From sequence record MN794232.1: a DNA stretch of 64,000 nt; one strand, given 5' to 3'. Made by a program: the position numbers and the translations under genes. Position 1 is the stretch's first letter. Every line of letters begins with the position of its first letter. A model generated the notes under the pieces. The model was not told the origin of the DNA and did no database searches. It saw nothing but the letters and a program-made list of their open reading frames with translations. Below, one piece after another: positions 1 through 64,000 of this stretch.

Positions 1-106
1 TGCGAAGTGACACGCTCGTATCAATGCGCGAAAGCGTAACGAACGAAATCATGGCAGAACGTTACGAGAAAATTGCTCGTGACTTAAAACACATTGTAGG
101 TGCGTA

Positions 107-589
107 ATGAAAGTAATTGCAATTCACATTAACAACTTAACAACCGGTATGATGTGCGGGTCGCCACTCGCACAAGGTTCTTTCAATCTAATCGTTGATC
201 GTCTACCTAGCGAAGCAGTGTATGAACGACACGGGAGATTTCTGATCAGCAACACAGACGGTGTTTGGCGTCACTTTACAATCGGCGAACAAGGCGGATT
301 TGCAGGTCGTACGTTCAAACTACGCATGAAGGGTGGTACTGTATTCAAGAACAAAGGTTATCATTATGAAGAATTCAAAGGTAATCTGTGGGATACTGCT
401 GCGGGATTGCAAAAGTGTATGGAACTTGCTGGCGGTCCCTTGATGAGCGTTTCATTGCGTAGTTGTCGAGACAATGGCTGTTTCATTGGTGGATATTACT
501 TCAGTCAAGAAGAAGTTCTTTTGAAGTTCAGTCACTTGATTCGTTTTGCACCATCGACTCAAAACAGCGCGATTACATTCGGTGAGTAA
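107..589 (+). CDS. hypothetical protein
   Basis: 160-aa ORF in a co-oriented gene run; overlaps upstream stop. Confidence 0.7.
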   Translation: MKVIAIHINNLTTGMMCGSPLAQGSFNLIVDRLPSEAVYERHGRFLISNTDGVWRHFTIGEQGGFAGRTFKLRMKGGTVFKNKGYHYEEFKGNLWDTAAGLQKCMELAGGPLMSVSLRSCRDNGCFIGGYYFSQEEVLLKFSHLIRFAPSTQNSAITFGE

Positions 590-590
590 T

Positions 591-1223
591 ATGAAGATCA
601 ACAAGTTTCAAGTAGACGGCAAGCCGTTCTTGATGATTGATGACTTTCTACCTAGTGAAGTTGTTGATGAAATCGAGAACACGTTAAAATCAATTAACGA
701 TTGGGATCACGCCGACAACATCTTTGACTTCAATACGATTGTCAAAGACAAAACCGCGATACTGCAAGGTGACCAATATCGTTTGCGAACGGGTGTGTTA
801 GCTGAACTCGCAGAATCGACGCTCGACCGAATTCTTGAAATACTCGAAATTGAATTCGGGTGCAAGTATGACAAGTCAGAACTTCGCAAAATAAACGAAT
901 GGGAATATGCGTTTCGTTTTAATACATCGTATTATGAAAAAGTAAACGATGAAATGTTGTTTCATTATGACAGCAAAGGCGTAACATTCATGTATATGCC
1001 ATGTGAACAACACGACGACGGTACGTATTTCTTCGCTGACGGTGATCGTGACAAGCACGTATACACACTGAAACATAAGCGCGGGTCAGTTGCGATATTC
1101 AATGCAAGCGATATTATGCATTGTAGCGCAAAACCGTCGCCGCTTGATGACTACCGATACACTATGGTATGGCAGTTTGTGTTCCCGTCTCATCTTAAAC
1201 CAATTAGAGAAGTAATCGCATGA
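591..1223 (+). CDS. 2OG-Fe(II) oxygenase superfamily protein
   Basis: HxD (FHYD) ... H (DIMH) triad, DGTYF and G-S-V-A-I-F-N strands of the DSBH fold; start moved to MKINK. Confidence 0.75.
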   Translation: MKINKFQVDGKPFLMIDDFLPSEVVDEIENTLKSINDWDHADNIFDFNTIVKDKTAILQGDQYRLRTGVLAELAESTLDRILEILEIEFGCKYDKSELRKINEWEYAFRFNTSYYEKVNDEMLFHYDSKGVTFMYMPCEQHDDGTYFFADGDRDKHVYTLKHKRGSVAIFNASDIMHCSAKPSPLDDYRYTMVWQFVFPSHLKPIREVIA

Positions 1224-1834
1224 AATACGACAAATTTCAAATCGACGGGTGCGCGTTTGTATTGATTGAAGACCTATTGCCAGAAGATTTAGTTGAAAAA
1301 CTCGACAAAGCAATGAAGAAAGAACTTGCATGGCAACACGACGACAACATTTTTAAGTTTTGTCATTACGTTAAAGACCGTTCTGCAACGCTTCAAGGTG
1401 ACATGTTCGAACTTGCCGATGACCAAGAGTTGACTGAACTTTCAAATCAACTTTTACAGCATGTTCTGAATTTCATCAAATCCGAGTTCAATCACGAGTT
1501 CACGATTGAAGAACTAAAGCCAATATTTTCACGTGAACGAATTCACCGATACAAGCCGCATTACTACGACAATGCAAAAGGTAACCTGCTGTATCATAAA
1601 GATGCATGGATGACTATTTTCTACATGCCAGATGCGTATGCAGATGAAGGCACTCATTTTTATGCAAATGAAGACCCAGAGCAGCTTGTGTACACGCTGA
1701 AGCACAAACGTGGTATGATCGCATTATTCAACGGTGACATTCTACACGCACCAGCTAAGATGTCAGAAACAGACACGAATCGAATTGTGTTGACTATGCA
1801 GTATCATACCCACATTCAAGACATAATCTCATAG
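1220..1834 (+). CDS. 2OG-Fe(II) oxygenase, paralog of upstream gene
   Basis: YHKD ... DILH, EGTHF, YTLKHKRG shared with 591..1223. Confidence 0.75.
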   Translation: MKYDKFQIDGCAFVLIEDLLPEDLVEKLDKAMKKELAWQHDDNIFKFCHYVKDRSATLQGDMFELADDQELTELSNQLLQHVLNFIKSEFNHEFTIEELKPIFSRERIHRYKPHYYDNAKGNLLYHKDAWMTIFYMPDAYADEGTHFYANEDPEQLVYTLKHKRGMIALFNGDILHAPAKMSETDTNRIVLTMQYHTHIQDIIS

Positions 1835-1841
1835 GTGATAC

Positions 1842-2369
1842 ATGAACAGCCACAGAGCAGAGATCATCCAATTGAAACGACGTGTTTCTAAGCTAGAAGA
1901 ATTGGTGAAAACTCTCATAAATCGTGACGTTACACCCCGTAACGTTTTCGATGAAGAAGACGAGCACATTTCATTACATCCCGTTGATGACACATTCGAT
2001 ATGTTTCGAATCAAACGTGAGCTATTGCAAGCAATGTCTCAACAATCTGTGCGTTATCTCGATATTACGTTCGAGAACTACCCTGACGTAGCTAGACACA
2101 AAGTGTATCAGAACCATCTAATGCAAGATGTCGGTATGTCAGATGCCGACCGCAAGAAACTTGCAAAGACTCGTTACATGATTGCCGATGAAATGTCAGT
2201 GGGTGATGAGTTCGAATGTCCTGGATGTGGTGAGAAAGTCATTAAGAAATCTTACCAGCATCGTTTCTGTGGTGTGAAGAAACAAGGTCAGAGCAATTGC
2301 AAAGACTTTATCAACAATTGGTTTAATCCAAAGCGTTTAGAACGCACACTCGAATGGCTTGAAAAATGA
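1842..2369 (+). CDS. hypothetical protein with C-terminal Cys zinc-finger motif
   Basis: CPGC...RFC...C motif; N-terminal coiled coil. Confidence 0.7.
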   Translation: MNSHRAEIIQLKRRVSKLEELVKTLINRDVTPRNVFDEEDEHISLHPVDDTFDMFRIKRELLQAMSQQSVRYLDITFENYPDVARHKVYQNHLMQDVGMSDADRKKLAKTRYMIADEMSVGDEFECPGCGEKVIKKSYQHRFCGVKKQGQSNCKDFINNWFNPKRLERTLEWLEK

Positions 2370-2614
2370 AGACAAGAATAGTAAGATTTGAAGACGGTAC
2401 GGGAAAATCACTGTATCGCATACAGTTCAAGAATTGGTATTGGCCATTCTGGACATTTTACAAACGCATGAATGAAGCGGGAAGTGAAGGCATTGTTGAG
2501 TGTGAGACTATTGAAGGTGCAATTGAGTGTCTTCAATGCGACGCTCAACGAGAACTATACAAACAACGCGAGTTCAAAGAAGTTGTAGGAATTTATGATG
2601 ATCAAATCCGTTAA
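2366..2614 (+). CDS. hypothetical protein
   Basis: ORF overlapping the previous stop (ATGA). Confidence 0.65.
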   Translation: MKTRIVRFEDGTGKSLYRIQFKNWYWPFWTFYKRMNEAGSEGIVECETIEGAIECLQCDAQRELYKQREFKEVVGIYDDQIR

Positions 2615-2948
2615 AGCTTTATTCAGTAAACGCAAATGGAATGTGGTAGGTCGTTCTGAAAATCTCGATTTATGGACAGTGACTACTCGCAGACCACAAG
2701 TGAAATGTCGATTACTATTGAAAGAAGATCAGTACGGGAATCGTGATTATGAACTTGACATGCTCGACGACTCTCCTGTTAATTACAATAGTTCAATTCG
2801 CTATTGCATGATTGACCAAATCATCCCGCGTGAATACATTCACAAGTTCTTGAAAGGTTGGTCAGTAGACAAAATCAACCGCATTTACGGGAAGACTGTC
2901 TTTACCATTGAGAAAACGCCATACGAGTCTTTCAAAGACTGGCGTTAA
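2595..2948 (+). CDS. hypothetical protein
   Basis: ORF followed by terminator. Confidence 0.65.
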   Translation: MMIKSVKALFSKRKWNVVGRSENLDLWTVTTRRPQVKCRLLLKEDQYGNRDYELDMLDDSPVNYNSSIRYCMIDQIIPREYIHKFLKGWSVDKINRIYGKTVFTIEKTPYESFKDWR

Positions 2949-2949
2949 T

Positions 2950-2976
2950 AAAAGCCCCTTAATTGGGGCTTTTTTA
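2950..2976 (+). terminator. intrinsic terminator
   Basis: AAAAGCCCC-TTAATT-GGGGCTTTTTT. Confidence 0.85.
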
Positions 2977-3069
2977 GGTTTGATGAAAATAATTGAAAAA
3001 AGTTATTGACGAGTGTTTAGAATTTGCCTAATATGTGTCTATCGAAACGAAACAACGAAAGAGAAAATT

Positions 3070-3399
3070 ATGACTACAATCACATTTACGAGCGACACGC
3101 ACTTCAGTCACGCTTCTGTTTCTTCAAATGATCTAGTGACTAAGCTGTTCAAAGAGATTCTTCGTCAGAACAACATTAGCTATCGCAAATTGTACCGCGA
3201 GAAACGCACGTCAACGCATCGTAGCAACATTAGCGGCAAGAGCGTACGATTCGTCGGGATTAGTCATACAATCGCTGAGAAGCGCATACAAGACGTTTTA
3301 AACGAGTTCAACGCTATCATGCCAGATACTTACGTTGTTGAGTACAACAAGCCATGGTGTCGTTATGCATGTGCATCATTTCAAATTTTTAAGAAGTAG
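3070..3399 (+). CDS. hypothetical early protein
   Basis: AGAGAAAATTATG RBS; upstream TTGACG..TAATAT promoter. Confidence 0.7.
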   Translation: MTTITFTSDTHFSHASVSSNDLVTKLFKEILRQNNISYRKLYREKRTSTHRSNISGKSVRFVGISHTIAEKRIQDVLNEFNAIMPDTYVVEYNKPWCRYACASFQIFKK

Positions 3400-3402
3400 A
3401 TT

Positions 3403-3750
3403 ATGATTAAAAAAGACGTTAGTCGCCTCACGGTAGGCGACATCAATTACGACACTGATTGGACGAGTACTATCATCTTAGATGAAGGCGTCTACAAACT
3501 TTCAGGTGTTCAAAAAGACGGTGAGAAACTGCCTGACTTTGAGCACGAAGAACTTGAACACGTGATCGCGGTTGTTAATCAATCAATCGCTGATAGAACA
3601 AGCGGATCATTCATGCGACAGTTCAATCGTCACATTGTCATTGAATCGACAAACAGCTTGCTGCATGTTCGCTTAGGTTACGGTTCGTATGATAGTAAAT
3701 CACCAATGCATTACTTGCACGAGATTAAAATCGAGGTTAAAAATGACTAA
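3403..3750 (+). CDS. hypothetical protein
   Basis: ORF in operon. Confidence 0.65.
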   Translation: MIKKDVSRLTVGDINYDTDWTSTIILDEGVYKLSGVQKDGEKLPDFEHEELEHVIAVVNQSIADRTSGSFMRQFNRHIVIESTNSLLHVRLGYGSYDSKSPMHYLHEIKIEVKND

Positions 3751-4177
3751 AGGTTGGTCAGATTACGAGCTTGAAGGTCGCTCAAAACAAGAACCTGTTC
3801 GACACAAGATGCAAGATTCAGTCGATGAAATGTGTCGTATTATGCGAGACGAGCATGATCGTTTCAGCGTCTCGACTCACACGGTTGATTTCGACAATGG
3901 TATTGAGTTATGGCGCAGCGATATGACTTGCATTTGGACTGATAGAACTACTCAAAAGGTATTCACGTGGGACCAAGCAAAACAGCTTCGTGATGCATAT
4001 GACGACGGTATGCAGACTAAGAAGACTAAAGCACAAGAAGAAATCGAACGCAAATTCTTGCGCAAAAAACAACGTCCTCAAGAGCCAGTAGCTGAGAAAA
4101 ACAGTGATCGTGGCATTGGCGTCGAAATGGTTGGGATTAAGAAGTCAGATAAACGCTGGTGGGAGTTTTGGAAATGA
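3743..4177 (+). CDS. hypothetical protein
   Basis: GAGG RBS, start MTKGW. Confidence 0.65.
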   Translation: MTKGWSDYELEGRSKQEPVRHKMQDSVDEMCRIMRDEHDRFSVSTHTVDFDNGIELWRSDMTCIWTDRTTQKVFTWDQAKQLRDAYDDGMQTKKTKAQEEIERKFLRKKQRPQEPVAEKNSDRGIGVEMVGIKKSDKRWWEFWK

Positions 4178-4638
4178 AATCACAAGAAGAATTTGCACGT
4201 CAAGCAATGCGCGTAAGAGCAGCCGTTGGCTTGTTTGATACAGACATTAGCTTCCAAGAAGCATTAAACGATGATTTGTCTCATCGTGGTCAGCGTGTCA
4301 TGTCAGCGTTACCAGACAACATTCAGTTCATGTGGCAGAAACGCGACGAAATGAACGAAAAGATTTTAGCTGAAATCAGTTGTATCGAAAAGCGCATTGA
4401 CAAAACGCTATGCGAAATCAACGATCCGTTATATGCAATCGGCAAATACGTAGCGAAGAAATCAGGCAAGCCGTTTAAAGGCGGCGAAGATATTGTCAAA
4501 GTGACGGGTATTACAAGACACCCTCACGTCGATGGGTATGCGTTTACTTACAACTACTCAGAAGAAGACGGTACACTGGCACAATCATACATTCACACAG
4601 CTATGGTAATTATCAACTATTCTAGTTTGAAATTATGA
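4174..4638 (+). CDS. hypothetical protein
   Basis: ATGA overlap with previous stop. Confidence 0.65.
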   Translation: MKSQEEFARQAMRVRAAVGLFDTDISFQEALNDDLSHRGQRVMSALPDNIQFMWQKRDEMNEKILAEISCIEKRIDKTLCEINDPLYAIGKYVAKKSGKPFKGGEDIVKVTGITRHPHVDGYAFTYNYSEEDGTLAQSYIHTAMVIINYSSLKL

Positions 4639-5105
4639 TCATTTATGAAAACGGGATCCCCGTCAAGACTCACGAACATCAACCAGAGAGTAAAACAATG
4701 TTAGAAAAAGTAAACGAATTTGTAAAAGCAAAGCCACTTGTATCACTTGCACTTGCCGTTGCAATCGGTGTAATTGGTACTAAAGTGATTCAATCTGATC
4801 CACTTGCTGAAAAACCGCTATTGAAATACCGCGTCGTGTACGAATACAACAAAGATTACGGCCGTGATTGTGGTGATTTAGGCGACGGTTACTACTGGTA
4901 CACGCAAGAACTCAACGAAGGCATCATCTTCGATAACTGGAAGCCAAGTGGCTGGTGTTCAGAAACTGAATCAGGTGCGCGTGAGTTGGCAGAAAGCGCG
5001 ATTAAAAAGCGCATCGAAACTGAAAACTCGAAAGCGCGTGTATATCAAGCATGGGCAACTAAGGAAGACTCGGTTCGTTTCGAGCCTCTAAAGGTGACTG
5101 AATGA
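4635..5105 (+). CDS. hypothetical membrane-anchored protein
   Basis: hydrophobic stretch LVSLALAVAIGVIG. Confidence 0.65.
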   Translation: MIIYENGIPVKTHEHQPESKTMLEKVNEFVKAKPLVSLALAVAIGVIGTKVIQSDPLAEKPLLKYRVVYEYNKDYGRDCGDLGDGYYWYTQELNEGIIFDNWKPSGWCSETESGARELAESAIKKRIETENSKARVYQAWATKEDSVRFEPLKVTE

Positions 5106-5431
5106 TCTCACTAGGTACATTGATTGCACTGTTCGCAGTGCATTTCATTGCAGATTTCTTCGTACAAACTGAACATCAAGCAATGAACAAGAGCAAAGAC
5201 ATATGGCCATTAGCTAGACACTGCCTAACATACGCACTGTGCTTCTTGCCATTTGGTATTATGTTCGCAATCGTAACTGGTATGCTGCACATGGTTGTCG
5301 ATTACATGACTTCAAGAATGACAAGCTCACTTTGGGCGAAAGGTGAAACTCGTAAATTCTTCCAAGTCATCGGGTTCGATCAGTTCTTACATGCAGTTAG
5401 TTTAGTAACGATGTACGTAATTTTGAATTAA
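5102..5431 (+). CDS. DUF3307-like membrane protein
   Basis: HFIADFFVQT...H...H..VDY...GFDQFLH pattern. Confidence 0.65.
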   Translation: MISLGTLIALFAVHFIADFFVQTEHQAMNKSKDIWPLARHCLTYALCFLPFGIMFAIVTGMLHMVVDYMTSRMTSSLWAKGETRKFFQVIGFDQFLHAVSLVTMYVILN

Positions 5432-5438
5432 TTAAAGA

Positions 5439-5474
5439 AAAGTGGTTGCTCTATGCAGCCACTTTCTGTATTAT
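5439..5474 (+). promoter_or_regulatory. sigma70-type early promoter overlapping a terminator-like hairpin
   Basis: TTGCTC-17-TATTAT; -35 lies in stem AAAGTGGTTGC/GCAGCCACTTT. Confidence 0.6.
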
Positions 5475-5513
5475 AGCTACATCAAGTGACGAGTTAAACA
5501 AAAAGAGAACATT

Positions 5514-5762
5514 ATGAAAATCAATCTTCGCAAACTTCTAATGTGGTGGGACGAAAACGAACAAGCTGCTGACGAGTTCACGAACTTCGTGCTTGAGTAT
5601 GCAATGAAAGCTGGTAGTGACAACTTCATTTCAGATTATGCAACTCACTTGCGTGATTCTGGCAAGTACACTGTACCAAATCTAGCTGATTTAGAATCTC
5701 TTCTTCGTCATGCGGGATTAAAATCTGAGTTTGATGGTCGTCACACTCGCATCGTTCTATAA
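5514..5762 (+). CDS. hypothetical early protein
   Basis: AGAGAACATTATG start motif. Confidence 0.7.
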   Translation: MKINLRKLLMWWDENEQAADEFTNFVLEYAMKAGSDNFISDYATHLRDSGKYTVPNLADLESLLRHAGLKSEFDGRHTRIVL

Positions 5763-5771
5763 GAGGTCAAT

Positions 5772-6191
5772 ATGTTAAAGAAAATATGGCAAACATTATT
5801 TCCAGACCCTGAATGGAAAGTAGCAGCATACACAGCTCAGAAGTCGTTCGATGTATCTAGCTCTTGGTGTAATAAAGGGGTTATTAAGTGTCGTGCAGTT
5901 ATTCTAGTAGACAAGCATGACCGCCGACAAGTCAGAGTCGTATTCGATGAGTACGATTATGGTCGAGAAATATCAGCGTACAATGAGAACTTAATTCGAA
6001 AAATCTTATCGAGTAATAGTCTGGCATTGATTCGAGGCTCGATGAGTACCAGAAAGTTGAATAGCTATGATGGATTTGATCTGTGCGAACACCACGAAGC
6101 ATTCTACGATTGGGAAACATTCAAGAATAACTTCATTTATGGTGAAGTTGATTTATGCGGGAACTTAATTGAGAAAAGCGAAGCGGAATAG
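5772..6191 (+). CDS. hypothetical protein
   Basis: GAGG RBS. Confidence 0.65.
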   Translation: MLKKIWQTLFPDPEWKVAAYTAQKSFDVSSSWCNKGVIKCRAVILVDKHDRRQVRVVFDEYDYGREISAYNENLIRKILSSNSLALIRGSMSTRKLNSYDGFDLCEHHEAFYDWETFKNNFIYGEVDLCGNLIEKSEAE

Positions 6192-6271
6192 CCAACTGAG
6201 GCGGAAAAATTCCGCATCATCTTAGTAGAATTAGTGGTTTTAGTGAAGTTAGTAATATTAGGAGTATTAGA

Positions 6272-6967
6272 ATGAAGAAGCTCGTACTTGTAGCTGCCGC
6301 TGCTGTAGCTCTTGTTGGATGTGGTGAATTGCCACGTCTGGAAACTAAGACAGACAAGAAATTCACCACGGTTAATGCAGTTGTGAACAAAAAAGAGCGT
6401 GAAATGATTAACTACTGGATGGCAGATGCTGACGGTAGTAACTATCTTTACAACAAGCTTTGGACTGCTCTTGCTACTCGTAACAAATACGGTTCTAATG
6501 CTGTGCGTCGTTCAGATGATGAAGTCCCGTTCTGTGATGTCATTGTAGCCCTTGCTAAATCTGAAGAAGGTATTCGAAGCACGTACGAGCGCACATTTAA
6601 CAATCAGTGGCGAACTCAATACGGCATTAGTCTTAATCAGCAATGTGGTTATACTCCACCAGAAACACTCGAAGAGCAAGCAGAGCGCATTGAGCAACTT
6701 GAAATGCAAGCTGATTTGAAAAAGCGTGAGCAACAAGCACAGAGTATTGAAACACTTGATGACGTTGCCGACGCGACGACTGAGCTACTTGATCCGCATG
6801 AATACGACTATCTGATCGAATCGGCACGCGAGTGTAATCGAGCCAAAACCAAATTGCTTGAACTAACGCAAGCAGGCAAACCTCTGACACAAGCTGACGG
6901 CTCAGATGCACGTAAGCTAATTATCGAATGCAAAATGCATAAACTTGAAGTTGAATTGAATAAGTGA
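6272..6967 (+). CDS. putative lipoprotein (paralog of 18811..19530)
   Basis: signal peptide with lipobox LVGC; shared EVPFCDVI, CNRAK, KLEVELNK. Confidence 0.75.
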   Translation: MKKLVLVAAAAVALVGCGELPRLETKTDKKFTTVNAVVNKKEREMINYWMADADGSNYLYNKLWTALATRNKYGSNAVRRSDDEVPFCDVIVALAKSEEGIRSTYERTFNNQWRTQYGISLNQQCGYTPPETLEEQAERIEQLEMQADLKKREQQAQSIETLDDVADATTELLDPHEYDYLIESARECNRAKTKLLELTQAGKPLTQADGSDARKLIIECKMHKLEVELNK

Positions 6968-6974
6968 GAAAAGC

Positions 6975-7757
6975 ATGTTGAGAACAAATATTGCGATTGA
7001 AGAACTGAAAATCCGAATGCATCCGTTCGATCAAGTTGCGAACGCAAACAACGACGATAGCTCAGTTCGCGACTGGCGGCAAATCCCTGACGTTGCTAAT
7101 GACAATATCCTGAAGAACTCGGTTCTACCGTCGTGGGTAATTCGAGAGTTTCACTGGCGTGATATTTCATTCAATCAACCATCAATGGGTGATCTGCCCG
7201 TTGAGTACAAAACAGAAGCAGGTGAAATTGGTAAGTGCCAATCGCATTATCTCGGTGAACTTGATGATTGCAAGTTCTGGCGCCCTGACATTGTATCTTT
7301 GAATGCTCAGTTCATTGATTCAAAAGACGTTGATAAAGCCCTTGCCGAATTGCAAGCCGTTGATGTGTTTGACGCTTCACAAGGATTCGCTGACGGTCGA
7401 CCTGACCCGGTTAGTCACAATGAACACGGTATCACCGATGATGAGCTTGAAGCTGCAATCGTCGAAGCTGAAATGGCAGCGGCTGTGGATGCTTTAAAAG
7501 TTGAGTCGCAATCGTTGTTCGATCCAGATCATGTTTATTACATGAATGAAAAGTATTATATTATCGGTGACGACCCGTTTGACGAAAATTACTGCTATGC
7601 GTTGAATGCTGCAAAATACCCACAGCGTATTGCAAAATCTCAACTCGTAACCGATGAGCAATACAAAGAAGCTGAAGTTTTGAAGAGTCAGTTCCCACAG
7701 ATGTGGACTGCTCAAGATTACGCAAAGCTTGCTAAGTTCATTCGCAGCAAAAAGTAG
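6975..7757 (+). CDS. hypothetical acidic protein
   Basis: 260-aa ORF. Confidence 0.7.
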   Translation: MLRTNIAIEELKIRMHPFDQVANANNDDSSVRDWRQIPDVANDNILKNSVLPSWVIREFHWRDISFNQPSMGDLPVEYKTEAGEIGKCQSHYLGELDDCKFWRPDIVSLNAQFIDSKDVDKALAELQAVDVFDASQGFADGRPDPVSHNEHGITDDELEAAIVEAEMAAAVDALKVESQSLFDPDHVYYMNEKYYIIGDDPFDENYCYALNAAKYPQRIAKSQLVTDEQYKEAEVLKSQFPQMWTAQDYAKLAKFIRSKK

Positions 7758-7785
7758 TTCCGATGCGGGTTGTTACGACATCCCG

Positions 7786-7793
7786 CATAAATA
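7786..7793 (+). promoter_or_regulatory. T4-type late promoter variant
   Basis: CATAAATA (consensus TATAAATA) 32 nt before ATG 7826. Confidence 0.6.
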
Positions 7794-7825
7794 GTTCTAT
7801 ATGGACTAACAAGGAAATTACGACA

Positions 7826-8356
7826 ATGCCAACTCCTACAACAGGTGCGATTTCAATCGGTACCGTTCGTGATTATTTCAGTAGAACCGGCGCTGCTTCA
7901 TTGTCTCAGTACTACAGAGGCGGCGGTATTGTTCCTGATATTACTGAAAATGCTCACGTACCAACTTCAGGCGCGATTAGCTTGAATGACTTGCGCGGTG
8001 TATATCGCTTGTCAACGTATACGACATCGTTTACGACAACATACAACACCACGGTTTCGACATCGAATACGACTTCGCGTAGTACGTCAAGAAGTACAAC
8101 TAGAAGTACTGCATACAATACAACTCGCTCGACTGCGTATACTACTACTTGGACAACTAGCCGAACTACGTCGGTGACTAAAGGTTCGTATTCGACATCA
8201 TACACGACTTCTCGTGCTACATCACGTTCAACATCATATAGCACGACACGTTCAACAGCTTATACGTCTACGTGGACAACATCATGGACAACTACGTACA
8301 ACACAACAATATCAACATCAAACACAACCTCGCGAAGCACGCAAGTTGCAGTTTAA
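7826..8356 (+). CDS. Ser/Thr-rich repeat protein, putative virion/tail-tip adhesin
   Basis: AAGGA RBS; N-terminal PTTGAIS...SLSQYYRGG...VPTSGAISL domain; 74 of 110 C-terminal residues are S/T. Confidence 0.75.
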   Translation: MPTPTTGAISIGTVRDYFSRTGAASLSQYYRGGGIVPDITENAHVPTSGAISLNDLRGVYRLSTYTTSFTTTYNTTVSTSNTTSRSTSRSTTRSTAYNTTRSTAYTTTWTTSRTTSVTKGSYSTSYTTSRATSRSTSYSTTRSTAYTSTWTTSWTTTYNTTISTSNTTSRSTQVAV

Positions 8357-8368
8357 CAGGGTTAAATT

Positions 8369-8587
8369 ATGAGCTACAATGAAGAACACGAGAACCGAAT
8401 CAACGAGCTTGAGAACAAGGTTTCAAAGCTTGAGTCGATAATTGAAAATCTGGTTGAGTCAATGACTTCGAACAGCGAAGCTATTATCGAACATATTGCA
8501 TCACTTGAGACCGAGAGAGATTCGATTCTTGCATCATATGATGACAAACTTAATGAGATCGTGACCAAATATGAACCCAAGCAATAG
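8369..8587 (+). CDS. small coiled-coil protein
   Basis: heptad pattern INELENKVSKLESII. Confidence 0.7.
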   Translation: MSYNEEHENRINELENKVSKLESIIENLVESMTSNSEAIIEHIASLETERDSILASYDDKLNEIVTKYEPKQ

Positions 8588-9425
8588 AGAAATGACTGGG
8601 TTCAATAACATTTCTCGCACCGGTAAGTTGAAATTACAAGCCGATGCAGACAACGTCCGTGCCATGTGTATGGACGTTGTTCGTTTATTGAACTCCAAAA
8701 ATATACCATCTAACTTCGACATCAATCACAATGACGGTGGTAACATCGGCGTGCATGAATGGGTGTCACAAATCCGCTTCATTCACTTGAAATACATGAA
8801 CGTTAATTTCCAAACGAAGATTTTCAAGCATGCCTATCATAACACTGAAAACGTCGTTGACTATTTTGACACGTTCAAACATTCTGACAAATATCATCTT
8901 TCAGCGAAGCCTCGATTCTTAGAATATGAAAACGTCGTATTTCTATGCGGATCGAATGTACTTGAAGTGGCAATTGACTTTGACAAGATTGATGCGTTGG
9001 TCGAACAATATCCCGATTTAGTGATCAAACCTCATCCGATTACGACGCTGTATTACATCAATATGCTTAAAACTCGATATGGATCGAATCGCGTGCTTTC
9101 TCAGAAGATCAGCGGTGTTGATGTTCTTAAATCTGCTAAACGTGTTTGGCTGCCTTCAACGTCTGAGTTCTGGTTTAGTGCCTTGAACTACGACAAAGAA
9201 ATCGGGTTTATCTCTAAAGATGGTTTCTGTGGAACGTACACGTCAATCATCAACGCAGTATGGGAATTGCATGAAGAAACCGGTGAGCCATTGAAAGATA
9301 TTGTGAATAAAATTATCTCGTCACCTTACTCAGGTCTGTATGGTAGTATGGCAGACTTTGAAGAGCATCACGAGAAATACTGTAATGTGATTCTAGAACT
9401 AGGGGGTAATTTCGATAATGTATGA
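8571..9425 (+). CDS. GT-B fold glycosyltransferase-like (capsule-synthesis/KpsS-like C-terminus)
   Basis: LVIKPHP and AKRVWLPSTSEFWFSALNYDKEI resemble KxHP and D-V-x-T-x-x-S-T/S-x-x-x-E-A-L motifs. Confidence 0.5.
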   Translation: MNPSNREMTGFNNISRTGKLKLQADADNVRAMCMDVVRLLNSKNIPSNFDINHNDGGNIGVHEWVSQIRFIHLKYMNVNFQTKIFKHAYHNTENVVDYFDTFKHSDKYHLSAKPRFLEYENVVFLCGSNVLEVAIDFDKIDALVEQYPDLVIKPHPITTLYYINMLKTRYGSNRVLSQKISGVDVLKSAKRVWLPSTSEFWFSALNYDKEIGFISKDGFCGTYTSIINAVWELHEETGEPLKDIVNKIISSPYSGLYGSMADFEEHHEKYCNVILELGGNFDNV

Positions 9426-10050
9426 TTATGTAATTCACACTTCGATTAGTGACAAAAGTCAGTTAAACCAACTAGCAATGTTTGTCGGGTCTTTCATCGA
9501 GACGCACAAAAAAGGTCGCGTGGTCTGCGTGACTGATCTTGAACTTGATTTCACGATGCCTCGATTGTCATTTGAGAAAAAACTACCCGAAGAGTACGTT
9601 TTCATTTCAGTTGACAATCTATTTTTGCAAAAAACGTACGGTGTGGTTAGCTACATTGATAGCGGCACTTGGCGATGTACTTGGCAAAAGAATGATCATG
9701 ATGAGTTCGTTATTAAAAAGCATGGCGAAAGAAGCGGGTTGATTCACCCTGATATTGCAATTGCAAATTACAATGTTTCTAGACATGGCGATCTCGACAT
9801 GTATTACAACGCGCTTCGTTATATTGAGAACGCCATCACGATCAACTGCAAAGACTTTGCTCCTGCTGCTGAGAATAAAATCAACAGCTTTTACACGCTT
9901 GTATTTCCATGGGAGATTTATTTTCACGTCATGATCACTTACCAAGAGTATATTGATTCTGAATACGTTGAGCGAGTTCGCGCTAACTGTCATAAGTTCG
10001 CACACTCAGTTTATTACAGAAAATCGGGGTTGTTGCGTGATGGGTTATGA
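9418..10050 (+). CDS. hypothetical, possibly GT-A-like transferase
   Basis: N-terminal beta-alpha-beta pattern (YVIHTSISD...VVCVTD); weak. Confidence 0.35.
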   Translation: MYDYVIHTSISDKSQLNQLAMFVGSFIETHKKGRVVCVTDLELDFTMPRLSFEKKLPEEYVFISVDNLFLQKTYGVVSYIDSGTWRCTWQKNDHDEFVIKKHGERSGLIHPDIAIANYNVSRHGDLDMYYNALRYIENAITINCKDFAPAAENKINSFYTLVFPWEIYFHVMITYQEYIDSEYVERVRANCHKFAHSVYYRKSGLLRDGL

Positions 10051-10723
10051 TGAGATAATTTTAGTATCTGGGCTTGATAGCTTAGTTCTATACGAATTTC
10101 TTGAACGAAAGCCACACCCTGTTTACTTTAAATGGGGATTTGCTATCGACGAACTTGAAATGGCTTCTTTGCCTGAAGAAACAACTATCATAGAAATGCC
10201 AGAGATTTTGCATTTGAAACATGATCCGTATGAGTTCAAGACGCCACGAAATCCCGATTTGATTGGTCGGAATACGTTGATGTTTAACTCAGTTTTTCAT
10301 GCATTCAGACCGAACGTAATTTATCGCGGGATGTTGAAGGGTGATGATTTCTATTACGACGCATCGCCTACGCATTCAGATGAAATCGCAGCTATGTGGT
10401 CGAAAATGCTGAATAAAGATTGTCGAATTGAACAACCGTTCAAAGACAAAACGAAACGTGACATAATGCAAATGGCGGTTGAATACGGGATTGACGCGAA
10501 TTCATTGCAGCATTGTTACAATCGAGAACATAACTGTGGTCGATGTAGCAAGTGTGTGGATGCACATGTTAATTCTATGTACACCGACAACCCAGACATC
10601 ATGTGGCTGAAACGAATAGTTAATGACTCGGGTATGGCATCATTGGCTAATCACATGTTTGGTGTTGATACAGTTGACAGAATAAAGGAATTTCTAGATG
10701 AATTTGATCGAACAGACTGCTGA
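10040..10723 (+). CDS. QueC-like PP-loop adenylyltransferase family protein
   Basis: VSGLDS PP-loop, RNTLM, PFKDKTKRDI, C..C-G-R-C-S-K-C zinc motif. Confidence 0.7.
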   Translation: MGYDEIILVSGLDSLVLYEFLERKPHPVYFKWGFAIDELEMASLPEETTIIEMPEILHLKHDPYEFKTPRNPDLIGRNTLMFNSVFHAFRPNVIYRGMLKGDDFYYDASPTHSDEIAAMWSKMLNKDCRIEQPFKDKTKRDIMQMAVEYGIDANSLQHCYNREHNCGRCSKCVDAHVNSMYTDNPDIMWLKRIVNDSGMASLANHMFGVDTVDRIKEFLDEFDRTDC

Positions 10724-11591
10724 TAAATTCGAGCATAGTTACCGAGAAGACGTTCAAGGTGTACAGTGGTATTTCGGTAGTCGAACGCATGATTTTTATC
10801 TGTATGGAATAGACTCTCTTATTGATAAAGTCAAAGACTGTGATTTTATTGAAATCAAGCATGTTCAAGAGGGTACGCTGGTTAAACGAGGCGAAGCTGC
10901 GGTCACGGTTACGATTACAGATCATAGTCGTATCGCATATGGGAACATGATTGAAACATTGTTGTACAATGAGTTGTGGTATTCGAGCACGGTCGGTACG
11001 ATTTTACACCGTTGTCTTGATGTGTTGCATGAAAACGGCTATGACGCTCGTTCAGCATACCCTCAAATCGGACGGGCGAGTTCAACGCCAGAACAGTCAG
11101 CTAAAGCAAGGGATGTGTTCGCACGTATATTTTATCAATCGTCGAATGAGAAAATACCCGTTGCGATGCACAGTGATATTCTAATCAACGGCGAGGAATA
11201 TTGCATGGAACATTATAACGGCATCATGATTGATACTTTCGATAAGCAAGCTTGCATTGACTTGATCAACAAGAAAGACTTTCGAGGGACTGTGATGGTT
11301 GACTCTCAGCCAATAATTGAAACAATTGAGAGAGTTCTAGCTGAAACAAAATGCTTTGTTGCACAAGCTGAAAGTGTTACACTCGATGAGTGGATAGAGA
11401 TAGTGCGACATTTTAAAGGCAATAAGCGAATTTTCTACGGGATTGGTAGCTTTGCATTTAGCAATATATCACGAGACACATTTGGTTTGATTTACAAAGT
11501 GTGTGCAGTTAAGAAAAACGACAACTGGATCGGAGTTTCAAAGATGACGACAGGTAAACAAACATCGGCTGGTTATAAGGTTATAGGTTAG
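10698..11591 (+). CDS. divergent NAPRTase/NAMPT-family phosphoribosyltransferase
   Basis: VQEGTLV, IETLL...LWYSSTVGT, MHS, IDTFD, VDS, GIGS, RDTFGLIYK parallel nadV motifs; short (297 aa). Confidence 0.65.
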   Translation: MNLIEQTADKFEHSYREDVQGVQWYFGSRTHDFYLYGIDSLIDKVKDCDFIEIKHVQEGTLVKRGEAAVTVTITDHSRIAYGNMIETLLYNELWYSSTVGTILHRCLDVLHENGYDARSAYPQIGRASSTPEQSAKARDVFARIFYQSSNEKIPVAMHSDILINGEEYCMEHYNGIMIDTFDKQACIDLINKKDFRGTVMVDSQPIIETIERVLAETKCFVAQAESVTLDEWIEIVRHFKGNKRIFYGIGSFAFSNISRDTFGLIYKVCAVKKNDNWIGVSKMTTGKQTSAGYKVIG

Positions 11592-11593
11592 TT

Positions 11594-12583
11594 ATGAATT
11601 ATTGTATAGCGCCGTTTACATCGCCGTCTATTACACCAGACGGTTTTAAAATTTGCAGCATGCCAGGTCAGAAAGTATACCCTGATATTTCATTCTGGAA
11701 TAGTGATGAAGTGATCAAGATTCGCGAACAGATTATCGCTGGTGAAATTCCTGAATCGTGCAAGGCATGTCGTAGTATGCGTGACGGGTTGATTGTGTCA
11801 AAAGAAAAACCAACTGATACTCATGTTGACTTGAATTTCAAAGCTCTTTACATTGCGCGGTCGAACAAGTGTGAATATGCTTGTGAAATGTGCAGTTCAT
11901 CAATCTCACATAGCTATGACAAGAAATACAATGACGGTAAGTTGGGGATTATTGAGAATGACTTTGATGTTATTCCGTATCTGCACGAAACACAAGCCGT
12001 TGCTATTTCGGGCGGGAACCCTGTCATTGACAAAAAGGTTGCAGAGATTCTTGAGAATCTAGACCCTGACGTGGTAGAACGTTTCATTATTACTTCAAAT
12101 GGGACAGTCTTTCCAGACAGATTCTTGAATGCAATTAAGAGATTGAAATGTGACGCGACTTTGATATTCTCTATGGACGGACCGAAAGAGTTTAATGAAG
12201 TGGTTCGATCTGGTGCGAAGCAAGAGAGAATCTATCGCACCATTAATCGAGTTCTTGACGAGATTGAAGATTACCCAAACTTGCATGTGGCAATTGAGTA
12301 TACTTTCACGAATAAGTCAATTCATCACTACGTTGATTTGTATGATGAAATGCTCTTCGAGATCAACCCGAAGCATTTGAAAAACAACTCAGTTAAAGTG
12401 ATTGCGAATATGTGTACATACCCGCATCACCTTAGCGTTACAACTGTTCCCAAAACCGTCATTGATGACATATTGTTCAATCAGTTGCCGTATTTGAGAC
12501 AGCAACCCAGCCCATTGTCAAATCAATTCAAACTTGGCTATGATAAGTTTTTGACTCAGTATCACAACAGCGTGATTATGTGA
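11594..12583 (+). CDS. radical SAM protein with N-terminal SPASM/twitch-like Cys domain
   Basis: CEYACEMC; ISGGNP; N-terminal CIAPF...C...CKAC. Confidence 0.85.
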   Translation: MNYCIAPFTSPSITPDGFKICSMPGQKVYPDISFWNSDEVIKIREQIIAGEIPESCKACRSMRDGLIVSKEKPTDTHVDLNFKALYIARSNKCEYACEMCSSSISHSYDKKYNDGKLGIIENDFDVIPYLHETQAVAISGGNPVIDKKVAEILENLDPDVVERFIITSNGTVFPDRFLNAIKRLKCDATLIFSMDGPKEFNEVVRSGAKQERIYRTINRVLDEIEDYPNLHVAIEYTFTNKSIHHYVDLYDEMLFEINPKHLKNNSVKVIANMCTYPHHLSVTTVPKTVIDDILFNQLPYLRQQPSPLSNQFKLGYDKFLTQYHNSVIM

Positions 12584-13700
12584 TCAGATCATACGCTTTG
12601 ATATGTGAGTAAAACTCTGGACACGCAGACGATAAATTAGTTTTCGTCTTCGTGTCTATTCTTTTGTTAAGAACAAAGAATTCAGGGTTGAATTTACAAA
12701 CACTGTGTTCCAGAGTAAGACATTCAGCAACGTGCTTAAATGGTCTAGCCAAATCCTCACGCCCATCTTTTAAATACGCTTCTTCTTTCACTTTGAATCT
12801 TGATAATAGCTGGTCTCGAAATGCAACTGGAATGTTGTAAATTGAGTATGGATTATCAGGCTCACCGACGACATGCACAGACAAACGTACACGTTTACCA
12901 TCATAAAGCGAATCAAAATCTGAAACCAATGTTTCAAGATGTTCAAGAGTCACGTTTGACACGGTCGCAGTGATAACTACATCAAAGTGTTGCTTGATGA
13001 CTTCAATGTTTGATTTGACTTTTTTGATGTCTGCAAACAATCGAATATAATCTTGGTATTCTCGTAGACCGTCGATTGATACGAACACCGTTGATGCATT
13101 AGCTTCTTTAAGCGATTTGATGAGATCTGAGCCATCGGCTAACACTAGTGATGAGCCATTCGTGAAAATATTCACTGCGGCTTTAATGTCGCCTACGTTG
13201 CGAAGAACTTCAGGAGCATTTGACGAGCGGGTAATTTCACCGCCTAGAATTGTCAATGACGAAAGTCCTTTGCTGATTGTGTTGATTGTCGTACTCAAAT
13301 CATTGAATCGAGTACTTGAATCTTCTTCATTGAACAATCTAGCCTTCAAGTCTGATAATTTGCTGTAGCAGTAACGACAAGCTTGATTACATTCATTACT
13401 AGGGAATACTTGTAGCCAGCGAACTGAATCAGCGGGCATAATAGGTGAAACTTCAGAATCGTGTTCTGTTAGACGCTGTGGGTCATTATCAGTAATGCAC
13501 ATTTGACATGCCTTTGACAGCTTGCTCATGTCGTGGTTTAGCATTGCTTCACGATAAGCGACAAGCTTTTCATCATTCCAAGCGTCTGCTAGTGTTTTTT
13601 CATCAGTAAACCATTCATAATCAGCCGAACAGCAAAACGTAATTTGATTGTTTGCTCGTGTGATGAACTGCTTGAACGGCATATAACATAGTGGTTTCAT
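12576..13700 (-). CDS. radical SAM protein with N-terminal SPASM/twitch-like Cys domain
   Basis: CNQACRYC; LGGE; CYMPF...CC...CQMC. Confidence 0.85.
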   Translation of the reverse strand: MKPLCYMPFKQFITRANNQITFCCSADYEWFTDEKTLADAWNDEKLVAYREAMLNHDMSKLSKACQMCITDNDPQRLTEHDSEVSPIMPADSVRWLQVFPSNECNQACRYCYSKLSDLKARLFNEEDSSTRFNDLSTTINTISKGLSSLTILGGEITRSSNAPEVLRNVGDIKAAVNIFTNGSSLVLADGSDLIKSLKEANASTVFVSIDGLREYQDYIRLFADIKKVKSNIEVIKQHFDVVITATVSNVTLEHLETLVSDFDSLYDGKRVRLSVHVVGEPDNPYSIYNIPVAFRDQLLSRFKVKEEAYLKDGREDLARPFKHVAECLTLEHSVCKFNPEFFVLNKRIDTKTKTNLSSACPEFYSHIKAYDLIT

Positions 13701-13710
13701 GTTTCTGTCC

Positions 13711-14283
13711 TTAGTTAAAAATGCTACTTGTATATATAGCAGTCTTCAGGGCATTGAAATGATCGTCAACTCTATTCACGTGTATGCATTCAATGTCAAA
13801 TCTTTCTTGGATTTCTCGGATGTTGTCTAGCGAGTCGTCGATGAAGTATTTCACCTCATGCAGTTCACACAGCTTCTCGACATACTTTGCCTTCGAGTCG
13901 AAGTACTCAATCGAAATCACCTCACTTATCATCCCTGGGAATAACGCATTTAGATTATACACGCGATTTGACCATGAAGTTCTACTCATGCTGAACTTGG
14001 TTAGTGCAATGATGTTATATCGGTCTGAGAGTTCGCGTAACGCATCGTAAGCGTCTTCATATGCGGGTATGTACTTTGCACACTCATGTTCATTGTATGC
14101 GCCTATAAGCTTTCCTAGTTGCATGTCACTCACGTTAATAAATAAAGAGCGTGCATCGGTATCAGTATTTGAACCGTTGATATTCAAATTATCAAGCATG
14201 CCTAATTGCATCATGAAGAATGGCAAGTTGGCTTTCCAGTTAAGCAAAACCCCGTCTACATCTATGATGATCGTCTTTTTCAT
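13711..14283 (-). CDS. HAD-family phosphatase (5'-nucleotidase-like, T4 30.2-like)
   Basis: DVDGVL motif I; FIDDS motif IV. Confidence 0.8.
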   Translation of the reverse strand: MKKTIIIDVDGVLLNWKANLPFFMMQLGMLDNLNINGSNTDTDARSLFINVSDMQLGKLIGAYNEHECAKYIPAYEDAYDALRELSDRYNIIALTKFSMSRTSWSNRVYNLNALFPGMISEVISIEYFDSKAKYVEKLCELHEVKYFIDDSLDNIREIQERFDIECIHVNRVDDHFNALKTAIYTSSIFN

Positions 14284-14416
14284 TACTACCTCGAAAAAAA
14301 TTAAAATTTTTCGAAAAAAAGTATTGACACTTAGTTTCGTTCATGTAATACTTATCTCAACTTAACGAAACAAGTTAAACAAACAAGACAACATTTAATC
14401 AAAAAAGGAAATACAC

Positions 14417-14653
14417 ATGAAAAACTTCAAATCAATCGCAACTGCACTTCTTCTAACTATGACTTTCTCTGCTGGTGCTTTCGCACACGGCTCAGGCGGT
14501 ACGCTAGGTGGTAACCTTGGCATCGAAATGTGCAAAATCGGAGCAATCAACTGCGGCTTCCCTAAACAAGAAGTTAAAGTTGAAAAAGAAGCACCAAAAG
14601 CTGAAAAGGCTGAGGTGAAAGAAGTTAAGCTGGCAACTGATCTGACAGCTTAA
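14417..14653 (+). CDS. small secreted protein
   Basis: signal peptide ending AFA; own promoter TTGACA..TAATAC at about 14324-14352. Confidence 0.7.
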   Translation: MKNFKSIATALLLTMTFSAGAFAHGSGGTLGGNLGIEMCKIGAINCGFPKQEVKVEKEAPKAEKAEVKEVKLATDLTA

Positions 14654-14752
14654 TTGAAATGTGCAGATTCGTCTGCACATTTTGTTTAATAACGACTCAT
14701 CGAGACATATACTAAAGTCTCACACAATCAAGCATAAAATGGGAGCCATACA

Positions 14753-16246
14753 ATGCTAAATCTTAATCAAAATATCGCAATCGCAACTGACAGCTACAAA
14801 GTTTCACACTGGTCTCAATTCCCTCGTGGTCTAGAGTACAGCCAATATTACGTCGAAAGCCGGGGTGGTAAGTTCGACAAAATTATGGTCGATGGTATGG
14901 CATACATGTGTCGTATTCTCGAAAAAGGTGTTTCGATGAACGATGTCAAGCGTGCGAAACGTCTGTTCAAAAAGCACTTCGGTTCTGAAGTCTTCAATGA
15001 CAAGGGTTGGGACATCATCGTTAACGAACTGAAAGGCAAACTGCCTATTAAGATTCGTGCGGTCAAAGAAGGTACTGTAGTACCAGTTAAACACCCTATC
15101 TTGACGATTGAGAACACTGATCCACGTTTTGGTTGGCTGCCTGGCTATCTTGAAACGTTCATCTTGCGTGCTCTTTGGTACCCGACGACTGTAGCAACGA
15201 TCTCGTTCGAAGTGAAGAAAATCATTCGCCAATTCATGAAGAAAACGGTTGATGATGAACGCATTGCAGAACAAGAGCCATTCAAACTTCACGACTTTGG
15301 TTCTCGTGGTGTATCAAGTGGCGAATCTGCGGCTATCGGCGGCTCTGCTCACTTGAAAAACTTCTTGGGTACTGACACTGTAGAAGCACTTGTTGCAGTT
15401 GAAGAACTTTACGCTGAAGATGTTGAAGACTTCATTGCAGGATTCTCAATCCCTGCACGTGAACACTCAACAACTACAATCTACAAAGAAGCTGGTGAAG
15501 ACCAAGCATTCTTGAACTCTATTGAGCAATGGGGTGCTGCATTATACGCTTGTGTAATGGACAGCTACGACTACGAAGCAGCAATGAATCGTGTCTCGAC
15601 TGGTCGCTTCAAAGAGCTAATCATCAGCAAAGGCGGTACGTTTGTTGCTCGTCCTGACTCTGGTGTGCCTGTAGATGTAGTAATGAAAGGTCTTGAGATT
15701 CTTGGTAAAAACGTTGGTTATACAATCAACAGCAAGGGTTACAAAGTATTGCACCCTAGCTACCGTATCATTCAAGGTGACGGCGTGAACATCGAAGAAA
15801 TTCGTCGAATCTTGTCTTACATGGAAAGTAAAGGCTGGTCGGCAGAAAATATTGCATTCGGTATGGGTGGCGGGTTGCTTCAACAACTTGACCGTGATAC
15901 TCAACGCTTTGCAATGAAAATGTCAGCGGCAATCATCAACGGCGAATACGTTAGCGTGTTCAAAATGCCGAAGACTGATCCGACAAAAGCATCAAAAGCA
16001 GGTTTCTTGGATTTGATTGCAGTTGATGCAGACAATCCGAACCCAGCGGCTCGTGGTTACGTGACGTTCTCTTCTGAAGATTACGACAATCGCGTTCACC
16101 CGAAAAGCGTGATGCAGACAATCTTCGAAGACGGTGTAACAGTTGCTGACTTCTCACTCGAAGAAGCTCGTAAACTGTCTGACGTACAAGCTGATTTCCT
16201 GAACGAAGGTGAATGGAAAATCGCGAAAAAGATTCAAACTGCGTAA
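14753..16246 (+). CDS. nadV: nicotinamide phosphoribosyltransferase
   Basis: TDSYKVSHW, LHDFGSRG, PAREHS, RPDSG, IIQGDG, FGMGGGLLQ...RDT motifs. Confidence 0.95.
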   Translation: MLNLNQNIAIATDSYKVSHWSQFPRGLEYSQYYVESRGGKFDKIMVDGMAYMCRILEKGVSMNDVKRAKRLFKKHFGSEVFNDKGWDIIVNELKGKLPIKIRAVKEGTVVPVKHPILTIENTDPRFGWLPGYLETFILRALWYPTTVATISFEVKKIIRQFMKKTVDDERIAEQEPFKLHDFGSRGVSSGESAAIGGSAHLKNFLGTDTVEALVAVEELYAEDVEDFIAGFSIPAREHSTTTIYKEAGEDQAFLNSIEQWGAALYACVMDSYDYEAAMNRVSTGRFKELIISKGGTFVARPDSGVPVDVVMKGLEILGKNVGYTINSKGYKVLHPSYRIIQGDGVNIEEIRRILSYMESKGWSAENIAFGMGGGLLQQLDRDTQRFAMKMSAAIINGEYVSVFKMPKTDPTKASKAGFLDLIAVDADNPNPAARGYVTFSSEDYDNRVHPKSVMQTIFEDGVTVADFSLEEARKLSDVQADFLNEGEWKIAKKIQTA

Positions 16247-16279
16247 AACGTGACATTGATCACTAAAAATCGTAAATTT

Positions 16280-16312
16280 AGGGTTGCTTCGGCAGCCCTT
16301 TTTTCGTATTAT
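16280..16312 (+). promoter_or_regulatory. terminator hairpin overlapping early promoter
   Basis: AGGGTTGC-TTCG-GCAGCCCT-T-run; TTGCTT-17-TATTAT. Confidence 0.65.
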
Positions 16313-16353
16313 AGCTACATCGAAACGAGATACGAAAACAAAGAGAGAACATT

Positions 16354-16680
16354 ATGCAACTAACTTCTAAAATGACTAAAGCTCAAAAAACTAAAGTTGT
16401 TGAAGGTTTCAACTTCGAGCGTGAAACAGGTCAAAGTCAATACAAATACCGCAACGGTACTTACAACATGGAAGGCGGTGATGTTGCACGTCGATTCAAT
16501 CTAATCTCTACTATCGTGACTGGTAAGCCAGCGATTATTCCTGAAGCGACAGTTGCTGATTTTGATCGCATTGTTCTTATGCAAGCAATGACTGATCAGT
16601 TCTTAACAATGAGTGCTGGTAAAGCTTCTCTTGAAGAATCTAACGAATTTGGTAAAAAAGTGCTTGCACACTTCGCTTAA
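16354..16680 (+). CDS. hypothetical early protein
   Basis: AGAGAACATTATG. Confidence 0.7.
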   Translation: MQLTSKMTKAQKTKVVEGFNFERETGQSQYKYRNGTYNMEGGDVARRFNLISTIVTGKPAIIPEATVADFDRIVLMQAMTDQFLTMSAGKASLEESNEFGKKVLAHFA

Positions 16681-16721
16681 TTCAATTAGAATACTTACAT
16701 CAACTGAGAAGAGAGAACATT

Positions 16722-16964
16722 ATGAAAGCAACTATCCCACAGCTTAAAAAGAAAATCAATTCACTTGCTGACCGATACGGTTACGCTTTTGACAAAAACG
16801 CACCGTACTACGTAAACGACGGTCGCATCAAAGCAATCGAAGCTGCCATCATTACTGTCAAAGAAGACGGTGAAGCGAATCCAACTCGTCGCTACGAAAT
16901 CAGCGAAAAGCAGCTTGTATCATTGAACAATTGGGTTCGTGATTTGAAACACAAATATCTGTGA
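16722..16964 (+). CDS. hypothetical early protein
   Basis: AGAGAACATTATG. Confidence 0.7.
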   Translation: MKATIPQLKKKINSLADRYGYAFDKNAPYYVNDGRIKAIEAAIITVKEDGEANPTRRYEISEKQLVSLNNWVRDLKHKYL

Positions 16965-16970
16965 GGTAGT

Positions 16971-17210
16971 ATGTACGCAATACAAGCAACTAGTCATTTC
17001 GTTCAATTCGTTCTAAAGAGCGTGAGCGTAAATGGCTTCCCGAAATACGTGCCAATGTATACGTTTAATTTGGGAATCATAACAACATTCGCAACTCTTG
17101 AAGAATGTCAAAAGTTCATCGACGAGTACGATCCCAACCCCGACGCATGTCTGCCATGGCGTGCATATAAACTACACGATCTTGAAATCGCTCAACTGGA
17201 GACAAAATAA
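16971..17210 (+). CDS. hypothetical protein
   Basis: GAGG RBS. Confidence 0.6.
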   Translation: MYAIQATSHFVQFVLKSVSVNGFPKYVPMYTFNLGIITTFATLEECQKFIDEYDPNPDACLPWRAYKLHDLEIAQLETK

Positions 17211-18478
17211 TGGGTTCATTTAACACTACTTGCGCAATCACTCGTACACCAATTCAAGAAGGCGGTCTTGCGCGTGTCTTTTTCTTAGAAATGGACGCAT
17301 TTGCAACAAACTATTACGGTCGTCAAGGTCTGTTTAAGAACATCATGATGGGATGTGGTTGCTACCCATGGGATAATTTCAAGATCATCGGTTACCCGCT
17401 GCTCGGCAAATATGCCGATTACAACAATTACGAGTTTGAAGATGCAGATATGGCTAATATGACGCTGGCTGCAATCAACAAACGATACGTACCAAATCGA
17501 GTAGCTGAAGGCAAGACGCTTGAAGATTACAATGAATATCATGATTACATGGAAATCGACGAGATTTCAGACATGAGTCAGCTTCAAGACATGGAACACA
17601 GTGGTTCGCTTCGAGTTAAAGGCGCGCATGGTAATGTAACTGCGGTTGTTAAAATGGCAATGCATGAAGAAGTGTACCAAATGATGCTTGAAGGTAACGT
17701 GACTGAGGGTTGGGGTGATGATGCGAAGACATATTCATTTGCCGACGATTTGAAACGTCTCACAGATAAGTATAGTGGTTCAGTATCAGGTTTTGATGCA
17801 TTAACCGAGCAACAACAGAAGCGAATGAATGACATGCGTGATGAGCTTTACGCTAAGGCTGACGCGGGCGAAATCAATGAACGCACTGGCGAACCATATA
17901 CTCGTGAACATGCTGACAAGAGCTTCGAACAAATGGTTGAATGGCTTGCTGAAGACCGTATTGAGCTTGGCGGCGAACGCGCTGAATGGTTTGCACATCA
18001 ATCTCATAGCCGAGATATGGCAGATCTTAAAGACAATCAAGAACTAGTTCACAAACTAGCTGAAGCAGTCGTAGGTGCAAAATGGTGTGCTCGATGGATG
18101 ATGCGTAACAACTACGAATTTGCACCTGTGATGACATGCGGTCAAGATTACGATACTGCTTCTCATGCGTCGCGTCTTCGTAAGCTTGCTGACATCATCG
18201 AATCGAAGAAAAACAAATATCACTACGAAGAGCACGTTGAACTTGATGTAGTTCGTTCTGAGCGCGTTGAACTGTCTCTAAGTAATCTGAAAGAGCGTTT
18301 TGCTGATTGGTACGATGAAGGTGATGAAGAATACCAAGATTTACTGTCAGTGATTGAAAGTGTAAAAGAACAATCAAGCTTTGTTTACGGTGATGGTTCT
18401 ATTTTCGATAAATTCATTGAAGCATACGACGTTCTACGTGATGTTGAAGAAAATACACAAATTCATTTCAAAAAGTAG
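17210..18478 (+). CDS. hypothetical protein
   Basis: 422-aa ORF, MGSFNTTCAIT start. Confidence 0.75.
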   Translation: MGSFNTTCAITRTPIQEGGLARVFFLEMDAFATNYYGRQGLFKNIMMGCGCYPWDNFKIIGYPLLGKYADYNNYEFEDADMANMTLAAINKRYVPNRVAEGKTLEDYNEYHDYMEIDEISDMSQLQDMEHSGSLRVKGAHGNVTAVVKMAMHEEVYQMMLEGNVTEGWGDDAKTYSFADDLKRLTDKYSGSVSGFDALTEQQQKRMNDMRDELYAKADAGEINERTGEPYTREHADKSFEQMVEWLAEDRIELGGERAEWFAHQSHSRDMADLKDNQELVHKLAEAVVGAKWCARWMMRNNYEFAPVMTCGQDYDTASHASRLRKLADIIESKKNKYHYEEHVELDVVRSERVELSLSNLKERFADWYDEGDEEYQDLLSVIESVKEQSSFVYGDGSIFDKFIEAYDVLRDVEENTQIHFKK

Positions 18479-18538
18479 TTGACAAGGTGCGTGAGTGGCT
18501 GTAATATGTCACTCAACGCCTAACGAGAGAACAATATT

Positions 18539-18799
18539 ATGAAAGATGAAATTACTCTGCACATTAAGAATCATTGGTTGCACCGTCGCGCACATTTCGT
18601 ACTTTACAATAAACCGATGAAATTCAGAAAGAAAGCATTGGCTGAGTGGGAAGAAAAACGCAGTGAATTTTGGTACGTAGTTCAACGACTTAATCCTGAG
18701 TTTTTCGAGCAATGTCCTGACGGTATGCAACCGTATTTGACTTGCGTACCAACACCGCGCACTGGCGCACAATACTTCTACATCAAATTTGACAAATAA
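18539..18799 (+). CDS. hypothetical early protein
   Basis: upstream TTGACA..TAATAT, GAGAGAAC RBS. Confidence 0.65.
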   Translation: MKDEITLHIKNHWLHRRAHFVLYNKPMKFRKKALAEWEEKRSEFWYVVQRLNPEFFEQCPDGMQPYLTCVPTPRTGAQYFYIKFDK

Positions 18800-18810
18800 G
18801 AGAGAACAAC

Positions 18811-19530
18811 ATGAAAAAATTAATCGCAATCGTAGCACTAGCAGCATCAGTAGCAATGACTGGTTGTACTGACACCATCGACAATTCAGCAACTGATCAG
18901 CTAAAAGCAGCTATGCCAGTTCTTTCTCAAACTGAAAAAGATATGCTGAACGTATTCGCTGCTCCGAACTTCTTGAGCCGTTACGACAACATGTATGCAG
19001 AAGTGGTCAAAAATCGCGTACACTTCGGTCAGAAGCCGATCCCTCGTGCAGATACAGAAGTTCCTTTCTGTGATGTAATCGACGCTGTAATCGCAGCAGA
19101 ACGCGAAAACAATCTAACAGAACGTGATTACTCACTGAGCAATCAATGGAAGATGAAATACGGCATCACACTTCTTGAGCAATGTAATCAATCAGACCGT
19201 GCTCGTATTGAAATGCAGATCGCTAAAGCAAAAGCCGATGCTGAAGCAGCTAAAGATCGCGTAATCATCGAAGAACAAGAATTCAGCAAGAAAGAAATCA
19301 AAGCTGAGAAAATCATCGAAGACACCGTTGTAATCAAAGATGATGTGCTACTATCACCTGAACTTGTTCGCGAACTACGTGGATCAGTTAAAGACTGTAA
19401 TCGCGCTAAAGTCAAGCTAATGAGTGTAGTTGATGCTGGTGAGCAGCTAACTACAAAGCACTACGACGAAGTTAAAGGTCTAGTTCTACAGTGTGAAATG
19501 TTGAAACTAGAAGTCGAACTCAACAAATAA
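18811..19530 (+). CDS. putative lipoprotein (paralog of 6272..6967)
   Basis: lipobox MTGC; shared motifs. Confidence 0.75.
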   Translation: MKKLIAIVALAASVAMTGCTDTIDNSATDQLKAAMPVLSQTEKDMLNVFAAPNFLSRYDNMYAEVVKNRVHFGQKPIPRADTEVPFCDVIDAVIAAERENNLTERDYSLSNQWKMKYGITLLEQCNQSDRARIEMQIAKAKADAEAAKDRVIIEEQEFSKKEIKAEKIIEDTVVIKDDVLLSPELVRELRGSVKDCNRAKVKLMSVVDAGEQLTTKHYDEVKGLVLQCEMLKLEVELNK

Positions 19531-19545
19531 CATGACTTGAATAAC

Positions 19546-19571
19546 AAAAAGCCCCAATTAAGGGGCTTTTT
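19546..19571. terminator. bidirectional intrinsic terminator
   Basis: AAAAAGCCCC-AATTAA-GGGGCTTTTT between convergent genes. Confidence 0.85.
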
Positions 19572-19575
19572 CGTT

Positions 19576-20628
19576 TCAATTTACCATTTTGATTTGAATT
19601 TGATTGTCCATGTAAGCCATTTTCTTTTCAAATTCAACATCATATTCTGGTCGATGTTCGTATTCGACTGAAAGCATTTGCTTCAGACAACGGTACAATT
19701 CCGACTTGTAATACCCTTCTTTCATTCCCTTCATCTGTTCATATTGCTTTTTCATAGCAGCTTTGATTATCTTCGGGTCCATGAATTTGATTGACATTTC
19801 TCGCGGTGCTTTTACTGTGCCAAAGTCAACAAACACCTGAGCCTTTTCAGCTACTTGAATGAAGTCATAAATCGTGTCATAACTCATTCGACTTAGCGTG
19901 TGGTGCATACAAACATGTTTGCTATGTTCTTTTAGCAACGGTACATTTGCAAGCATCAAGTCGTGGTCGATGTTCTGACGAATGTATTCGTTGCGCTCTT
20001 TTCCGCCGTCACATGAAATTGTAAACACTAGACGATGTTTGTACTTTTTACATATGGCTAGAATCTTCTTCGCAAGTGGCGTATGCAACACAGTACCATT
20101 TGTCAGGATGTAAACTTCCGCGTTTGTTTCTTCCATGACTTCAGTCAGAACTTCGACTGTTCTCTTGTCCATGAACGGTTCGCCGCCGTATAGCACAACA
20201 GTTTCAACACCCTTCGGGATGCTGAAATCGAGTTGTGTGTAATCGTAGTGGTCGTCAATGTCATACAAGTCCATGTATGTTTTGCTATTCTTGCCATAGC
20301 ACATTCGACACGCTAGGTTACATTTGTTTGACATCAATATTTGAATTGTTCTAGGATGCTCTTCGAGTGCTTCATATTCGAAGTACTTCTGATCAGACAA
20401 TTCGCCATAACTCATACATTCTTTGCAGTATTCTGGTAAAGTGTCATACTCAAACATTTTGGCACGATGTTCATTGATGATGTCACTGTGCCACCAGTCT
20501 TCAACGTTCGGGAATGGTTCACTTAGCTGAGAACAGCAAATGTGATACCCATCTGGTTTTGCGTCACGTGTATTAAAGGGAGAGCCACAAAGTGGTCTCT
20601 TCCCGTCTTTAAATCCGAATTTATCCAT
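19576..20628 (-). CDS. radical SAM protein with N-terminal SPASM/twitch-like Cys domain
   Basis: CNLACRMC; YGGEP; CGSPF...CC...CKEC. Confidence 0.85.
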   Translation of the reverse strand: MDKFGFKDGKRPLCGSPFNTRDAKPDGYHICCSQLSEPFPNVEDWWHSDIINEHRAKMFEYDTLPEYCKECMSYGELSDQKYFEYEALEEHPRTIQILMSNKCNLACRMCYGKNSKTYMDLYDIDDHYDYTQLDFSIPKGVETVVLYGGEPFMDKRTVEVLTEVMEETNAEVYILTNGTVLHTPLAKKILAICKKYKHRLVFTISCDGGKERNEYIRQNIDHDLMLANVPLLKEHSKHVCMHHTLSRMSYDTIYDFIQVAEKAQVFVDFGTVKAPREMSIKFMDPKIIKAAMKKQYEQMKGMKEGYYKSELYRCLKQMLSVEYEHRPEYDVEFEKKMAYMDNQIQIKMVN

Positions 20629-20900
20629 TAATCTATCTCATCGAGAAGTGATTGAAATTCTTCGTCGCGTTCAGCGTCGATTGTGCCAGTCATCAACTCT
20701 GTTAGAGTCTTCAACGACTTGATCTCTGGTGGTTGAGGGCGTAGATCTTCGAGAATGTGAATGATTGACTCGGCTGGGAGATCGTGATTTACGATCTCAT
20801 CTGGCAGGTGGTGTTTGTAAACGCAGTCGTCGCCCCAATCAATAACTACTGCATGTTCCCATTTGTCGATTTCTAGTATTTTAAAATTTGGTTTCATCAT
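20628..20900 (-). CDS. hypothetical protein
   Basis: ORF coupled to both neighbours; start MMKPNF. Confidence 0.6.
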   Translation of the reverse strand: MMKPNFKILEIDKWEHAVVIDWGDDCVYKHHLPDEIVNHDLPAESIIHILEDLRPQPPEIKSLKTLTELMTGTIDAERDEEFQSLLDEID

Positions 20901-21898
20901 AAGCCCCAGAGTTCTTTCCAATGTGTTTTAGCATCTTGTCGATACTTCTCAATGTCAAATTTTTGATATTTCTGTTCGATTGCATCATCAATGACGCGAA
21001 TCAACGTATCATTGTTTATATCAGCACGAATCACTGGGAAAATAAAATCCCTTGTGTAAGGTGCGTCATGCTGAACAATACAAGGTATGTACTGACATGC
21101 TTCTAATAACGCATATGGCATAATCTCGATTCGAGACATGTGAAGCAAAACTTTACTTTTCATCATATGTGCTATGACTCGCTCACGCCGTTGACAAGTT
21201 TCGACTATACAATCAACCCCACTCGGGATTCTTATTGATTCGGTTGTGAATAGACGAATTTTAAGACCGCTGTATGCAAGCGCGTTTAGCATTTCGGGTA
21301 TCTGCTTACGTTTGTATGCACCTGACACGATAATCACGTCAGACGCTTCAGCAGCGTCAATATCAGCTTGTGATATAGACGGAAGCTCAAATGGTTCAAA
21401 TGCAGTCACATGTTTGCCACCAATTACTTCTCGACCCCATTGTGCAATCCCGTTCGATTGAGCAATGTTAGTGACTAATGACGTTGACATCATGTGTCGC
21501 CATTGAGGTAAATTGTAAATTTGATGAATGTCCATGTATTCGCGATATGAATCTGGTACTATCAAGTCACCGAAATGATGTTGGTTGTAACAACGGCGCT
21601 TCGCTTCGATACATGCGCGGAGTGCTTCATATGAATGCGTGTAGATAATCGCTTCGCTATCAATCGCGTTGATAACCATTGCGTTTGCCTTGTAGTCTTT
21701 ATAAGACCGTTTCGTTAAAATGAAGTCACACTCGAAATCCCATTTACTCACGTGTGGACACGATTCGTCTCCGAGTACAATAACTTTGACATCACAGTTT
21801 AGTGATTGCATTAAACGAACGTGATCTTGAATGAATGTGTAAATACCGCCGCCAATTCCCAACATAAAGTCAGTTACTACGTAGCGAACTTTTTTCAT
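20897..21898 (-). CDS. GT4-family glycosyltransferase
   Basis: N-terminal GIGGG; C-terminal SRIEIMPYALLEA (E-x7-E). Confidence 0.7.
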   Translation of the reverse strand: MKKVRYVVTDFMLGIGGGIYTFIQDHVRLMQSLNCDVKVIVLGDESCPHVSKWDFECDFILTKRSYKDYKANAMVINAIDSEAIIYTHSYEALRACIEAKRRCYNQHHFGDLIVPDSYREYMDIHQIYNLPQWRHMMSTSLVTNIAQSNGIAQWGREVIGGKHVTAFEPFELPSISQADIDAAEASDVIIVSGAYKRKQIPEMLNALAYSGLKIRLFTTESIRIPSGVDCIVETCQRRERVIAHMMKSKVLLHMSRIEIMPYALLEACQYIPCIVQHDAPYTRDFIFPVIRADINNDTLIRVIDDAIEQKYQKFDIEKYRQDAKTHWKELWGL

Positions 21899-21967
21899 AA
21901 AAAGTGTTGACTCCTACTGTGTTTGTCTGTAGACTAATTGTATCTCAAGCAGACTGGGAATTAAACA

Positions 21968-22174
21968 ATGCGACTATTATCTCAAGACCTAGTTCGCTTA
22001 CGTGTAGAAGAGCTACCGTTCGTGAATTTAAGTGTTGAAACGCAGATCAAAATATGCGATTATCTCAACACGCTCGACGATGAGACTATTTACTCGCTTG
22101 AGAAGCATACTGAGACACCGCAAGGTGCAAGAAAACTATTAAACTTTTTATTAAAGAAGATTGGAGACACATAA
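21968..22174 (+). CDS. hypothetical protein
   Basis: ORF with RBS. Confidence 0.55.
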   Translation: MRLLSQDLVRLRVEELPFVNLSVETQIKICDYLNTLDDETIYSLEKHTETPQGARKLLNFLLKKIGDT

Positions 22175-22175
22175 T

Positions 22176-22652
22176 ATGGCATATGAATCAGTTTTTAACG
22201 GTACAAACCGTTACAAAGTTCTACGTGAGGGTCGTGAATACATCAACAAAGTTGCGCATCGTCATGGCGCAGTTGACAAAGGTATTTACGTCACTATGGA
22301 CTATCATGTGATAGATCGCATCATGGATCACTCGTTCCCTGCACGTGTATTTGAAATCATCGTTGGTCGATTGATCAAAAATCACCAAGACGAGATTTTG
22401 AAAATCGCGAATATGCCAGCAGAAGAACGACCGAAGCACATCAATGTGTACGGCAACAAGCCAGATTCGCCGTACATGGTTGGCATTACAATCAACAAAG
22501 CGCAAACAGGTAAAGTTTATGTGAACTTGAGAACGTGCTATAAAGAACGCAACAGCAAATACCGTCAACGCATCATCGAAGCATACAAGATTCGTGTAAA
22601 ATCTTCTTCAGAACTTGAAGGCGCAGAAAGTGAGGTTGATTCAGATCAATAA
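22176..22652 (+). CDS. hypothetical protein
   Basis: GGAG RBS, start MAYES. Confidence 0.7.
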   Translation: MAYESVFNGTNRYKVLREGREYINKVAHRHGAVDKGIYVTMDYHVIDRIMDHSFPARVFEIIVGRLIKNHQDEILKIANMPAEERPKHINVYGNKPDSPYMVGITINKAQTGKVYVNLRTCYKERNSKYRQRIIEAYKIRVKSSSELEGAESEVDSDQ

Positions 22653-22681
22653 ATAGAAAACAATTAACAAACGAGGGAATT

Positions 22682-24910
22682 TTGATGCTTGTAGTGAAGT
22701 CTTCTGGCATTACAGAAGAATTTGAAGAAAGTAAATTGATGCGCGTACTTGGTGACGCATGTAAGAATACGACAATTGATCCACATCAATTACTTGCCCG
22801 CGTGAAAGCTCAACTTAGCGACGGGATGACGAGCAAAGACATTCAAAAGGCAGCGATCAAAATCGCTGCCGATAGCATTTCAGTAGAAGAGCCAGATTAT
22901 CAATACGTCGCGGCTCGACTGGCTATGTATGGTCTTCGCAAAGATGTATATGGTCAATTCGACCCTATTCCATTCAAACAACTCATTGAAAGAAACACTG
23001 CAATCGAAGTTTACGATTCAGAGATTCTTGAAAAATGGTCAGACTCAGAACTAGAATACCTAGAATCTCAAGTCAAGCATGAACGCGACTTTGATTTTGC
23101 ATATGCAGGTGTAATGCAATTCAAAGAAAAATACTTGTGCAAAAACCGTGGTACAGGTGCGATTTACGAAACACCGCAATATGCTTACATGCTCATTGCT
23201 ATGTGTTTGCACCAAGAAGAGAAATTCGACCGATTAAAGCACGTTATTGACTTTTACAACGCTGTTTCGACTCAAAAACTTTCACTACCTACACCGATTA
23301 TGGCAGGCGTTCGTACCCCGACACGTCAATTTAGCTCGTGTGTGAAAATCGAATCTGGCGACTCGCTGCGTTCGATCAACAAGGTATCTGAAGCTATCGT
23401 TGATTACATCAGTAAGCGTGCGGGTATTGGCGTAAACGGTGGTGCAATTCGAGCAGAGGGTTCGGTTGTACGTGCGGGCGAAATTCGTCACACTGGTGTG
23501 ATTCCGTTCTGGAAACACTTTCAGACTGCGGTTAAATCGTGTTCTCAAGGTGGTGTGCGTGGCGGTGCTGCGACTCTGACTTACCCGATCTGGCACTTAG
23601 AAGTAGAAAAGCTTCTTGTTCTGAAGAACAACAAAGGTGTTGAAGAGAACCGTATTCGTCATCTTGACTACAGCGTATCAATTAACCGATTGATGATGCA
23701 ACGTCTGGTTAATAACGAATACATCACGTTATTCAGCCCCGATGAGCGTCACGGTGCTCTTTACGGTGAGTATCACACAAACCCAGAAGAGTTTGAGCGT
23801 CTTTACCTAGAGCTTGAAGCTGATCCGAAAGTGCGCAAGAAACGCATCAAAGCAACTGAACTATTCAGTATCTTTGGTCAAGAGCGTTCAAGTACGGGTC
23901 GTATCTACCCGATCTTCGTAGATAACTTGAATGCACAGTCACCGTACATCGAAGCGATCAAGCAATCGAACTTGTGTATGGAAATCGCTCTACCTACGTA
24001 CCCGCTTGGTACTTCATATGAAGAAATCGCACTTTGTACGCTTGCTGCTTACAACTTAGGTGCAATCGAATCGCCAAGTGAATTTGCTCGACTGGCGCCA
24101 ATCGTTATTCGTGCGCTTGATAATCTACTAGATTACCAAGATTATCCAGTAGAAGCCGCTGAAAAAGCAAAATATCGTCGCGCATTGGGTATCGGTATCA
24201 CTAACTTTGCATATTTCTTGGCAAAGAACTTCGTCGGATACGACTCATCAGCTAAGTATCTCGTGCATGAATGGATGGAAGCAATGTCTTACTACAACAT
24301 TCAAGCATCAATGATGTTAGCAAAAGAGCGTGGTGCGAACAAATGGCATCGTAAGACGCGCTGGGCTAAAGGTCAGTTGCCAATTGACTGGTACAATAAA
24401 AATGTTGATAAGCTTGTCAAGCCGAATTATAATCTAGACTGGGAAGCACTTCGCGCTGACGTAATTCGTTACGGTATGCGAAATGACACCACTTCAGCTT
24501 TCATGCCATGTGAAAGTAGTTCTCAGATTAGCAACAGCACGAACGGTATTGAGCCACCTCGTGGTCTAGTATCGACTAAGCAATCAAAAGACGGCGTTTT
24601 CAACCAAGTTGTGCCTGAAGTTGACTTGCTGAAAGATGAATACGGACTTGCGTGGAAAGTTTGCGAAAAGGATAACTTTGGTTATCTGACGCTAGTTGCA
24701 ATCATGCAGAAGTTTGTTGATCAAAGCATTTCAGCGAACCAATATTACGATCCTTCTAAATTCCCAAATGGGAAGATTCCGATGGAACGTATTTTTGAAG
24801 AACTAGCGTTCTGTAGCCATTACGGTATCAAGACTCTTTATTATTCTAACACTCGTGACGGTGCTGACGGCACTGAAGACGGGGAAGACTGTGACGGTTG
24901 CAAAGTTTAA
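22682..24910 (+). CDS. nrdA: class Ia ribonucleotide reductase alpha subunit
   Basis: ATP cone, PTRQFSSC, QSNLCMEI, CTLA, TLYY, C-terminal CDGC; TTG start. Confidence 0.97.
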   Translation: MMLVVKSSGITEEFEESKLMRVLGDACKNTTIDPHQLLARVKAQLSDGMTSKDIQKAAIKIAADSISVEEPDYQYVAARLAMYGLRKDVYGQFDPIPFKQLIERNTAIEVYDSEILEKWSDSELEYLESQVKHERDFDFAYAGVMQFKEKYLCKNRGTGAIYETPQYAYMLIAMCLHQEEKFDRLKHVIDFYNAVSTQKLSLPTPIMAGVRTPTRQFSSCVKIESGDSLRSINKVSEAIVDYISKRAGIGVNGGAIRAEGSVVRAGEIRHTGVIPFWKHFQTAVKSCSQGGVRGGAATLTYPIWHLEVEKLLVLKNNKGVEENRIRHLDYSVSINRLMMQRLVNNEYITLFSPDERHGALYGEYHTNPEEFERLYLELEADPKVRKKRIKATELFSIFGQERSSTGRIYPIFVDNLNAQSPYIEAIKQSNLCMEIALPTYPLGTSYEEIALCTLAAYNLGAIESPSEFARLAPIVIRALDNLLDYQDYPVEAAEKAKYRRALGIGITNFAYFLAKNFVGYDSSAKYLVHEWMEAMSYYNIQASMMLAKERGANKWHRKTRWAKGQLPIDWYNKNVDKLVKPNYNLDWEALRADVIRYGMRNDTTSAFMPCESSSQISNSTNGIEPPRGLVSTKQSKDGVFNQVVPEVDLLKDEYGLAWKVCEKDNFGYLTLVAIMQKFVDQSISANQYYDPSKFPNGKIPMERIFEELAFCSHYGIKTLYYSNTRDGADGTEDGEDCDGCKV

Positions 24911-24919
24911 GGTAGATAC

Positions 24920-26044
24920 ATGTCTAAGACGATTTTCAATAAAAATAAGGTTGACCATCTTGGTCAACCTCTTTTCTTGGGCGAAGACCCAAACATTTCA
25001 CGATTCGAAACGGTAAAACACGGCGTATTCGAACAGCTTACTGAAAAACAACTTTCATTCTTCTGGCGTCCAGAAGAAGTCGATTTGACTCTTGACTCTC
25101 AAGAATTTGATCGAATGCCTGAACACTGGAAACACGTGTTCACGCAAAATCTGAAGTATCAATCACTGCTAGACTCAGTGCAGGGTCGTGCGCCTAATAT
25201 CGCGTTCTTGCCTATCTGTAGTGACAACTCGCTTGAAAACTGGATCACTACGTGGGACTTCAGTGAAACTATTCACAGTCGCTCTTACACGCACATCATG
25301 CGTAACTTGTATTCAAACCCGAGTGCGGTGTTTGACGAGATTGTACTCGACAAGTCAATCATGGCACGTGCTGAAGCAGTTACCGAGCATTATGACAAGC
25401 TAATTGCCGAAACGCAAAAGCTAAATCAGCTCAAAACTATGAATCTAGATGAAGCTCACATTCTTATGCAAGAGAGTGCAGTGAAAGAAGCTCTTTATCT
25501 GTGTATGCACGCAGTAAATGCGCTTGAAGCTATTCGATTCTACGTTTCATTCGCGTGTACGTTCAACTTTGCCGAGCAAGGCATTATGGAAGGTAACGCT
25601 AAAGTAATGAAGCTGATTGCTCGTGATGAACAGCTTCACTTGAAAGGTACACAAGCGTTAATCAGCATCTGGCAGAACTACAAAGACGACCCGGAAATGG
25701 CAGAAATTTCGCTTCGCCTTCAACCAGAAGCCGAAAAGATTTTCATGCAAGTCGTTGATCAAGAGAAAGAATGGGCACATTCTCTGTTCTCACAAGGTAC
25801 AGTTCCAGGTCTAAACGCTCAAATTCTTTGTGAATATGTTGAATATCTTGCAGATAGTCGTATGCGTTCAGTTGGTTTGAATAGTCCGTACCCTCGACGT
25901 AAACACCCACTTCCGTGGATTCGTAAGTGGCTAAATAGTGATTCAGTACAAGTGGCAGCGCAAGAAGCTGAACTTAGTTCGTACCTTGTTGGTCAGATTG
26001 ATTCGACAGTACGCCCTGAATTCCTAAAAACGTTAGAGGTGTAA
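24920..26044 (+). CDS. nrdB: ribonucleotide reductase beta subunit
   Basis: FWRPEEVD, DSVQGR, ETIHSRSY, EAIRFYVSF, RDEQLH. Confidence 0.97.
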   Translation: MSKTIFNKNKVDHLGQPLFLGEDPNISRFETVKHGVFEQLTEKQLSFFWRPEEVDLTLDSQEFDRMPEHWKHVFTQNLKYQSLLDSVQGRAPNIAFLPICSDNSLENWITTWDFSETIHSRSYTHIMRNLYSNPSAVFDEIVLDKSIMARAEAVTEHYDKLIAETQKLNQLKTMNLDEAHILMQESAVKEALYLCMHAVNALEAIRFYVSFACTFNFAEQGIMEGNAKVMKLIARDEQLHLKGTQALISIWQNYKDDPEMAEISLRLQPEAEKIFMQVVDQEKEWAHSLFSQGTVPGLNAQILCEYVEYLADSRMRSVGLNSPYPRRKHPLPWIRKWLNSDSVQVAAQEAELSSYLVGQIDSTVRPEFLKTLEV

Positions 26045-26045
26045 T

Positions 26046-26345
26046 TTGGTAGAAATATTTGGTTGGGACGAAAGCGATTTTCGCTGCGTTCCTTGCTTGA
26101 AAGCAAAACGACTAGCTGAAACACGCGGCATGATCTTTGACTTCATTCCGCTTGCAAAAGAAAAGGTAACAGACGCACACAAACACAATCGAGAAGAACT
26201 AGAAAGGCGAATGCATGAAATGGGTAAAGAGCTAAAGACTCTCCCTCAAGTGTTCTTCGACGGTGTTCATGTGGGTGGTTTTGACGACTTCAAGGCTAAG
26301 ATACATTCCATTGAAGAAGCTCGTTGGGATGCACGCATCAAATAA
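26046..26345 (+). CDS. nrdC: glutaredoxin
   Basis: CVPC active site, TLPQVF, GGFDDF; TTG start. Confidence 0.85.
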   Translation: MVEIFGWDESDFRCVPCLKAKRLAETRGMIFDFIPLAKEKVTDAHKHNREELERRMHEMGKELKTLPQVFFDGVHVGGFDDFKAKIHSIEEARWDARIK

Positions 26346-26419
26346 TTAAAGAAAAGGGTTGACACATGTCAGCCCTTTTTTGTATGCTTCGTTTGCTAAA
26401 TCGACAAGGAGTGAGAAAT

Positions 26420-26992
26420 ATGAAAAAGCTAATGACACTGCTTCTAGCAGTTTGCGCGTTCAATGCATCTGCAAGCAATGTATGTCACGTCAAGTTCAAC
26501 GGTCAAGAACTATCCGAGAAGCAATGGCACAATGTTCGTGCTGTGTTCATCAACGGTTGGTACAATGACTTGAGTTGGTCACTTGCTGCTATCGCTATTG
26601 TCGAATCTAGTGCTGGTGAGCAAATGATTAACAATCGAACGAAAGATTATGGTTTGATGCAAAACAACATCAAAACTGCGACTGCTCGATTGAAACGTTG
26701 GGAGAAAGCAGGTCGAGACTTCGGTCCCTATGATCTCAACAATCCAGAAGATGTAAAAACAATATTGCTTACTGACCGTACGGTTTCCGTTCAGCTTGCA
26801 ATTGAAGAGCTTGAATACTGGAAGAAGATACGCGGTAAAAACAACTGGCGTGAAATCTATGCGAGTTACAATGGGGGTTTTTACAAAGATAAAACATGGG
26901 AAGCGCGTGCTGAAAAGTACTCTGACAAAATTGTAATGACTATGCGCAAACTAAAACCTTGCAAAGAGCAACTATTGAGAGGGTTATACTAA
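26420..26992 (+). CDS. lytic transglycosylase (SLT-like) with signal peptide
   Basis: AIAIVESS, YGLMQ, ASYNGG. Confidence 0.75.
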   Translation: MKKLMTLLLAVCAFNASASNVCHVKFNGQELSEKQWHNVRAVFINGWYNDLSWSLAAIAIVESSAGEQMINNRTKDYGLMQNNIKTATARLKRWEKAGRDFGPYDLNNPEDVKTILLTDRTVSVQLAIEELEYWKKIRGKNNWREIYASYNGGFYKDKTWEARAEKYSDKIVMTMRKLKPCKEQLLRGLY

Positions 26993-27177
26993 TGGGACAG
27001 ATATTAATTTGGGCAACTGCATGGGCTATTGTGATGAACAATCAGTGGATGTTGAAAATCTTTTGTGCGTTTAATTGGCACACATGGGAATATACGAAAG
27101 GCAGTAAGCGCGTATGTAAGCATTGCCAGAAGCGTCAAAGCCTAATTCGTGTCGGTAATGACACTGAATGGAAATAA
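26989..27177 (+). CDS. small hypothetical protein
   Basis: GAGG RBS; C..H.W...CKHC motif. Confidence 0.55.
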   Translation, partial: LMGQILIWATAWAIVMNNQWMLKIFCAFNWHTWEYTKGSKRVCKHCQKRQSLIRVGNDTEWK

Positions 27178-27278
27178 ATTTAAAAAAAAATGAAAAAAGT
27201 GGTTGCGTTGGTCTCAAAAATCATTAATATAGACGGTGTTGAAGAGAACAACGCAACTAACTAAAGAGAGAACATTAT

Positions 27279-28283
27279 ATGCAAGCTATCATCACTAACG
27301 CACTTTACCGCAACACTGAAATCAACGGCACTTACACTCTAATCGAGAAAGTTTGGAATAGCTCAGACGCAGCACCAAAAAATGGTCGTATGAAAATCAT
27401 GCTTGACGGTGCAGTACGTACTATTCGCGTTAACAAAGAAGACGTGCAATACGTTGATGAAGCTGACGCATCACAAACAGCAATCCCTGCACTTGCACCA
27501 GTGATTGAAGCTGAAACTGAAGAGCAAATCGCACAACGCATCACTGAAGCGTTTGAAGCAATGGACATTTTCACAATCGGTGCTATCGCTGGTCACGTTA
27601 AATCACTAATTATCTCTGGTGCAGCAGGTGTTGGTAAGACGTTCACACTTGAGCGCGAACTAAACAAAGCTCAAGATCGCGGTGACATCAACTTCAAGAA
27701 AGTTGCTGGTACATGTTCTGGTATCGGTCTGTTCACTAAGCTTTGGGAATGTCGCAACCCAGGTGATGTTCTTCTTCTAGATGACGTAGACGTTTTCAAA
27801 GACGAAGATCAACTAAACCTTCTTAAAGCAGCACTAGACACTGGTGAAGAGCGTTGGGTTTCTTGGATGAAAGCAAGTTCTTACCTAGAAGAGCAAGGTA
27901 TCGAACAAGAATTCTTGTTTGAAGGTACAGTAATCTTTATCTCAAACAAAGACTTCGACCGCGAACTTGATGCAAACACAAAGTTATCACCGCACTTCAG
28001 CGCACTGATTTCACGTAGCATCTACCTTGACCTTGGTGTTCACACTAAAGAAGAAATCATGGTTCGCATCAAGCAAGTTGTTACAGCAACTACAATGCTA
28101 GAAGACCTTGGTCTAAACGGCGAGCAGATTGCTGAAATGCTAGTGTGGATTGAAAAGCACATGCTTGAACTGCGTACACTATCACTACGCACATGTTTAC
28201 ACATTGCAGACATGATGCTAACATCGCCTACTAAATGGGAAATGCTTGCGAAGATGACTATGCTATCTAAGAAGCGTAAATAA
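27279..28283 (+). CDS. AAA-family P-loop ATPase
   Basis: Walker A GAAGVGKT, Walker B LLLDD, SR sensor. Confidence 0.85.
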   Translation: MQAIITNALYRNTEINGTYTLIEKVWNSSDAAPKNGRMKIMLDGAVRTIRVNKEDVQYVDEADASQTAIPALAPVIEAETEEQIAQRITEAFEAMDIFTIGAIAGHVKSLIISGAAGVGKTFTLERELNKAQDRGDINFKKVAGTCSGIGLFTKLWECRNPGDVLLLDDVDVFKDEDQLNLLKAALDTGEERWVSWMKASSYLEEQGIEQEFLFEGTVIFISNKDFDRELDANTKLSPHFSALISRSIYLDLGVHTKEEIMVRIKQVVTATTMLEDLGLNGEQIAEMLVWIEKHMLELRTLSLRTCLHIADMMLTSPTKWEMLAKMTMLSKKRK

Positions 28284-28328
28284 ACTCTTTGAGGGGCTGA
28301 AAAGCCCCGTTTTTCATATGAGGGATAT

Positions 28329-29615
28329 ATGCAACGTACACTATCAAGTATCGTTAATGACGAAGCGTTAGAATACGCTATGTATACCATCGAGAACCGC
28401 GCACTGGCAAACGGGATTGATGGTCTTAAACCTGTTCAGCGATTTGTTCTGTACAACGTGATTAAAGACGCTAGTACATCGTTTGACAAGGTCGCAGCGT
28501 TAGGTAGCTCAGTGTCAAAGATTGGTTACAATCACGGTGAGACTTCGGCACAAGACGCTCTAGCACTAATGGCAGCAGAATGGCAGAACAATGTCCCGAT
28601 TGTACAAGGTCGCGGCAACTTCGGTTCTCGAATGGTTAAAGAGTCGGCTTCTGCTCGTTACGTTTATGCAAAACTGCATGACAATTTTGATCTGTACTTC
28701 AAAGACATTCACTTGTCGCCTGAACATAAAGATCTCGAACACGTACCGCCACAGTTTTATGTGCCTGTACTTCCGATGATTCTCATGAACGGTGTTCAAG
28801 GGATTGCGACGGGTTTCGCGTGTAACATTCTACCCCATGACCCTGAGTGGGTTAAGAAAGCTGTTCTTGAATATCTAGCGGGTAAAGAAATCAGCGAACC
28901 AGTTGTTAAGTTCCCTGAGTTTTACGGCAAGATTGAAAAGCTCGAACATAACAAATATGCTCAGATTGGTACAGTTGAAATTAGCGGTCTGACTGCGGTT
29001 GTTACTGAAATCCCGACAGGATTCGATCACGCGAAATACATCATTGAACTTGACAAACTCGTTGAGAAAGGTAAAATCAGTAGCTACGTAGACGAGACTA
29101 GCGAAACGTTTCAGTTTCGTGTGCGATTCAAACGTGGCGCGAAGATGACTGAAGAATCTGTAATCAAGACTCTGAAGCTGCAAAGCACATTCACGCAGAA
29201 CATCAACGTCATCGACGAGAACTATCAAATTCGTCATTTTGACGACGTGAGAGAACTTGTGAAGTGGTTTGTTGATTTTCGCATGTCGTTCTTACCTAAA
29301 CGCATTCAAGACTCGACAGAGCGCACAGAGAAGCGTGCTTCTCTAGCAATTGCAAAAGTTGAGTTTATCAAACGTGTTGTTTCGGGTACAATTATATTAT
29401 TCGGTAAGAAGCGTGCTGAAGTAGCAGCAGAACTTAAAGCCGATGAAGCATTTTCTGAGCATGTTACAGAGCTTCTAAATATGTCGGTCGACAAAATGAC
29501 TGACGATGAGATTGCTCGTCTTGAGAAAGATGCCGCAGTAGCTCAGAAAGAACTTTCCTACTGGCAGAAAACAACTGCACAGAAAGAGTTTATCAAAGAC
29601 ATCAAGGCAATATAA
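28329..29615 (+). CDS. 52: DNA topoisomerase II medium subunit (gp52)
   Basis: DGLKPVQR, YNHGETS, GNFGSR, ASARY catalytic Tyr, GIATGF. Confidence 0.95.
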   Translation: MQRTLSSIVNDEALEYAMYTIENRALANGIDGLKPVQRFVLYNVIKDASTSFDKVAALGSSVSKIGYNHGETSAQDALALMAAEWQNNVPIVQGRGNFGSRMVKESASARYVYAKLHDNFDLYFKDIHLSPEHKDLEHVPPQFYVPVLPMILMNGVQGIATGFACNILPHDPEWVKKAVLEYLAGKEISEPVVKFPEFYGKIEKLEHNKYAQIGTVEISGLTAVVTEIPTGFDHAKYIIELDKLVEKGKISSYVDETSETFQFRVRFKRGAKMTEESVIKTLKLQSTFTQNINVIDENYQIRHFDDVRELVKWFVDFRMSFLPKRIQDSTERTEKRASLAIAKVEFIKRVVSGTIILFGKKRAEVAAELKADEAFSEHVTELLNMSVDKMTDDEIARLEKDAAVAQKELSYWQKTTAQKEFIKDIKAI

Positions 29616-29857
29616 TGAACATAATCGTCGAAAACGGCAACATTTTGCCGACTGATCAAGCGACGTTATTTGCTGACGAAGAAGTATTGAGAGTGCCTGG
29701 CACTTTCAATCTTACTGACTTGGTTTGTCATCTTGGTCTTTACAAATCAAAATCACAAGCCAGACAAGCGAATCGTGTCGGTGAAATCCCGACTGGTTAC
29801 ACTGAATTCAAAGGCAATAAGAAAACGCCTTTGTACGTCTGGAATCCAACAGAGTAA
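29615..29857 (+). CDS. small protein with S4-like RNA-binding motif
   Basis: LVCHLGLYKSKSQARQ resembles the S4 signature L..xGL..SKSEARR. Confidence 0.45.
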   Translation: MNIIVENGNILPTDQATLFADEEVLRVPGTFNLTDLVCHLGLYKSKSQARQANRVGEIPTGYTEFKGNKKTPLYVWNPTE

Positions 29858-29865
29858 GGTAAATT

Positions 29866-30747
29866 ATGCAGGTAAGATGGACAGAAATGTTTTACAGCAT
29901 TCAAGGCGAAGGGAAATACACTGGTCAAGCTAGTTTATTCTTTCGCTTCTGGGGTTGTAACTTAGAATGTCACGGCTTCGGGCAAGAAGATCCGACGAAT
30001 AAAGATACATGGGTATTAGACTTCAAAGACTACGACCCGAAAGCTAACAACGTGACTTCAGTCGAAGATCTGCCTGTATGGACTCGTGGATGTGACTCTT
30101 CTTACACGTGGGCTAAAAAGTATGCTCATCTTGCTTCAAAGTCTGAAGTTGCAGACGTATGCGAAGCAATGCTTGAGAAACTGCCTAATCGAGTTTGGGG
30201 AGATATTCATTGGGTAATTACAGGTGGTGAGCCGATGATGAATCAAGCTCAAATCATCGAAATGATGAATTACTTCATCAAAATTGACAATTATCCAAAA
30301 CATGTCACGATTGAAACTAATGGTACGCGAGAACTCAAGCCAGAATTTGCAGAGCGTTGGGCGCTAATTCAGTGGAATACGCATCGTAATGTTCACTTGA
30401 GTTTCAGCGTGTCAGTTAAGTTGTACAACGTAACGGGCGAAGTGCATGAAAAAGCAATCAAGCCAAAAGTTGTCAACAAGTATGCACGCATCGGAGAAGT
30501 CTGGCTCAAGCCAGTCGTCGTAGACAAGGAAGCGTGTTGGGACGAGCTTGATGCTGTGATCGCACAGTTCAAAGCAGAACGCAACTTACACAACGTTCCA
30601 GTGTATATCATGCCATGTGGTGCTACTCAAGAAGAGCAAGAGCAAGATGGTTATATGGCGTCAATCGCAGGGAAAGCATTGGCGCGTGGTTACAACGTTT
30701 CTGTACGAACACACGTATGGATTTGGGGTAACGCGGTGGGCACGTAA
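29866..30747 (+). CDS. queE: 7-carboxy-7-deazaguanine synthase (QueE-like radical SAM)
   Basis: FYSIQGEG, FWGCNLEC...CDS, ITGGEP, IETNG, SVRTH. Confidence 0.8.
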   Translation: MQVRWTEMFYSIQGEGKYTGQASLFFRFWGCNLECHGFGQEDPTNKDTWVLDFKDYDPKANNVTSVEDLPVWTRGCDSSYTWAKKYAHLASKSEVADVCEAMLEKLPNRVWGDIHWVITGGEPMMNQAQIIEMMNYFIKIDNYPKHVTIETNGTRELKPEFAERWALIQWNTHRNVHLSFSVSVKLYNVTGEVHEKAIKPKVVNKYARIGEVWLKPVVVDKEACWDELDAVIAQFKAERNLHNVPVYIMPCGATQEEQEQDGYMASIAGKALARGYNVSVRTHVWIWGNAVGT

Positions 30748-30782
30748 GTGCCCTTTTATTCCCTTTGAAGTGAGAAATTATT

Positions 30783-31037
30783 ATGATTCTATTTGGTCAC
30801 GTGGTTGGTACAATCGGTATGATTCTAATCTGTCTAGCATTCTGGATGGTGACGAGTGAAAAATATAAGCCTACCGATGATAAGTACTTGTGGACTAATA
30901 TGTCGGGTGCTATACTGCTTACGATTAGCTTGCTAATCAACTTCAATCTCGGTAGCTTCATGATTGAGCTATTCTGGATTTACATTAGCGGCACCGCGCT
31001 ATACAAGAACTACAAATTGCGAAAAAACGCTAAATAG
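30783..31037 (+). CDS. small multi-pass membrane protein
   Basis: three hydrophobic segments. Confidence 0.7.
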   Translation: MILFGHVVGTIGMILICLAFWMVTSEKYKPTDDKYLWTNMSGAILLTISLLINFNLGSFMIELFWIYISGTALYKNYKLRKNAK

Positions 31038-31102
31038 TAGTTGATAAGCTTGTCGATTCGTGTATAATCAACTGCGAATCGACAAACAAACTGGAGAATC
31101 TA

Positions 31103-31261
31103 ATGTCTAAAAATAAAAAGCCAAGCAATAAGCCACAAAACTTCGTTGCAAAGCACATGAATACTTTCAATCATGCTTCAGTTGAAGAAGATAGAAAGAA
31201 GAAATCAAAGCGTTTAACTAAGCGCAAAATGAAACACAAAGGGAAAGCCTATGATGAATGA
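31103..31261 (+). CDS. small basic protein (not in ORF track)
   Basis: GGAG RBS; MSKNKK...NFVAKHMN..., 52 aa. Confidence 0.6.
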   Translation: MSKNKKPSNKPQNFVAKHMNTFNHASVEEDRKKKSKRLTKRKMKHKGKAYDE

Positions 31262-31550
31262 TGTTTTAGCTGGTATACCCATGCCGCCTCAGAAACCCAA
31301 GTTCATCCCAGAATCTGACGACCATCAATTCTTTCACGATTGTGCTGGGTTTGATTGGTTCTATCAATTCAGTGATGATCACAGCGTATATCTTCGCGGT
31401 GAACGTGAATTGTCTAAGCTAAAGTCGCGAATGACAAACGAACGCAGAAATAAAATCTATGAAGCGTGGTGTCAGTATATGTTCAGCGGTCCCAATTTCG
31501 GGCTAGAGCAGCACCCTGAACCAAAGTGGGAAGATTTTAAAGATGCATAA
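31251..31550 (+). CDS. hypothetical protein
   Basis: ORF in operon. Confidence 0.65.
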   Translation: MMNDVLAGIPMPPQKPKFIPESDDHQFFHDCAGFDWFYQFSDDHSVYLRGERELSKLKSRMTNERRNKIYEAWCQYMFSGPNFGLEQHPEPKWEDFKDA

Positions 31551-31812
31551 AGATGTACTCGGCAATGTAATCGAAATGAAAGATATTGTGTTTCGTCTTT
31601 CGAAAGAGAGATTATGCGTCGAACCGTGCATCGTAACCGGGTTTACACAGTACAAAGTGCTGTTAAATGATGGTCTTCAATGCGACCCAAATCGTGTCGT
31701 CGTTGTGACCGAACAAATTCAAAATAACGGTATCGACTTGTGGTCAAACACACTCGAATTCAAATATCGTGAGTATATCATCAAAGGCTATAAACGCCTG
31801 CAAAATAAGTGA
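31543..31812 (+). CDS. hypothetical protein
   Basis: ORF in operon. Confidence 0.65.
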   Translation: MHKDVLGNVIEMKDIVFRLSKERLCVEPCIVTGFTQYKVLLNDGLQCDPNRVVVVTEQIQNNGIDLWSNTLEFKYREYIIKGYKRLQNK

Positions 31813-31819
31813 GAAAAAC

Positions 31820-32092
31820 ATGACATTCTTTCAAAAACTAGTAGCAATCTTCACCAACACTCCTCGTCCAACAGAAGACATTCTGGAAGACATGAATCAG
31901 AAAGCGAACGAACTTCGCGCACGTGCTCAATTTGACCAAGAACAAATTGAGGCAAACGAAGCTGAAGAGCGTCGCGCACGTGAAGAAGTCGAGCGTCGTG
32001 CGCAAGAACTGGCAGCGCGAAATGCAGTACATGCGCAGTCTAAAGAGCGTGCAGAACGTGTTGCGAAGCGAGTTGAAGAATTTACTGCGTAA
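31820..32092 (+). CDS. coiled-coil protein
   Basis: start MTFFQKL; E/R/A-rich helix. Confidence 0.65.
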   Translation: MTFFQKLVAIFTNTPRPTEDILEDMNQKANELRARAQFDQEQIEANEAEERRAREEVERRAQELAARNAVHAQSKERAERVAKRVEEFTA

Positions 32093-32206
32093 TGTTCTAG
32101 AAACGTAACATAATACCTAAAAAGCCCCGTTAATGTGCTCATTCAGTAACATTATCACGGGGCTTTTTTGTGTCTGTCATAAATACAAATAAAATGTGAG
32201 GATGCA

Positions 32207-33325
32207 ATGAAAAATCTAAAATCTTTTATGGAAGAACTTCAATCATTGAACGAAGTCTTCATTCGTGGCGGTCGACCACGAAACGGGTCTAAGGTTCTTG
32301 CGAACGGCAAGAATATTTGGGTATGGAATAGCGATAGAGAGTTCGAACGTCTAGCGCCATTTATCAATCGCGAACTCGGAACCGACTTTGAAGAAGAGTA
32401 CGATCTAGACTCTTGGTACGAAGAGGGCGCACAAGCGGTATACGCGACGATTGAAAACGGCAAGCTAGATATGCAAGGGCAATCATCTTATCGCCCGTCT
32501 GTAGCGTCTGACACGCTTCGCAAGACTATTAAAGCCCTTAACCTGAACGGCGTGACTCGTCGAACGCAATCATTTAACCCTGATTACGATGAAGTTGAGC
32601 ACGATTTCGAGACCGACCGTCGAGAATTCAACAAGAAACTGTCTCAGAAGACGTTCTATCACGGTACATCGACTACGTTCATCGAATCAATGTTGAAATT
32701 TGGTCTGAAACCGAATCCGAATGAAACTCAATTCGATAATATTGAACATGCTGATAAAGTCTTTATTACAACAGAACTTGACAAAGCAATGTTCCACGCG
32801 ACACACTCAGCGAACCGAAACAACTCGTTCCCTGTGATTATCGAGCTACGCATTCCAGACGAAAGCAAGCTTGTATCTGACTATGACGTTGTAATTGATG
32901 TTCTGGGCGCTAATTCAGAAGAAGCATCCGAGCTTGGGTATGCTGACATCTTCTATCAAATGCCACATTCGCGTGGTGACGGTACGAAGTATCACCGAGA
33001 CGACATCGAAAGTCGATTTGGTAAACGTCTAGGCGGATTGAGTACTCGCATCGGTATCTTCGGGTACAAAGGTCGAATCCCTGCAAGTCATTTCAATTTC
33101 ATCTACGCTGACGGTGACGTGATCGAAGAGTCAATGCCAGAAATGTATTGGGAAATGGACGGCGAATTCGACATGGCAGAAATGCGTACTGAATCAGTCA
33201 ACCATCGTTCGTTCGACTACTGGGATCAATTCAAACCCACTAAATTCATTGCTCACTTCGAAGAACTTTGGGATGATCTCAAAGATGAATACGAAGACGA
33301 GGAAGAAGACGAAGATTGGGACTAA
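32207..33325 (+). CDS. ADP-ribosyltransferase-fold protein, probably capsid-packaged
   Basis: FYHGTS...GLKP...VFITT...PVIIEL; N-terminus MKNLKSFMEE; upstream CATAAATA. Confidence 0.6.
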   Translation: MKNLKSFMEELQSLNEVFIRGGRPRNGSKVLANGKNIWVWNSDREFERLAPFINRELGTDFEEEYDLDSWYEEGAQAVYATIENGKLDMQGQSSYRPSVASDTLRKTIKALNLNGVTRRTQSFNPDYDEVEHDFETDRREFNKKLSQKTFYHGTSTTFIESMLKFGLKPNPNETQFDNIEHADKVFITTELDKAMFHATHSANRNNSFPVIIELRIPDESKLVSDYDVVIDVLGANSEEASELGYADIFYQMPHSRGDGTKYHRDDIESRFGKRLGGLSTRIGIFGYKGRIPASHFNFIYADGDVIEESMPEMYWEMDGEFDMAEMRTESVNHRSFDYWDQFKPTKFIAHFEELWDDLKDEYEDEEEDEDWD

Positions 33326-33366
33326 ATACTAGGGAGCAATAACGCTCCCTTTTTTAGGACTGAATC

Positions 33367-33852
33367 ATGTATAAATGTAAACATTTCAAAATCCAAGAGC
33401 TTGTAACTCCACAAATGCACGCTGCATGGGGTGAAAGATGTTGGTCACTTTTCGACGACCGTCTATTACGCACGCTAGACGCGCTCAGAGAACGTTTCGG
33501 TCCCTGCACCATAAACGATTGGAGTTGGGGCGGATCGTTCAAATACAGCGGTTTCAGAGACGAAAACTTCTACGGATCGACACAAAAGTACCTTGATAGC
33601 CGTTCTCAGCACAAATACGGTCGTGCAGCCGACTGCAAATTCAGAAATCACACCGCAGATCAAGTGCGTAAATACATCTTAGAGAACCCAGAAGAATTCC
33701 CTTATGTGAAATTCATTGAATGTAGCCCGCTTGCAAACGGAACATCTATGTCATGGGTTCACATCGACGTACGTAACAGCGAAGATGTTCAATGTTGGTC
33801 TCCAAAAGAAGGCTTTATTGATGCTGACGAAGTAATCCGCAGAAAACTTTAG
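33367..33852 (+). CDS. peptidase M15 family (probable endolysin)
   Basis: SGFR, SQHKYGRAAD, WVHID zinc ligands. Confidence 0.85.
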   Translation: MYKCKHFKIQELVTPQMHAAWGERCWSLFDDRLLRTLDALRERFGPCTINDWSWGGSFKYSGFRDENFYGSTQKYLDSRSQHKYGRAADCKFRNHTADQVRKYILENPEEFPYVKFIECSPLANGTSMSWVHIDVRNSEDVQCWSPKEGFIDADEVIRRKL

Positions 33853-33916
33853 TTTATCTGCCGATACATTGCCGTTACTATAAATCTGTCAAACAACACA
33901 ACAAAAGGTCTACTAC

Positions 33917-34624
33917 ATGGGCAAAAAGAAGAACTCTGAAGAACGCACACTACAACGCATTGAGTTACTGACCTTCAACCAAGAGCAATACGCGGCTGCA
34001 TTGCAGGAAGAAGTCGGTGAAGACGGCTCAGGTGCATTTGTATTTGCGATTGGTTCTGCGGGTACAGGTAAGACATGGCTTGCAACGACTCTAGGTGCAG
34101 ACATGTACTCAGCTTTTGACTACACCGAATTCATCATCTTGAAGCCGACGCTTTCATGCGGTGAAGAACTCGGTTACTTACCCGGTACTCTTGAAGAAAA
34201 GATGGAACCTTGGATTCAAACAGTAACGCAGCCATTGAAAGACCGACTAGGCGCAGATAAATTCAAATGCGACTGGAACAAACGCATTCACGCTGAACCT
34301 ATTCAATTCGTTCGAGGCAAGACATTCGACAACTGTTTCATCGTCGTCGATGAAGCTCAGAACTTAACTAAAACTGAAATTCAGACCATCATGACTCGTA
34401 TCGGCGAGAATACGAAAATGGTTTTCTGCGGCGACTTGAAACAAGACGACCATAAGATGATCTATCGTACTGGTCAGAAAGAAATCAGTGGTCTAGCGTG
34501 GATGGTAAATGAAATTCGTAATCAGCAACGCTCAGGCATCGAGATTATTGAGTTCACAAACAAGGACGTAGTTCGTTCTGGTGCTTGTAAGCTTGCTCTT
34601 GACATCATCGACAAGGCTCAATAA
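33917..34624 (+). CDS. phoH: PhoH-like ATPase
   Basis: GSAGTGKT, LGYLPG, RGKTF, VDEAQN, GDLKQ, VVRS. Confidence 0.93.
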   Translation: MGKKKNSEERTLQRIELLTFNQEQYAAALQEEVGEDGSGAFVFAIGSAGTGKTWLATTLGADMYSAFDYTEFIILKPTLSCGEELGYLPGTLEEKMEPWIQTVTQPLKDRLGADKFKCDWNKRIHAEPIQFVRGKTFDNCFIVVDEAQNLTKTEIQTIMTRIGENTKMVFCGDLKQDDHKMIYRTGQKEISGLAWMVNEIRNQQRSGIEIIEFTNKDVVRSGACKLALDIIDKAQ

Positions 34625-34932
34625 TGGGAAAAATGATTGTAAATCAGACTGTGAAAATCACTGATACAGGCAATTTCAATACACTAGTCAAGCACTGGTA
34701 TTCAGTCGGCGGAACTAACGATTCGGTTGAGCTTCAATTAGAAGTCGGCGAAATCGTTAACATCAAGTCGTTCCAAGACCCAACAGTTCCTGGTGGCGTG
34801 TATTCTCACATCACAAAAACTTCGAAACATTACACGAACGTGCTAGGCGTTTTAATTCAAGACCGTAATTCACCGGATTACGACATGAAGAAAGACCGAC
34901 ATAGAATTCAGGTAACTTCGAAACTCAATTAA
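34624..34932 (+). CDS. hypothetical protein
   Basis: coupled to phoH. Confidence 0.65.
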   Translation: MGKMIVNQTVKITDTGNFNTLVKHWYSVGGTNDSVELQLEVGEIVNIKSFQDPTVPGGVYSHITKTSKHYTNVLGVLIQDRNSPDYDMKKDRHRIQVTSKLN

Positions 34933-35166
34933 CAAAGCGCCTCCGGGCGCTTTTTTTGTTTAGAACTCCCTAAACTTACATTAAAATATCTAGACGGGAG
35001 GTGTCGATGAAAGACAAGCAACAATTGAAAGTTCGATGTTCTATTCATATCGCAGAACAACTAATGCAGTTACCCGAATTTCGTGACATGTCGGTTACGA
35101 AAATCTTCCAAACACTATCTACAGATTATCTCAACAAGAGTGCGTTTCAGCACGTCGGGGCGATTA

Positions 35167-35898
35167 ATGGAAAGAGCAGAAATCATCATTCCTACGAAAA
35201 GTGTAAGGAATGCGGGGTATGAGTTCGAAGTGATCGATACTAGCAAACTCGATCACTATCACGTGCGCTGTGTTACAAACACACTGTACGATAATAGAAT
35301 CAAAGGGTCAAAACTAGATGGGTTCAGAGCAGAAATTACGCTAATGGACGCGGAATCACTAGTTTTTTTAAACTCGATGAATCTATATGCTAACTTCACT
35401 GAATCTAACAGAGCAAACAACGGCATGAAGCGTATCAAATCGGCAAGATACGACTATCATCATTATTATCAGCAACAAGAAGATTGGTTCAAATCAATAT
35501 TACGTCAACACAAAATCAAAGTGAAATATCCAAACGGAGAGACTCGCGAGAAATTACCGATGTTCTACACGTGCGGATTGCGACTTTCGAACGTTCGACG
35601 TTCAGCGGATAAAGCATGTGCAATGCTCGTTCTAGATGAGAATCAAAAGCCGAAGCTGTATGCATTTGCAATAGGTAAACTTAGGTATGTTGTAGACGCT
35701 TATGACAAGACCGCTAACCTAAACTGTCCAGCGCAGATCGGGAAGAAGACGGTTGACGTTATTGAGTGTTTAGACTATAATGATGAAGACGATTGGAATG
35801 ATGAAAATGAACTCGAAGAAGTTCACAAAAAGATTGTTATTCCAGATGTATCCGATTTAGATAAAGTATTAATGTCGTTAGACGAAGAAGAGTTTTAA
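35167..35898 (+). CDS. hypothetical protein
   Basis: start MERAEII; acidic C-terminus. Confidence 0.7.
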   Translation: MERAEIIIPTKSVRNAGYEFEVIDTSKLDHYHVRCVTNTLYDNRIKGSKLDGFRAEITLMDAESLVFLNSMNLYANFTESNRANNGMKRIKSARYDYHHYYQQQEDWFKSILRQHKIKVKYPNGETREKLPMFYTCGLRLSNVRRSADKACAMLVLDENQKPKLYAFAIGKLRYVVDAYDKTANLNCPAQIGKKTVDVIECLDYNDEDDWNDENELEEVHKKIVIPDVSDLDKVLMSLDEEEF

Positions 35899-35901
35899 TT
35901 T

Positions 35902-36201
35902 ATGAAAGAAGTATCAACAACAACTTACAAAAGCACTCCAGAACTGGCTCTTGATATTGCAGCATATGCATCACTGTTAGTCAAGATGGGATATGATGAG
36001 TGTGTCACAAATCAGAAACTCTTTGTTGAAATGTGCAATGAAGCAGGATTTAGAACTACAACGGGCAAAGAATTCACGCAGATGTCGTTTCGACAGATGT
36101 TTGCTCGTCTTCCGCAAGGGACTAAGCGCGAAGTTCGTGAATCGTTCTCGTGGGGTAATGTCCCGCAAGGTGAATCAATTTTAGAAAGCATTTATGTTTA
36201 A
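35902..36201 (+). CDS. asiA: anti-sigma70 factor AsiA homolog
   Basis: ASLLVKMG...NQKLFVEMCNEAG...QMSFRQM parallels T4 AsiA ASILIKFS...NRANFIAFLNEIG...QNSFRK. Confidence 0.8.
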   Translation: MKEVSTTTYKSTPELALDIAAYASLLVKMGYDECVTNQKLFVEMCNEAGFRTTTGKEFTQMSFRQMFARLPQGTKREVRESFSWGNVPQGESILESIYV

Positions 36202-36209
36202 GGTAAATT

Positions 36210-36506
36210 ATGAATTTTGGAAATGCACTTGAATCTTTAAAAGCCGGTCGAAAAATCTCACGCGAAGGTTGGAATGGTAAGGGTATGTTTATCGTTCTTA
36301 TGCCAGCACTTTACTTGCCGCCTTTTAGCACGCAAGACACAATGCGAAAAGTCAATGATCGAACTGCAAAACACATCGGCGAAGATACGCCACTAGACAG
36401 TCAACCGTATATTGCAATGTTCACGGCTGAACAGAAATGGCAACCGGGATGGGTAGCGTCTCAGGCTGATATTTTAGCTGAAGATTGGGTAGTTCACGAC
36501 GAATAA
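36210..36506 (+). CDS. DUF2829 / Tad2-like anti-defence sponge protein
   Basis: MNFGNALESLKAGRKISREGWNGKGMF...PYIAM...GWVASQADILAEDW. Confidence 0.85.
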   Translation: MNFGNALESLKAGRKISREGWNGKGMFIVLMPALYLPPFSTQDTMRKVNDRTAKHIGEDTPLDSQPYIAMFTAEQKWQPGWVASQADILAEDWVVHDE

Positions 36507-36509
36507 AGA

Positions 36510-36545
36510 AAAGGGAGAGTACAACTGTTACTCTCCCTTTTTTTG
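36510..36545. terminator. bidirectional terminator
   Basis: AAAGGGAGAGTA...TACTCTCCCTTTTTT. Confidence 0.8.
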
Positions 36546-36546
36546 G

Positions 36547-37122
36547 TCACTGTACTTTCTTAGTTCGCTTGTCAATCTCGTGAACTTTACTTTCAAGATT
36601 GTCAATACGAGTATTAAGCATTTCTCCATCTTTCCCTGTAAAGCGGTCAGTTGAATCAATGTTAATCAATGTCTCGACTCTGGCTAAATCAGTCTCAATC
36701 TTAGAGTAACGTGAATGGGTACTGTCTATCTTAGTAATAATGGCGTTCTGAGTACTTTTAATACTCTCCACTGAGTTTACTAGATTTTTGTCGCCCAACT
36801 CCGACGCACTCCTCAATGCTCTTACTTCGCTCTCAAGACTACCATAGTTTACAAGCACTTGATCTTGCTTTTTAACGATAAGAGCTTGCGCCCCTTCTAA
36901 GCCAATCAGTTGTTGTGCCTGCGTTGCGTTTGTTAGTTTGATGTCAGTTATTTCTTGCATGATTTTAGCGTTTTGAGCAACTGCGGTTTTACCTTGTTCT
37001 TGGACAACTTGTAATGCTTCTTGCATACTACCGTAGTTTGTCGCAACGCTCATTGAGGTGATAGCCAGAGGGATAAGAATAGTACCTATAACAGCTAACA
37101 AAAATTGCGCCATTTTACTCAT
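36547..37122 (-). CDS. membrane-anchored coiled-coil protein, late (position of holin in T4-like gene order)
   Basis: N-terminal TM; exact late promoter upstream. Confidence 0.55.
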   Translation of the reverse strand: MSKMAQFLLAVIGTILIPLAITSMSVATNYGSMQEALQVVQEQGKTAVAQNAKIMQEITDIKLTNATQAQQLIGLEGAQALIVKKQDQVLVNYGSLESEVRALRSASELGDKNLVNSVESIKSTQNAIITKIDSTHSRYSKIETDLARVETLINIDSTDRFTGKDGEMLNTRIDNLESKVHEIDKRTKKVQ

Positions 37123-37169
37123 AGTATTGGTTCCTATGTTGGTTTATCTTATTCTCTGACTGTCAGGTG

Positions 37170-37177
37170 TATTTATA
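37170..37177 (-). promoter_or_regulatory. T4 late promoter
   Basis: TATAAATA on minus strand. Confidence 0.75.
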
Positions 37178-40100
37178 AACGAAGCAACTTCTTCCACCAT
37201 GGGCGTTTAAGCTCTTGTACTTCGTTCTGAAGCGTGTCTACTTTTGCATTAAGCTCTTTAATAGCTTCAATCAAAAGACCGTTCATATTGCCGTACGCGA
37301 CTGATAGAATACGATCTTCGTCGTCACTTTCCATCACTGCTTCTGGCAGTACTTTTTCCACTTCTTGCGCAATCACACCCGTTTCACGAATATATTCGTC
37401 GGAATCGAATGAACTACGCTTGTCATATGTATACCCGTTTAATTCACCTACTTTATTGAGTGCATTGTCAATAAGCTTGATGTTTTTCTTCAAACGTCGG
37501 TCTGAGTACGCTGTCACGTTACCTGGAGCAGTGAAGTTACCAGTTGAATACTGAAATGACCACTGCTTAGTCGTTGAGCTATTCAGAGACGATACGATCT
37601 GAGCCGTATGCGCTCCCGAAGAACTCAAAATTGCACCGAATGAGTGCTGATAACGACCACCCGAGTGGTTAATATCACCTTTCATGAAAGCATGATATTC
37701 ACTACTACCCGAACTTGATTTGTAGTGGTAAAACGGAGCTTGTGACGTGTAATGCGAAGCATATGCATATGATGCCGCAGATCCGTAAGCCGTCATCCTA
37801 CCCGTAGACAACAATGCACTTTGAACTGTTACATCAGTAAAGTCATTCCCATAGTTGACAATCAAGTTTGACGTTGTACCAACCAATGCTCTCTTATCAC
37901 GAATCTTGAAATCTTGACCGCCATTTGAGCTAATCAAAGAAGACCCGAGATAGGTTGCTGTGGTAGCAGTCGTAGCCGATGTCGCCGTCGTAGCCGATGT
38001 CGCGTTGCCACTCAGAGAACCCACGAATGTCGGCGCTGTTACACTATGCGCAAACACCGCAGTTCCGTTTTCGTTCAACCTGAAGTCATCAGATGCACTA
38101 CCGTTGTATCTAAACGCCATGACGCCGTTTTGATGGTCAAGCTGCCAGTAGTTATCGCTGTACGTACTGTCCATCAAGTTCAATTGAACATTCGTGTGTC
38201 GAATCGTCAACTGTCCATTGATCGTATCCCCTGCTTTGCTAACCGCACCAATTTCAGCTAATGACCATGCAACGTTAGCAGATCCGTTTACTGATTTGCC
38301 AGTGTTACCGATTGTCAATGTACGAGCCGTTGTCCATGTGTCGGCATTCGGGTGATAAATGTCGGTGAATACCTGAGCCCATGATTTCCATATACCATTT
38401 TCTTGCGTTCGAACAAACCATTTATTCAAACGCCAGTCACTTGCCAGTTGAGTTTGCCACAAATCACTATAGGATTGTGTCAAAACTGCATGATCTTGAC
38501 CCGACGGCTTATTAGTAGCAGTTGACGTAGCATACATGAATGAATATCCGCTACCATCACCCGCTGTATCGAGGTTGCTCGTGCTAATGTTAGACAAATA
38601 TGGCGTTAAGATTCTTCCAGTGAATGTATCCCCTGCAACATTCGCGAATCGAGCATCAGATTCAGCTTCAGTGTAGTATCGACCATCGTGAGTATGAGAG
38701 TCATTTGCCACGGTAACTGTCATTGTCGCATTTGAGCTACCGTCAAACGAAACTGCGCCACTTACATCGCCGTTTAGCGTCAGCGTACGAGCAGTTGTCC
38801 ATTTGTCAGCATTCGGATGATAACCGTCATGAAATACATTGTTGCTTCCGTATTTCAAAGTACCGTCAATCGAAGATAAAACCCCATCAATACCCCAGAA
38901 ATTAGGGTGATAGTTGCCGCCAGTATTGACAAACTCATGGTAAACTTCAACAGTATAGTTCGATGTGTGCCATGTCGAAACAGCAGGATCCCCATCTACA
39001 TCAATGAAGAAATTGATTCTATTACTACTTGCCGCAGATTGAGTAGTATTAACAACTGTCCATGCTCCGTTGATATTAGTGAATGTCGCGCTAGATGCCG
39101 AGTCAGTAGTTCCAGTGCCCGTAATTACAGCTCGTACACGGATAGAGCCTTGCGTAATCGCAGCCCCATTTTGGTCTAACAACTTAGCAGGAGCATTGAT
39201 GTTTACTGCATAGTCTCTGCGATACTTGTACATCCCGCCGTAGAAATCACCCGTGATCTCTTTAGCTGTCCATGTTACATTACTCGTACCATCTACTGAC
39301 TTACCAGTGTTACCGATTGTCAACGTTCTTGCAGTTGTCCATTTGTCAGCATTCGGGTGATAAGCATCGTGAAACACACGTTGGTTTACTTTCGCGAAAA
39401 TCTCACCTTCAACTTCAAGACCAGCAGGTGAAGCAACACCGCCATTCTGACGCAGAATCAATGCCTGACCATTACCACCAGCCGTGTTAATATCACCGTC
39501 AGTGATCTCGTGAATCAACTCAAGGTTTTGACCAGCACTTGTAATCCAGTTGATGCCTGAATTGTTGTTTGCGTAATCAGTTTCATTGAAACTCAAACGC
39601 CCGCCAGCTTTGCTAATTGCAACGTTACCAGTGAACGTATCGCCAGCCACGTTAGCAAAACGAGCATCAGATTCTGTTTCAGTGTAGTAACGACCATCAT
39701 GCGTGTGTGAATCGTTCGCTACAGTCGCTGTAACGGTCACAGTTGCGTTAGCCGACCCATCAATCGTCATAGACGCAGAACCGCTTACATCGCCCGTTAG
39801 AGTCGTTGTGAGCGTGCGTGCAGTTGTCCACTTATCAGCATTTGGATGATAACCGTCGTGAAACACATTGTTATCTTTGTACTTGATCGCAGTTGTATTA
39901 ACAACAAACCCACTTGCAGTCGCTGAACCGACTTGCAACGTACCATCAGTACGAACTAGAGACGAGCCGAAGTATACCCCAGTTGTAAATGCGGCTTGGT
40001 CATTGATTCTCAACCATGAATCAAATCCGCGAAATGCAGTTTTCGCGTTGATGTCAATGTTCTCAATGCCGAAGTTTGCTGCCGTTGCATCAATACGAAA

Positions 40101-40502
40101 TCGAGTTGTCGCTGTATCATTTTCACGTAAACTAAAATTACCACCATCGTTGATCAGATACCAACGCTTTGTACCGTCATTATCTTGAAGCAACAGACGC
40201 GGAGAACCACCTCGAATCTCAATTTCATTCGCCGTATTTGTCAGTTTACCCGTCATCGTATCGCCGATCTTTTGAACGTAGCCACCGCCCGCAATCGGGG
40301 CAAATCGAGCATCAGATTCAGCTTTTGTAAATGCAGAAGTCGTCCCACCGTTACCTAGTTCGCCTGGCAGTGGTGTGTCGTGTTCTGTGTAAATTTTGTA
40401 GCCTTGGTAGCGGATAGTCTCGCCTTGCGGGTCAAAGCGAAGATTTCCTCCGTGCCAGACTATATTACCACCAATTGCGGTAGTTGATCTTAGTTCTGCC
40501 AT
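37173..40502 (-). CDS. long tail fibre distal subunit (gp37-like) with C-terminal peptidase S74 chaperone
   Basis: fibre repeats; YSDRRLKKNI...GVIAQEV...VAYGNM. Confidence 0.9.
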   Translation of the reverse strand: MAELRSTTAIGGNIVWHGGNLRFDPQGETIRYQGYKIYTEHDTPLPGELGNGGTTSAFTKAESDARFAPIAGGGYVQKIGDTMTGKLTNTANEIEIRGGSPRLLLQDNDGTKRWYLINDGGNFSLRENDTATTRFRIDATAANFGIENIDINAKTAFRGFDSWLRINDQAAFTTGVYFGSSLVRTDGTLQVGSATASGFVVNTTAIKYKDNNVFHDGYHPNADKWTTARTLTTTLTGDVSGSASMTIDGSANATVTVTATVANDSHTHDGRYYTETESDARFANVAGDTFTGNVAISKAGGRLSFNETDYANNNSGINWITSAGQNLELIHEITDGDINTAGGNGQALILRQNGGVASPAGLEVEGEIFAKVNQRVFHDAYHPNADKWTTARTLTIGNTGKSVDGTSNVTWTAKEITGDFYGGMYKYRRDYAVNINAPAKLLDQNGAAITQGSIRVRAVITGTGTTDSASSATFTNINGAWTVVNTTQSAASSNRINFFIDVDGDPAVSTWHTSNYTVEVYHEFVNTGGNYHPNFWGIDGVLSSIDGTLKYGSNNVFHDGYHPNADKWTTARTLTLNGDVSGAVSFDGSSNATMTVTVANDSHTHDGRYYTEAESDARFANVAGDTFTGRILTPYLSNISTSNLDTAGDGSGYSFMYATSTATNKPSGQDHAVLTQSYSDLWQTQLASDWRLNKWFVRTQENGIWKSWAQVFTDIYHPNADTWTTARTLTIGNTGKSVNGSANVAWSLAEIGAVSKAGDTINGQLTIRHTNVQLNLMDSTYSDNYWQLDHQNGVMAFRYNGSASDDFRLNENGTAVFAHSVTAPTFVGSLSGNATSATTATSATTATTATYLGSSLISSNGGQDFKIRDKRALVGTTSNLIVNYGNDFTDVTVQSALLSTGRMTAYGSAASYAYASHYTSQAPFYHYKSSSGSSEYHAFMKGDINHSGGRYQHSFGAILSSSGAHTAQIVSSLNSSTTKQWSFQYSTGNFTAPGNVTAYSDRRLKKNIKLIDNALNKVGELNGYTYDKRSSFDSDEYIRETGVIAQEVEKVLPEAVMESDDEDRILSVAYGNMNGLLIEAIKELNAKVDTLQNEVQELKRPWWKKLLRL

Positions 40503-40548
40503 GTTATTCTCTCATTGAGTACGTTTATCATGTATTTATGAAGATACA

Positions 40549-40572
40549 AAAAAAGCTCCCGAAGGAGCTTTT
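40549..40572 (-). terminator. intrinsic terminator
   Basis: AAAAGCTCC-TTCG-GGAGCTTTTT on minus strand. Confidence 0.85.
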
Positions 40573-40573
40573 A

Positions 40574-43500
40574 TTAACTTAGTAGTGCTTCTAGTCTAGC
40601 GATTCGTTCTTCAAGAGCTTCGCGTTTGCGCTTCTCTTCTTTAATACCCTCAATCAATAGACCAACCATGTTTCCATATGCAACTGCATAGTGACCGTCA
40701 GCATCGCCACCTGATTCAACAACAGCTTCTGGTAGAACTTCAAGAACTTCTTGAGCAATCACACCAGTTTGTCGTGGACATTCAACGTCTGTACGATCAT
40801 ATGTATAACCGTTCAGGCGGTCAATCTTCTCAAGCGGATTTGTGATTCGCTCAACGTTAGTCTTGACTCGCGCATCCGAGTATGCTGTAATATTACCAGC
40901 AGATTGAATGCTTTGGTAGTAGTAGAAACCACTCGTCGCATCAGTTGAGTTATGAATCCATGATGTATTACGAGCACCGAAATGCCATGTCTTGCCGTTG
41001 TCAGAACGGAAAACCCAACTACCTTCGTTTGCCGAGTTTTGCATATAACGTGTCGTATCGCCACCCAATGCAATGACGTTCTTAACCATCAGGTTACCAC
41101 CAGTCGTCAACGACATTGCACCATCAGTTGCTGCGTCACCCTCATCACGCCACAAGAATCCACGATCCGTATCGTTGTTCATTGTGAACGTCATTGCGTA
41201 GTCATTCAACCAACCAAAGGATTGTGCGCTTGCCATGCCGATTGTATATGAACCACTAGACCACACTCGAATCTTATCATAAGAAGAAACACCAGTTGAG
41301 ATCAATGTCCCATTGACTGTGAAGCTCCCATCAGAATGAGTATGATTATGTGAATCATCAGCAACCGCAACAGATAATGTAACGTTTGCACTACCGTCGA
41401 TTGAAGCTGAACCACTTACATCACCATTCAGTGTCAGAGTACGAGCAGTAGTCCATTTATCAGCCAATGGGTGATATGATGAGTTGTAGTTCGCACGCCA
41501 TCCCGGTGAATACCCGGACCCATTATCAATGTAAATGAATTCTTGTCTAGCCGTCGCACCCGAAGCAGTTGTAGGTGTAATGACTTTGATTGTGCAGTTT
41601 GTTGTTGAAGTACCATGAACTTCAATCACAGAACCCGCAGTACCAAACACACCAAATCCCGTGTCTACTGTCACCTGAGCAGCATACGACCAGCTACCAC
41701 GACATGTCCAGTACCAAGTTGAGAACGCGCCTCGTGCAGACAGTAATGAAATAAATTCAGCCGTCGTTACGCGGTTATTTGACCCAAATGAAATTTGCCC
41801 TGCACCGTTAGTACCTGTAACTTCTTGAGTCGACCATGATACGTTCGCAGTACCATCTACGGACTTAGCAGTTTTCCCGATTGTCAACGTACGAGCAGTT
41901 GTCCACTTCGTCGCCTGTGTAGCTGAAGTCGCAGATGTCGCAGTCGTAGCGTTACCACTCAATGCCCCGATGAATGTCGGTGCTGTGATATTGACAGTCG
42001 ATGTAATTGAAGTACTCTTCACTGAAAACTGTTTGTTGTCAGCTAGTATACCGCCCACACCAAGAGCAATTTCACCCGCCGCATTCGAGTTGTGCAAATA
42101 CACAGCACCGCGGTTACCAATCAATCCGAACTTATCAACTTTAATCGTCTCAGATGCAGGAGCAGTATTACCAGCAGAGTCAGTGATGATCAATGATGAA
42201 CTCATCGTATCACCGGTTTTCTGCACGTAGCCACCACCCGCAATAGGCGCGAATCTTGCGTCAGCTTCAGTCTCGGTGTAGTAACGACCATCGTGAGTGT
42301 GCGAGTCATTAGCAACCACAACAGACAATGTAACGTCTGAACTACCGTCAATTGAAGCTGAACCGCTAACGTCGCCATTCAACGTCAACGTTCTTGCAGT
42401 TGTCCACTTATCAGCCAACGGGTGATATTCATCATCAAAGATCTTCATCCACGCTGAACTAACACCAGACTCTCTACGTTTCCACCATAGGCGATTCGTA
42501 TTCTGACCCATTGCAAGAGTCATTGCATAACCGTTGCCGTTGTTGTGCTCAGTATGAACACCCCACATCCAGCCAGTCTCTTCAGCAGGCGTACCAGTTA
42601 TCGAACTATTTACATCAATGAAGCCGCTTCGTTGATAATCATCAATGTCACCAGACGATAGCTGCATCGAGCCGATTTTACCCGCAGATGTTCCACCGAA
42701 ACCGTAAACCACGTTACTAGACTGAGCTTGAGTAGTAGGCACGTTCAAGTAACCAGTCATCGTATCGCCAGTTGAGTTTACGAAACGAGCATCGGATTCT
42801 GCTTCGGTGTAGTAACGACCATCGTGAGTATGAGAGTCGTCAGCAACTGTAACTGCGAGTGAAATATTCGAGCTACCATCAAACGAAACTGATCCACTAA
42901 CATCACCAGATAACGTTAACGTTCTTGCAGTTGTCCACTTATCGGCTTCTGGGTGGTAGCCAGTATGGTACATGTAAACCCAGTCTTCCCACACGTCTGC
43001 GTATCTCGTACGAAGTGCAATTGTACCTGAGTTGCCAGATATACCATATGGATAAGCAACTTGAGTCGCGTTAGTAGTCGAACCATATGTCATTGTCTGA
43101 GCATACCAGTAACCAGTAAACCCAGCAGGTCGATTTAGACCTTGTGACAACTTGTTGTAAAATCCACCACGATAAAGAGTATCCCAGTCCACTGTAGTAT
43201 CAACACCCGATAGAGTACGCCCTGTAGCGATATACTCTGGGTTACTCGCGCTCAGACCGACTTCAGCGTATGTCGTATGATTCGGGACAACTGTGCTGAT
43301 CGTGACGTTTGAACTACCATCAATTGAAACTGAACCAGTTACTTCGCCTGATAGAGTAAGCGTTCTTGCAGTCGTCCATTTATCGGCATTTGGGTGATAG
43401 TTGTCTGCAAAAATTCGCTGCGTTGTGTTTAGATACCCAATACCGTTGATAACAACGTTGTTGTTTGATCTAGAACCGTACATGACAACCGATTCAGAAT

Positions 43501-43849
43501 TCGATTCACGTCTGATAATCTGCCATTGATTGACATCACCATCATAGTGATAACGCACACCGTGATTTCCGTTGTCTTCCGTTAGATATAGACTAGCATC
43601 GGTGTTTGCAGTACTGCTCAAATGCAATTGCGCAGTCGATTTAGCGATTTGCAAATCGCCACTCATGACATCACCCGCACGTTTAACAACAGACTCGGTT
43701 AAATCTGTATGAGGGTCTGGCTTGTCATTTTCTGTATAAAGTTTGTAGCCATTGTAAAGTACTGTTTCTCCTTGCGGATCGAAACGCAAATTACCGCCAT
43801 GCCAAACTATGTTACCGCCAATCGCGGTTGTTGAACGTAATTCTGCCAT
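40574..43849 (-). CDS. second long tail fibre distal subunit (gp37-like) with S74 chaperone
   Basis: same 29-aa N-terminus MAELRSTTAIGGNIVWHGGNLRFDPQGET; YSDARVK...GVIAQEV...VAYGNM. Confidence 0.9.
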   Translation of the reverse strand: MAELRSTTAIGGNIVWHGGNLRFDPQGETVLYNGYKLYTENDKPDPHTDLTESVVKRAGDVMSGDLQIAKSTAQLHLSSTANTDASLYLTEDNGNHGVRYHYDGDVNQWQIIRRESNSESVVMYGSRSNNNVVINGIGYLNTTQRIFADNYHPNADKWTTARTLTLSGEVTGSVSIDGSSNVTISTVVPNHTTYAEVGLSASNPEYIATGRTLSGVDTTVDWDTLYRGGFYNKLSQGLNRPAGFTGYWYAQTMTYGSTTNATQVAYPYGISGNSGTIALRTRYADVWEDWVYMYHTGYHPEADKWTTARTLTLSGDVSGSVSFDGSSNISLAVTVADDSHTHDGRYYTEAESDARFVNSTGDTMTGYLNVPTTQAQSSNVVYGFGGTSAGKIGSMQLSSGDIDDYQRSGFIDVNSSITGTPAEETGWMWGVHTEHNNGNGYAMTLAMGQNTNRLWWKRRESGVSSAWMKIFDDEYHPLADKWTTARTLTLNGDVSGSASIDGSSDVTLSVVVANDSHTHDGRYYTETEADARFAPIAGGGYVQKTGDTMSSSLIITDSAGNTAPASETIKVDKFGLIGNRGAVYLHNSNAAGEIALGVGGILADNKQFSVKSTSITSTVNITAPTFIGALSGNATTATSATSATQATKWTTARTLTIGKTAKSVDGTANVSWSTQEVTGTNGAGQISFGSNNRVTTAEFISLLSARGAFSTWYWTCRGSWSYAAQVTVDTGFGVFGTAGSVIEVHGTSTTNCTIKVITPTTASGATARQEFIYIDNGSGYSPGWRANYNSSYHPLADKWTTARTLTLNGDVSGSASIDGSANVTLSVAVADDSHNHTHSDGSFTVNGTLISTGVSSYDKIRVWSSGSYTIGMASAQSFGWLNDYAMTFTMNNDTDRGFLWRDEGDAATDGAMSLTTGGNLMVKNVIALGGDTTRYMQNSANEGSWVFRSDNGKTWHFGARNTSWIHNSTDATSGFYYYQSIQSAGNITAYSDARVKTNVERITNPLEKIDRLNGYTYDRTDVECPRQTGVIAQEVLEVLPEAVVESGGDADGHYAVAYGNMVGLLIEGIKEEKRKREALEERIARLEALLS

Positions 43850-43913
43850 TAGTTTCATTCCATTTATTGAAATTTTTCATATGACAGTATTTATTATGCC
43901 GTAAAAAAGGGCG

Positions 43914-44438
43914 CTATTTGCGCCCTTTACGATTTGCCTTATTTGCTTTTCTTTTTGCTCTACGCAATTCTTTGCGTTTTGCGATTTTGTCTGCACGTCT
44001 AACTGCATCATAATCCGCAGCACACGACGCAGCAAACGCATCAGGCTTGAAAACGGGTTCTTGACCCACGTATCCCAAGATAGTGCCCTTAGCTTCGTTA
44101 TACGCAACGTGTGAACGATGGGATGGATCTGGGTTGATGTCAACGTGAACTTCAAACCCACGAGTACCACACATTGGCTTAACACGCAGAGCAGTTTCAC
44201 CTGCTTTATAGACTTCATTCATCAAACGACTACGAATACCATCTTTACAAGACATGTACGCTGGTTCAGTTTCGATAGATTTGAATACTTGAGCGCCTTT
44301 ACTACCCTCAAGGTGAATGATGATTACAGTAGCGTAACTAATCATATCACTCTTACGCTTGCTATCACACCCAACATAAATCGTACTGTTCGGATGACTG
44401 TTATTGATAGCTGTTTCAATTGCTTCCCAATCGAACAT
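43914..44438 (-). CDS. RNase H-like YkuK (DUF458) family protein
   Basis: IYVGCDS, YATVIIIH, RLMNEV, EVHVDIN, KPDAFAASCAAD. Confidence 0.8.
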   Translation of the reverse strand: MFDWEAIETAINNSHPNSTIYVGCDSKRKSDMISYATVIIIHLEGSKGAQVFKSIETEPAYMSCKDGIRSRLMNEVYKAGETALRVKPMCGTRGFEVHVDINPDPSHRSHVAYNEAKGTILGYVGQEPVFKPDAFAASCAADYDAVRRADKIAKRKELRRAKRKANKANRKGRK

Positions 44439-44489
44439 TTTCACCTCTGTACAAAAAAAGGGCAGCACAATGCCGCCCTTATCACTTAT

Positions 44490-45929
44490 TTAAAAGCTGT
44501 AGCGATCAACGCCTACAGTTTTCAGCATGATCTTGACTGGCTCAAGCTCACCACCTAACAATGAAGTCAGGATAGATGGGCTACAACCCGATACCAGTGC
44601 AGTACCCGCTTCGCCAGCTTTAACCGGAACGTTGCCAAGACGACCACGAATGTTCCAGAAGACTAGTTGTGGCATTTCATAGCCAGCACGTGCGTACATA
44701 GCTTTGATTGCGTCGAAGTTTGCACGTTCGCCGCGACCGTACCAACCACCACCAGTATTTGCTTGGTCGAATTCCATGTCGCTCATGATAAGCAACTTAG
44801 TTGGCATTTCTTCTTGTGAAAGATTTGCACGTTTTGCACGCTCTAACAGAACGTTGAAGCACTTACCGATGTTTGTGCTCATGTCTTCACCTGAGCGATT
44901 CATGTTGTCAAGACGCTCTTTTAGTGAGCTACCGCGCAACTGGTGGAAGTGCGGATCGCTTGAGAACGAAATGAACTGATCTTTGAAGATTCCTTCATTG
45001 CGTTCAGCAACATAGATGCCAAGAGACATTGCAACTTGCTTACAAGTCACGCCAGAACGATCTGTACCTGCGTTGATTGGCGTGCTCATAGAGCCAGATA
45101 CGTCAACAACAGGGATGATGCGCTCATCAGAGCCTTCCATGTAGTTCGGCAGAGCTTTCCATTGCTCGTTCGCTACAGACGCATTGCCATGACTAACGCT
45201 CTTAACGACATCATATGGGAACAATGCACCAGCGTTGATCTTCGCTTCACCTTTTTGAAGTGACTCGATGTAGCTTGTGTAACGAGCAGAAGCGTTACGA
45301 CCGAATGCTTGTTGATAACGAGCAGACGCTACAGATGGCAACTTACCAAAGTCGATTGCATCCCATTCTTGCGCACACATCTTCTGTTCAACAGTGTCAG
45401 ACAAAAGTGCTAGAATCTTACGCCACTGCTTCGCAGTTACACCAAGAGACTTGATTGTGCGCTTGAACACATGACCGTTTTTGCTGTTTTCACGTGGGAA
45501 CCACTTAGCAGCAAGACTATTCTTGTCGTTTACAATCGCGTTTGACCACAATGTGATCGCGTCTTTCTCAAGTCTTGTACCGAACGCAGAAATCAAGTCG
45601 TCGAAACGACCTAGTTCTGGAATTTTCGACATTACAGCACGAGCTACGTCAGGCTGCTCATTACAAAGCTTAGTGAATAGAGTACGGAAAGTACCACGTT
45701 CACCCGCACCACCGCGAACATCACGAGACCACAAAAGAATGCGTGTCGCTAGTTCTGGGTTTTCTGCAAACGCACGACCGAACAGTGTTTTAGACTGATC
45801 GTTGCCACGCATAGCAGCAATACCGAAGAACAAGTTTAGACACTCGTTACCTGAAGTGCTGTGAGTAACTGCACCGTTTGCTGTACGTGAATCGTTTGAT
45901 TGCATAGCGTTCATAAATAGACTAGTCAT
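44490..45929 (-). CDS. TROVE-like DUF2828 / vWA protein (Ro60-related architecture)
   Basis: TANGA...SG..CLNLFF, RDVRGGAGER, AAKWFPR, MIDAS DVSGSM, MSTN, SDMEFD, VFWN; start set by GGAG SD. Confidence 0.8.
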   Translation of the reverse strand: MTSLFMNAMQSNDSRTANGAVTHSTSGNECLNLFFGIAAMRGNDQSKTLFGRAFAENPELATRILLWSRDVRGGAGERGTFRTLFTKLCNEQPDVARAVMSKIPELGRFDDLISAFGTRLEKDAITLWSNAIVNDKNSLAAKWFPRENSKNGHVFKRTIKSLGVTAKQWRKILALLSDTVEQKMCAQEWDAIDFGKLPSVASARYQQAFGRNASARYTSYIESLQKGEAKINAGALFPYDVVKSVSHGNASVANEQWKALPNYMEGSDERIIPVVDVSGSMSTPINAGTDRSGVTCKQVAMSLGIYVAERNEGIFKDQFISFSSDPHFHQLRGSSLKERLDNMNRSGEDMSTNIGKCFNVLLERAKRANLSQEEMPTKLLIMSDMEFDQANTGGGWYGRGERANFDAIKAMYARAGYEMPQLVFWNIRGRLGNVPVKAGEAGTALVSGCSPSILTSLLGGELEPVKIMLKTVGVDRYSF

Positions 45930-45962
45930 TGCTGTAAGCTCCATTATCAAGGATCAAAAAAT

Positions 45963-46565
45963 ATGTTTCACATTGTATATCAAATCACAAACTTAATAAA
46001 CAATAAAATTTACGTCGGTAAACATTCAACAGAGAACATCTACGACGATTACATGGGCTCGGGTAAATTGTTAACCAGAGCCATTTCAAAGTACGGTAAA
46101 GAAAATTTCATCAAAGAGATATTATTCGTTTCACATGATGAGACTGAAGCATATCACAAAGAGTCTGAAATTGTCAACGAAAACTTTGTTTTGCGTCAAG
46201 ACACATACAATTTAAAAATCGGTGGTCTTGGTGGATCATCAGGAATCGAATCACCATGTAAAGGTCGTGCGTTGAGTGAAGATACTAAACGAAAAATGAG
46301 AAAAAGTAAACAATTTTCTCAAAATCATTTAGATTATCTGTCAGATAAGTTAACATCATACAACAAATCTCGCACAGGACAATCAAGAGACGACCTTAAA
46401 GGGTGTTCGAACCCGATGCATAAAGGAATGTGGGTTACACCCGCAGGTAAATTTGAATCGTCCAGCGAAGCTGCATTGGTGAACAATTGCAGTCAATCAA
46501 CTGTAGTTCGACGCTGCAAAAACCCAAATTTCGACGATTGGTTTATCGAAAATTCATCCGAGTGA
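45963..46565 (+). mobile_element. GIY-YIG (Seg-like) homing endonuclease
   Basis: IVYQITNLINNKIYVGKH...YMGSG...YNLKIGG; antisense to neighbours; CATAAATA at 45912. Confidence 0.9.
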
Positions 46566-46857
46566 GATTCGTACCGTTTTCGTAAATCTCAACGAGAACA
46601 CGACCGCCCGTTTCGTAAGACGTGCGAAGAGAACGATAACCATGTTCTTCAAAGAATGCACGAATAATCGACGCGCCACGCTTGTCTTTATCAGCAGCGT
46701 GAATAGGCACTTTCACGATGATAGGGAAAGTAGAACCCGACTCAACGGCGTGCATGAATTCTTTATCACATTCGCTCGTGTAATGCTCGGTAAGAATTCG
46801 TTTTTCTTCTGCTTCACGAGCGTGAATTTGTTGTTTGAGTTCATTATGATTAATCAT
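46543..46857 (-). CDS. hypothetical protein
   Basis: ORF in minus-strand operon. Confidence 0.6.
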   Translation of the reverse strand: MINHNELKQQIHAREAEEKRILTEHYTSECDKEFMHAVESGSTFPIIVKVPIHAADKDKRGASIIRAFFEEHGYRSLRTSYETGGRVLVEIYENGTNLTRMNFR

Positions 46858-47189
46858 TGAAACCCCGCTTGTTTGTTTTCTCGAATTGTCAATTTGACAA
46901 AAGAATATGAGTAATCTCTCATATCACGCGGATCGCCAGAGTAATGTCCGAACTGTGCGTCGAAGTTATGAAAACCCTCGCGTCGCATGACGCCTTTGAT
47001 GAGAGACATCATTTCATCACAACATTCATTGCGGTCAACATTCACCTGAATCGTGATTGGAAACTGAAACCCAGCAACGCCACCGATTTTGCGCTCGATT
47101 GCTTTGCGCATTTCAACTACGAAGAGTTCTTCACGAGTTGAGCGATTCTGTTTGACTTTTTGAATTAATGTATCGTATAAATTACCCAT
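46854..47189 (-). CDS. hypothetical protein
   Basis: start MGNLY; loosely similar to downstream ORF (FP-I-x-x-x-V). Confidence 0.6.
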   Translation of the reverse strand: MGNLYDTLIQKVKQNRSTREELFVVEMRKAIERKIGGVAGFQFPITIQVNVDRNECCDEMMSLIKGVMRREGFHNFDAQFGHYSGDPRDMRDYSYSFVKLTIRENKQAGFQ

Positions 47190-47556
47190 CAATATATTCC
47201 TTAATCGGCTTAGAAAAGTGACGAATACAAGAACTGTCAAGACGCTTGCGACCATCACCGTCTATATCTGGTAGCGTGTAATCGTCATTGAATGGCTGAC
47301 CGCTTTCTTTCGCAATCTCATAGGCATCGGCTCGATTGAAGTATTCACCACAATAGTTGATAAACCCTTGACCGCGATCACCAAGTTCGCTTCGATGTTC
47401 ATACGTGCAGCCAAGCTCTTTCAATAGCTTGAAGACTGATTGCATGTTTCGACCGAAATGACAGCTATCGGCAACAACAATGTCGCGCACTTCACCGTTC
47501 GGTAGTGTTACTCGAATTGCATTAGCAGCAGACGATATTACATTGACGTGCGACAT
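47182..47556 (-). CDS. hypothetical protein
   Basis: RH...QGFIN..GEYFNR..AY.IA motif common in phage proteins. Confidence 0.65.
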   Translation of the reverse strand: MSHVNVISSAANAIRVTLPNGEVRDIVVADSCHFGRNMQSVFKLLKELGCTYEHRSELGDRGQGFINYCGEYFNRADAYEIAKESGQPFNDDYTLPDIDGDGRKRLDSSCIRHFSKPIKEYIDG

Positions 47557-47897
47557 GTATCGTACCTCATAAAAATTGAACCAACGCGCTTATACTGACC
47601 AGAGTGAGAAAGCAACAGAGCCATTTTACTATGACCAACGGGATTACTTGTCACTAGAACAACAGTGCGCGGAAAATTACGATGATCAATCGCATGAGAG
47701 AGAATATCGTATCCCTCTCTACCAACATCATCACCTAGATCGTTGTCCATGAATAGCGTGATGTCAGTTAGATTTGTGTGCTTGACGAAATTCATACCGT
47801 CTTCGAATGTTCGAAGCACGAGTTTTTCACCATCACGTACGTAATCAGACGTGAACTTATCAATATCACGCAGATCATCAATCATAACATAAAACAT
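47538..47897 (-). CDS. cyclic-phosphate-processing receiver-like domain protein
   Basis: IDDLR, DNDLG, GYD, TSNPVG motifs. Confidence 0.7.
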   Translation of the reverse strand: MFYVMIDDLRDIDKFTSDYVRDGEKLVLRTFEDGMNFVKHTNLTDITLFMDNDLGDDVGREGYDILSHAIDHRNFPRTVVLVTSNPVGHSKMALLLSHSGQYKRVGSIFMRYDTCRTSM

Positions 47898-47934
47898 ATA
47901 AATACTCTTGTTATCATCAAACAGGACGGTCTAC

Positions 47935-48480
47935 ATGAACTATTTGAAAATTTATGACAGTATAGTGAAACGAGCACAAAAACGCAAGACAATTTCAGGG
48001 TATTTTGAAAGCCATCACATTTTACCGAGGTGTATGGGAGGCAATAACAAAAAATCAAACATCGTTAGATTGACCGCAAAGGAGCACTACATTTCACACT
48101 TATTGTTAGCTAAGATTCACAACACTCGCGGTTTATGGTTAGCCGTCGCATCAATGAGGGGATGCAATGGCGGAGGTGTGAGATTTACAGGATCTATGTA
48201 CGAAACTGCAAAACGAAAAATTTCCGAAAGTATCCGAGGTGAGAATAACCCGAATTACGGTGGTCTCAGAGAAGAAACAAAACAAAAACTTTCAATCAAA
48301 GCCACTGGCAGAAAACACTCACAAGAGACTAAAGATGCTATGAGCAAAAATCGTCGAGGTGAGAATAACGGCATGTACGGAAAGAAACAACCTACCGAAA
48401 CATGCATTCACTGTGGAAAGATTGCGTCGAAATCAAACATCAAACGCTGGCACAATGATAACTGCAAGTTAAATACATGA
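47935..48480 (+). mobile_element. HNH (Mob-like) homing endonuclease with NUMOD3-like repeats
   Basis: ESHHILPRCMGG...NIVRLTAKEHYISH; exact TATAAATA at 47897-47904; antisense. Confidence 0.9.
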
Positions 48481-48506
48481 TACAGTATCAACAAACGGAA
48501 GTCAAC

Positions 48507-48878
48507 ATGAAAGACGAAAAAATTATTTCTTTCGATGAATATCTAAATGAAGGATGGTTTGAGAGGCAATGGTCTCGATACAAAGCAGGGGAAGATGCAC
48601 GCAGCATAAAGAAACTAGCTAAGATGCATACCAAGCTTCTGCACATCGAACAGAAAGCAAAGCAAAACAAATACCGATACGAAGCCGTACGGTTCAACTA
48701 CGAACACATCAAAATGAATGTGCTCGATGCCAAGAAGCTAATTAACAAGCTGCGATACAAGAAAGGGATTAGTCAAGAGCTAGTTCAGGCAATGGATAAA
48801 CTAGACATTGAACTTGATAGACTCAACGACTTTGCCGTTGAGGGATTGCATGAGCTAATGATTCAACATAAGCTATAA
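48507..48878 (+). CDS. hypothetical protein, possible internal head protein
   Basis: IISFDEYLNE N-terminal motif. Confidence 0.6.
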   Translation: MKDEKIISFDEYLNEGWFERQWSRYKAGEDARSIKKLAKMHTKLLHIEQKAKQNKYRYEAVRFNYEHIKMNVLDAKKLINKLRYKKGISQELVQAMDKLDIELDRLNDFAVEGLHELMIQHKL

Positions 48879-48908
48879 AAGAAAAGCCCCGTTTTGGGGC
48901 TTTTTTGT

Positions 48909-49121
48909 TTAATGTGAGTGGCGTAACTTCTTTTCGATCATTCGATCTACAATCGTGGAGTACATAAGATGCTCTTTGTAGTATTTCTCATCAACTCGAT
49001 TGCACTGGAATTGTCGAAAATCTTTGCGTAAGCGGGCAATGAATTTATTAAGTGCTTTGCGCACTTTGCAAACTTCAGACAGTTCCATGCTTTTTAGTGT
49101 ATCTTCAGAAAGTATTTCCAT
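48909..49121 (-). CDS. hypothetical protein
   Basis: GAGG RBS. Confidence 0.6.
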   Translation of the reverse strand: MEILSEDTLKSMELSEVCKVRKALNKFIARLRKDFRQFQCNRVDEKYYKEHLMYSTIVDRMIEKKLRHSH

Positions 49122-49150
49122 GATTGTTCACCTCTTAGTTAATAGAATAC

Positions 49151-49195
49151 GGGAGACACGGGAATCGAACCCATTGCCTTGACCACATATCTCCC
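49151..49195 (-). pseudogene. tRNA minihelix remnant (acceptor + T arm only)
   Basis: GGGAGAT/GTCTCCC stem, ATGGG-TTCGATT-CCCGT; no CCA. Confidence 0.6.
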
Positions 49196-49219
49196 ACTGA
49201 GAGTTACGCCAATCTGATT

Positions 49220-49444
49220 TTAATGTGCTAGACTCATCAAACGGCGCATACGTTCGCGTTCTGAAAGCTCATCCAAATTATCTACTTTCACCTCTTTGAC
49301 TTCTTCTTTCGGCTCTTCTGGCTCATCTTTTTTACGAGCATCAGGACCGATGTTTTTCCAAAGTGGACTATTGCGCCAGTTGTCGTTGAAACCATTGCCT
49401 AGACCACGACCTTCGCGTGCGTGCGATTTGTTATGAATGCTCAT
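49220..49444 (-). CDS. hypothetical protein
   Basis: coupled ORF. Confidence 0.6.
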   Translation of the reverse strand: MSIHNKSHAREGRGLGNGFNDNWRNSPLWKNIGPDARKKDEPEEPKEEVKEVKVDNLDELSERERMRRLMSLAH

Positions 49445-49647
49445 TATTCGTTTGATTTCTTTGTTACTTGTCTTGCAATACCTACAGCAGCAGCACCAGC
49501 AGCTACTTTAGCACCTGTCTTTGCCGCTTTACCGGCTTTCTTTGCACCAGATTTGACTCGATCTTTGATAGAACGTTTCTTTTTCTTATCTTCTGGTCGA
49601 GATTCTTCAATTTCTGACATGAATTTGTCAAAGGTCTTTTCACTCAT
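49444..49647 (-). CDS. small basic protein, possible internal head protein
   Basis: MSEKTFDKFMSE; K/A-rich. Confidence 0.65.
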   Translation of the reverse strand: MSEKTFDKFMSEIEESRPEDKKKKRSIKDRVKSGAKKAGKAAKTGAKVAAGAAAVGIARQVTKKSNE

Positions 49648-49754
49648 GACTCTTATCTCCAGTTAGTTGAGTTCATCTGTATTTAGAAGATATTTCACAT
49701 CATTCACTCTATGATGATAAATACATAAAGTAAACAATAAAAGAGAATCGAAAA

Positions 49755-50093
49755 ATGGCATTCACTAAGATCGAACTCCCCGCAAAGAGAAGCAGAAGAA
49801 GCATTTATATACCTGCGGGTCAGTACTATGCAGATCTAGACATGACACACCCACAACAACGAGACGGTAATTATTTTTCAGTTCTTGCAACGTTTGGGGA
49901 TGTGCAGATTGCATTCGGCGGGAGATGGTATGACAAGAAAAATCCACAAGACCCCGATGACCCGTTGCCTTCATTCCCTGAAGATTTCATTTTAGTTTCG
50001 TATAATGGACATTATGAAGCACAAGGCAATTTATTCAACACGAGCACTAGAATTTGGTTTAGTTCGATTTCTGGCTGCACACTACTATATTAA
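49755..50093 (+). CDS. hypothetical late protein
   Basis: GATAAATA upstream. Confidence 0.65.
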   Translation: MAFTKIELPAKRSRRSIYIPAGQYYADLDMTHPQQRDGNYFSVLATFGDVQIAFGGRWYDKKNPQDPDDPLPSFPEDFILVSYNGHYEAQGNLFNTSTRIWFSSISGCTLLY

Positions 50094-50102
50094 GGACACA
50101 AA

Positions 50103-51818
50103 ATGAGTTCTATCAATTTACCTGGCGGAGGACAACCTCTACCAAAATACGTAGAAGAAGCGCCTGCAAATGGGTTGCTATATGGACGTAAAGATGAGAC
50201 ATGGGAGCCGATTCCTGAAGACTCACTAACGCCGTTTCCATTAGGTGCGACCCCTAATTCATTCGATGCAAGAACCGGCGACAGAGACGCAGCAATCGCT
50301 CTAAGAGACGCTCATGCATCAGAAAACCCGTCGTGGGTTGCGTTTTATGTAAACAACCCGACATCGGCGATTGACCTTGTATATGAAGACATTTCGGTTG
50401 GCGGAACCGTTGCTGAAAGACAAACGTATACAGGAACACAATGGATTTCACAGCGTATTGTTGAAGGCATACCAGGTCCGATTGGGCCATCAGGTGAAGG
50501 GTCAATTCCCCCATTCGCGTCGATTGCCGAGCGAGATTCATTCTTCGCGTCATCGGGGAATAAATCACTATTGAAAAAAGGTTTGCCTGTATTCGTTCAA
50601 GAATTTGAAGGTCGAGCAAGCTCATATTATTGGAGAGGCGAGACAAACCCAAATACGTACGATGCTTCTAAGTTCTCACTAGCCGCAGTTCAATCAGGGA
50701 ACGGTGATTTATACTTAGCAAATACGCATAGAATATCTTCGTCAGGACAGAATATAGCAGTAACTAATATCATCGACAACGTGAGCTTTCACCCCGTATG
50801 GCAGACATATGAAGAAGGGAATACTGCAACGGTACGTGTGCGTTCTATCGAGTCTGTCAATGAATACTCAGATAAATCAGCACAGATAACTAACCCAAGA
50901 TGGGAACTAATGCAGATGCCAAACAACAGAACGTTATACTCAGTTGTAGTTGATTTTGTCAATGCATACGCTGAAATTGATGTTGTCGTTTATAAAAACA
51001 CAGATGAATATTATCAAACTAAAATATTCGATATTACACCAGGAGAAGTTGATGTATTAATCGAGCCACCGTTTGACATTCGTTCAATGGACACACTTGA
51101 GATTGAGTTGCGCAACCCGAACTTAGATGTTGTAGTATGGGGTAACTTATCAACAGGCATCCCATGGAATAAACCAACAACACGTGATTTTACCGACGAG
51201 ACGGTTGTAATTCAATCTGATTTAGATGCAGTCGAAACAAGAGTAAGTGACATCGAAGCAAACGCGATTGTCATCGGGGATAATGTTTCTAAGCTGACAA
51301 ATGACGCGGGATATATTAGCGACAAAGACATCATTTTCCAGAAGAGCAATAATACAGGAACTAATGTGTTAACGCTAAACGGGGCAGGTGATGAGGGTAC
51401 TATCCCACTATCACAAACCGATGAAAACGGTGTGTTATTCGAATACTCGTCAACTACTGGCAATTTCAGACCGCTTGAAGATAAACCAATGCACATTAAA
51501 CTTAGAATAAGTATTGATCGTTCTGGGGGTGGGTCAAATCCTGAGATTATAACGTGGGTTGAATCAGCAGCGACAGACACGACAGTTCCTAATGCTTTCA
51601 CACAAGAAACATCGGCATTTCGCATGGATGACCTGCAAACCGACCGTACATTATTTTTAATTGATACGATTTTAAATATGAACTCAAGTCGTTATTATCG
51701 CATAAGACTTCGTAATTTAAACGGCGATAATTTTGATGTTGATACATTCGGCCCGTTTGCAACAAGTTCGGGTAATGATATTTTTGCACCCGCAGTTGAG
51801 TTTATGATTAGTAGATAA
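50103..51818 (+). CDS. fibre-like virion protein with N-terminal foldon-like motif
   Basis: YVEEAPANGLLYGRKDETW; GIPGPIGPSG; coiled coil; VSKLTNDAGY. Confidence 0.7.
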   Translation: MSSINLPGGGQPLPKYVEEAPANGLLYGRKDETWEPIPEDSLTPFPLGATPNSFDARTGDRDAAIALRDAHASENPSWVAFYVNNPTSAIDLVYEDISVGGTVAERQTYTGTQWISQRIVEGIPGPIGPSGEGSIPPFASIAERDSFFASSGNKSLLKKGLPVFVQEFEGRASSYYWRGETNPNTYDASKFSLAAVQSGNGDLYLANTHRISSSGQNIAVTNIIDNVSFHPVWQTYEEGNTATVRVRSIESVNEYSDKSAQITNPRWELMQMPNNRTLYSVVVDFVNAYAEIDVVVYKNTDEYYQTKIFDITPGEVDVLIEPPFDIRSMDTLEIELRNPNLDVVVWGNLSTGIPWNKPTTRDFTDETVVIQSDLDAVETRVSDIEANAIVIGDNVSKLTNDAGYISDKDIIFQKSNNTGTNVLTLNGAGDEGTIPLSQTDENGVLFEYSSTTGNFRPLEDKPMHIKLRISIDRSGGGSNPEIITWVESAATDTTVPNAFTQETSAFRMDDLQTDRTLFLIDTILNMNSSRYYRIRLRNLNGDNFDVDTFGPFATSSGNDIFAPAVEFMISR

Positions 51819-52149
51819 AAGAGCCTTTCGGCTCTTTTAATTTGCAGAAACAAAAAAACCTGCTCAAGGCAGGTTTAGATGTGCAATACACAGACATTCG
51901 AGAATTGTTTTATCGTCTTTCCTTAAATCTCAATTGACTATCTCGATGTTTCTCATCAAGAGAATACCCATGATTCGGCATGAGACCTATTTCGTTTTAC
52001 AGTACGAACACCGTCTTAATGGTCATTTCCTACCACGAGAATGCGACAGGCTCACGTCATCACTGAGAAAGCAGCTAGTGCGCCTCATTACTATTAAAGT
52101 TTGCTTCTTTGATTAGTAATAGTTGCTGTACAATGTCTTATTGCGAATT

Positions 52150-52238
52150 TGGCGGAGATACTGGGAATCGAACCCAGAGAACGCTATTAACGTCCGACAC
52201 CTTAGCAGGGTGCTGTCATACCTTTAGACCATATCTCC
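52150..52238 (-). tRNA. tRNA-Ser(GCT)
   Basis: cloverleaf, long variable arm, CCA. Confidence 0.93.
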
Positions 52239-52243
52239 GTAGA

Positions 52244-52423
52244 TTATTTTTTACCACGCTCTGCTTTGCTAATCTCGACAGCAGCGATTTGTGCGTTTGC
52301 TTCTTTCTCAGTATCATGAGTACCAAGTACTCTACCTTTAGATGAAAGAGCAACCCATTTGTCGCCACGCTTCTCGACTTTCTCAACAAGCTTGTGATAT
52401 TCATCAAATGTTTTAAGTTTCAT
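52244..52423 (-). CDS. 59-aa probable internal head protein (not in ORF track)
   Basis: MKLKTFDEYHKLVE...; GAGG RBS; TATAAATA at 52449-52456. Confidence 0.7.
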   Translation of the reverse strand: MKLKTFDEYHKLVEKVEKRGDKWVALSSKGRVLGTHDTEKEANAQIAAVEISKAERGKK

Positions 52424-52625
52424 GTGTCATCCCTCAGTTAGTTTATTGTATTTATAACTGAACGACTTTTAAACAGTGGCATGCTGCTCTCATGCTCAGA
52501 CACATATTTGCTCTTATTGCAGGCGTGTGCCACGCGCAGCGCAGATCCCTTTTGATAATTTAATGACCAGCGGGACTCTTAGCAGGTCTATTCACTCTCT
52601 TTCGATTCGCGTTGCTAAGTGAATT

Positions 52626-52702
52626 TGGTGCCCAACCCGAGATTCGAACTCGGAACTTCTAGTGTTTGAAACTAGCGACTCTGCCAATTGGCCTAGTTGG
52701 GC
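52626..52702 (-). tRNA. tRNA-Leu(CAA), short variable loop
   Basis: CTAGT-TTCAAAC-ACTAG; CCA. Confidence 0.88.
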
Positions 52703-52706
52703 TTGA

Positions 52707-52809
52707 ATAAGCTGCCGCAACTCTTTAATCCCTAACACCTGTCAGCTTTCGCTCGGCTGAGACCGTTTTTCAACGGCGGTAGTCTAGCTTCGTATAGAAC
52801 GCGGCTTAT
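52707..52809 (-). ncRNA. candidate structured RNA
   Basis: closing ATAAGC/GCTTAT stem; two GAAA-capped hairpins. Confidence 0.45.
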
Positions 52810-52818
52810 GCTAGAGTT

Positions 52819-52895
52819 TGGTACGCACGGGCGGATTCGAACCGCCATCCCTGAGATTTTAAGCCTCATGCCTCTGCCAATTGGACCACGTGCGC
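52819..52895 (-). tRNA. tRNA-Leu(TAA), short variable loop
   Basis: TGAGG-CTTAAAA-TCTCA; CCA. Confidence 0.88.
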
Positions 52896-52897
52896 AT

Positions 52898-52971
52898 TGG
52901 AGCCCGAACAGAGAATCGAACTCTGACCGCGGGATTTGCAATCCCTCATACTTCCATTATACGATTCGGGC
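52898..52971 (-). tRNA. tRNA-Cys(GCA)
   Basis: cloverleaf, CCA. Confidence 0.92.
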
Positions 52972-53074
52972 AATATGTTAGTGCATTGCATGAGCTACTG
53001 GCGATCTTAATGGGTATTTCAAGCATTCAGAATTCCCATGCGCTACTACAATGCTTTTTTCGCTAAATGCACTT

Positions 53075-53151
53075 TGGGGTGACAGACGGGGATCGAACCC
53101 GCATCTTCCGGAATCACAACCCGGGGGTATTTCCACTTCACCCACTGCCAC
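53075..53151 (-). tRNA. tRNA-His(GTG)
   Basis: cloverleaf, C73; position -1 is T. Confidence 0.9.
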
Positions 53152-53205
53152 ACCAAAGTACACTTTGGGATGTTTACGACATCAAACGAATGCGCTCCCT
53201 GTGCA

Positions 53206-53448
53206 TTAATCAGATTTCTTTAAGTAGATACTATCAGGCGATAATTCTCTTGTAAACATATTTTTGAAATAAATTTCAATGTCTGCTTCAGTTGTTGAAG
53301 ACTCAATTTCAAGAGCACGCTCAAGAATCTTGTTACGCTTAAACCCAGCTCGCCAACAATCAAACATAAGTCTGTCCATACGTTGAAGCTTTTCAATTTG
53401 ATTCGAGTTTACGTATTCGTGAGTTTCAAGTAATGCAGGCGTATTCAT
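53206..53448 (-). CDS. hypothetical protein
   Basis: ORF between tRNAs, start MNTP. Confidence 0.55.
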   Translation of the reverse strand: MNTPALLETHEYVNSNQIEKLQRMDRLMFDCWRAGFKRNKILERALEIESSTTEADIEIYFKNMFTRELSPDSIYLKKSD

Positions 53449-53472
53449 AATATAGTTCTCATCATAAAAGAA

Positions 53473-53546
53473 TGGTAGCCCCTGACGGATTCGAGCCGTC
53501 TCTACTTCTGTGTAAAAGAAGCGTACTCCCATTATACTAAGGGGCT
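53473..53546 (-). tRNA. tRNA-Val(TAC)
   Basis: cloverleaf, CCA. Confidence 0.9.
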
Positions 53547-53552
53547 AGAATT

Positions 53553-53628
53553 TGGAGCGTCTACACGGATTCGAACCGAGACGAGTGACTTGGAAGGACA
53601 CCATGCTACCAATTGACATCATAGACGC
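53553..53628 (-). tRNA. tRNA-Gly(TCC)
   Basis: cloverleaf, CCA. Confidence 0.9.
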
Positions 53629-54053
53629 ATTGTTAATCTGAAGCATCAAACAAATCACGTATAGCACGTAGATTTGTAAGCTCTACTGTAAGTGTTCTAA
53701 TAAAGAACGGGTTGGTCTCTTTTGCGAGACGTTTTTCAACATCACGAATTTTATCGCGAATGTTGCCCTTGCTTAGTGTAAAGTAGTCATGCTTCTTTCT
53801 CTTCGTTTGAGGTTAAAATCAGGTTAACGTGCTCATTCACTTCTTGCTCGATTTGCCACTGTTCGTAGACATACTCAGCGTATAAAAGTGTTTCGTACAT
53901 GTTCACCCTTTTTGAATGAATTTAAGCTTACGTTTAAGCTTGCCACGAGATTTATGTCGCTTACACAGTTTAGCACCGTGATAGCTATGATATTGATAAA
54001 AGCTAGTTAGCTTCTTATACAATGATTTCATGCATACCTCATGTTTTTGAATT

Positions 54054-54129
54054 TGGTGGAGACACCGATACTCGAAATCGGATCTAATGGCTTATGAGAC
54101 CATTGCTCTACCACTTGAGCTACATCTCC
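54054..54129 (-). tRNA. tRNA-Met(CAT), probably elongator
   Basis: cloverleaf, CCA. Confidence 0.85.
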
Positions 54130-54155
54130 AAAATCAGTAATTAACTCATTTAATC

Positions 54156-54475
54156 GCACACGGGCTGACACCATATATTTATGGTCTGAGCGAGGAACCA
54201 CATAGTGGGTACTGTCACCTCATCTTAGTTTTGATTGTTTTACATGACGATAACTAGAAACGTTCATAATAATGCCACGCGATACTTCCTGTATCACGGC
54301 TAACTGAGTTAGCAAACTTGCCTTGCGGCTGTAGTGTCGTTTCCGACGAATTAAGTACAGACAATACCGAAGTGTTTTTTCGTCTTTTGCATTAATCGGA
54401 GTTGACTAGCTTATTGATTCTCAACAAGCAAATATCGTCTGTTTCAGCGACGCGCCTATCTGACTATTTCTAGGC
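54156..54475 (-). ncRNA. candidate large structured ncRNA (about 320 nt)
   Basis: no ORF; at least 8 hairpins incl. C(UUCG)G, GAAA and GCAA tetraloops. Confidence 0.6.
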
Positions 54476-54576
54476 AGAGAGAATCTTTCCTTTCAAGCTG
54501 CGCCGAAGCACTACCCAGGTTAAGATCATCACTTCTTTTAAGTAATTTTCAATTGTTTGCTGTATATTGTCTCTCT
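54476..54576 (-). ncRNA. CAGCAA-module RNA G
   Basis: AGAGAGA/TCTCTCT closing stem, ATACAGCAAACAAT. Confidence 0.6.
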
Positions 54577-54634
54577 AATCATACTCATGATATGCCGAAG
54601 CAAAGTATCATTCGCCGCATGATAGAGCTTAATT

Positions 54635-54710
54635 TGGCATCCCCAGAGGGATTTGAACCCACAACCCACGACTTAGAAGGTCGTTGCTCTTCCAATTGAG
54701 CTATGAGGAC
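54635..54710 (-). tRNA. tRNA-Arg(TCT)
   Basis: cloverleaf, CCA. Confidence 0.93.
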
Positions 54711-54786
54711 ATTAAAAGAATTCGATCCATGAGCTATTGCGCAGACGATGGTAGTAAAGAGACTCTGCACTCATGTGATCGAAATT

Positions 54787-54861
54787 TGGTGGACACGCAG
54801 GGAGTCGAACCCTATCCTCCTCATTGCAAGTGAGGCGCTTTCCCAATTAAGCTAACGGCCC
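54787..54861 (-). tRNA. tRNA-Ala(TGC), imperfect acceptor stem
   Basis: G3-U70 present; stem pairs only with a bulge. Confidence 0.75.
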
Positions 54862-54871
54862 AATGTTCGTT

Positions 54872-55081
54872 TTACAACTGTGTGATTGAGATATGATCCC
54901 ATCCGTATAAACCTTCAAGTTCTTCAATAGGCTCACAAACAATGTCAGAAATATATTCAGCAACTTTTGCTTCAATTTCTTCATCAGATAGCTTTTCATC
55001 AATTGCAAAAGCATCTTCATTATTGTTGCCACCGAAATAGCCGCCAATGTCATATTCACACCATACTGAAATATAGTTCAT
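54872..55081 (-). CDS. hypothetical acidic protein
   Basis: GAGAATAACATG; MNYISVWCEYD. Confidence 0.65.
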   Translation of the reverse strand: MNYISVWCEYDIGGYFGGNNNEDAFAIDEKLSDEEIEAKVAEYISDIVCEPIEELEGLYGWDHISITQL

Positions 55082-55105
55082 GTTATTCTCACAGTTGTTT
55101 GAAAA

Positions 55106-55181
55106 TGGTGCCCTGACACGGATTTGAACCGCGAACCTGCTCATTACAAGTGAGCTGCACTGCCAGTTGTGCTATCAGGGC
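55106..55181 (-). tRNA. tRNA-Thr(TGT)
   Basis: cloverleaf, CCA. Confidence 0.93.
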
Positions 55182-55187
55182 GTTACT

Positions 55188-55300
55188 GAGTGTTATTACT
55201 TGCGTCGTCCAGACCAGAGATACCAACTCTGAAAGGGAATCGAACCCCAAACATTTCTTTTCGTAAGAAGAATATTAGTAATTGTTTGCTGAAAACACTC
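55188..55300 (-). ncRNA. circularly permuted tRNA mimic (YrlA-like) RNA F
   Basis: terminal stem, CAGCAAACA bulge, inner stem, variable-like hairpin, T arm, capped acceptor hairpin, D-like hairpin. Confidence 0.75.
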
Positions 55301-55309
55301 TTCGGTATT

Positions 55310-55383
55310 TGGCAGGGGATAACGGATTCGAACCGGTACTGCGTGAGTCAAAGTCACGTATGCTGCCTTTACATCAATCCCCT
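55310..55383 (-). tRNA. tRNA-Gln(TTG)
   Basis: cloverleaf, CCA. Confidence 0.92.
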
Positions 55384-55402
55384 ATTATTCTTAAATTATC
55401 TT

Positions 55403-55478
55403 TGGCGGAACCGACGGGGCTTGAACCCGCTTCCTTTCCCGTGACAGGGGAATATGCACCCAGTTACACCTCGGCTCC
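55403..55478 (-). tRNA. tRNA-Asp(GTC)
   Basis: cloverleaf, CCA. Confidence 0.93.
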
Positions 55479-55550
55479 CCAAAGACAACTTAAAGTAGTT
55501 GCTTTGTTTTTTTTTCAAGTTCACACTTAACGGCAGTGACTCTCCGAATT

Positions 55551-55626
55551 TGGCGGACCGCCCGAGACTCGAACTCGGAACTCCTCGCTTAACAGGCGAG
55601 CACTCTAACCATTGAGTTAGCGATCC
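55551..55626 (-). tRNA. tRNA-Asn(GTT)
   Basis: cloverleaf, CCA. Confidence 0.93.
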
Positions 55627-56000
55627 ATATTCTTTTGTAATGCGTGTTCTTCACGATGGCAGTTAGAACAAAGCATAATGCACTTATCTAACTCAGTTTC
55701 GATTCTCGACCATGATATAGTCTGACTAGAGATACCGAAATCTTTCTCGTTTGGATCAAGATGATGAAACTCTAATGCTTCAATGCATCTATCATACCCG
55801 CATCGTTCACAACAACCACCTTTATATTCAACGGCTCTTAGTTTAGCACGCTTTCTATAAGAAATGACTGCTTCTTTATTCTTTCGTTTTCGTTCAGCAT
55901 CAGTGTGCTTTCGTCGATTCTTACCGTTGTATAAACCAGCACATCGACGACTACAGAATTTATTAAGTGCGTCTGCACCACACTCTAAGCATTTATTCAT
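55617..56000 (-). mobile_element. HNH endonuclease in tRNA cluster
   Basis: CLEC..CSRRC; CERCG...LEFHHLDP...LCSNCHREEH. Confidence 0.85.
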
Positions 56001-56144
56001 TTTTTGAGTTACCTATTTAAGTTTAAAAGATAACTCAGTGATAAAGTGTTTAGGCGCCACATTCGTAAGTGAATGACTCTATTACTACTTAGCAATTACA
56101 TTCAAGCGTTACCAAGAATCATGCCACGTAGCTTTAAATTAAAC

Positions 56145-56202
56145 AGCAATCCTTTTCTCTTTTTGCAAATAAAAGTTTTGTATTGTTTGCTGAAAGATTG
56201 CT
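56145..56202 (-). ncRNA. minimal CAGCAA-module RNA H
   Basis: AGCAATC/GATTGCT stem, TTTCAGCAAACAAT. Confidence 0.55.
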
Positions 56203-56208
56203 TAATTC

Positions 56209-56282
56209 TGGCAGGGACATAGAGATTCGAACTCTAACGAACGGGTTTGGAATCCGCCATGCTGCCGTTACATCATGTCCCT
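56209..56282 (-). tRNA. tRNA-Trp(CCA)
   Basis: cloverleaf, CCA. Confidence 0.9.
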
Positions 56283-56288
56283 AAAATT

Positions 56289-56362
56289 TGGTAGCCCCAG
56301 ACAGACTCGAACTGTCAACGTGCGATTATCGGTCGCGTGTTTTACCGTTAAACTATGGAGCT
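56289..56362 (-). tRNA. tRNA-Ile(GAT), C at position 33
   Basis: loop CCGATAA. Confidence 0.85.
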
Positions 56363-56426
56363 AAAGTGAGCACATTTCAGTGCTCGTGTTAATCGGTTAA
56401 GTGACTAAACTTCCCGGTTAACTAAT

Positions 56427-56525
56427 TGGCGGAAGACTAGGGATTCGAACCCTAACATCACCTCCCGGTGACCGACGGTTTTCAAGACCGTTGCCGCTAC
56501 CCAGAATCTTTCGGCTAAGCCTTCC
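56427..56525 (-). tRNA. tRNA-Ser(TGA), enlarged D loop
   Basis: 99 nt, long variable arm, CCA. Confidence 0.88.
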
Positions 56526-56532
56526 ATTAATT

Positions 56533-56608
56533 TGGTAGCGAGTGCCAGAATCGAACTGACCTAAACTAGCTTATGAGACTAGTGAGTTCACCAGAACTCT
56601 AACTCGCA
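56533..56608 (-). tRNA. tRNA-Met(CAT), initiator-like
   Basis: 1:72 mismatch and A11-U24; lacks the three G-C anticodon-stem pairs. Confidence 0.75.
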
Positions 56609-56710
56609 ATTATTCAACAGCTTGCGTTCTTTGGTCTGTTTATCGCTGTCTGAACTGAGTTCGCCGAGCGATCAATAGATTAAGTTGAATTGCAGTATGC
56701 AAGCTAAATT

Positions 56711-56796
56711 TGGTGGAGCGTAGAGGAATCGAACCTCTCTTCCCATTACGGGACACGGATTTACAGTCCGCTGCCGCACCTTGCGGCTTACGCTCC
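56711..56796 (-). tRNA. tRNA-Tyr(GTA)
   Basis: cloverleaf, variable arm, CCA. Confidence 0.93.
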
Positions 56797-56802
56797 AGAA
56801 TT

Positions 56803-56876
56803 TGGTACTCGATACGGGAGTCGAACCCGTCCTACTTCCTTGAAAGGGAAGTGACCTACCGATAGTCGAATCGAGC
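56803..56876 (-). tRNA. tRNA-Glu(TTC)
   Basis: cloverleaf, CCA. Confidence 0.92.
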
Positions 56877-56939
56877 ATTAAATTGTATATTGATTTGCAA
56901 GCTAATCAACTCGCAAAGCGATACACAATGTATCTAATT

Positions 56940-57016
56940 TGGTACGCCGCCCTGGACTCGAACCAGACACCTGAGAGTTAAAAGCTCCCTGCTCTTCCAT
57001 GATGAGCTACCGACGC
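56940..57016 (-). tRNA. tRNA-Lys(TTT)
   Basis: cloverleaf, CCA. Confidence 0.92.
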
Positions 57017-57027
57017 ATTATAAAATC

Positions 57028-57102
57028 TGGTGGGTCGCAAGAGATTCGAACTCTCACCGTTCTGGTTAAAAGCCAGATGTACTACCGTTATACGAACGAC
57101 CC
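57028..57102 (-). tRNA. tRNA-Lys(TTT), second copy
   Basis: cloverleaf, CCA. Confidence 0.92.
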
Positions 57103-57108
57103 AGAATG

Positions 57109-57183
57109 TGGTGCACCCCCTCGGAATCGAACCGAGCACTGCGGGACTTCAATCCGTCGCTTTTCCTGATAAGCTAAGGGTGC
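57109..57183 (-). tRNA. tRNA-Phe(GAA), distorted anticodon arm
   Basis: GGA-TTGAAG-TCC gives a 6-nt loop, or a mismatched stem with a 7-nt loop. Confidence 0.65.
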
Positions 57184-57184
57184 A

Positions 57185-57262
57185 TGGTACGCAAGAAGAG
57201 ATTCGAACTCTTAACTTCTGGTTTCTAAGACCAGTGCCTCTGCCAGATTGGGCTACTTGCGC
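57185..57262 (-). tRNA. tRNA-Leu(TAG), short variable loop
   Basis: CTGGT-CTTAGAA-ACCAG; CCA. Confidence 0.88.
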
Positions 57263-57297
57263 ATTGTTTGTTTTTGAACGTTACTTCGTTCTTCTTC

Positions 57298-57418
57298 ATT
57301 GTACATGATGTTTATATCGTTGTAAACATCTTTTTTGAAAAACTTTTCATTAACTTTTGAATGATATTTCGCTTTTCTCTATTGTACATGATGTTTATAT
57401 CGTTGTAAACATCTTTTT
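57298..57418 (-). repeat. exact 38-bp direct repeat = tandem promoters
   Basis: 57298-57335 and 57381-57418; TTTACA-17-TACAAT with 8-bp inverted repeat. Confidence 0.85.
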
Positions 57419-57574
57419 AAATTTATTTTGAAGAACTTAACGTTTTCATTTTTCTATGTGTTAATCTTAACACTCGCTCAAGACATCTTAAACACTAATT
57501 TGTGAAAAAGTTCGTTAAATTCTATCATCACGACAGTACTTAACGAGATACGGTCCTAAGCGTATCAAATTAAT

Positions 57575-57700
57575 TCAGAATGGTGAGACTTGAACTCACT
57601 TCGAGTAATAGCGTAAACTAACAGTTGTTGCCAGAGGCTATCAATTATTCTCTACCGAGTATGTTGCAACTCTGCATTTCCCCATTTCTAGGCATTCTGA
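57575..57700 (-). ncRNA. tRNA-like RNA E (acceptor + T arm, expanded core, no CCA)
   Basis: TCAGAATG/CATTCTGA; GTGAG-TTCAAGT-CTCAC. Confidence 0.6.
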
Positions 57701-57704
57701 AATA

Positions 57705-57780
57705 TGGCACCCCACAGAAGATTCGAACTTCTAACCTGCGCCTTCGTAGGACGCTGCTCTTCCAATTGAGCTAGTAGGGC
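57705..57780 (-). tRNA. tRNA-Arg(ACG)
   Basis: cloverleaf, CCA. Confidence 0.93.
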
Positions 57781-57787
57781 ATTAAAC

Positions 57788-57864
57788 TGGTCCGTGACAA
57801 GCGATTCGAACGCTTAACTTCTCCGCCCCAAACGGAGTACTCTACCAGATTGAGCTAGTCACGG
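57788..57864 (-). tRNA. tRNA-Pro(TGG)
   Basis: cloverleaf, CCA. Confidence 0.93.
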
Positions 57865-57873
57865 ATTTTAAAT

Positions 57874-57947
57874 TGGTCGGGACGAAGAGACTCGAACTCT
57901 TACCACATGCTCCCAAAGCATGAACGCTACCTTTACGCCACGTCCCG
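57874..57947 (-). tRNA. tRNA-Pro(TGG), second copy
   Basis: cloverleaf, CCA. Confidence 0.92.
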
Positions 57948-58079
57948 TTTGTTCTTTAACTTTGTTTATCATACTCTGCTTTCAAAGTACGTTAAACAAA
58001 ATTTTTGATTTTCTTTCGCCCATAAAAAAGGACGCTACGTGCGTCCTCAAGTATACTTCTATGTTATACTATTGGACTA

Positions 58080-58206
58080 CGTTTGTGGAGACCACTCTTG
58101 TTTCGCACACGGATTCGCTAGATACACAAATTCTGAGCGCAGAAAATCGCTGCGTAAAATCATATCAGAATGTGTATTCGAATGTGTCATGGAAACTCTC
58201 TAAACG
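58080..58206 (-). ncRNA. candidate rod-shaped ncRNA
   Basis: nested stems CGTTT/AAACG, ATACACA/TGTGTAT, TTCTGA/TCAGAA, CGCAG/CTGCG; downstream terminator at about 58025-58049. Confidence 0.5.
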
Positions 58207-58315
58207 TTAAAATAAAAATGTTTTTGTTTGTATAATAGTACTTATAACACCAAATTTGACGATTTGCGGTATTTTCGCAGAAAATTGAAAAAAAAATCAA
58301 CTTTCTGCGATTTTC

Positions 58316-58561
58316 TTATCGACCTAGGTGTTTTCGCTTGTTCATTTCAACGAGGATTTCATCGTTGTAATGACGGTTCAGTTCAACATACTTCTTGTGC
58401 TGATCTGAAGTCAACTCGTTGGTGTCATTCAGATGTTTCAAGAATCCAAGAGGTTTGCGAAACGACTTGCGATATTCGTTCAGACGCTCGTCCGTTAGAT
58501 TATGCAGTTGTTTCGGAGTCAGTAACGTTTTATTGATGTCAAAACTCATGTTGTACCTCAC
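58316..58561 (-). CDS. hypothetical protein
   Basis: GAGG RBS before MSFD. Confidence 0.6.
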   Translation of the reverse strand: MRYNMSFDINKTLLTPKQLHNLTDERLNEYRKSFRKPLGFLKHLNDTNELTSDQHKKYVELNRHYNDEILVEMNKRKHLGR

Positions 58562-58574
58562 TTGTTATTAAAAT

Positions 58575-58690
58575 TGGTAGTCGGGGCTGGATTCGAACCA
58601 GCGACCACGTGCTTAACAGGCAATTGAAGGAGTGCTGGAGCGATACTTGACAGTATCATTCTTCGTGCTCTACCACTGAGCTACCCGACT
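58575..58690 (-). ncRNA. tRNA-Asn-like RNA A with 41-nt insertion in anticodon stem
   Basis: removing the insert gives a perfect 75-nt tRNA-Asn(GTT) with CCA. Confidence 0.85.
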
Positions 58691-58695
58691 ATGAA

Positions 58696-59217
58696 TTATT
58701 TAACTTTGAACTTCAAATTACGCCAGTCAAAGTTTCGTTTGTTCTTTGTGTTGTAGAACGTGCCCCAATCAATAGCAATCGGACAGTTCTTACTACCTAC
58801 ACGAGCGATAAAGACATCGTGAGTCTCGCTGTAACGCTCTCTAAGCTCTTTTAAACGCTTATCGTAGTTAGCGATATACTCTGCACACGCTTTGTTGTAA
58901 GCTGCTTTAGAGAAGCGTTCGTCACTCGAAAATACATTACCCAGATAAGGTCGAATAACACGAACTCGTTCTTTAGACCAACCCATACTAAAGCTGTTTT
59001 CAATCTCACCTGAGATTTCACCAGTCTTCTTACATCTAGCAAGAATGACCCAGCAACGTTCACGCCGAAAATCTTTTCGTACGTACACGTTAACGTGCTT
59101 GTCAATGTACTCTTGATAACGAGCGTTATACTCAGCACGCAGTTTATTGCGCACTTCAGGCGACATTGCAGCCCGTTCTTCTTTCGAAAACGCTTGTGCG
59201 AATTTCAATGGTTTCAT
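58696..59217 (-). CDS. hypothetical basic protein
   Basis: GAGGA RBS, start MKPL. Confidence 0.65.
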   Translation of the reverse strand: MKPLKFAQAFSKEERAAMSPEVRNKLRAEYNARYQEYIDKHVNVYVRKDFRRERCWVILARCKKTGEISGEIENSFSMGWSKERVRVIRPYLGNVFSSDERFSKAAYNKACAEYIANYDKRLKELRERYSETHDVFIARVGSKNCPIAIDWGTFYNTKNKRNFDWRNLKFKVK

Positions 59218-59230
59218 TATAATTTCCTCT

Positions 59231-59470
59231 TGGCGCCGCTCGTGTGAATCGAACACACGTCAAACACAACACCTCGTCCACCCAATTAGAGTTTCGAAGT
59301 AAGAGCTAATCAGCATTTCGGAGCAGTCGAGCGTTATTTCTACGAGTGAGCTTTCGACAACTCACACGCACTTTCTACCCGGTCCCAGTGATTCGGTACC
59401 AACGCAGGTTGCGAACCTACGTCTGCACTAATGCTGGGAAAACACTGCGTATTGTACACCAGTTAGCGGC
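59231..59470 (-). ncRNA. 240-nt RNA I with tRNA-like ends and CCA
   Basis: GCCGCT/AGCGGC-G-CCA; GTGTG-TTCGATT-CACAC. Confidence 0.75.
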
Positions 59471-59472
59471 AT

Positions 59473-59703
59473 TTAAAGATAGCTATCAAAGACAGCATCA
59501 TCAACTTCTTCAATATTGATGTCAGCGTAACACTCATTCGCAATTGCTTGAATTTCATCTATTGAAACTGTACCTGCGTACAATACAACAGCGTCGTTCG
59601 GAATCACGACATCACACATGTATTTGTTAAACATTGCAGTTCTGAAATCAGAATCAACAGAGTAACCGTGCATTGATGTGATAACTAGCAATTTATGTGA
59701 CAT
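59473..59703 (-). CDS. hypothetical protein
   Basis: GAGGA RBS; upstream TTGACA promoter. Confidence 0.65.
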   Translation of the reverse strand: MSHKLLVITSMHGYSVDSDFRTAMFNKYMCDVVIPNDAVVLYAGTVSIDEIQAIANECYADINIEEVDDAVFDSYL

Positions 59704-59782
59704 AATGTTTTCCTCGTGTAGTTGATAATGTGTATACTACACGTTGATGAAACGCCTGTCAACAACTTTTTCAAATTATTTT

Positions 59783-59859
59783 TGGTAGCCCCTCTCGGAT
59801 TCGAACCGAGAACCTGACGATTATGAGTCGTCTGCTACTACCGTTACAGCTAAGGGGCT
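59783..59859 (-). tRNA. tRNA-Ile2-like (CAT)
   Basis: AGCCCCT acceptor and GACTCATAATCG arm resemble enterobacterial Ile2. Confidence 0.8.
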
Positions 59860-60226
59860 ATCGTTCTAGAAATCTACCGACTTTAGCAGCGAAGATGTTT
59901 GCTTCTTCTGCAATCAAAGCAGTTGATTTCATTTGATGAAAAGCGTCTTGTTGATGCAGAACATCTAGTTTACCAGCGCATTTCATCAGTTCTTTTACTG
60001 ATTGCATAATCTCAATGTTATCAAGCTGACTCGTGTCAGGGTGATGATTGAGACTATCCAAGACAGGGAGTACTTGTTGATAGTAACCCATGCCGATGAA
60101 GTTTATCATAAGTCTGTACTGCATTTCAACAGCAAATGTACAATATTTTCGAAGATTGCGTTTTACAATCTCACAGCGATGTAAGATACAATCAAGTTCG
60201 TCATTTATGTCATCAAACTTATTCAT
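59858..60226 (-). CDS. hypothetical protein
   Basis: GAGG RBS, start MNKFDD. Confidence 0.6.
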   Translation of the reverse strand: MNKFDDINDELDCILHRCEIVKRNLRKYCTFAVEMQYRLMINFIGMGYYQQVLPVLDSLNHHPDTSQLDNIEIMQSVKELMKCAGKLDVLHQQDAFHQMKSTALIAEEANIFAAKVGRFLER

Positions 60227-60240
60227 AAAACCTCGAAAAT

Positions 60241-60360
60241 TGGTGGAGAGTGATGGATTTGAACCACCGACCAAAAGATTTACCAGTTAAGGTTTGCAGC
60301 ATGAATGCTTGTCAGTATTCTTTAACATTCTTTTGCTCTACCAGACTGAGCTAACTCTCC
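60241..60360 (-). ncRNA. tRNA-like RNA B with 50-nt structured anticodon loop
   Basis: canonical acceptor, D and T arms and CCA; AAAGA/TCTTT stem encloses module. Confidence 0.85.
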
Positions 60361-60365
60361 ATTGT

Positions 60366-60476
60366 ATTACTACTTTGTTTCGCTTGTCAGGGCGTCGAAA
60401 CGCTACCTAACCAAGGATTCGAACCTTTTAACCAACACCTCGCGAAAATTATTTTTCTCGTTGGCAAAGTAGTAAT
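60366..60476 (-). ncRNA. second permuted tRNA mimic RNA J
   Basis: 12-bp terminal stem, hairpin, AAGG-TTCGAAT-CCTT T arm, UUCG-capped hairpin. Confidence 0.6.
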
Positions 60477-60487
60477 GTAAAAACATA

Positions 60488-60613
60488 TAGTTGCGGGTGC
60501 AGGATTCGAACCTACATCACGATCTTATGAATGATATGCGAAATTGATTGCCGTACAGATTCTTATCAGAATCAGTTTTGTGCTACGTGTGCTACCACTT
60601 ACACCAACCCGCA
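60488..60613 (-). ncRNA. tRNA-like RNA C with module insertion
   Basis: D and T arms canonical; 15-bp terminal stem 60484-60621; ends ACTA, not CCA. Confidence 0.8.
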
Positions 60614-60882
60614 ACTATATGCTTTCGGGATGCTTACGCAGGTTCTTCTCTACGTAAGCACAGTTCCTCAATGTATATTTTGCCTTAGCCAATCACAACA
60701 CAACCCAACCCAATATCGTGCGCTTTAATTACGGGATTGATGACCCGTTCGCATGTGATTAGCGTAAAAGTATGATTACGCACCTTTTCTTCTTCAATGT
60801 CCAAGGCAAAGAGGACTATGAATACTAGTGCGAGAAGATATACAATCAAATTGCTCACCTCGCTTAATAAGTGAGAGTACAT

Positions 60883-61005
60883 TGGTCGAGTGTAACGGAA
60901 TCGAACCGTTCCCACGATCTCCCTATGATATGCGTAAATTGGTTGCTGAATATAATCATGTCTGATTACAGTATGCTACGTGTGCTGCCACTACACCAAC
61001 ACTCG
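60883..61005 (-). ncRNA. tRNA-like RNA D with module insertion
   Basis: paralog of C; CCA present; 21-bp perfect inverted repeat 60873-60893/60999-61019. Confidence 0.82.
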
Positions 61006-61020
61006 ACCAATGTACTCTCG

Positions 61021-61172
61021 ATATTTTAAATGTGCGCTACTTGCACGCCGACTGAGCGAATTTTAACTCAGCTAGTTTTTGATTGAGACCTCGTCCGCTA
61101 AGACTATTCCCTGCACGCCAGAACTTATACTGGCTCTATGTATTCATTGCGGCTAACGCACATTTAAAATAT
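61021..61172 (-). ncRNA. candidate 152-nt structured RNA
   Basis: 16-bp perfect closing stem, internal GCCAG/CTGGC and CTGAG/CTCAG hairpins; strand inferred from cluster. Confidence 0.55.
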
Positions 61173-61284
61173 TACTCATCTTCAGCGAAGAGACAGAAAC
61201 GATGAGTCTAGTCTGTTTAATCAATGTTGTTCATCTTCAAGAAGAGGCGAGAACGATGAACTCAGCTCGCTTAATCAACTGTGT

Positions 61285-61410
61285 TAATCTTATCAGCTTC
61301 TCAGCGAAAGTCAACATCTTTTTCAAATATTTCATCGAGTTGAAAGTTTGTTTTCTGTCTCTCGACTCGATGAAATACATTCTACATCCTTTTCAGATGA
61401 AGTCAACAAC
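61285..61410 (-). promoter_or_regulatory. tandem sigma70-type promoters heading the tRNA/ncRNA cluster
   Basis: TTGACT-17-TAGAAT and TTGACT..TAAGAT with A-rich UP regions. Confidence 0.65.
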
Positions 61411-61422
61411 TATTTTAACTTT

Positions 61423-61677
61423 TTAAACGGAAATGATAATGCCGCTTTCAGTCTCACCTCGTTCAAGCGCAGCGTGCTTGATCTGAAGTTGTGATACTGC
61501 TTGCTGAAGTTCAATAATAGCTTTGTCATAAAGCTTGTTGTTCTCTTTAAGCAAAGCAATCTGATCGGTCTGCATACCAATGATGTACGTTAGTAGAACA
61601 ACGTTCTCATCAGTCGTCAGCGTTTCAGGCGCTTCATTGTACTTCTTCAGCACCGCTTCGGTAGATAGATCAGTCAT
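61423..61677 (-). CDS. hypothetical coiled-coil protein
   Basis: coupled to 57B. Confidence 0.65.
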   Translation of the reverse strand: MTDLSTEAVLKKYNEAPETLTTDENVVLLTYIIGMQTDQIALLKENNKLYDKAIIELQQAVSQLQIKHAALERGETESGIIISV

Positions 61678-62125
61678 TATTAGCAACCCATTCTAGATCT
61701 AGTGGTTCGATATATTCATCGACAAGGCGAACCTCTGTATTGATGAACATAGGTGTGATTACGTCGTCATAAGATAATGTGACGTGCGGAGTATAGTCAG
61801 GGTAATCGTGAGTACCACCGATAGAGATAAGGTCTTCGTGACGTTCTACAAGAGCAGGACATGACATCTTAGCAACGACCGCGTGTTTACCGTCTTGCGT
61901 TTTCCAACAGTCAACTTGTTCAACAGTGGCAACGAAAGTGGTATCTACAACAGGCACATCAATTTGCTTACGACTATAAAGCACAGTCACGTGAAATTTA
62001 TCTGGATCTAACGGATTTTTTAGACGAAGCGTTTTTTGCAAGCGAACTAGCTCTTGCTTACTTGCTTCGTCTAATTTGATACCAACGTAAGTTCCCTGAC
62101 TCTCAAGGAACTTAGATAGTTTCAT
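61670..62125 (-). CDS. 57B: gp57B / Acb1-like 2H phosphoesterase
   Basis: two HxT motifs (HVTVLYS, HVTLSY); synteny with 57A and 1. Confidence 0.88.
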   Translation of the reverse strand: MKLSKFLESQGTYVGIKLDEASKQELVRLQKTLRLKNPLDPDKFHVTVLYSRKQIDVPVVDTTFVATVEQVDCWKTQDGKHAVVAKMSCPALVERHEDLISIGGTHDYPDYTPHVTLSYDDVITPMFINTEVRLVDEYIEPLDLEWVANND

Positions 62126-62391
62126 TATTCAGCTTCTTTCTCTTTTTCGCCGTCGCCTTCTACAGGGCGTTCAGCTTTACCGGTTAGATAAGCGACTTCA
62201 TCAACATAGTTCTGTAGAGAACTTGCTTTTTCTTGATCGAAGTCTAGCAGTTGAGCTAGTACACCAACGAATTGACCAAATGAATTGCGTTCAGCTTGAA
62301 GTGCTTCTTGCAAGTCAAATGTACGAACTTTCAGATCTTTGATTTGCGCTTCTTTCTGTTCGATTACTTGTTCTGGAGTTTGTTGTGACAT
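62125..62391 (-). CDS. 57A: tail fibre chaperone gp57A
   Basis: MSQQTPEQ...LKVRTFDLQ similar to T4 gp57A; synteny. Confidence 0.8.
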   Translation of the reverse strand: MSQQTPEQVIEQKEAQIKDLKVRTFDLQEALQAERNSFGQFVGVLAQLLDFDQEKASSLQNYVDEVAYLTGKAERPVEGDGEKEKEAE

Positions 62392-62400
62392 TTCTTCACC

Positions 62401-63039
62401 TTAAAATAATTTGTTGATTTGTTCATGTAGTTCTTCAAGAGAACCATTATTGTCTATTTGAATTGCGTCTTCAATAAAACCCAATTCAGTATCGCTAACG
62501 TGATTAGATGCAAGCGAACCTTCTCGGTTAACTTGAAGCATCGTGCCACCAAGCTCTTGTACCAATTCTAATTCGTTTTGAAAACGAACATCAGTGATTA
62601 TAAACACCAAATCCGGGTTTTTAAACACTAGCTCATTGTATTTATTACGTGCGTAATTGATCCAATGTTGTTCATCAAGCGAACGTGCAACGTCAGTGCC
62701 AGTCATTTGCAGTAAATCACGAATGCTGAACAGTTTCGTGTGAGGGAGCAACGTGTAGTAGACATAATCATAATCAGCGTCTACATTTGCGTACTCACAA
62801 CAAGTCAAAACAAGTTCAATTGCTTCGTCGAGGGTAAATGTCGGGACTTCTCTATCAAAATTGTTTTGCCCGTCGATGTCTGCATACTCATAGCCATATT
62901 CTTTCAATCCAATGTACAAACCCTCTTTAATCGGGTCTGCAAACTTGTAAATGTAAGCATTATCACTATGAATATCTTGAATGGCTTGAGCTACAGTATC
63001 TTTGCCTGAGCGTTTTTGTCCATTTATTCCTATTATCAT
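62401..63039 (-). CDS. 1: deoxynucleoside monophosphate kinase gp1
   Basis: GQKRSGKDT, FADPIK, RDLLQMTGT, ITDVRF.NE. Confidence 0.93.
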   Translation of the reverse strand: MIIGINGQKRSGKDTVAQAIQDIHSDNAYIYKFADPIKEGLYIGLKEYGYEYADIDGQNNFDREVPTFTLDEAIELVLTCCEYANVDADYDYVYYTLLPHTKLFSIRDLLQMTGTDVARSLDEQHWINYARNKYNELVFKNPDLVFIITDVRFQNELELVQELGGTMLQVNREGSLASNHVSDTELGFIEDAIQIDNNGSLEELHEQINKLF

Positions 63040-63271
63040 AATGAGTTACCAGTCAATAGTGTGTTTCGTCTCTTGATTATACGACGAAAGTGCTATCTTC
63101 TAAACATGCACCAGGCATACTAGTTTCTCTAATATTTCTAATATCTCTAACTTCACTAAAACTACTAATACTACTAAGATGATGCCCAATTTTTGGGCCT
63201 CAAATCCAATCCTGCCGCTTCGCTCTAGATTCAGATACAAAAAAGCCCCGAAAGGGGCTTATTGCTTTTTA

Positions 63272-63805
63272 CTAACCCATATAGGGTGTGATGACTTCTT
63301 CTTTGCCATCGACTTTATGGATCATTTCAAAGTACGAGTATTCAAACTCAACATCACACGTTACAGTTTCAACATCACCTGCTTCAGTGTAGTTCCATTC
63401 AATAGCACTTAGAGACTTTGGAAACGCATTGACAAAGCGATACGTTGCAACAATCTTGTCTTTGTTATTGTCTAAAACATGAAGCAACATAGTAACTGGA
63501 ACAATCCCGTCACTTGTACTAGCACCAGTTGGGTTATTCATAGTGATTAACCACTTGTATAACTCAGCATACGTACGCATTTCTTCATCGACTAGAAACT
63601 GAATAGACAGGTCATCGTAAGATGTACCAGAACCTGCTACATGGTTGTTTGCTAGTTTGGCATACTTGGGACCTCGTGTAATACTTGCAATTTCCATATT
63701 AACACCCGGGATAGTGGCAGTTTGAATCTGCCACTGGAACGTTTGTGTTGCGTTATTATCTGGGATGTCGATTCGGAAATTATTCTTCATCGTCAAGTTT
63801 TTCAT
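63272..63805 (-). CDS. 3: tail completion / sheath stabiliser gp3
   Basis: NFRIDIP...IPGV...YDDLSIQFLVDE.M..Y.ELY.W. Confidence 0.88.
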   Translation of the reverse strand: MKNLTMKNNFRIDIPDNNATQTFQWQIQTATIPGVNMEIASITRGPKYAKLANNHVAGSGTSYDDLSIQFLVDEEMRTYAELYKWLITMNNPTGASTSDGIVPVTMLLHVLDNNKDKIVATYRFVNAFPKSLSAIEWNYTEAGDVETVTCDVEFEYSYFEMIHKVDGKEEVITPYMG

Positions 63806-63999
63806 TAGTTCACGTTACCTCTTGTAGACGGGATCTTAGCTTCACCACTTGTAGTCAATGGACGAGTGAAGTTGGTTGTATTTTGCACTGAGCTTACAGC
63901 GTTGTTGACGAAGTTCGTCCCAACTTCTTTTGTTTGCTGTGCTGCTCTGTATGCTGCTTCACGCGCTGCTACAGCTTCTAAGATTACTGAACGCTTAAT
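63805..63999 (-). CDS. partial CDS (C-terminus) running off the window
   Basis: open frame ending ...STRGNVN-TAA overlapping gp3 ATG. Confidence 0.6.
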   Translation of the reverse strand: MKRSVILEAVAAREAAYRAAQQTKEVGTNFVNNAVSSVQNTTNFTRPLTTSGEAKIPSTRGNVN

Positions 64000-64000
64000 C

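What the first reader, a model, noticed from the sequence alone, without database searches (positions are those of the whole stretch)
55188..55300. RNA F: circularly permuted class II tRNA mimic (YrlA-like order)
Seen (5'-3'): GAGTGTT | TTCAGCAAACA | ATTACT | TTCTT-loop-AAGAA (variable-arm position) | GGGG-TTCGATT-CCCT (T arm) | CAGAG-TTGGTAT-CTCTG (acceptor stem closed by a loop) | GTC-TGGAC-GAC (D-like, with GG) | AGTAAT | AACACTC. This is the arm order of a tRNA opened at the anticodon loop. It is the exact topological permutation of RNAs A-D, whose terminal stem is instead capped by a GNYA loop.
Basis: partly seen in the sequence, partly recalled or inferred. Interest (0 to 1): 0.9.

Follow-up and report, generated by a model that had tools for sequence, protein, structure and literature searches.

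The report
Phage Y-RNA-like permuted tRNA mimic
RNA F is a real, conserved 113-nt phage RNA shaped like a tRNA opened at the wrong place, and it belongs to a widespread, apparently undescribed family of small RNAs encoded next to a phage Ro60-like protein that has been linked to escape from a bacterial defence.

Summary
The window is Vibrio phage VH1_2019, a KVP40-like phage. RNA F lies at 55188-55300 on the minus strand, between tRNA-Gln and tRNA-Thr, and no record annotates it.

**Observation:** Compensatory changes across about 12 related vibriophages support the fold. G-U pairs fix the sense strand as minus.

**Known families:** Rfam finds nothing at F, neither YrlA nor tRNA.

**Protein partner:** the phage encodes a 479-486 aa DUF2828/DUF7788 protein at 44490-45950, on the same strand. 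Its predicted fold matches Ro60 over its full length.

**RNA family:** the 5' module of F is a 7-bp stem followed by UUNCAGCAA, closed by AAUAC plus the 3' stem strand. This module recurs in one to four tandem RNAs beside the Ro60-like gene in unrelated phages: Felix O1-like, mycobacteriophage LeBron, Listeria, Staphylococcus, Campylobacter and cyanophage. The stem covaries and the motif stays fixed. A subset carries a textbook permuted tRNA domain.

**Best reading (about 0.7):** F is the tRNA-like Y RNA partner of the phage Ro60-like protein. It is a sister family of YrlA, not a member of it. Binding and function are inferred, not shown.

The parts
55188..55300 (-). RNA F, whole element (113 nt): permuted tRNA-like Y-type RNA
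   Evidence: Sequence. Covariance model R1 returns exactly these ends at 130.9 bits. Covariation. One copy per genome, in 48 Vibrio phage records plus phage 1.081.O.
55294..55300 (-). P1 5' strand GAGUGUU
   Evidence: Pairs with 55188-55194. Invariant within KVP40-like phages. Covaries across the wider family: at least 10 different P1 sequences, all fully complementary.
55283..55293 (-). Bulge UUCAGCAAACA carrying the family motif UUNCAGCAA; proposed protein-binding site
   Evidence: CAGCAA is invariant in all 17 diverse members aligned. It also occurs in the short RNAs beside Ro60-like genes of six phage lineages.
55277..55282 (-). P2 5' strand AUUACU (anticodon-stem position)
   Evidence: Pairs with 55195-55200. 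After a one-column register shift made by eye, D482 has two compensatory changes, UUUA/UAAA. The unguided alignment counts one changed pair.
55255..55272 (-). V / anticodon-arm-like hairpin UUCUU-CUUACGAA-AAGAA
   Evidence: Recovered by RNAalifold. Compensatory UUCGU/ACGAA in phage 1.081.O. Loop varies in length (6-8 nt) and in sequence.
55233..55249 (-). T arm UGGGG-UUCGAUU-CCCUU
   Evidence: Canonical T loop. The stem pair at positions 50-64 occurs as G-U, A-U, C-G, G-C and U-A among relatives.
55215..55231 (-). Acceptor-like hairpin CAGAG-UUGGUAU-CUCUG, closed by a 7-nt loop
   Evidence: Three of five pairs show changes on both sides. The loop UUGGUAU is near-invariant, including in 1.081.O.
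55204..55214 (-). D-like hairpin GUC-UGGAC-GAC with conserved GG
   Evidence: Predicted by RNAalifold; GG is invariant. Other family members have a full D arm at this place.
55195..55200 (-). P2 3' strand AGUAAU
   Evidence: See P2 5' strand.
55188..55194 (-). P1 3' strand AACACUC, preceded by AAU (family consensus AAAUAC + P1)
44490..45950 (-). Ro60-like protein gene: DUF2828 + DUF7788 (vWA-like). The record's CDS maps to 44490-45929 (479 aa); the longest ORF is 44490-45950 (486 aa, TTG start). Proposed protein partner of F.
   Evidence: Pfam hits at 1e-45 and 8e-30. PHROG 850 'RNA-binding protein'. AF2 model (pLDDT 76.7) gives Ro60 as the top six Foldseek PDB hits, E 3e-8 to 4e-6, about 500 aligned columns.
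56145..56202 (-). Short second Y-type RNA: P1 AGCAAUC/GAUUGCU + UUUCAGCAAAC, no tRNA domain
   Evidence: Scanner hit, sequence, conserved in KVP40. It coincides with a weak R1 hit at 56092-56201.
55310..55383 (-). tRNA-Gln(UUG). Its CCA end lies 9 nt upstream of F.
55106..55181 (-). tRNA-Thr(UGU). It starts 6 nt downstream of F, so RNase P cleavage here would set F's 3' end (inference).
   Evidence: No minus-strand terminator between 57.5 and 54 kb.

Best explanation
RNA F is a processed, stable non-coding RNA cut out of the phage's polycistronic tRNA transcript. It has two modules.

**Module 1** is the terminal 7-bp stem P1, flanked by the invariant 5' bulge UUNCAGCAA and the 3' AAUAC. It is proposed to be the docking site of the phage-encoded Ro60-like protein (DUF2828/DUF7788, window 44490-45950). 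This would parallel the way the stem-bulge-stem of a Y RNA docks Ro60.

**Module 2** is a tRNA look-alike with a T arm, a loop-closed acceptor stem, a D-like arm and a V/anticodon-like hairpin, opened at the anticodon-stem side. Its T loop and D-loop GG presumably fold into a tRNA elbow. It would present a tRNA-shaped surface to a tRNA-recognising partner, which could be a modification enzyme, a nuclease or a host defence factor.

The resulting ribonucleoprotein would work like bacterial Ro60-YrlA particles, in RNA surveillance, repair or decay. In phages it is probably used against host defence.

**Shown here:** the fold, its conservation, the Ro60-like fold of the protein, and the genomic linkage of the RNA family with that protein family.

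**Inferred:** transcription and processing, physical binding, the identity of the tRNA-side partner, and the biological role.
For: 1. The structure is real.
2. The most conserved parts are P1, the bulge and the T loop, not the stems. This is the pattern expected of a protein-binding site.
3. The phage encodes a protein with a Ro60 fold on the same strand.
4. A motif scan of IMG/VR returned 69 loci, and about 50 of them have a fully complementary P1 closing a 105-130 nt RNA. A DUF2828 gene was found in 35 loci, always on the same strand. In 11 non-Felix, non-KVP40 loci the gene starts 212-658 nt after the RNA's 5' end; in two others the RNA lies 1.9 kb upstream or just downstream.
5. In six further lineages chosen only because they carry the protein, four have one to three tandem P1+NCAGCAA RNAs within about 350 nt of the gene, on its strand: Listeria LP-064, Campylobacter PC5, Staphylococcus CF9 and mycobacteriophage LeBron. 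Cyanophage B23 has one P1+motif RNA upstream and another plus a motif-bearing tRNA-like RNA downstream; Pseudomonas Milchi has only a small motif hairpin found by eye. Shuffled controls give 0.03-0.3 hits per locus.
6. In Felix O1-like wV8 the gene sits directly upstream of the tRNA cluster. That cluster holds four such RNAs, one a textbook permuted tRNA.
7. The Rfam YrlA model aligns to the LeBron member at 39.8 bits. This ties the architecture to bona fide Ro60-bound RNAs.
8. Published context. YrlA RNAs lie beside Ro60 genes and mimic tRNA (PMC4201824). Thermus phage phiLo Ro60 binds two upstream Y-like RNAs that carry a stem-bulge-stem (PMC12135203). In Felixounavirus Bas63, the Ro60-like gp130 upstream of the tRNA genes counters the Ppl defence, and the authors only guessed that some tRNA genes might be Y RNAs (10.1101/2024.10.10.617714).
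Against: - No experiment shows that F is a discrete transcript or that it binds the protein.
- In KVP40-like phages F and the gene are about 9.4 kb apart in this phage (about 6.4 kb in the KVP40 locus fetched), not adjacent. Linkage in this lineage is therefore only co-presence.
- F lacks the YrlA GNCGAA motif and gets no Rfam hit.
- The protein is a Ro60 look-alike by predicted fold only: TM about 0.55, 12-15% identity.
- F's D-like arm is minimal and there is no 8-9 linker, so a true tRNA-like L shape is not assured.
- The invariant UUGGUAU loop is not explained by this model.
- Co-occurrence was sampled, not counted over all 710 phage records that carry the protein.
Confidence: 0.7

Rival explanations
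1. F is a functional tRNA mimic that acts without the Ro60-like protein. It might be a decoy or sponge for a host tRNA-targeting nuclease, a tRNA-modifying or aminoacylating enzyme, or a scaffold or processing signal within the tRNA operon. The 5-bp stem with the 7-nt loop UUGGUAU looks like a tRNA-Thr(GGU) anticodon arm.
For: F is embedded in the tRNA operon, 9 and 6 nt from its neighbouring tRNAs. The loop UUGGUAU has U at loop position 2 and A at position 6 (tRNA positions 33 and 37). It is near-invariant while its stem covaries. In KVP40-like phages the Ro60-like gene is about 9.4 kb away in this phage.
Against: The UUGGUAU loop is specific to the vibriophage clade. Other family members close this stem with unrelated loops of 3-10 nt. 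ValKK3-type phages have C at the U33 position. The part conserved across all lineages is the P1/ACAGCAA module, and that module tracks the Ro60-like gene even in RNAs that lack any tRNA domain.
Confidence: 0.17
2. F is a member of the known YrlA family proper and works with a canonical TROVE-domain Ro60/Rsr, possibly the host's.
For: Same arm order and T/D features as YrlA. The LeBron relative gives a sub-threshold YrlA hit.
Against: No YrlA hit at F even at E<=10 on 126 nt. No GNCGAAN0-1G motif. No Pfam TROVE domain among the 13 longest ORFs of the window that were scanned, nor among the ORFs around the tRNA cluster. The family co-varies with DUF2828 genes instead.
Confidence: 0.06
3. F is a decaying remnant of a tandem tRNA duplication, made of the 3' half of one copy and the 5' half of the next, and has no function of its own.
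For: Tandem duplicated tRNAs in this cluster (Lys-Lys, Pro-Pro) give weak YrlA-model hits of the same geometry. This is a plausible evolutionary origin.
Against: Compensatory substitutions in four stems, and retention at the same site down to 75% identity and beyond. P1 and the bulge motif are not tRNA-derived, yet they are the most conserved parts. Homologous RNAs occur in unrelated phage families.
Confidence: 0.03
4. F is a permuted tRNA gene whose transcript is circularised and re-cut into a working tRNA, as in the red alga Cyanidioschyzon.
For: The 3'-half-then-5'-half order. KVP40-type phages are known to encode RNA ligases (my own knowledge, not tested here).
Against: The acceptor stem is only 5 bp, with a 7-nt loop. 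There is no CCA and no anticodon loop at the would-be junction. ARAGORN and the Rfam tRNA model find nothing. All other tRNAs of the cluster encode CCA.
Confidence: 0.02

Closest known systems
YrlA (Rfam RF02553), the tRNA-like Y RNA bound by bacterial Ro60/Rsr (Chen et al. 2014, PMC4201824)
   Same: A terminal 5'-3' stem with a conserved protein-binding module. Then an optional V hairpin, the T arm, a loop-closed acceptor-like stem and the D arm. Encoded on the same strand as a Ro60-type gene, often in tandem with a second, shorter Y RNA.
   Different: The conserved 5' motif is UUNCAGCAA next to a variable P1, not GNCGAAN0-1G inside the stem. The associated protein is Pfam DUF2828/DUF7788, not TROVE. 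F gets no hit from the Rfam model, and even the best relative reaches only 39.8 bits against a threshold of 69. F's acceptor and D arms are shortened.
Thermus phage phiLo Ro60 with Yrl1 and Yrl2 (PMC12135203)
   Same: A phage-encoded Ro60-type protein, the top structural match of the window's protein (9l5y). Tandem Y-like RNAs encoded next to it, each a stem-bulge-stem with a short conserved bulge motif.
   Different: The motif there is CGAA. In what I read of that paper (a term search), the Yrls are described as stem-bulge-stem, with no tRNA-like domain mentioned. The protein there was identified as a Ro60 homolog by a UniProt search; I did not check its Pfam domains.
Bas63 (Felixounavirus) gp130, a Ro60-like protein that counters the Ppl defence (10.1101/2024.10.10.617714)
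   Same: It holds the same genomic position as the wV8 DUF2828 gene, directly upstream of the tRNA cluster that contains F-type RNAs.
   Different: That work identified no RNA partner. Orthology of gp130 with the wV8 gene is inferred from synteny, not tested here.
Phage T4 stable RNAs rnaC and rnaD (species 1 and 2)
   Same: Small stable RNAs of unknown function in the tRNA cluster of a T4-type phage, at the syntenic place near 57B / gene 1 / gene 3. rnaC ends with a T arm.
   Different: Normal order, no P1/ACAGCAA module was seen, and no covariance-model hit. I did not check whether T4 has a DUF2828 gene.
Circularly permuted tRNA genes (Cyanidioschyzon merolae) and two-piece permuted tmRNA
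   Same: The T arm and acceptor 3' strand are encoded upstream of the acceptor 5' strand and D arm.
   Different: Those are matured into aminoacylatable molecules. F has no CCA, no anticodon and a closed 5-bp acceptor stem.

Membership tests
YrlA / Rfam RF02553 | Arm order V - T - loop-closed acceptor-like stem - D, enclosed by a 5'-3' stem | tested here: met
   (covariation). Order as described in PMC4201824.
YrlA / Rfam RF02553 | tRNA-type T loop (UUCRA) and GG in the D loop | tested here: met
   UUCGAUU and UGGAC; invariant columns.
YrlA / Rfam RF02553 | GNCGAAN0-1G motif near the 5' end | tested here: not met
   The 5' region reads GAGUGUUUUCAGCAAACAAUUACU. It has an invariant CAGCAA instead.
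YrlA / Rfam RF02553 | Covariance-model score at or above the gathering threshold (69 bits) | tested here: not met
   No hit at E<=10 in 10 kb, nor when only the 126 nt are searched.
YrlA / Rfam RF02553 | Encoded within about 4 kb of a TROVE-domain Ro60 gene, on the same strand | tested here: not met
   No Pfam TROVE hit in the window ORFs scanned. A Ro60-fold DUF2828 protein lies on the same strand but 9.4 kb away.
YrlA / Rfam RF02553 | Bound by Ro60/Rsr; pseudouridine-55 and dihydrouridine made by TruB and DusA | not testable with these tools
   Needs immunoprecipitation and modification mapping.
DUF2828-associated Y-type RNAs (family proposed here) | 7-bp P1, then 1-3 nt, then NCAGCAA on the 5' side, closed by an A-rich tail (often AAAUAC) and the complementary strand | tested here: met
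   P1 covaries in 5 of 6 predicted pairs across 17 members.
DUF2828-associated Y-type RNAs (family proposed here) | A DUF2828/DUF7788 Ro60-like gene in the same genome, on the same strand | tested here: met
   Window 44490-45950. The same holds in 35 IMG/VR loci and in six other lineages.
DUF2828-associated Y-type RNAs (family proposed here) | Immediate adjacency to the gene (within about 1 kb) | tested here: not met
   About 9.4 kb apart in this phage and about 6.4 kb in the KVP40 locus fetched. Adjacency holds in the other lineages.
tRNA (RF00005) | Open acceptor stem with a 3' end, an anticodon loop, normal arm order | tested here: not met
   ARAGORN and Rfam find nothing at F. No CCA.
Permuted tRNA gene | A 7-bp acceptor stem with CCA or a discriminator base, and an intervening sequence that can be removed; an anticodon arm re-formed by joining the ends | tested here: not met
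   5-bp stem, 7-nt loop, no CCA; the ends form a 7-bp stem, not an anticodon loop.

The most novel reading that the evidence does not exclude
Phages that encode the DUF2828 Ro60-like protein carry a dedicated repertoire of 'Y modules': a stem plus ACAGCAA. This would cover at least 710 phage records across Proteobacteria, Firmicutes, Actinobacteria, Campylobacterota and cyanobacterial hosts.

The module appears grafted onto three chassis:
- bare hairpins;
- circularly permuted tRNA bodies, such as F;
- normal-order tRNA bodies with intact CCA ends, such as RNAs A-D, some of which may still be chargeable.

Together they would form an undescribed family of viral Ro-type ribonucleoproteins. These particles would couple tRNA mimicry to RNA surveillance and to escape from host defence, Ppl in Felix O1-like phages.
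Probability: 0.4. Interest if true: 0.88.

Novelty: new variant of a known kind. Interest (0 to 1): 0.78.

Why it matters
Bacterial Y RNAs and their tRNA-like domain are known, but what the tRNA mimicry is for remains an open question. The RNA partners of the very common phage 'Ro-like' DUF2828 proteins have not been described, neither in Rfam nor in the literature I could search.

The only functional study I found is on Bas63 gp130, which counters the Ppl defence. Its authors could only guess that some neighbouring 'tRNA genes' might be Y RNAs.

This analysis supplies concrete candidates with exact coordinates, a conserved binding motif and a covarying stem. The candidates sit in tractable phages: KVP40-type phages on Vibrio natriegens, Felix O1-type phages on E. 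coli K-12, and LeBron on M. smegmatis. The hypothesis can therefore be tested directly.

The analysis also shows that one phage uses the same module in both tRNA topologies. That is a natural experiment on which part of the tRNA shape matters.

There is a practical point as well. Hundreds of phage records leave these RNAs unannotated or cover them with spurious 'hypothetical protein' calls on either strand.

Tried and rejected
- **Rfam at three stringencies**: nothing at F. The only YrlA hits in the window are chance alignments across tandem duplicated tRNAs.
- **Plus-strand reading:** it folds better thermodynamically. It is rejected because the T loop would read AAUCGAA and the G-U pairs would become A-C.
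- **F as a normal-order tRNA** with P1 as acceptor stem: rejected. There is no CCA, and the T arm would fall at the anticodon position.
- **The middle hairpin as a tRNA-Thr(GGU) anticodon-arm mimic:** kept only as a clade-specific oddity. Other family members have unrelated loops there.
- **IMG/VR scan with the T-loop plus UUGGUAU pattern**: it found only KVP40 and VH7D, plus chance hits to ordinary tRNAs.
- **Search for a TROVE domain** among the window ORFs: none. This search led to the DUF2828 protein instead.
- **Sequence search of that protein against PDB**: only spurious armadillo-repeat hits. The fold search was needed.
- **Iterating the model R1 over diverse loci**: it recovers only some members and aligns them poorly. 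I used a motif-plus-closure scanner and per-sequence parsing instead.
- **GTDB genome scan with the family pattern**: among 120 loci there was no convincing member, judging the closed-stem hits by eye; the 20 printed hits with a G-U-tolerant closed stem looked like chance matches in ordinary sequence.
- **Unavailable sources:** the supplement of Chen et al. 2014 and the 2020 Annual Review were not held. I could not check whether cluster L mycobacteriophage RNAs were already listed as YrlA.
Full report
**Where this is.** The window is 100% identical to Vibrio phage VH1_2019. This is a KVP40-type T4-like phage of the genus Schizotequatrovirus. All 27 tRNA genes found by ARAGORN lie on the minus strand between 52.1 and 59.9 kb.

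The finding at 55188-55300 fills the gap between tRNA-Gln(UUG) at 55310-55383 and tRNA-Thr(UGU) at 55106-55181. Only 9 nt and 6 nt of spacer separate it from them. Most of the 48 Vibrio phage records that contain it annotate nothing there; a few carry a 'hypothetical protein' call over it.

- P1: GAGUGUU pairs with AACACUC.
- An 11-nt bulge: UUCAGCAAACA.
- P2: AUUACU pairs with AGUAAU.
- A hairpin: UUCUU-loop-AAGAA.
- A T arm: GGGG-UUCGAUU-CCCU.
- A hairpin: CAGAG-UUGGUAU-CUCUG.
- A small hairpin: GUC-UGGAC-GAC.

Folding energy alone is unremarkable: z = -1.17, and the opposite strand scores better. The case therefore rests on comparison.

I fetched relatives at 96, 95, 93, 91, 89, 88, 85 and 75% identity and aligned them without any structural guidance. 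On that alignment:
- 95.4% of pair cells are standard pairs, against 45-66% when the 3' partners are slid by 1-3 columns.
- Six pairs change on both sides.
- No shuffle out of 500 reaches the observed covariation score.

The T-stem pair next to the loop-distal end occurs as G-U, A-U, C-G, G-C and U-A. Three of the five pairs of the middle hairpin flip. RNAalifold predicts P1, the V hairpin, the T arm, the middle hairpin and the D-like hairpin on its own.

G-U pairs, and the T-loop sequence itself, fix the sense strand as minus.

R1 also finds a much more diverged copy at the same Gln-Thr site of Vibrio phage 1.081.O. That copy has new compensatory V-stem and T-stem sequences, but the same 5' end GAGUGUUUACAGCAAACAA and the same UUGGUAU loop.

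**What it is not.**
- Rfam 15 has no match at F. This holds at gathering thresholds, at E<=10 over 10 kb, and at E<=10 on the 126 nt alone. By model, F is neither a tRNA nor a member of YrlA (RF02553).
- F lacks the GNCGAAN0-1G motif that Chen et al. 2014 give as the likely Ro60-binding signature of YrlA (PMC4201824).
- It has no CCA, whereas the neighbouring tRNAs encode theirs.

**The protein lead.** I looked for a TROVE-domain gene in the window and found none. One ORF stood out instead: 44490-45950 on the minus strand (the record's CDS maps to 44490-45929).
- It matches Pfam DUF2828 plus DUF7788, with a faint vWA signal, and PHROG 850 'RNA-binding protein'.
- A sequence search of PDB gave nothing useful.
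- An AlphaFold2 model from a 37-sequence alignment (pLDDT 76.7) has Ro60 as its six best Foldseek hits. These are Thermus phage phiLo Ro60, Xenopus Ro and human Ro60, at E 3e-8 to 4e-6 and TM about 0.55, aligned over roughly 500 columns. Only vWA domains follow, at E > 1e-3.

The phage therefore encodes a Ro60-shaped protein: a helical ring plus a vWA domain. It lies on the same strand as F, 9.4 kb away. This protein family occurs in 710 phage records of very different hosts. Some mycobacteriophage annotators already call it 'Ro-like RNA binding protein'.

**The RNA family.** In Felix O1-like phage wV8 the DUF2828 gene ends 165 nt before the first tRNA of the cluster. R1 hits one place in that cluster at E = 2.7e-6. 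The wV8 RNA reads:

GACCGUU-UACAGCAAAAC-CUUAA ... UUUCU-CCGGUAA-AGAAA-AGGC-GAAGG-UUCGAUU-CCUUC-ACUCGGC-AGAU-GUCGAGU-U-G-GUGU-AAUGGUA-GCAC-U-UUAAG-AUGAUAAAC-AACGGUC

Its features are:
- P1 is different from F's but fully complementary.
- The bulge motif UACAGCAA is the same.
- The rest is a textbook tRNA opened at the anticodon side: a 7-bp acceptor stem closed by a tetraloop directly after the T stem, then U8, N9, a 4-bp D arm with A14/GG/A21, then N26 and a 5-bp anticodon-position stem.

I then scanned IMG/VR with GTTTNCAGCAA, a 28-50 nt gap, and GTTCGANTC. This returned 69 loci.
- About 50 have a perfectly complementary 7-nt partner for the nucleotides preceding the motif, 43-60 nt after the T loop. 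This gives RNAs of 105-130 nt with at least ten different P1 sequences.
- Parsed one by one, they share a 5/5 T stem and a 0-nt link to a 6-8 bp closed acceptor stem. A 1-2 nt link follows (UA or AA), then a D arm with GG, often the canonical GCUC-AGUUGGUA-GAGC, and an A-rich tail ending AAAUAC before the P1 3' strand.
- An unguided alignment of 17 diverse members keeps CAGCAA and the T loop invariant. RNAalifold recovers P1 with 5 of 6 pairs compensatory, the T stem with 4 of 5, and the D stem.

F is a somewhat eroded member of this family: its acceptor stem has 5 bp, its D stem has 3 bp, and it has no 8-9 linker.

**Linkage to the Ro60-like gene.** tblastn finds a DUF2828 gene in 35 of the IMG/VR loci, always on the RNA's strand.
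- In 11 loci that are neither Felix-like nor KVP40-like, the gene starts 212-658 nt after the RNA's 5' end. In L055 the gene starts 1.9 kb after it, and in L041 the RNA lies about 400 nt downstream of the gene.
- In Felix-like phages the RNA lies about 1 kb downstream of the gene.
- In the KVP40 and VH7D loci the two are 6.4 and 7.8 kb apart, and 9.4 kb apart in this window.

I then took the opposite route. I fetched the gene's neighbourhood in six lineages chosen only for carrying the protein. I scanned them for '7-bp stem, 1-3 nt, NCAGCAA, closure within 150 nt'. Shuffled controls give 0.03-0.3 hits per locus. The results:

| Phage | RNAs found | Position relative to the gene |
|---|---|---|
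| Listeria LP-064 | three tandem | immediately upstream |
| Campylobacter PC5 | two tandem | immediately upstream |
| Staphylococcus CF9 | three tandem | immediately downstream |
| Mycobacteriophage LeBron | three tandem, the middle one tRNA-like, then a terminator | immediately downstream |
| Cyanophage B23 | one upstream; by eye, another plus a motif-bearing tRNA-like RNA downstream | both sides |
| Pseudomonas Milchi | no scanner hit on the gene's strand; by eye, a small hairpin with UCCAGCAA in its loop | downstream, before tRNA-Arg |
| wV8 (Felix O1-like) | four | in the tRNA cluster downstream |

The Rfam YrlA model aligns to the LeBron tRNA-like RNA at 39.8 bits. That is below its 69-bit threshold, but E = 1.7e-7 in that search, matching T arm, acceptor hairpin and D arm. 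The new family and YrlA are therefore the same kind of object, with different protein-binding modules.

A scan of 185,579 bacterial and archaeal genomes with the same pattern was cut at 120 rows. It gave no convincing member, only what looked like chance matches in ordinary sequence. The tRNA-like form looks phage-restricted as far as I could see.

**RNAs A-D.** These are the long 'pseudo-tRNAs' of the cluster: window 58578-58690, 60244-60360 and 60497-60622, annotated as tRNA-Pseudo in KVP40. They have open acceptor stems with CCA and normal arm order.

In the anticodon-arm region they carry a 6-7 bp hairpin capped by GUCA, GACA or GAUA. AAAC or AAU precedes the hairpin. AUUCAGCAAC follows it, exactly in D482 and 1.081.O, with variants CUGCAA, CGGCAA and CCAGCAC elsewhere. 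The hairpin stems covary between phages. This is F's terminal module with the ends joined by a loop.

The window also holds a short module-only RNA at 56145-56202, with P1 AGCAAUC/GAUUGCU, conserved in KVP40. A further candidate lies at 54476-54576.

**How it most likely works.** No terminator-like site lies on the minus strand between 57.5 and 54 kb, and promoter-like sites lie upstream. F is therefore probably released from the tRNA precursor by the tRNA-processing enzymes (inference).

By analogy with Ro60-Y RNA particles, P1 with its UUNCAGCAA/AAUAC flank would dock the Ro60-like protein. This fits the pattern of an invariant motif beside a freely covarying stem. The tRNA-like half would recruit or distract a tRNA-recognising factor.

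Published work supports the frame:
- YrlA RNAs are modified by TruB and DusA, and one is cut by RNase P (PMC4201824).
- phiLo Ro60 binds two upstream stem-bulge-stem RNAs and, with them, the host PNPase (PMC12135203).
[quoted passage not shown] Its authors suggest that some of those genes may be Y RNAs.

The wV8-type RNAs are conserved in 248 Ounavirinae records. They are concrete candidates for that missing partner. Orthology of gp130 with the wV8 gene is inferred from synteny.

**What remains open.** Binding, processing and function are untested. In KVP40-type phages the RNA and the gene are not adjacent. The near-invariant UUGGUAU loop resembles a tRNA-Thr(GGU) anticodon loop, but only in this clade, and it has no explanation. 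The hairpin before the T arm can be read either as a variable arm or as a former anticodon arm. Co-occurrence was sampled, not censused. I could not see the supplementary tables of Chen et al., so some actinophage members may already have been listed as YrlA-like.

**Verdict.** F is not a member of Rfam YrlA. It is a member of a sister family of phage Y-type RNAs tied to DUF2828 Ro60-like proteins: a new variant of a known kind, of clear interest to RNA biology and to phage-defence research.

Noticed in passing
window 56145-56202 (-): Short RNA candidate, 6 nt after the CCA of tRNA-Trp. It has a 7-bp stem AGCAAUC/GAUUGCU, UUUCAGCAAAC and an A-rich tail, and no tRNA domain. It is conserved in KVP40 and looks like the 'YrlB-type' companion of F.
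   Followed up: partly
window 54476-54576 (-): A stem AGAGAGA/UCUCUCU encloses about 87 nt that begin CAAUAUACAGCAAAC. This may be a third module-bearing RNA. The spacer is 4 nt, so my scanner missed it. Conservation was not checked.
   Followed up: no
They carry a GNYA-capped hairpin followed by an (A/U)UNC(A/U/G)GCAA-type motif in the anticodon-arm region. In 58578-58690, deleting 41 nt would leave a perfect tRNA-Asn(GUU) anticodon arm (CGUGC-CUGUUAA-GCACG). The 1.081.O record annotates one of its two long tRNA-like genes, the ortholog of 60244-60360, as tRNA-Asn.
   Followed up: partly
window 60837-60957 (-): Weak full-length hit of the F model (17.3 bits, E 0.08), with AUAUUCAGCAAC and a T arm AACGG-UUCGAUU-CCGUU. 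Possibly a second, more diverged permuted tRNA-like RNA.
   Followed up: no
window 60365-60490 (-): Another permuted-looking element. It has a 12-bp closing stem AUUACUACUUUG/CAAAGUAGUAAU (the same AUUACU/AGUAAU as F's P2), a hairpin, a T arm AAGG-UUCGAAU-CCUU, and a stem-loop whose loop contains CUGACAAG.
   Followed up: no
window 45929-45936 (-): The motif UUACAGCAA sits between the GGAG ribosome-binding site and the annotated AUG of the Ro60-like gene. This could be an autoregulatory binding site or chance; over the whole window the 8-mer is not enriched (21 found against 13 expected).
   Followed up: no
window 52100-52135 (-) and L024 15218-15366: AAGACAUUGUACAGCAACUAUUACU... lies just after tRNA-Ser(GCU). 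Phage 1.081.O has a counterpart that closes after about 149 nt. Possibly a further, longer module-bearing RNA.
   Followed up: no
window 61670-62125 (-): The ORF matches Pfam Acb1 (anti-CBASS 2H phosphoesterase, E 2e-46). It is syntenic with T4 57B, next to the dNMP kinase (62401-63039) and a tail-tube-like gene.
   Followed up: no
window 54790-54861 (-): A tRNA found by Rfam (45.7 bits) but not by ARAGORN. It is unannotated in VH1_2019 and marked 'tRNA-Pseudo-1' in KVP40.
   Followed up: no
window 55617-56000 (-): An HNH endonuclease ORF sits inside the tRNA cluster, in a stretch that is variable among relatives (coverage gaps). Probably a mobile homing endonuclease.
   Followed up: no
L025 14371-14628 (wV8 gp048) and similar: 'Hypothetical protein' genes are annotated over the Y-type RNAs: on the opposite strand in wV8, QD01 and D482, on either strand in others. 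They are probably spurious calls.
   Followed up: partly
L093 5358-6509 (Listeria phage LP-064): An RtcB-like RNA ligase gene lies 1.3 kb downstream of the Ro60-like gene and its three tandem RNAs. This echoes the Salmonella rsr-yrlBA-rtcBA operon.
   Followed up: no

What the first reader, a model, noticed from the sequence alone, without database searches (positions are those of the whole stretch)
58575..58690. RNA A: perfect tRNA-Asn interrupted by a 41-nt structured insertion inside the anticodon stem
Seen: AGTCGGG-TA-GCTC AGTGGTA GAGC-A-CG-[AAGAAT GATACT-GTCA-AGTATC GCTCCAGCACTC CTTCAAT]-TGC-CTGTTAA-GCACG-TGGTC-T arm-CCA. Deleting the bracket gives a 75-nt tRNA with a perfect CGTGC/GCACG stem. 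The insert sits between positions 28 and 29, which is not a known bacterial tRNA intron site, and it is far too short for a group I intron. It is either a novel excised mini-intron or a permanent protein-binding handle on a chargeable tRNA. A normal tRNA-Asn also exists at 55551.
Basis: seen in the sequence. Interest (0 to 1): 0.85.

Follow-up and report, generated by a model that had tools for sequence, protein, structure and literature searches.

The report
Phage tRNA-like RNA with extra arm
The interrupted "tRNA-Asn" is real and belongs to a conserved, so far undescribed family of phage tRNA-shaped RNAs that carry an extra ~40-nt structured arm in the anticodon stem; the computed evidence suggests it is a specialised tRNA mimic, not a broken gene or an ordinary tRNA with an intron.

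Summary
Window 58690..58575 (− strand) is a 116-nt tRNA-shaped gene with a 41-nt insert between tRNA positions 28 and 29. Joining the flanks gives a 75-nt sequence that ARAGORN calls tRNA-Asn(GUU). The window is a KVP40-type Vibrio phage, and KVP40 annotates this gene as "tRNA-Pseudo-3".

It is not a pseudogene. It is 98–100% identical in about 30 phages whose flanks are about 85% identical. Three paralogues lie in the window (B, C, D). The same module sits at the same site in tRNA scaffolds on about 40 unrelated viral contigs and in Aeromonas Aeh1-type phages, but almost never in bacteria. The module is an A-rich run, a hairpin with hexaloop UGAYAA, and a tail UNCAGCAA. Covariation supports the hairpin and the anticodon-stem pairs that span the insert.

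"Chargeable tRNA-Asn with an intron" is poorly supported:
- The copies usually duplicate a normal tRNA's anticodon.
- They often lack the matching identity elements (RNA A has A73, not G73).
- They switch anticodon on a constant body.
- No insert-free allele was found for the two scaffolds searched.
- Some conserved copies lack a 7-nt anticodon loop.

Best reading (about 0.5): a retained protein-binding arm on a non-decoding tRNA mimic. A Ro60-like DUF2828 protein with an adjacent RNase H-like protein is a candidate partner. A new kind of excised intron is not excluded.

The parts
58575..58690 (-). RNA A: 116-nt tRNA-shaped gene (encoded CCA included) with a 41-nt arm in the anticodon stem. 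It equals KVP40 'tRNA-Pseudo-3'.
   Evidence: Rfam tRNA 49.8 bits. Family model R1 102.5 bits. KVP40 annotation.
58623..58663 (-). The 41-nt insert, lying between tRNA positions 28 and 29.
   Evidence: Sequence. Joining the flanks gives tRNA-Asn by ARAGORN.
58642..58657 (-). Module hairpin: stem GAUAC/GUAUC with hexaloop UGUCAA (family consensus UGAYAA, closed by C-G).
   Evidence: Family alignment A5: 97.6% of cells paired, and 4 of 5 pairs show changes on both sides.
58633..58639 (-). Conserved single-stranded tail UCCAGCA (family consensus U-N-C-A-G-C-A-A), always 6 nt after the hairpin's closing G.
   Evidence: Pattern and consensus.
58661..58663 (-). 5' strand (AAG) of a short helix that encloses the module. 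It pairs with CUU at 58627-58629.
   Evidence: Compensatory series by eye: G-C in KVP40, G·U in VS1, A-U in 6E35.1a/D482. This rests on three lineages only and is tentative.
58664..58665 (-). Upper anticodon-stem nucleotides C27 and G28. They pair across the insert with C42 and G43 (58608-58609).
   Evidence: Helix 3 of A5: 87.6% paired. Pair types at the first pair are CG 26, GC 8, AU 5, UA 3, GU 2.
58608..58622 (-). Lower anticodon stem (UGC/GCA), the 7-nt loop CUGUUAA (anticodon GUU at 58615-58617) and the full 3' strand GCACG.
   Evidence: Sequence. It is identical in the diverged 6E35.1a/D482 orthologue.
58578..58578 (-). Discriminator base A73. Normal phage Asn tRNAs have G73.
60241..60360 (-). 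RNA B (KVP40 'tRNA-Pseudo-4'). It has the same module, but inside or beside an intact 5-bp stem AAAGA/UCUUU, with a non-canonical 8-9-nt loop.
   Evidence: Rfam tRNA 55.8 bits. R1 72.3 bits. Orthologues in D482, VS1, L031 and L017.
60491..60613 (-). RNA C: paralogue with the module at 28/29 (CG | insert | AUC-loop-GAUCG). The loop is 8 nt here.
   Evidence: R1 105.6 bits. Dissection.
60886..61005 (-). RNA D: paralogue with the module at 28/29 and loop AUAGGGA.
   Evidence: R1 89.8 bits. Dissection.
55551..55626 (-). Normal tRNA-Asn(GUU) of the same phage. It has G73 and shares its anticodon with RNA A.
   Evidence: ARAGORN. Rfam 63.8 bits.
44490..45953 (-). DUF2828 + DUF7788 (vWA-type) protein, 486 aa, homologous to KVP40.0300. 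It is a candidate RNA-binding partner, on the same strand and 12.6 kb downstream of RNA A.
   Evidence: Profile E = 2.8e-159. Pfam 104 and 156 bits. Ro60 and Rsr are the only full-length fold matches, from a weak model.
43914..44468 (-). PF04308 'RNase H-like' protein, immediately downstream of the DUF2828 gene. The same family recurs beside insert-bearing tRNAs in five other loci.
   Evidence: Pfam 62 bits. Recurrence.
58696..59256 (-). 186-aa ORF directly upstream of RNA A. Homologues sit next to insert-bearing tRNAs in 6E35.1a and in metagenomic locus L017.
   Evidence: blastp. No Pfam hit.
58316..58561 (-). 81-aa ORF directly downstream of RNA A. Homologues sit next to insert-bearing tRNAs in 6E35.1a, L017 and L026.
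   Evidence: blastp. No Pfam hit.

Best explanation
RNA A is a functional, conserved tRNA-shaped non-coding RNA, not a decaying gene. It belongs to a phage-specific family.

Anatomy (shown):
- A complete tRNA body: acceptor stem, D arm, T arm and usually an encoded CCA.
- An extra ~40-nt arm at the top of the 5' strand of the anticodon stem, between positions 26-29.
- The arm has a fixed design: an A-rich 5' segment, a 5-7-bp hairpin closed by C-G with hexaloop UGAYAA, then the single-stranded tail U-N-C-A-G-C-A-A.
- The two parts of the anticodon stem still pair around the arm and present a normal 7-nt loop.

What it most likely does (inferred):
- The arm is kept in the mature RNA.
- The RNA is not an ordinary decoding tRNA. 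It is a specialised extra copy that shows a chosen anticodon stem-loop on a tRNA body.
- The conserved arm would serve as a docking site for a phage protein.

Possible role (more speculative):
- It acts as a bait, decoy or adaptor for enzymes that read anticodon loops. Examples are host anticodon nucleases or queuosine-family enzymes, given the skew to G-U-N anticodons.
- It may work in a particle with the phage's Ro60-like DUF2828/vWA protein and the adjacent RNase H-like protein, by analogy with Ro60 and tRNA-like Y RNAs.
For: Real and under selection:
- RNA A is 98-100% identical in about 30 phage genomes, while the surrounding 2.3 kb is 84-86% identical in many of them.
- The diverged 6E35.1a/D482 orthologue keeps every element, including a U·G replacement in the hairpin.

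A family:
- The pattern of module plus T arm hits 39 IMG/VR loci.
- Only 1 credible hit was found in 596 Gb of bacterial genomes.
- Model R1 separates long members (58-112 bits) from normal tRNAs (55 bits or less) and finds tandem copies.
- Aeromonas phage phiAS5 and the Aeh1 group carry it.

Structure:
- 95.2% of cells are paired, against 60.1% in shuffles.
- The covariation score is 0.867, against 0.213 in shuffles and at most 0.172 for slid registers.
- The hairpin and the pairs spanning the insert are kept by double changes.

Not an ordinary tRNA with an optional intron:
- 16 of 21 insert-bearing genes share their anticodon with a normal tRNA in the same array. The baseline among normal tRNAs is 114 of 417 (p = 8.6e-6).
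- N73 fits the anticodon in 10 of 18 cases, against 126 of 134 for normal tRNAs in the same arrays (p = 5.7e-5).
- All five dissected Tyr, Ser or Leu-anticodon rows have a short variable loop.
- One scaffold carries GUU, GUC, UUC or UCU. Another carries GUA or GUG.
- No insert-free allele was found for RNA A or for the Tyr scaffold in IMG/VR.
- B-type and Pseudo-5-type copies conserve body and module but not a 7-nt loop.

No splicing signature:
- No Rfam ribozyme or intron hit at E ≤ 1.
- No segment can form a bulge-helix-bulge central helix (sequence).

Candidate partner:
- A DUF2828 gene lies on the same strand in 9 of about 36 independent loci, often 0.2-2.5 kb away, and in the window itself, where a PF04308 gene is adjacent.
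- Ro60 and Rsr are the only full-length fold matches.

Anticodon skew: G-U-N makes up 10 of 24 lineage-anticodon combinations (p = 5e-5).
Against: - No expression, size or processing data exist, so "retained" is an inference.
- Most members keep exactly what a spliced tRNA would need: a 5-bp stem once the insert is removed, U33, a purine at 37, and CCA.
- These phages carry RNA end-healing and sealing genes (2H phosphoesterase 57B, a cREC protein, and RNA ligases in relatives) that could serve a cut-and-rejoin pathway.
- The DUF2828 link is confounded. DUF2828 genes also sit next to ordinary tRNA arrays (FelixO1-type CL1), and about 62 of 71 DUF2828 loci show no module RNA within 10 kb.
- The Ro60 similarity rests on a pLDDT-59 model with TM-scores of about 0.2.
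- The Y-RNA Ro60-binding motif GNCGAAN0-1G (PMC4201824) is absent.
- The redundancy and N73 tests use partial loci and small numbers.
- The discriminator rules come from the arrays themselves plus E. coli knowledge. They may not hold for every host.
Confidence: 0.5

Rival explanations
1. A new kind of tRNA intron. The ~40-nt element is cut out of the precursor at the 28/29 junction, by a phage or host endonuclease that recognises the hairpin and tail, or by the RNA itself. The halves are rejoined by phage heal-and-seal enzymes, giving a working 75-nt tRNA. The element would act as a maturation switch or as a selfish passenger.
For: - Removing the insert restores a perfect 5-bp stem and an ARAGORN-callable tRNA-Asn.
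- The same holds for most type I members.
- Canonical 7-nt loops with U33 and R37, and an encoded CCA, are kept.
- The stem pairs spanning the insert covary.
- The module occurs in very different tRNA scaffolds at the same structural site, as expected of a site-specific mobile element.
- GIY-YIG and HNH endonuclease genes recur nearby.
- RNA-end-processing genes are in the neighbourhood: cREC, 2H 57B and a PF04308 nuclease-fold protein.
Against: - No insert-free alleles were found for the two scaffolds searched.
- Junction sequences are not conserved beyond a frequent U-A at the 5' side.
- No bulge-helix-bulge motif is possible, and no ribozyme hit was found.
- The spliced products would often be mis-identified tRNAs: N73 mismatch in 8 of 18, no class II arm in 5 of 5, and a His anticodon on a Tyr body.
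- The copies are redundant with normal tRNAs.
- Conserved B-type copies would not yield a canonical loop.
- 41 nt is far below any known self-splicing intron (general knowledge).
Confidence: 0.2
2. The arm is retained and the RNA still works in translation. The arm sits at the hinge like a second variable arm. It would shield the anticodon stem from host anticodon nucleases, or recruit a modifying enzyme, while the tRNA still decodes.
For: - The insert lies at the D-arm/anticodon-arm junction (26/27 to 28/29), which is geometrically a junction arm.
- A canonical anticodon loop and CCA are kept.
- G-U-N and UUC anticodons, which are known nuclease targets (general knowledge), are enriched.
Against: - Identity elements frequently do not fit the anticodon, so charging would be wrong or poor.
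- A 40-nt arm on the anticodon stem is expected to clash with the ribosomal A and P sites. This is an inference from ribosome structures and was not tested.
- Copies with 8-9-nt loops are conserved.
Confidence: 0.1
3. Pseudogenes: tRNA genes inactivated by insertion of a small repeat element, as the KVP40 annotation 'tRNA-Pseudo' implies.
For: - KVP40 and other records label them pseudo or 'tRNA-OTHER'.
- ARAGORN does not call them.
- Some copies have odd loops.
Against: - Near-identity across phages with ~85% identical flanks.
- Strong compensatory covariation in all helices, including the insert's own hairpin.
- Invariant loop and tail nucleotides across unrelated contigs.
- Multiple conserved paralogues per genome.
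Confidence: 0.03

Closest known systems
Bacterial and phage Y RNAs of the YrlA type, partners of Ro60/Rsr (PMC4201824)
   Same: - Both are small RNAs of about 100-130 nt that combine a tRNA-like domain (D and T arms, handled by tRNA enzymes) with a protein-binding module.
- Both are encoded on the same strand near a Ro60-type (helical repeat + vWA) gene, in an RNA-repair gene context.
- Here a DUF2828/vWA gene is linked in a subset of loci, and Ro60/Rsr are its only full-length fold matches.
   Different: - Topology: in YrlA the 5' and 3' ends form the Ro-binding stem where the anticodon arm would be. Here the ends form a normal acceptor stem with CCA, and a real anticodon stem-loop is present.
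- The Ro60 motif GNCGAAN0-1G is absent.
- There is no Rfam Y-RNA hit.
- The linked protein is DUF2828, not an annotated TROVE protein.
- The linkage is partial.
Archaeal non-canonical tRNA introns (bulge-helix-bulge, cut by EndA)
   Same: Both are short inserts at non-canonical positions, including the anticodon stem, and deleting them restores a cloverleaf.
   Different: - No bulge-helix-bulge motif can form at RNA A's junctions (sequence).
- The host is a bacteriophage.
- The insert has its own conserved sequence module, which BHB introns lack.
- No insert-free alleles were found.
Group I introns in bacterial tRNA genes (anticodon loop of tRNA-Leu, fMet, Ile2, Arg)
   Same: Both interrupt a bacterial-type tRNA gene.
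   Different: - Group I introns are more than 200 nt, lie in the anticodon loop and match Rfam group I models.
- This insert is 41 nt, lies in the stem at 28/29 and has no such match.
Phage T4 stable RNAs C and D (species 1 and 2), encoded at the end of the T4 tRNA cluster
   Same: - Both are orphan stable RNAs of 119-139 nt, of unknown function, embedded in the syntenic tRNA region of a T4-type phage (gene 1-57A-57B-...-tRNAs).
- rnaC has an acceptor stem and T arm.
   Different: - There is no sequence or module similarity. Neither is among the listed R1 matches for the T4 region, though the lowest-scoring 174 matches were not shown.
- There is no UGAYAA hairpin or UNCAGCAA tail.
KVP40 'tRNA-Pseudo-3/4/5' annotations (AY283928, 2003)
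   Same: These are the same genes. RNA A equals Pseudo-3 and RNA B equals Pseudo-4.
   Different: They were recorded only as tRNAscan pseudogenes. The shared module, its conservation and its wide distribution are not part of the annotation. The paper itself was not available to read.

Membership tests
Canonical elongator tRNA-Asn | Cloverleaf with acceptor, D and T arms that scores above the Rfam tRNA threshold | tested here: met
   RF00005 49.8 bits against a gathering score of 29.
Canonical elongator tRNA-Asn | Contiguous 5-bp anticodon stem in the gene or mature RNA | tested here: not met
   41 nt interrupt the 5' strand between positions 28 and 29. The stem is contiguous only after in-silico joining. 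The mature form is unknown.
Canonical elongator tRNA-Asn | 7-nt anticodon loop with U33, anticodon GUU and a purine at 37 | tested here: met
   The loop is CUGUUAA.
Canonical elongator tRNA-Asn | Discriminator G73, as in normal Asn tRNAs | tested here: not met
   RNA A has A73. Normal GTT tRNAs in these phage arrays have G73 in 16 of 17 cases. The VS1 orthologue has G73.
Canonical elongator tRNA-Asn | Aminoacylation by AsnRS and use on the ribosome | not testable with these tools
   This needs an acid-gel or periodate charging assay and polysome tRNA-seq.
Group I intron in a tRNA gene | More than 200 nt with a P1-P9 core, located in the anticodon loop, with an Rfam group I hit | tested here: not met
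   The insert is 41 nt and lies in the stem. cmscan at E ≤ 1 over 58400-60600 returns only tRNA and chance hits.
Archaeal-type BHB tRNA intron | Bulge-helix-bulge: a 4-bp helix between an exon edge and the intron, flanked by two 3-nt bulges at the splice sites | tested here: not met
   The insert holds no complement of the exon-1 edge (CGTG/GTGC) or of the exon-2 edge (GGCA/AGGC/CAGG/ACAG). Sequence.
Archaeal-type BHB tRNA intron | A splicing endonuclease (EndA family) encoded by the phage or host | not tested
   Only selected window ORFs were scanned, and none was EndA-like.
Y RNA / YrlA | tRNA-like D and T arms | tested here: met
   Rfam tRNA alignment.
Y RNA / YrlA | Ro60-binding motif GNCGAAN0-1G near the 5' end, in a stem formed by the 5' and 3' ends (PMC4201824) | tested here: not met
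   The motif is absent from RNA A and from the family consensus. The ends form an acceptor stem.
Y RNA / YrlA | Encoded next to a Ro60/TROVE gene | tested here: inconclusive
   A DUF2828/vWA gene lies 12.6 kb away on the same strand in the window, and 0.2-6.4 kb away in 9 of about 36 other loci. Its Ro60 likeness rests on a weak model.
Y RNA / YrlA | Match to Rfam Y-RNA families | tested here: not met
   No such hit in the window at gathering scores, or at E ≤ 1 over the region scanned (58400-60600).
tRNA pseudogene | Neutral decay: the insert and body are no more conserved than the flanks, and helices are not maintained | tested here: not met
   98-100% identity against ~85% flanks. Covariation 0.867 against 0.213 in shuffles.
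T4 rnaC / rnaD | Sequence or structure similarity to the T4 stable RNAs | tested here: not met
   Neither T4 RNA is among the listed R1 matches for L007; the lowest-scoring 174 matches were not shown. No shared motifs by eye.

The most novel reading that the evidence does not exclude
The ~40-nt module is a third kind of tRNA intron, neither group I nor bulge-helix-bulge, and specific to bacteriophages. Under this reading it is recognised through its UGAYAA hairpin and UNCAGCAA tail, cut out of the anticodon stem by a phage-encoded nuclease (for example the PF04308 RNase H-like protein), and the halves are rejoined by phage RNA-repair enzymes. Phage tRNA supply would then be gated by a phage-controlled splicing step.
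Probability: 0.15. Interest if true: 0.9.

Novelty: new variant of a known kind. Interest (0 to 1): 0.72.

Why it matters
Large phages carry tRNA arrays whose purpose is still debated: codon supply, or replacement of tRNAs destroyed by host defence. This family shows that such arrays regularly include an extra class of tRNA-shaped RNAs with a dedicated, highly conserved arm.

Three features are notable:
- The anticodon changes quickly on a constant body.
- The anticodons are skewed to those that known anticodon nucleases and the queuosine pathway act on.
- The genes sit among RNA-repair-type genes.

If the arm is a protein handle, these RNAs could be the missing RNA partners of the widespread phage DUF2828 (Ro60-like) proteins, or decoys in the tRNA-centred arms race. 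If the arm is removed, it would be a new splicing pathway in bacteria.

Either way, the family gives a compact, well-defined RNA motif that is absent from Rfam 15 in these scans. It also gives a directly testable system in laboratory Vibrio phages (KVP40, nt-1, VH1). In practice, these genes are currently mis-annotated, for example as tRNA-Val, Ile or OTHER for RNA A and tRNA-Asn or Phe for its paralogues, or missed altogether.

Tried and rejected
- T4 rnaC/rnaD as homologues: read and scanned. No similarity.
- Known ribozyme or riboswitch in the insert: Rfam at E ≤ 1 found nothing. By eye, there is no match to hammerhead, pistol, preQ1, K-turn, tetraloop-receptor or ToxI motifs (from memory only).
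- The module as a sigma-70 promoter (CTGACA…N17…TAAAAT in some members): rejected, because RNA A lacks the −10-like box and the stem covaries as RNA.
- Bulge-helix-bulge motif: not formable.
- Insert-free alleles: two exact or gapped junction searches in IMG/VR returned nothing.
- gp57B (2H phosphoesterase) as a specific partner: rejected, because its position is the ancestral T4 synteny.
- A single-protein search for relatives of gp57B gave only close relatives.
- tblastn with the divergent L016 DUF2828 protein listed no Vibrio phage among the rows and genera shown. A profile search then found the window's copy.
- PDB sequence search with the DUF2828 profile found only vWA domains.
- The MFE fold of RNA A does not reproduce the cloverleaf (−35.7 against −22.3 kcal/mol for the designed fold). 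This was judged uninformative, as is usual for tRNAs.
- A conserved helix enclosing the module is not recoverable from family alignment columns. It is supported only within the RNA A lineage.
- The KVP40 genome paper could not be read.
- Four literature searches found no description of interrupted phage tRNAs; a fifth retrieved the YrlA paper as the closest analogue and one, on DUF2828/TROVE, returned only unrelated papers.
Full report
**1. The observation**

The window is a KVP40-type Vibrio phage. It is 100% identical to Vibrio phage VH1_2019 over the 2.3 kb tested.
- acceptor stem AGTCGGG/CCCGACT;
- D arm GCTC-AGTGGTA-GAGC, then A26, then C27 and G28;
- 41 extra nucleotides;
- UGC, the loop CUGUUAA, GCACG, the variable loop UGGUC, a T arm, A73 and an encoded CCA.

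Rfam's tRNA model scores it at 49.8 bits, with the whole middle treated as an insertion between CG and CG. ARAGORN does not call it. When the two flanks are joined in a script, ARAGORN calls a 75-nt tRNA-Asn(GUU). A normal tRNA-Asn(GUU) is at 55551..55626.

**2. It is not a one-off and not a pseudogene**

KVP40 annotates this gene as "tRNA-Pseudo-3" and has two more (Pseudo-4 and Pseudo-5). phi-pp2 lists five tRNA-like genes of 113-123 nt in the same stretch.

The window holds four such genes:

| RNA | Window coordinates (− strand) | Model R1 score |
|---|---|---|
| A | 58578-58690 (model match; the gene with CCA is 58575-58690) | 102.5 bits |
| B | 60244-60360 (model match; the gene with CCA is 60241-60360) | 72.3 bits |
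| C | 60491-60613 | 105.6 bits |
| D | 60886-61005 | 89.8 bits |

RNA A is 98-100% identical in about 30 phage genomes. The surrounding DNA is only 84-86% identical in many of them. A more distant clade (6E35.1a, the D48x phages) has an orthologue about 85% identical. It keeps the D arm, the hairpin (with a C→U change that gives U·G), the tail, the whole anticodon stem-loop and the T arm, while its acceptor stem is rewritten by compensatory changes.

**3. The shared module and its distribution**

All copies share the same parts:
- an A-rich run;
- a 5-7-bp hairpin closed by C-G with hexaloop UGAYAA;
- exactly 6 nt after the closing G, the tail U-N-C-N-G-C-A(-A).

A pattern made of this module plus a T loop found 39 loci in IMG/VR, most of them unrelated to KVP40. 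In 596 Gb of bacterial genomes it found six, of which only one looks genuine: a 163-kb contig of a Bacteroides MAG.

A covariance model (R1) separates long members (110-130 nt, 58-112 bits) from ordinary tRNAs (55 bits or less). It also reveals tandem sets, such as five in L031 and three in L011 and L026. All lie inside phage tRNA arrays. One locus is Aeromonas phage phiAS5, and the Aeh1 group has the same region. The most populous lineage, with a Tyr-type anticodon, has no cultured representative.

**4. Anatomy across the family**

I anchored on the T arm and walked back through each copy. Most copies ("type I") obey one rule:
- After position 26 come 0-2 nucleotides that pair with positions 42-43.
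- Then comes the insert.
- Then come the remaining 3-5 nucleotides of the stem's 5' strand, a 7-nt loop with U33 and a purine at 37, and the full 3' strand.

The insert therefore sits at 26/27, 27/28 or 28/29, at the hinge between the D arm and the anticodon arm. RNA A, C and D all have "CG | insert | 3 bp".

On a model-guided alignment of 49 members:
- 95.2% of the cells in 26 pairs are paired, against 60.1% in shuffles.
- The covariation score is 0.867, against 0.213 in shuffles and at most 0.172 when partners are slid.
- The first of the two pairs that span the insert is CG 26, GC 8, AU 5, UA 3, GU 2.
- The module hairpin is 97.6% paired, with double changes in four of five pairs.

Within the RNA A lineage, a 3-bp helix (AAG/CUU) that encloses the module shows the series G-C (KVP40), G·U (VS1), A-U (6E35.1a). 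This helix is not recoverable across the whole family.

Other copies differ. B-type copies, KVP40 Pseudo-5 and a class II body in L039 carry the module inside or instead of the anticodon loop. They have 8-9-nt loops or none, yet they are conserved across clades with compensatory hairpin changes.

**5. Intron or permanent arm?**

Several computed results bear on this.

(a) No known splicing signature.
- The region has no Rfam hit other than tRNA at E ≤ 1.
- 41 nt is far too short for a group I intron.
- The insert contains no 4-nt complement of either exon edge, so a bulge-helix-bulge motif cannot form (sequence).
- Junction sequences are not conserved, apart from a frequent U-A start.

(b) No insert-free alleles. 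Neither the joined RNA A junction nor an insert-free form of the Tyr scaffold exists in IMG/VR. About ten insert-bearing Tyr-scaffold copies do exist.

(c) Redundancy. In arrays with at least 10 normal tRNAs, 16 of 21 insert-bearing genes have the same anticodon as a normal tRNA in the same locus. Among normal tRNAs, 114 of 417 share an anticodon with another one (odds ratio 8.5, p = 8.6e-6). RNA A is such a case.

(d) Identity elements do not follow the anticodon.
- Normal tRNAs of these arrays follow the discriminator rules in 126 of 134 cases: Asn G73 16/17, Asp G73 25/25, Tyr A73 13/13, His C73 10/10, Gly U73 8/9.
- Insert-bearing genes fit in only 10 of 18 cases (p = 5.7e-5).
- RNA A has A73.
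- All five dissected rows with Tyr, Ser or Leu anticodons have a short variable loop, where bacterial tRNAs of these types have a long arm.

(e) Anticodon switching. One scaffold occurs with GUU, GUC, UUC and UCU. Another occurs with GUA and GUG, and a third with UUC and GUC. The body does not change with the anticodon.

(f) The conserved core of the family is the tRNA body plus the module, not the anticodon loop. This follows from the B-type and Pseudo-5-type copies.

Together these results argue that the family is not simply "the phage's tRNA for that codon, with an intron". I read them as favouring a retained arm on a specialised, probably non-decoding tRNA mimic.

They do not prove it. Most members keep everything a spliced tRNA would need, and the neighbourhood holds RNA-end-processing genes. 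I therefore keep "new kind of excised intron" as a serious rival, at about 0.2.

**6. Anticodon bias**

Counted per lineage, G-U-N anticodons (Asn, Asp, Tyr, His) are 10 of 24 combinations, against about 10% expected (p = 5e-5). UUC and UCC come next.

From general knowledge, G-U-N tRNAs are the queuosine family and the targets of colicin-E5-type anticodon nucleases. UUU, UUC and UCU tRNAs are targets of other anticodon nucleases. This is the basis, by inference only, for proposing that the displayed anticodon loop is a bait or substrate mimic for an anticodon-reading enzyme.

**7. Candidate protein partners**

ORF clustering of the module loci gave one largest cluster: a 440-570-aa protein in 9 loci.
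- Six of seven members tested are DUF2828 + DUF7788 (vWA-type) proteins, with E-values down to 4e-28 and 5e-54.
- The gene is always on the same strand as the RNA, and often 0.2-2.5 kb away.
- A first tblastn showed no copy in KVP40-type phages. However, GAP32's annotation points to KVP40.0300, and a profile search finds a strong copy in the window at 44490..45953(−) (E = 2.8e-159; Pfam).
- Immediately downstream is a PF04308 "RNase H-like" gene at 43914..44468. The same family recurs next to the RNAs in five other loci.
- A cREC (cyclic-phosphate processing) protein lies at 47538..47897. PMC7824862 links cREC to RNA ligases and RNA repair.

An AlphaFold model of the DUF2828 protein is poor (pLDDT 58.6). 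It shows helical repeats followed by a vWA fold. In a Foldseek search only human Ro60 (rank 1, 504 columns) and D. radiodurans Rsr (rank 4, 524 columns) align over the full length. All other hits cover the vWA domain alone.

Ro60 proteins bind Y RNAs, and the bacterial YrlA type has a tRNA-like domain (PMC4201824). PMC7824862 notes that some large phages encode ROT/TROVE proteins whose cellular relatives work with a tRNA-like partner.

Against a strict link:
- DUF2828 genes also sit next to ordinary tRNA arrays (FelixO1-type CL1, Listeria P100).
- Only about 9 of 71 DUF2828 loci have a module RNA within 10 kb.
- The YrlA Ro60-binding motif GNCGAAN0-1G is absent.

So the particle idea is a hypothesis with partial support.

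**8. Comparison with what is known**

- The genes themselves have been in GenBank since 2003 as "tRNA-Pseudo". In other records RNA A is labelled tRNA-Val, tRNA-Ile or tRNA-OTHER, and its paralogues tRNA-Asn, tRNA-Phe or tRNA-OTHER.
- I found no description of the module, its conservation or its distribution in the held literature. Rfam 15 gave no match to it in the scans made here.
- The closest known systems by logic are the Ro60-Y RNA (YrlA) pair and, for the intron rival, archaeal non-canonical introns. RNA A fails defining features of both (see the membership table).
- The T4 stable RNAs C and D occupy the syntenic place but are unrelated in sequence.

I therefore class it as a new variant of a known kind (tRNA-derived non-coding RNAs and tRNA mimics). 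There is a modest chance that it is something categorically new, namely a third type of tRNA intron.

**9. Verdict**

Shown:
- existence;
- conservation;
- family membership;
- secondary structure;
- insertion rule;
- phage specificity;
- redundancy;
- identity-element mismatch;
- anticodon bias;
- partial gene linkage.

Inferred:
- that the arm is retained;
- the non-decoding role;
- the bait or adaptor function;
- the DUF2828/PF04308 partnership.

A Northern blot or tRNA-seq of infected cells would settle the main question in one experiment.

Noticed in passing
L037:8851-8968 (+): A tRNA-like gene with a different ~56-nt insert, lacking the UGAYAA module, between the same CG/CG upper anticodon-stem pairs. 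This suggests the site can host more than one kind of insert.
   Followed up: no
L026:1142-1259 (-) and L044:1911-2028 (-) (Aeromonas phage phiAS5 group): A tRNA-like gene that contains a second, internal T-arm-like element (GGTTCGAATCC occurs twice). It lies next to the module-bearing copies.
   Followed up: no
window 54790-54861 (-): Rfam calls a tRNA here at 45.7 bits, but ARAGORN does not report it.
   Followed up: no
window 60491-60613 (-) and its orthologues (L006:1617-1738, L003:1829-1949): RNA C has an 8-nt 'anticodon' loop in KVP40-type phages (AUUCAUAA) and in ValKK3 (AUUUCCAA). In the 6E35.1a/D482 clade the loop is a normal 7 nt (AUUCUAA, anticodon UCU).
   Followed up: partly
window 45963-46565 (+) and 47908-48480 (+): A GIY-YIG (SegE-like) gene and an HNH + NUMOD3 homing-endonuclease gene lie on the opposite strand, between the DUF2828 gene and the tRNA array. 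GIY-YIG and HNH genes also recur in 7 and 6 of the metagenomic module loci.
   Followed up: partly
window 47538-47897 (-): A small protein with a cREC_REC (cyclic-phosphate processing receiver) domain. PMC7824862 ties this family to RNA ligases and RNA repair.
   Followed up: partly
L001:3575-3687 (-) (KVP40) versus window ~60361-60490: KVP40 has an additional module-bearing gene (Pseudo-5) between B and C that the window phage lacks. The copy number of the family therefore varies among near-identical phages.
   Followed up: partly
L039:164-300 (-): A class II (long variable arm) tRNA body whose anticodon loop is replaced by the module, between an intact 5-bp stem CCAGU/ACUGG.
   Followed up: no
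L007:1909-2047 (-) (phage T4 rnaC): T4 stable RNA C has a clear T arm (CCGGG-TTCGAAT-CCCGG) and an acceptor-like stem. It scores only 17.5 bits against tRNA-Sec and is unrelated to the family studied here.
   Followed up: partly
window 58316-58561 (-) and 58696-59256 (-): The two small ORFs that flank RNA A (81 aa and 186 aa, no Pfam hit) have homologues beside module-bearing tRNAs in 6E35.1a, metagenomic locus L017 and (the 81-aa ORF only) L026, in a different order. They may be functionally linked.
   Followed up: partly

Follow-up and report, generated by a model that had tools for sequence, protein, structure and literature searches.

Phage T4 encodes two RNAs, RNA C (also termed species 1 RNA, rnaC) and RNA D, for which no biological role is known (PMC3014915; PMC9697503). 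The RNA described here resembles them in that its gene belongs to a T4-type phage and lies on the tRNA strand, within the syntenic tRNA region; gene 57B is located upstream in both phages. The window, by which we mean the whole 64-kb stretch of DNA that was analyzed (64,000 nt of MN794232.1), is identified by its sequence as a KVP40-type Vibrio phage, and over the stretch 58400-60600 it shares 100% identity with Vibrio phage VH1_2019 and 99% with KVP40 (Schizotequatrovirus, T4-type). The window contains 27 tRNAs as called by ARAGORN and 29 as called by Rfam, every one of them on the minus strand, and an element of 240 nt lies within their cluster on the same strand. This element takes up exactly the space that separates the stop codon of an upstream ORF from the ribosome-binding site of a downstream ORF, p317:

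59473-59703, minus strand: upstream ORF of 76 aa (KVP40.0318), with its stop codon at 59473-59475
59231-59470, minus strand: the whole RNA, nt 1-240 (window position = 59471 - nt)
59226-59229, minus strand: ribosome-binding site of p317, GAGG (together with the ORF, this feature spans 58696-59229)
58696-59217, minus strand: p317, an ORF of 173 aa (KVP40.0317, phrog_15953), with its start codon at 59215-59217

No strong promoter or terminator belonging to the element itself was found; promoter-like matches in its vicinity are weak (9/12) and none is kept in the relatives. A tRNA ends 11-15 nt upstream of the element in phages nt-1 and CZ01 and in the metagenomic contig L020. As to the cluster itself (52150-60360, minus strand), 29/29 of its tRNA genes encode CCA and 22/29 have a U at position -1. 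Among the phage records that we inspected none carries an RNA annotation at this locus, Rfam 15 contains no family for the 240-nt RNA, and literature searches, the reach of which did not extend to the KVP40 genome paper, returned no description of the KVP40 element. The RNA family is new, so far unannotated, and undescribed in the literature searched.

The first-pass annotation of this stretch proposed a single RNA of approximately 240 nt with tmRNA-like ends and suggested looking for homologs in related phages. Using blastn, the element was found in 49 Vibrio phage records, at identities ranging from 100% down to about 69%. Its structure was described from an alignment of 11 copies that represent seven lineages (KVP40/phi-pp2, VH7D/phi-ST2, D482, F86, VS1/QD01, nt-1/CZ01, and 1.081.O). 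The RNAalifold consensus of these 11 homologs contains 69 pairs, 36-38 of which show compensatory changes; 36 pairs have changed on both sides. Standard pairs make up 93.4% of the pair cells compared to 79% in column shuffles, and for all five covariation measures 0 of 500 shuffles equaled the observed values. When the 3´ partners are slid by 1-3 columns, pairing drops to 36-44%. The element also folds better as a single sequence than its shuffles do (z = -2.9). A covariance model built from the alignment (R1) scores the element at 257 bits and detects it as a single copy, with no paralog in the window, and the alignment-built model identified a twelfth copy at 204 bits on the metagenomic scaffold L020 (164 kb). 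Column identity peaks in the T-loop (0.99), the 3´ core (0.92), and the junction of helix P2 and hairpin A (0.91), and is lowest in the stems (0.68-0.83). The element at 59231-59470 is thus a genuine conserved structured RNA, the structure of which is proven by covariation, and the proposal of a single RNA of about this length is borne out.

To the reading that this is not an RNA gene, and is instead a small protein-coding region, a degenerate tRNA, or a tRNA with an intron, we attach virtually no probability. Such a reading could appeal to the short CDSs annotated over the element in D482, F86, and QD01 (3 of the 11 relatives' records inspected) and to an 18-codon AUG frame, ending in UGA, that lies in the core at 59263-59317 (minus strand). 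However, none of the six frames across the element is free of stops, and the homologs differ by indels that shift the frame. A 1-nt insertion disrupts the 18-codon frame in F86, 5 homologs lack its stop, and its retention in most homologs is explained solely by the invariance of the core nucleotides. The short CDS calls are probably spurious. Protein coding was rejected for 59231-59470 as its frames are not conserved, and the internal reading frame that the first-pass annotation had raised finds no conserved counterpart among the 11 homologs. A tRNA or an intron-bearing tRNA was likewise rejected, as the D and anticodon arms are absent and Rfam yields no tRNA or group I intron match at E values up to 10.

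The RNA is composed of a tRNA-like domain formed by its two ends, a helix (P2) that closes the core, two long hairpins (A and B), and a 3´ core, arranged from the 5´ end as follows:

59465-59470, minus strand: 5´ strand of P1, the acceptor-like stem (nt 1-6), which pairs with nt 231-236
59455-59464, minus strand: 10-nt single-stranded loop replacing the D arm, with invariant G11, G12, and G14; unpaired in the consensus
59445-59454, minus strand: 5´ strand of P2 (nt 17-26), which pairs with nt 202-210
59383-59439, minus strand: hairpin A (nt 32-88), 20 pairs, 13 compensatory
59328-59381, minus strand: hairpin B (nt 90-143), 15 pairs, 12 compensatory
59270-59313, minus strand: 3´ core (nt 158-201), with a mean column identity of 0.92, above that of any stem
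59261-59269, minus strand: 3´ strand of P2 (nt 202-210)
59242-59258, minus strand: T arm (nt 213-229), a 5-bp stem with the loop UUCGAUU
59231-59240, minus strand: 3´ strand of P1 (nt 231-236), discriminator G237, and encoded CCA (nt 238-240)

The minus strand contains all of the tmRNA-like end features of the first-pass annotation. The 6-bp P1 is formed by the 5´ GCCGCU and the 3´ AGCGGC, after which come G and CCA; 100% of the P1 cells are paired, 4 of its 6 pairs show compensatory changes, and the seventh position is mismatched. The residue at -1 is a U in 11/11 homologs. There is no D stem, as only 10 nt separate the acceptor stem from P2, and this segment provides the GG loop that stands in for the D arm. 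P2, which closes the core, has 9 pairs that are 100% paired, 3 of them compensatory. The GAC-GUGUG-UUCGAUU-CACAC sequence at the 3´ end forms the T arm, in which 4 of 5 stem pairs show compensatory changes while the loop (GUUCGAUUC) has an identity of 0.99. A 3´ tail of CCA is confined to the KVP40 and VH7D clades, with ACA, AC, or C in the other relatives. Within the tRNA-like domain, conservation is highest in the elbow elements and the stems covary freely, a pattern that would be expected if RNase P or other tRNA enzymes read the shape of this domain.

Hairpin A has an apical loop of 7 nt in all homologs, in which the U at position 2 and the A at position 7 are invariant, and an internal loop with an invariant GAAUCAC. 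The window sequence of this hairpin, ACGUAGG-UUCGCAA-CCUGCGU, had been described as a second T-loop-like hairpin; the hairpin is there, but the 7-nt loop of the relatives is CUCGCUA or UUAAUUA, neither of which is T-loop-like. The base of hairpin A is formed by CCCAG/CUGGG, an actual covarying helix that had been taken for an alternative pairing. In hairpin B, the apical loop is an invariant GUCGAA and the internal loops, AGAAA and GAAAUAA, are rich in A; this hairpin accounts for the GAAA-capped hairpin noted previously, its cap being GUCGAA(A). A resemblance to the start of another putative RNA of the cluster, RNA F, dissolved on inspection, as the shared 9-mer AGUGUUUUC occurs at the level of chance (20 matches with ≤1 mismatch vs 27.8 expected).

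The loop of hairpin A bears on whether the RNA might be a decoy or sponge, presenting a tRNA elbow together with an anticodon-loop-like 7-nt loop to a host tRNA-directed enzyme, such as an anticodon nuclease or another tRNA-targeting defence. The constant size of this loop with its invariant U2 and A7, the invariant elbow elements, and the heavy investment of the phage in tRNA supply (about 30 tRNAs) would fit such a role. However, the central three bases of the loop vary (CGC or AAU) and therefore no single anticodon is mimicked, the highest conservation is found in the 3´ core and not in hairpin A, and no defence-related neighbor was seen. We therefore consider a decoy function highly improbable.

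For nt 157-201, the RNAalifold solution consists of a 3-bp mini-hairpin and a hairpin, neither of which covaries. When every pair of columns was scanned, a better helix emerged, S1, in which nt 158-165 pair with nt 182-189; its 8 pairs are 100% paired in 11/11 homologs, with 2 compensatory and 2 one-sided changes. S1 closes an invariant 16-nt loop that contains CUCUUACUUCGAAAC. A candidate stem S2 (nt 170-176 with nt 195-201) is invariant in sequence, and the alignment can for that reason neither support nor refute it. The 3´ core is probably pseudoknotted; S1 and S2 could possibly form an H-type pseudoknot abutting or stacked on P2, and an alternative core contact could be made by UUCGA of the S1 loop kissing the invariant GUCGAA loop of hairpin B. 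Pseudoknots had been suggested in the first-pass annotation, and a candidate does exist at S1/S2. The pairings it offered for them fare less well: neither CAGUG/CACUG nor CAGCAUU/AAUGCUG shows a compensatory change, the outer pair of the former is lost in 5/11 homologs, and the middle pair of the latter is kept in 1/11, the window sequence itself.

RNase P recognizes the stacked acceptor and T arms and the elbow of its substrates and has a preference for U at -1. Because the ends of the RNA mimic the acceptor/T-arm top half and the elbow of a tRNA, we infer from this recognition that the RNA is released by tRNA-processing enzymes. The interpretation that we favor, at roughly even confidence, is that of a stable non-coding RNA that is excised by these enzymes and has a protein-binding core. 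According to this model, the RNA would be transcribed within the polycistronic transcript of the tRNA cluster and excised by the host tRNA-maturation machinery, with RNase P presumably cutting at U-1/G+1 and a tRNA-type 3´ cut falling immediately ahead of the next gene's ribosome-binding site. As a Shine-Dalgarno sequence and a start codon follow the 3´ end, this same 3´ cut would also create the 5´ end of the downstream mRNA. The tRNA-like domain would then be a handle for processing and stability, and the working part, which would act in trans, may be the nearly invariant 3´ core together with the loops that do not vary in hairpins A and B. Conservation of this kind points to a specific macromolecular partner; most likely, core and loops would form a compact tertiary fold that binds a protein, for which p317 is the best candidate.

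The same junction gives rise to the main rival of the excised stable RNA, a cis-acting leader or tRNA punctuation element that processes, stabilizes, or controls translation of the downstream mRNA, with the conserved core as a sensor or an anti-Shine-Dalgarno partner. In every homolog, a Shine-Dalgarno sequence is located 1-5 nt past the 3´ end and is followed by a start codon, as AGAGGAAAUUAU..AUG or GGAGAAUAUUAUG, and this junction holds even where the next ORF is a 69-aa insert and not p317. In addition, the Shine-Dalgarno-like AGGAGG of the distant contig L024 is part of the T-stem and acceptor strand, and a reading of the sequence shows CUCUU of the invariant core loop to be complementary to AAGAG in the ribosome-binding site. 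A purely cis role would explain the fixed junction with the ribosome-binding site equally well. By contrast, predicted folds of the RNA with its leader, for the KVP40 type and the VS1 type, leave the Shine-Dalgarno sequence free, a mere processing signal needs no core of ~190 nt that both covaries and contains invariant segments, and tight gene packing is normal in T4-like phages. These considerations make a cis-acting leader unlikely in our view, though less so than the decoy reading or the tmRNA-like one discussed below.

The candidacy of p317 as the protein partner of the excised RNA comes from its position. In all homolog lineages the p317 gene follows the RNA, either directly or after one small ORF of 69 aa, and this synteny makes it the obvious first candidate. 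The small ORF between the RNA and p317 is present at 858-1067 in L005, 829-1038 in L008, and 698-907 in L011 (69 aa each), and an ORF of 28 aa is found at 870-953 in L016; the inserted small ORF uses the ribosome-binding site directly after the RNA. The p317 sequence visibly contains many lysine and arginine residues. In PHROGs it belongs to phrog_15953, a family of unknown function. Its sole Pfam match, to Colicin_D (tRNase), scored 13.8 bits against a cut-off of 25 and was treated as noise because of this score; NCBIfam gave weak and scattered matches (best E = 0.0076, in 2/9 members), and a sequence search of the PDB returned nothing significant. The AlphaFold model of p317 is confident, with a pLDDT of 85, but matches no PDB structure, and its matches in BFVD are solely to unnamed phage proteins. 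As p317 has no recognizable fold or family, RNA binding by this protein is a guess drawn from synteny and its Lys/Arg content. That the RNA and p317 together constitute a phage ribonucleoprotein of a hitherto unknown type, with tRNAs as its targets, is a more elaborate proposal that we regard as doubtful. One possible task of such a particle would be the maturation of tRNAs with 45-54-nt insertions, and its tRNA-like domain might dock it on tRNA enzymes or the ribosome.

Homologs of p317 with 24-42% identity are found in contigs of large phages, including jumbo phages, several of which have tRNA genes in the flanks that were fetched. A T-loop element is located directly upstream of p317 in 4 of 9 such distant lineages; the other 5 have no such element, which counts against the reading we favor. 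In L024, a contig of 335 kb, and L016, where p317 is 38-42% identical, the elements are 236 nt and 255 nt, respectively. Both have acceptor pairing, a GG loop like that of the family, a T arm, and an S1-like stem of 5-7 bp with unrelated sequence about 43 nt 5´ of the T-loop (GUCAUGG/CCAUGAC in L024). This stem closes a 17-nt loop, UCUUAA..AC, the KVP40-type counterpart of which is CUCUUAC..AAAC. The covariance model matches the distant members weakly, at 11 bits or less, with L026 ambiguous, and their single-sequence folds are not significant. L024 and L016 probably carry the same RNA-p317 arrangement, and these manually recognized motifs suggest a wider RNA family across distant phages, which adds support for S1.

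An exact-pattern scan for the KVP40-type 3´ motif added no member beyond the phages already known, with KVP40 and VH7D as the sole matches in IMG/VR and none in the metagenome or GTDB genome collections. The 5´-domain pattern added solely a match in L014, which was rejected as a chance occurrence inside a probable coding region. A pattern derived from L016 and L024 recovered the L024 contig again, together with an abundant marine lineage (e.g., L035) in which a UUCUUAAUC..GAAAC motif lies about 44 nt before a T-loop-like hairpin. This lineage was set aside as an unproven family member, as the S1 stem and acceptor pairing are absent and a different hairpin follows the T-loop. At 4670-5900 of L035 (and in part in L031-L048 and L050-L079) there is an abundant, highly conserved, ORF-poor stretch of ~1.2 kb beside the major capsid gene. 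The contigs of this type are marine T4-like and cyanophage-like, and the stretch, which is absent from Rfam, lies behind a near-consensus sigma-70 promoter; besides GGAUUCGACC and UUCUUAAUCAUUAGAAAC, it contains a T-loop-like hairpin and, after this, a hairpin that covaries.

The tRNA clusters of these phages contain additional unusual genes. Insertion-bearing tRNA genes, in which the anticodon arm contains 45-54 inserted nt and the total length is 113-121 nt, are found on the minus strand of the window at 60244-60360, 58578-58690, about 60494-60612, and about 60885-61000, and elsewhere at 448-561 in L016, 2286-2399 in L024, and 773-893 and 903-1015 in L026. The KVP40 annotation lists these as tRNA-Pseudo-3, -4, and -5; they are called as tRNAs by Rfam and missed by ARAGORN. 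Several, from very distant phages, share a GAUUCUGAYAAGAAUC hairpin and a ..AAGAUCGUG junction. The insertions are too small to be group I introns, an identity that was rejected for that reason. In four lineages, the insertion-bearing tRNAs co-occur with the p317 gene and a tRNA-ended RNA. Matches to the T-loop consensus (GUUCRANUC) outside called tRNAs are located at 49162, 55237, 57587, and 60416 (minus strand) and may represent further tRNA-like oddities. One of them lies in the 120-nt gap between tRNA-Thr and tRNA-Gln (55185-55305), which is probably the RNA F mentioned above, and another in a short element at 60400-60470.

Large structured RNAs that have proven covariation and lack a known function are rare, and past cases opened new biochemistry. 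The RNA described here combines a tRNA-like domain of the tmRNA type with a pseudoknot-like core that hardly varies, and does so in a well-studied phage group. As KVP40-type phages grow on convenient laboratory hosts such as Vibrio natriegens, deletion of the RNA and pull-down of its partners are feasible, and such work would provide a handle on why phage tRNA clusters carry RNAs of this kind. At minimum, the findings provide a new RNA family to annotate in about 50 genomes.

Among the closest known systems is tmRNA (SsrA), specifically its tRNA-like domain with helix P2. In both, the RNA ends form an acceptor stem and then a T arm, a GG-containing single-stranded loop takes the place of the D arm, and a long helix encloses a large core of hairpins with at least one pseudoknot candidate; in the clade of this window the 3´ end is also N-CCA. 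The first-pass annotation accordingly called the element tmRNA-shaped, with a non-alanine identity, and noted that it has no G3:U70 and that its discriminator is G, which is true of the window sequence. Across the homologs, however, pair 3:70 is C-G in 11/11, the discriminator is G, A, or C depending on the homolog, and CCA is encoded in 4/11 and absent in 7/11, although the tRNAs of this phage, and those adjoining the element in nt-1 and L020, encode it. No tag reading frame, resume codon, or stop is conserved across the homologs, between which indels shift the frames. The tmRNA detectors applied (ARAGORN and Rfam RF00023 and RF01850, among others) did not recognize the element: ARAGORN found no tmRNA in the window, Rfam gave no match to the element at gathering thresholds, and a permissive Rfam scan produced a partial beta_tmRNA match of 14.8 bits, compared to a gathering score of 84. 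At 240 nt, the RNA is also shorter than a standard one-piece tmRNA (331-374 positions in the Rfam models), and it is phage-encoded, inside a tRNA cluster. As the defining features of tmRNA fail, a conserved, aminoacylated tagging function is unlikely, and the non-alanine tmRNA identity is not upheld; judged by its sequence the 240-nt RNA is not a tmRNA, though tmRNA-shaped is a fair description. A looser version, in which a tmRNA-like molecule is charged with a non-alanine amino acid and acts on ribosomes, or titrates SmpB or EF-Tu, draws on a tRNA-like domain with the topology of tmRNA (a GG loop without a D stem, and a core closed by P2), on the G-CCA end in this clade, and on the pseudoknot candidate beside the 3´ strand of P2, where tmRNA has PK4. 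The variable discriminator, the invariant C3-G70, the frequent lack of CCA, the unconserved frame, and the negative detectors weigh against it, and we consider it very unlikely.

With canonical tRNA (RF00005), the RNA shares the acceptor stem, the T arm with its GUUCGAUUC loop, the elbow GG, and the U at -1, and model R1 matches real tRNAs weakly, at 11-19 bits, through these tRNA-like parts. The phage RNA differs from tRNA in that the D stem and the anticodon arm are missing and their place is taken by other structure, about 190 nt in size, and the tRNA finders (ARAGORN and Rfam) do not detect it as a tRNA. T4 RNA C, the nearest biological analog, likewise ends in a T arm and an acceptor-like stem. 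However, RNA C is 139 nt, compared to 240 nt for the Vibrio phage RNA, and consists of two hairpins between the acceptor strands, without a multi-domain core closed by P2; moreover, neither rnaC nor rnaD was matched when model R1 was run on the T4 tRNA region. Given the size and fold of RNA C and the missing model match, we treat the two as analogs and not as members of one family. The Vibrio phage RNA may thus be best viewed as a functional analog, rather than a detectable homolog, of T4 RNA C.
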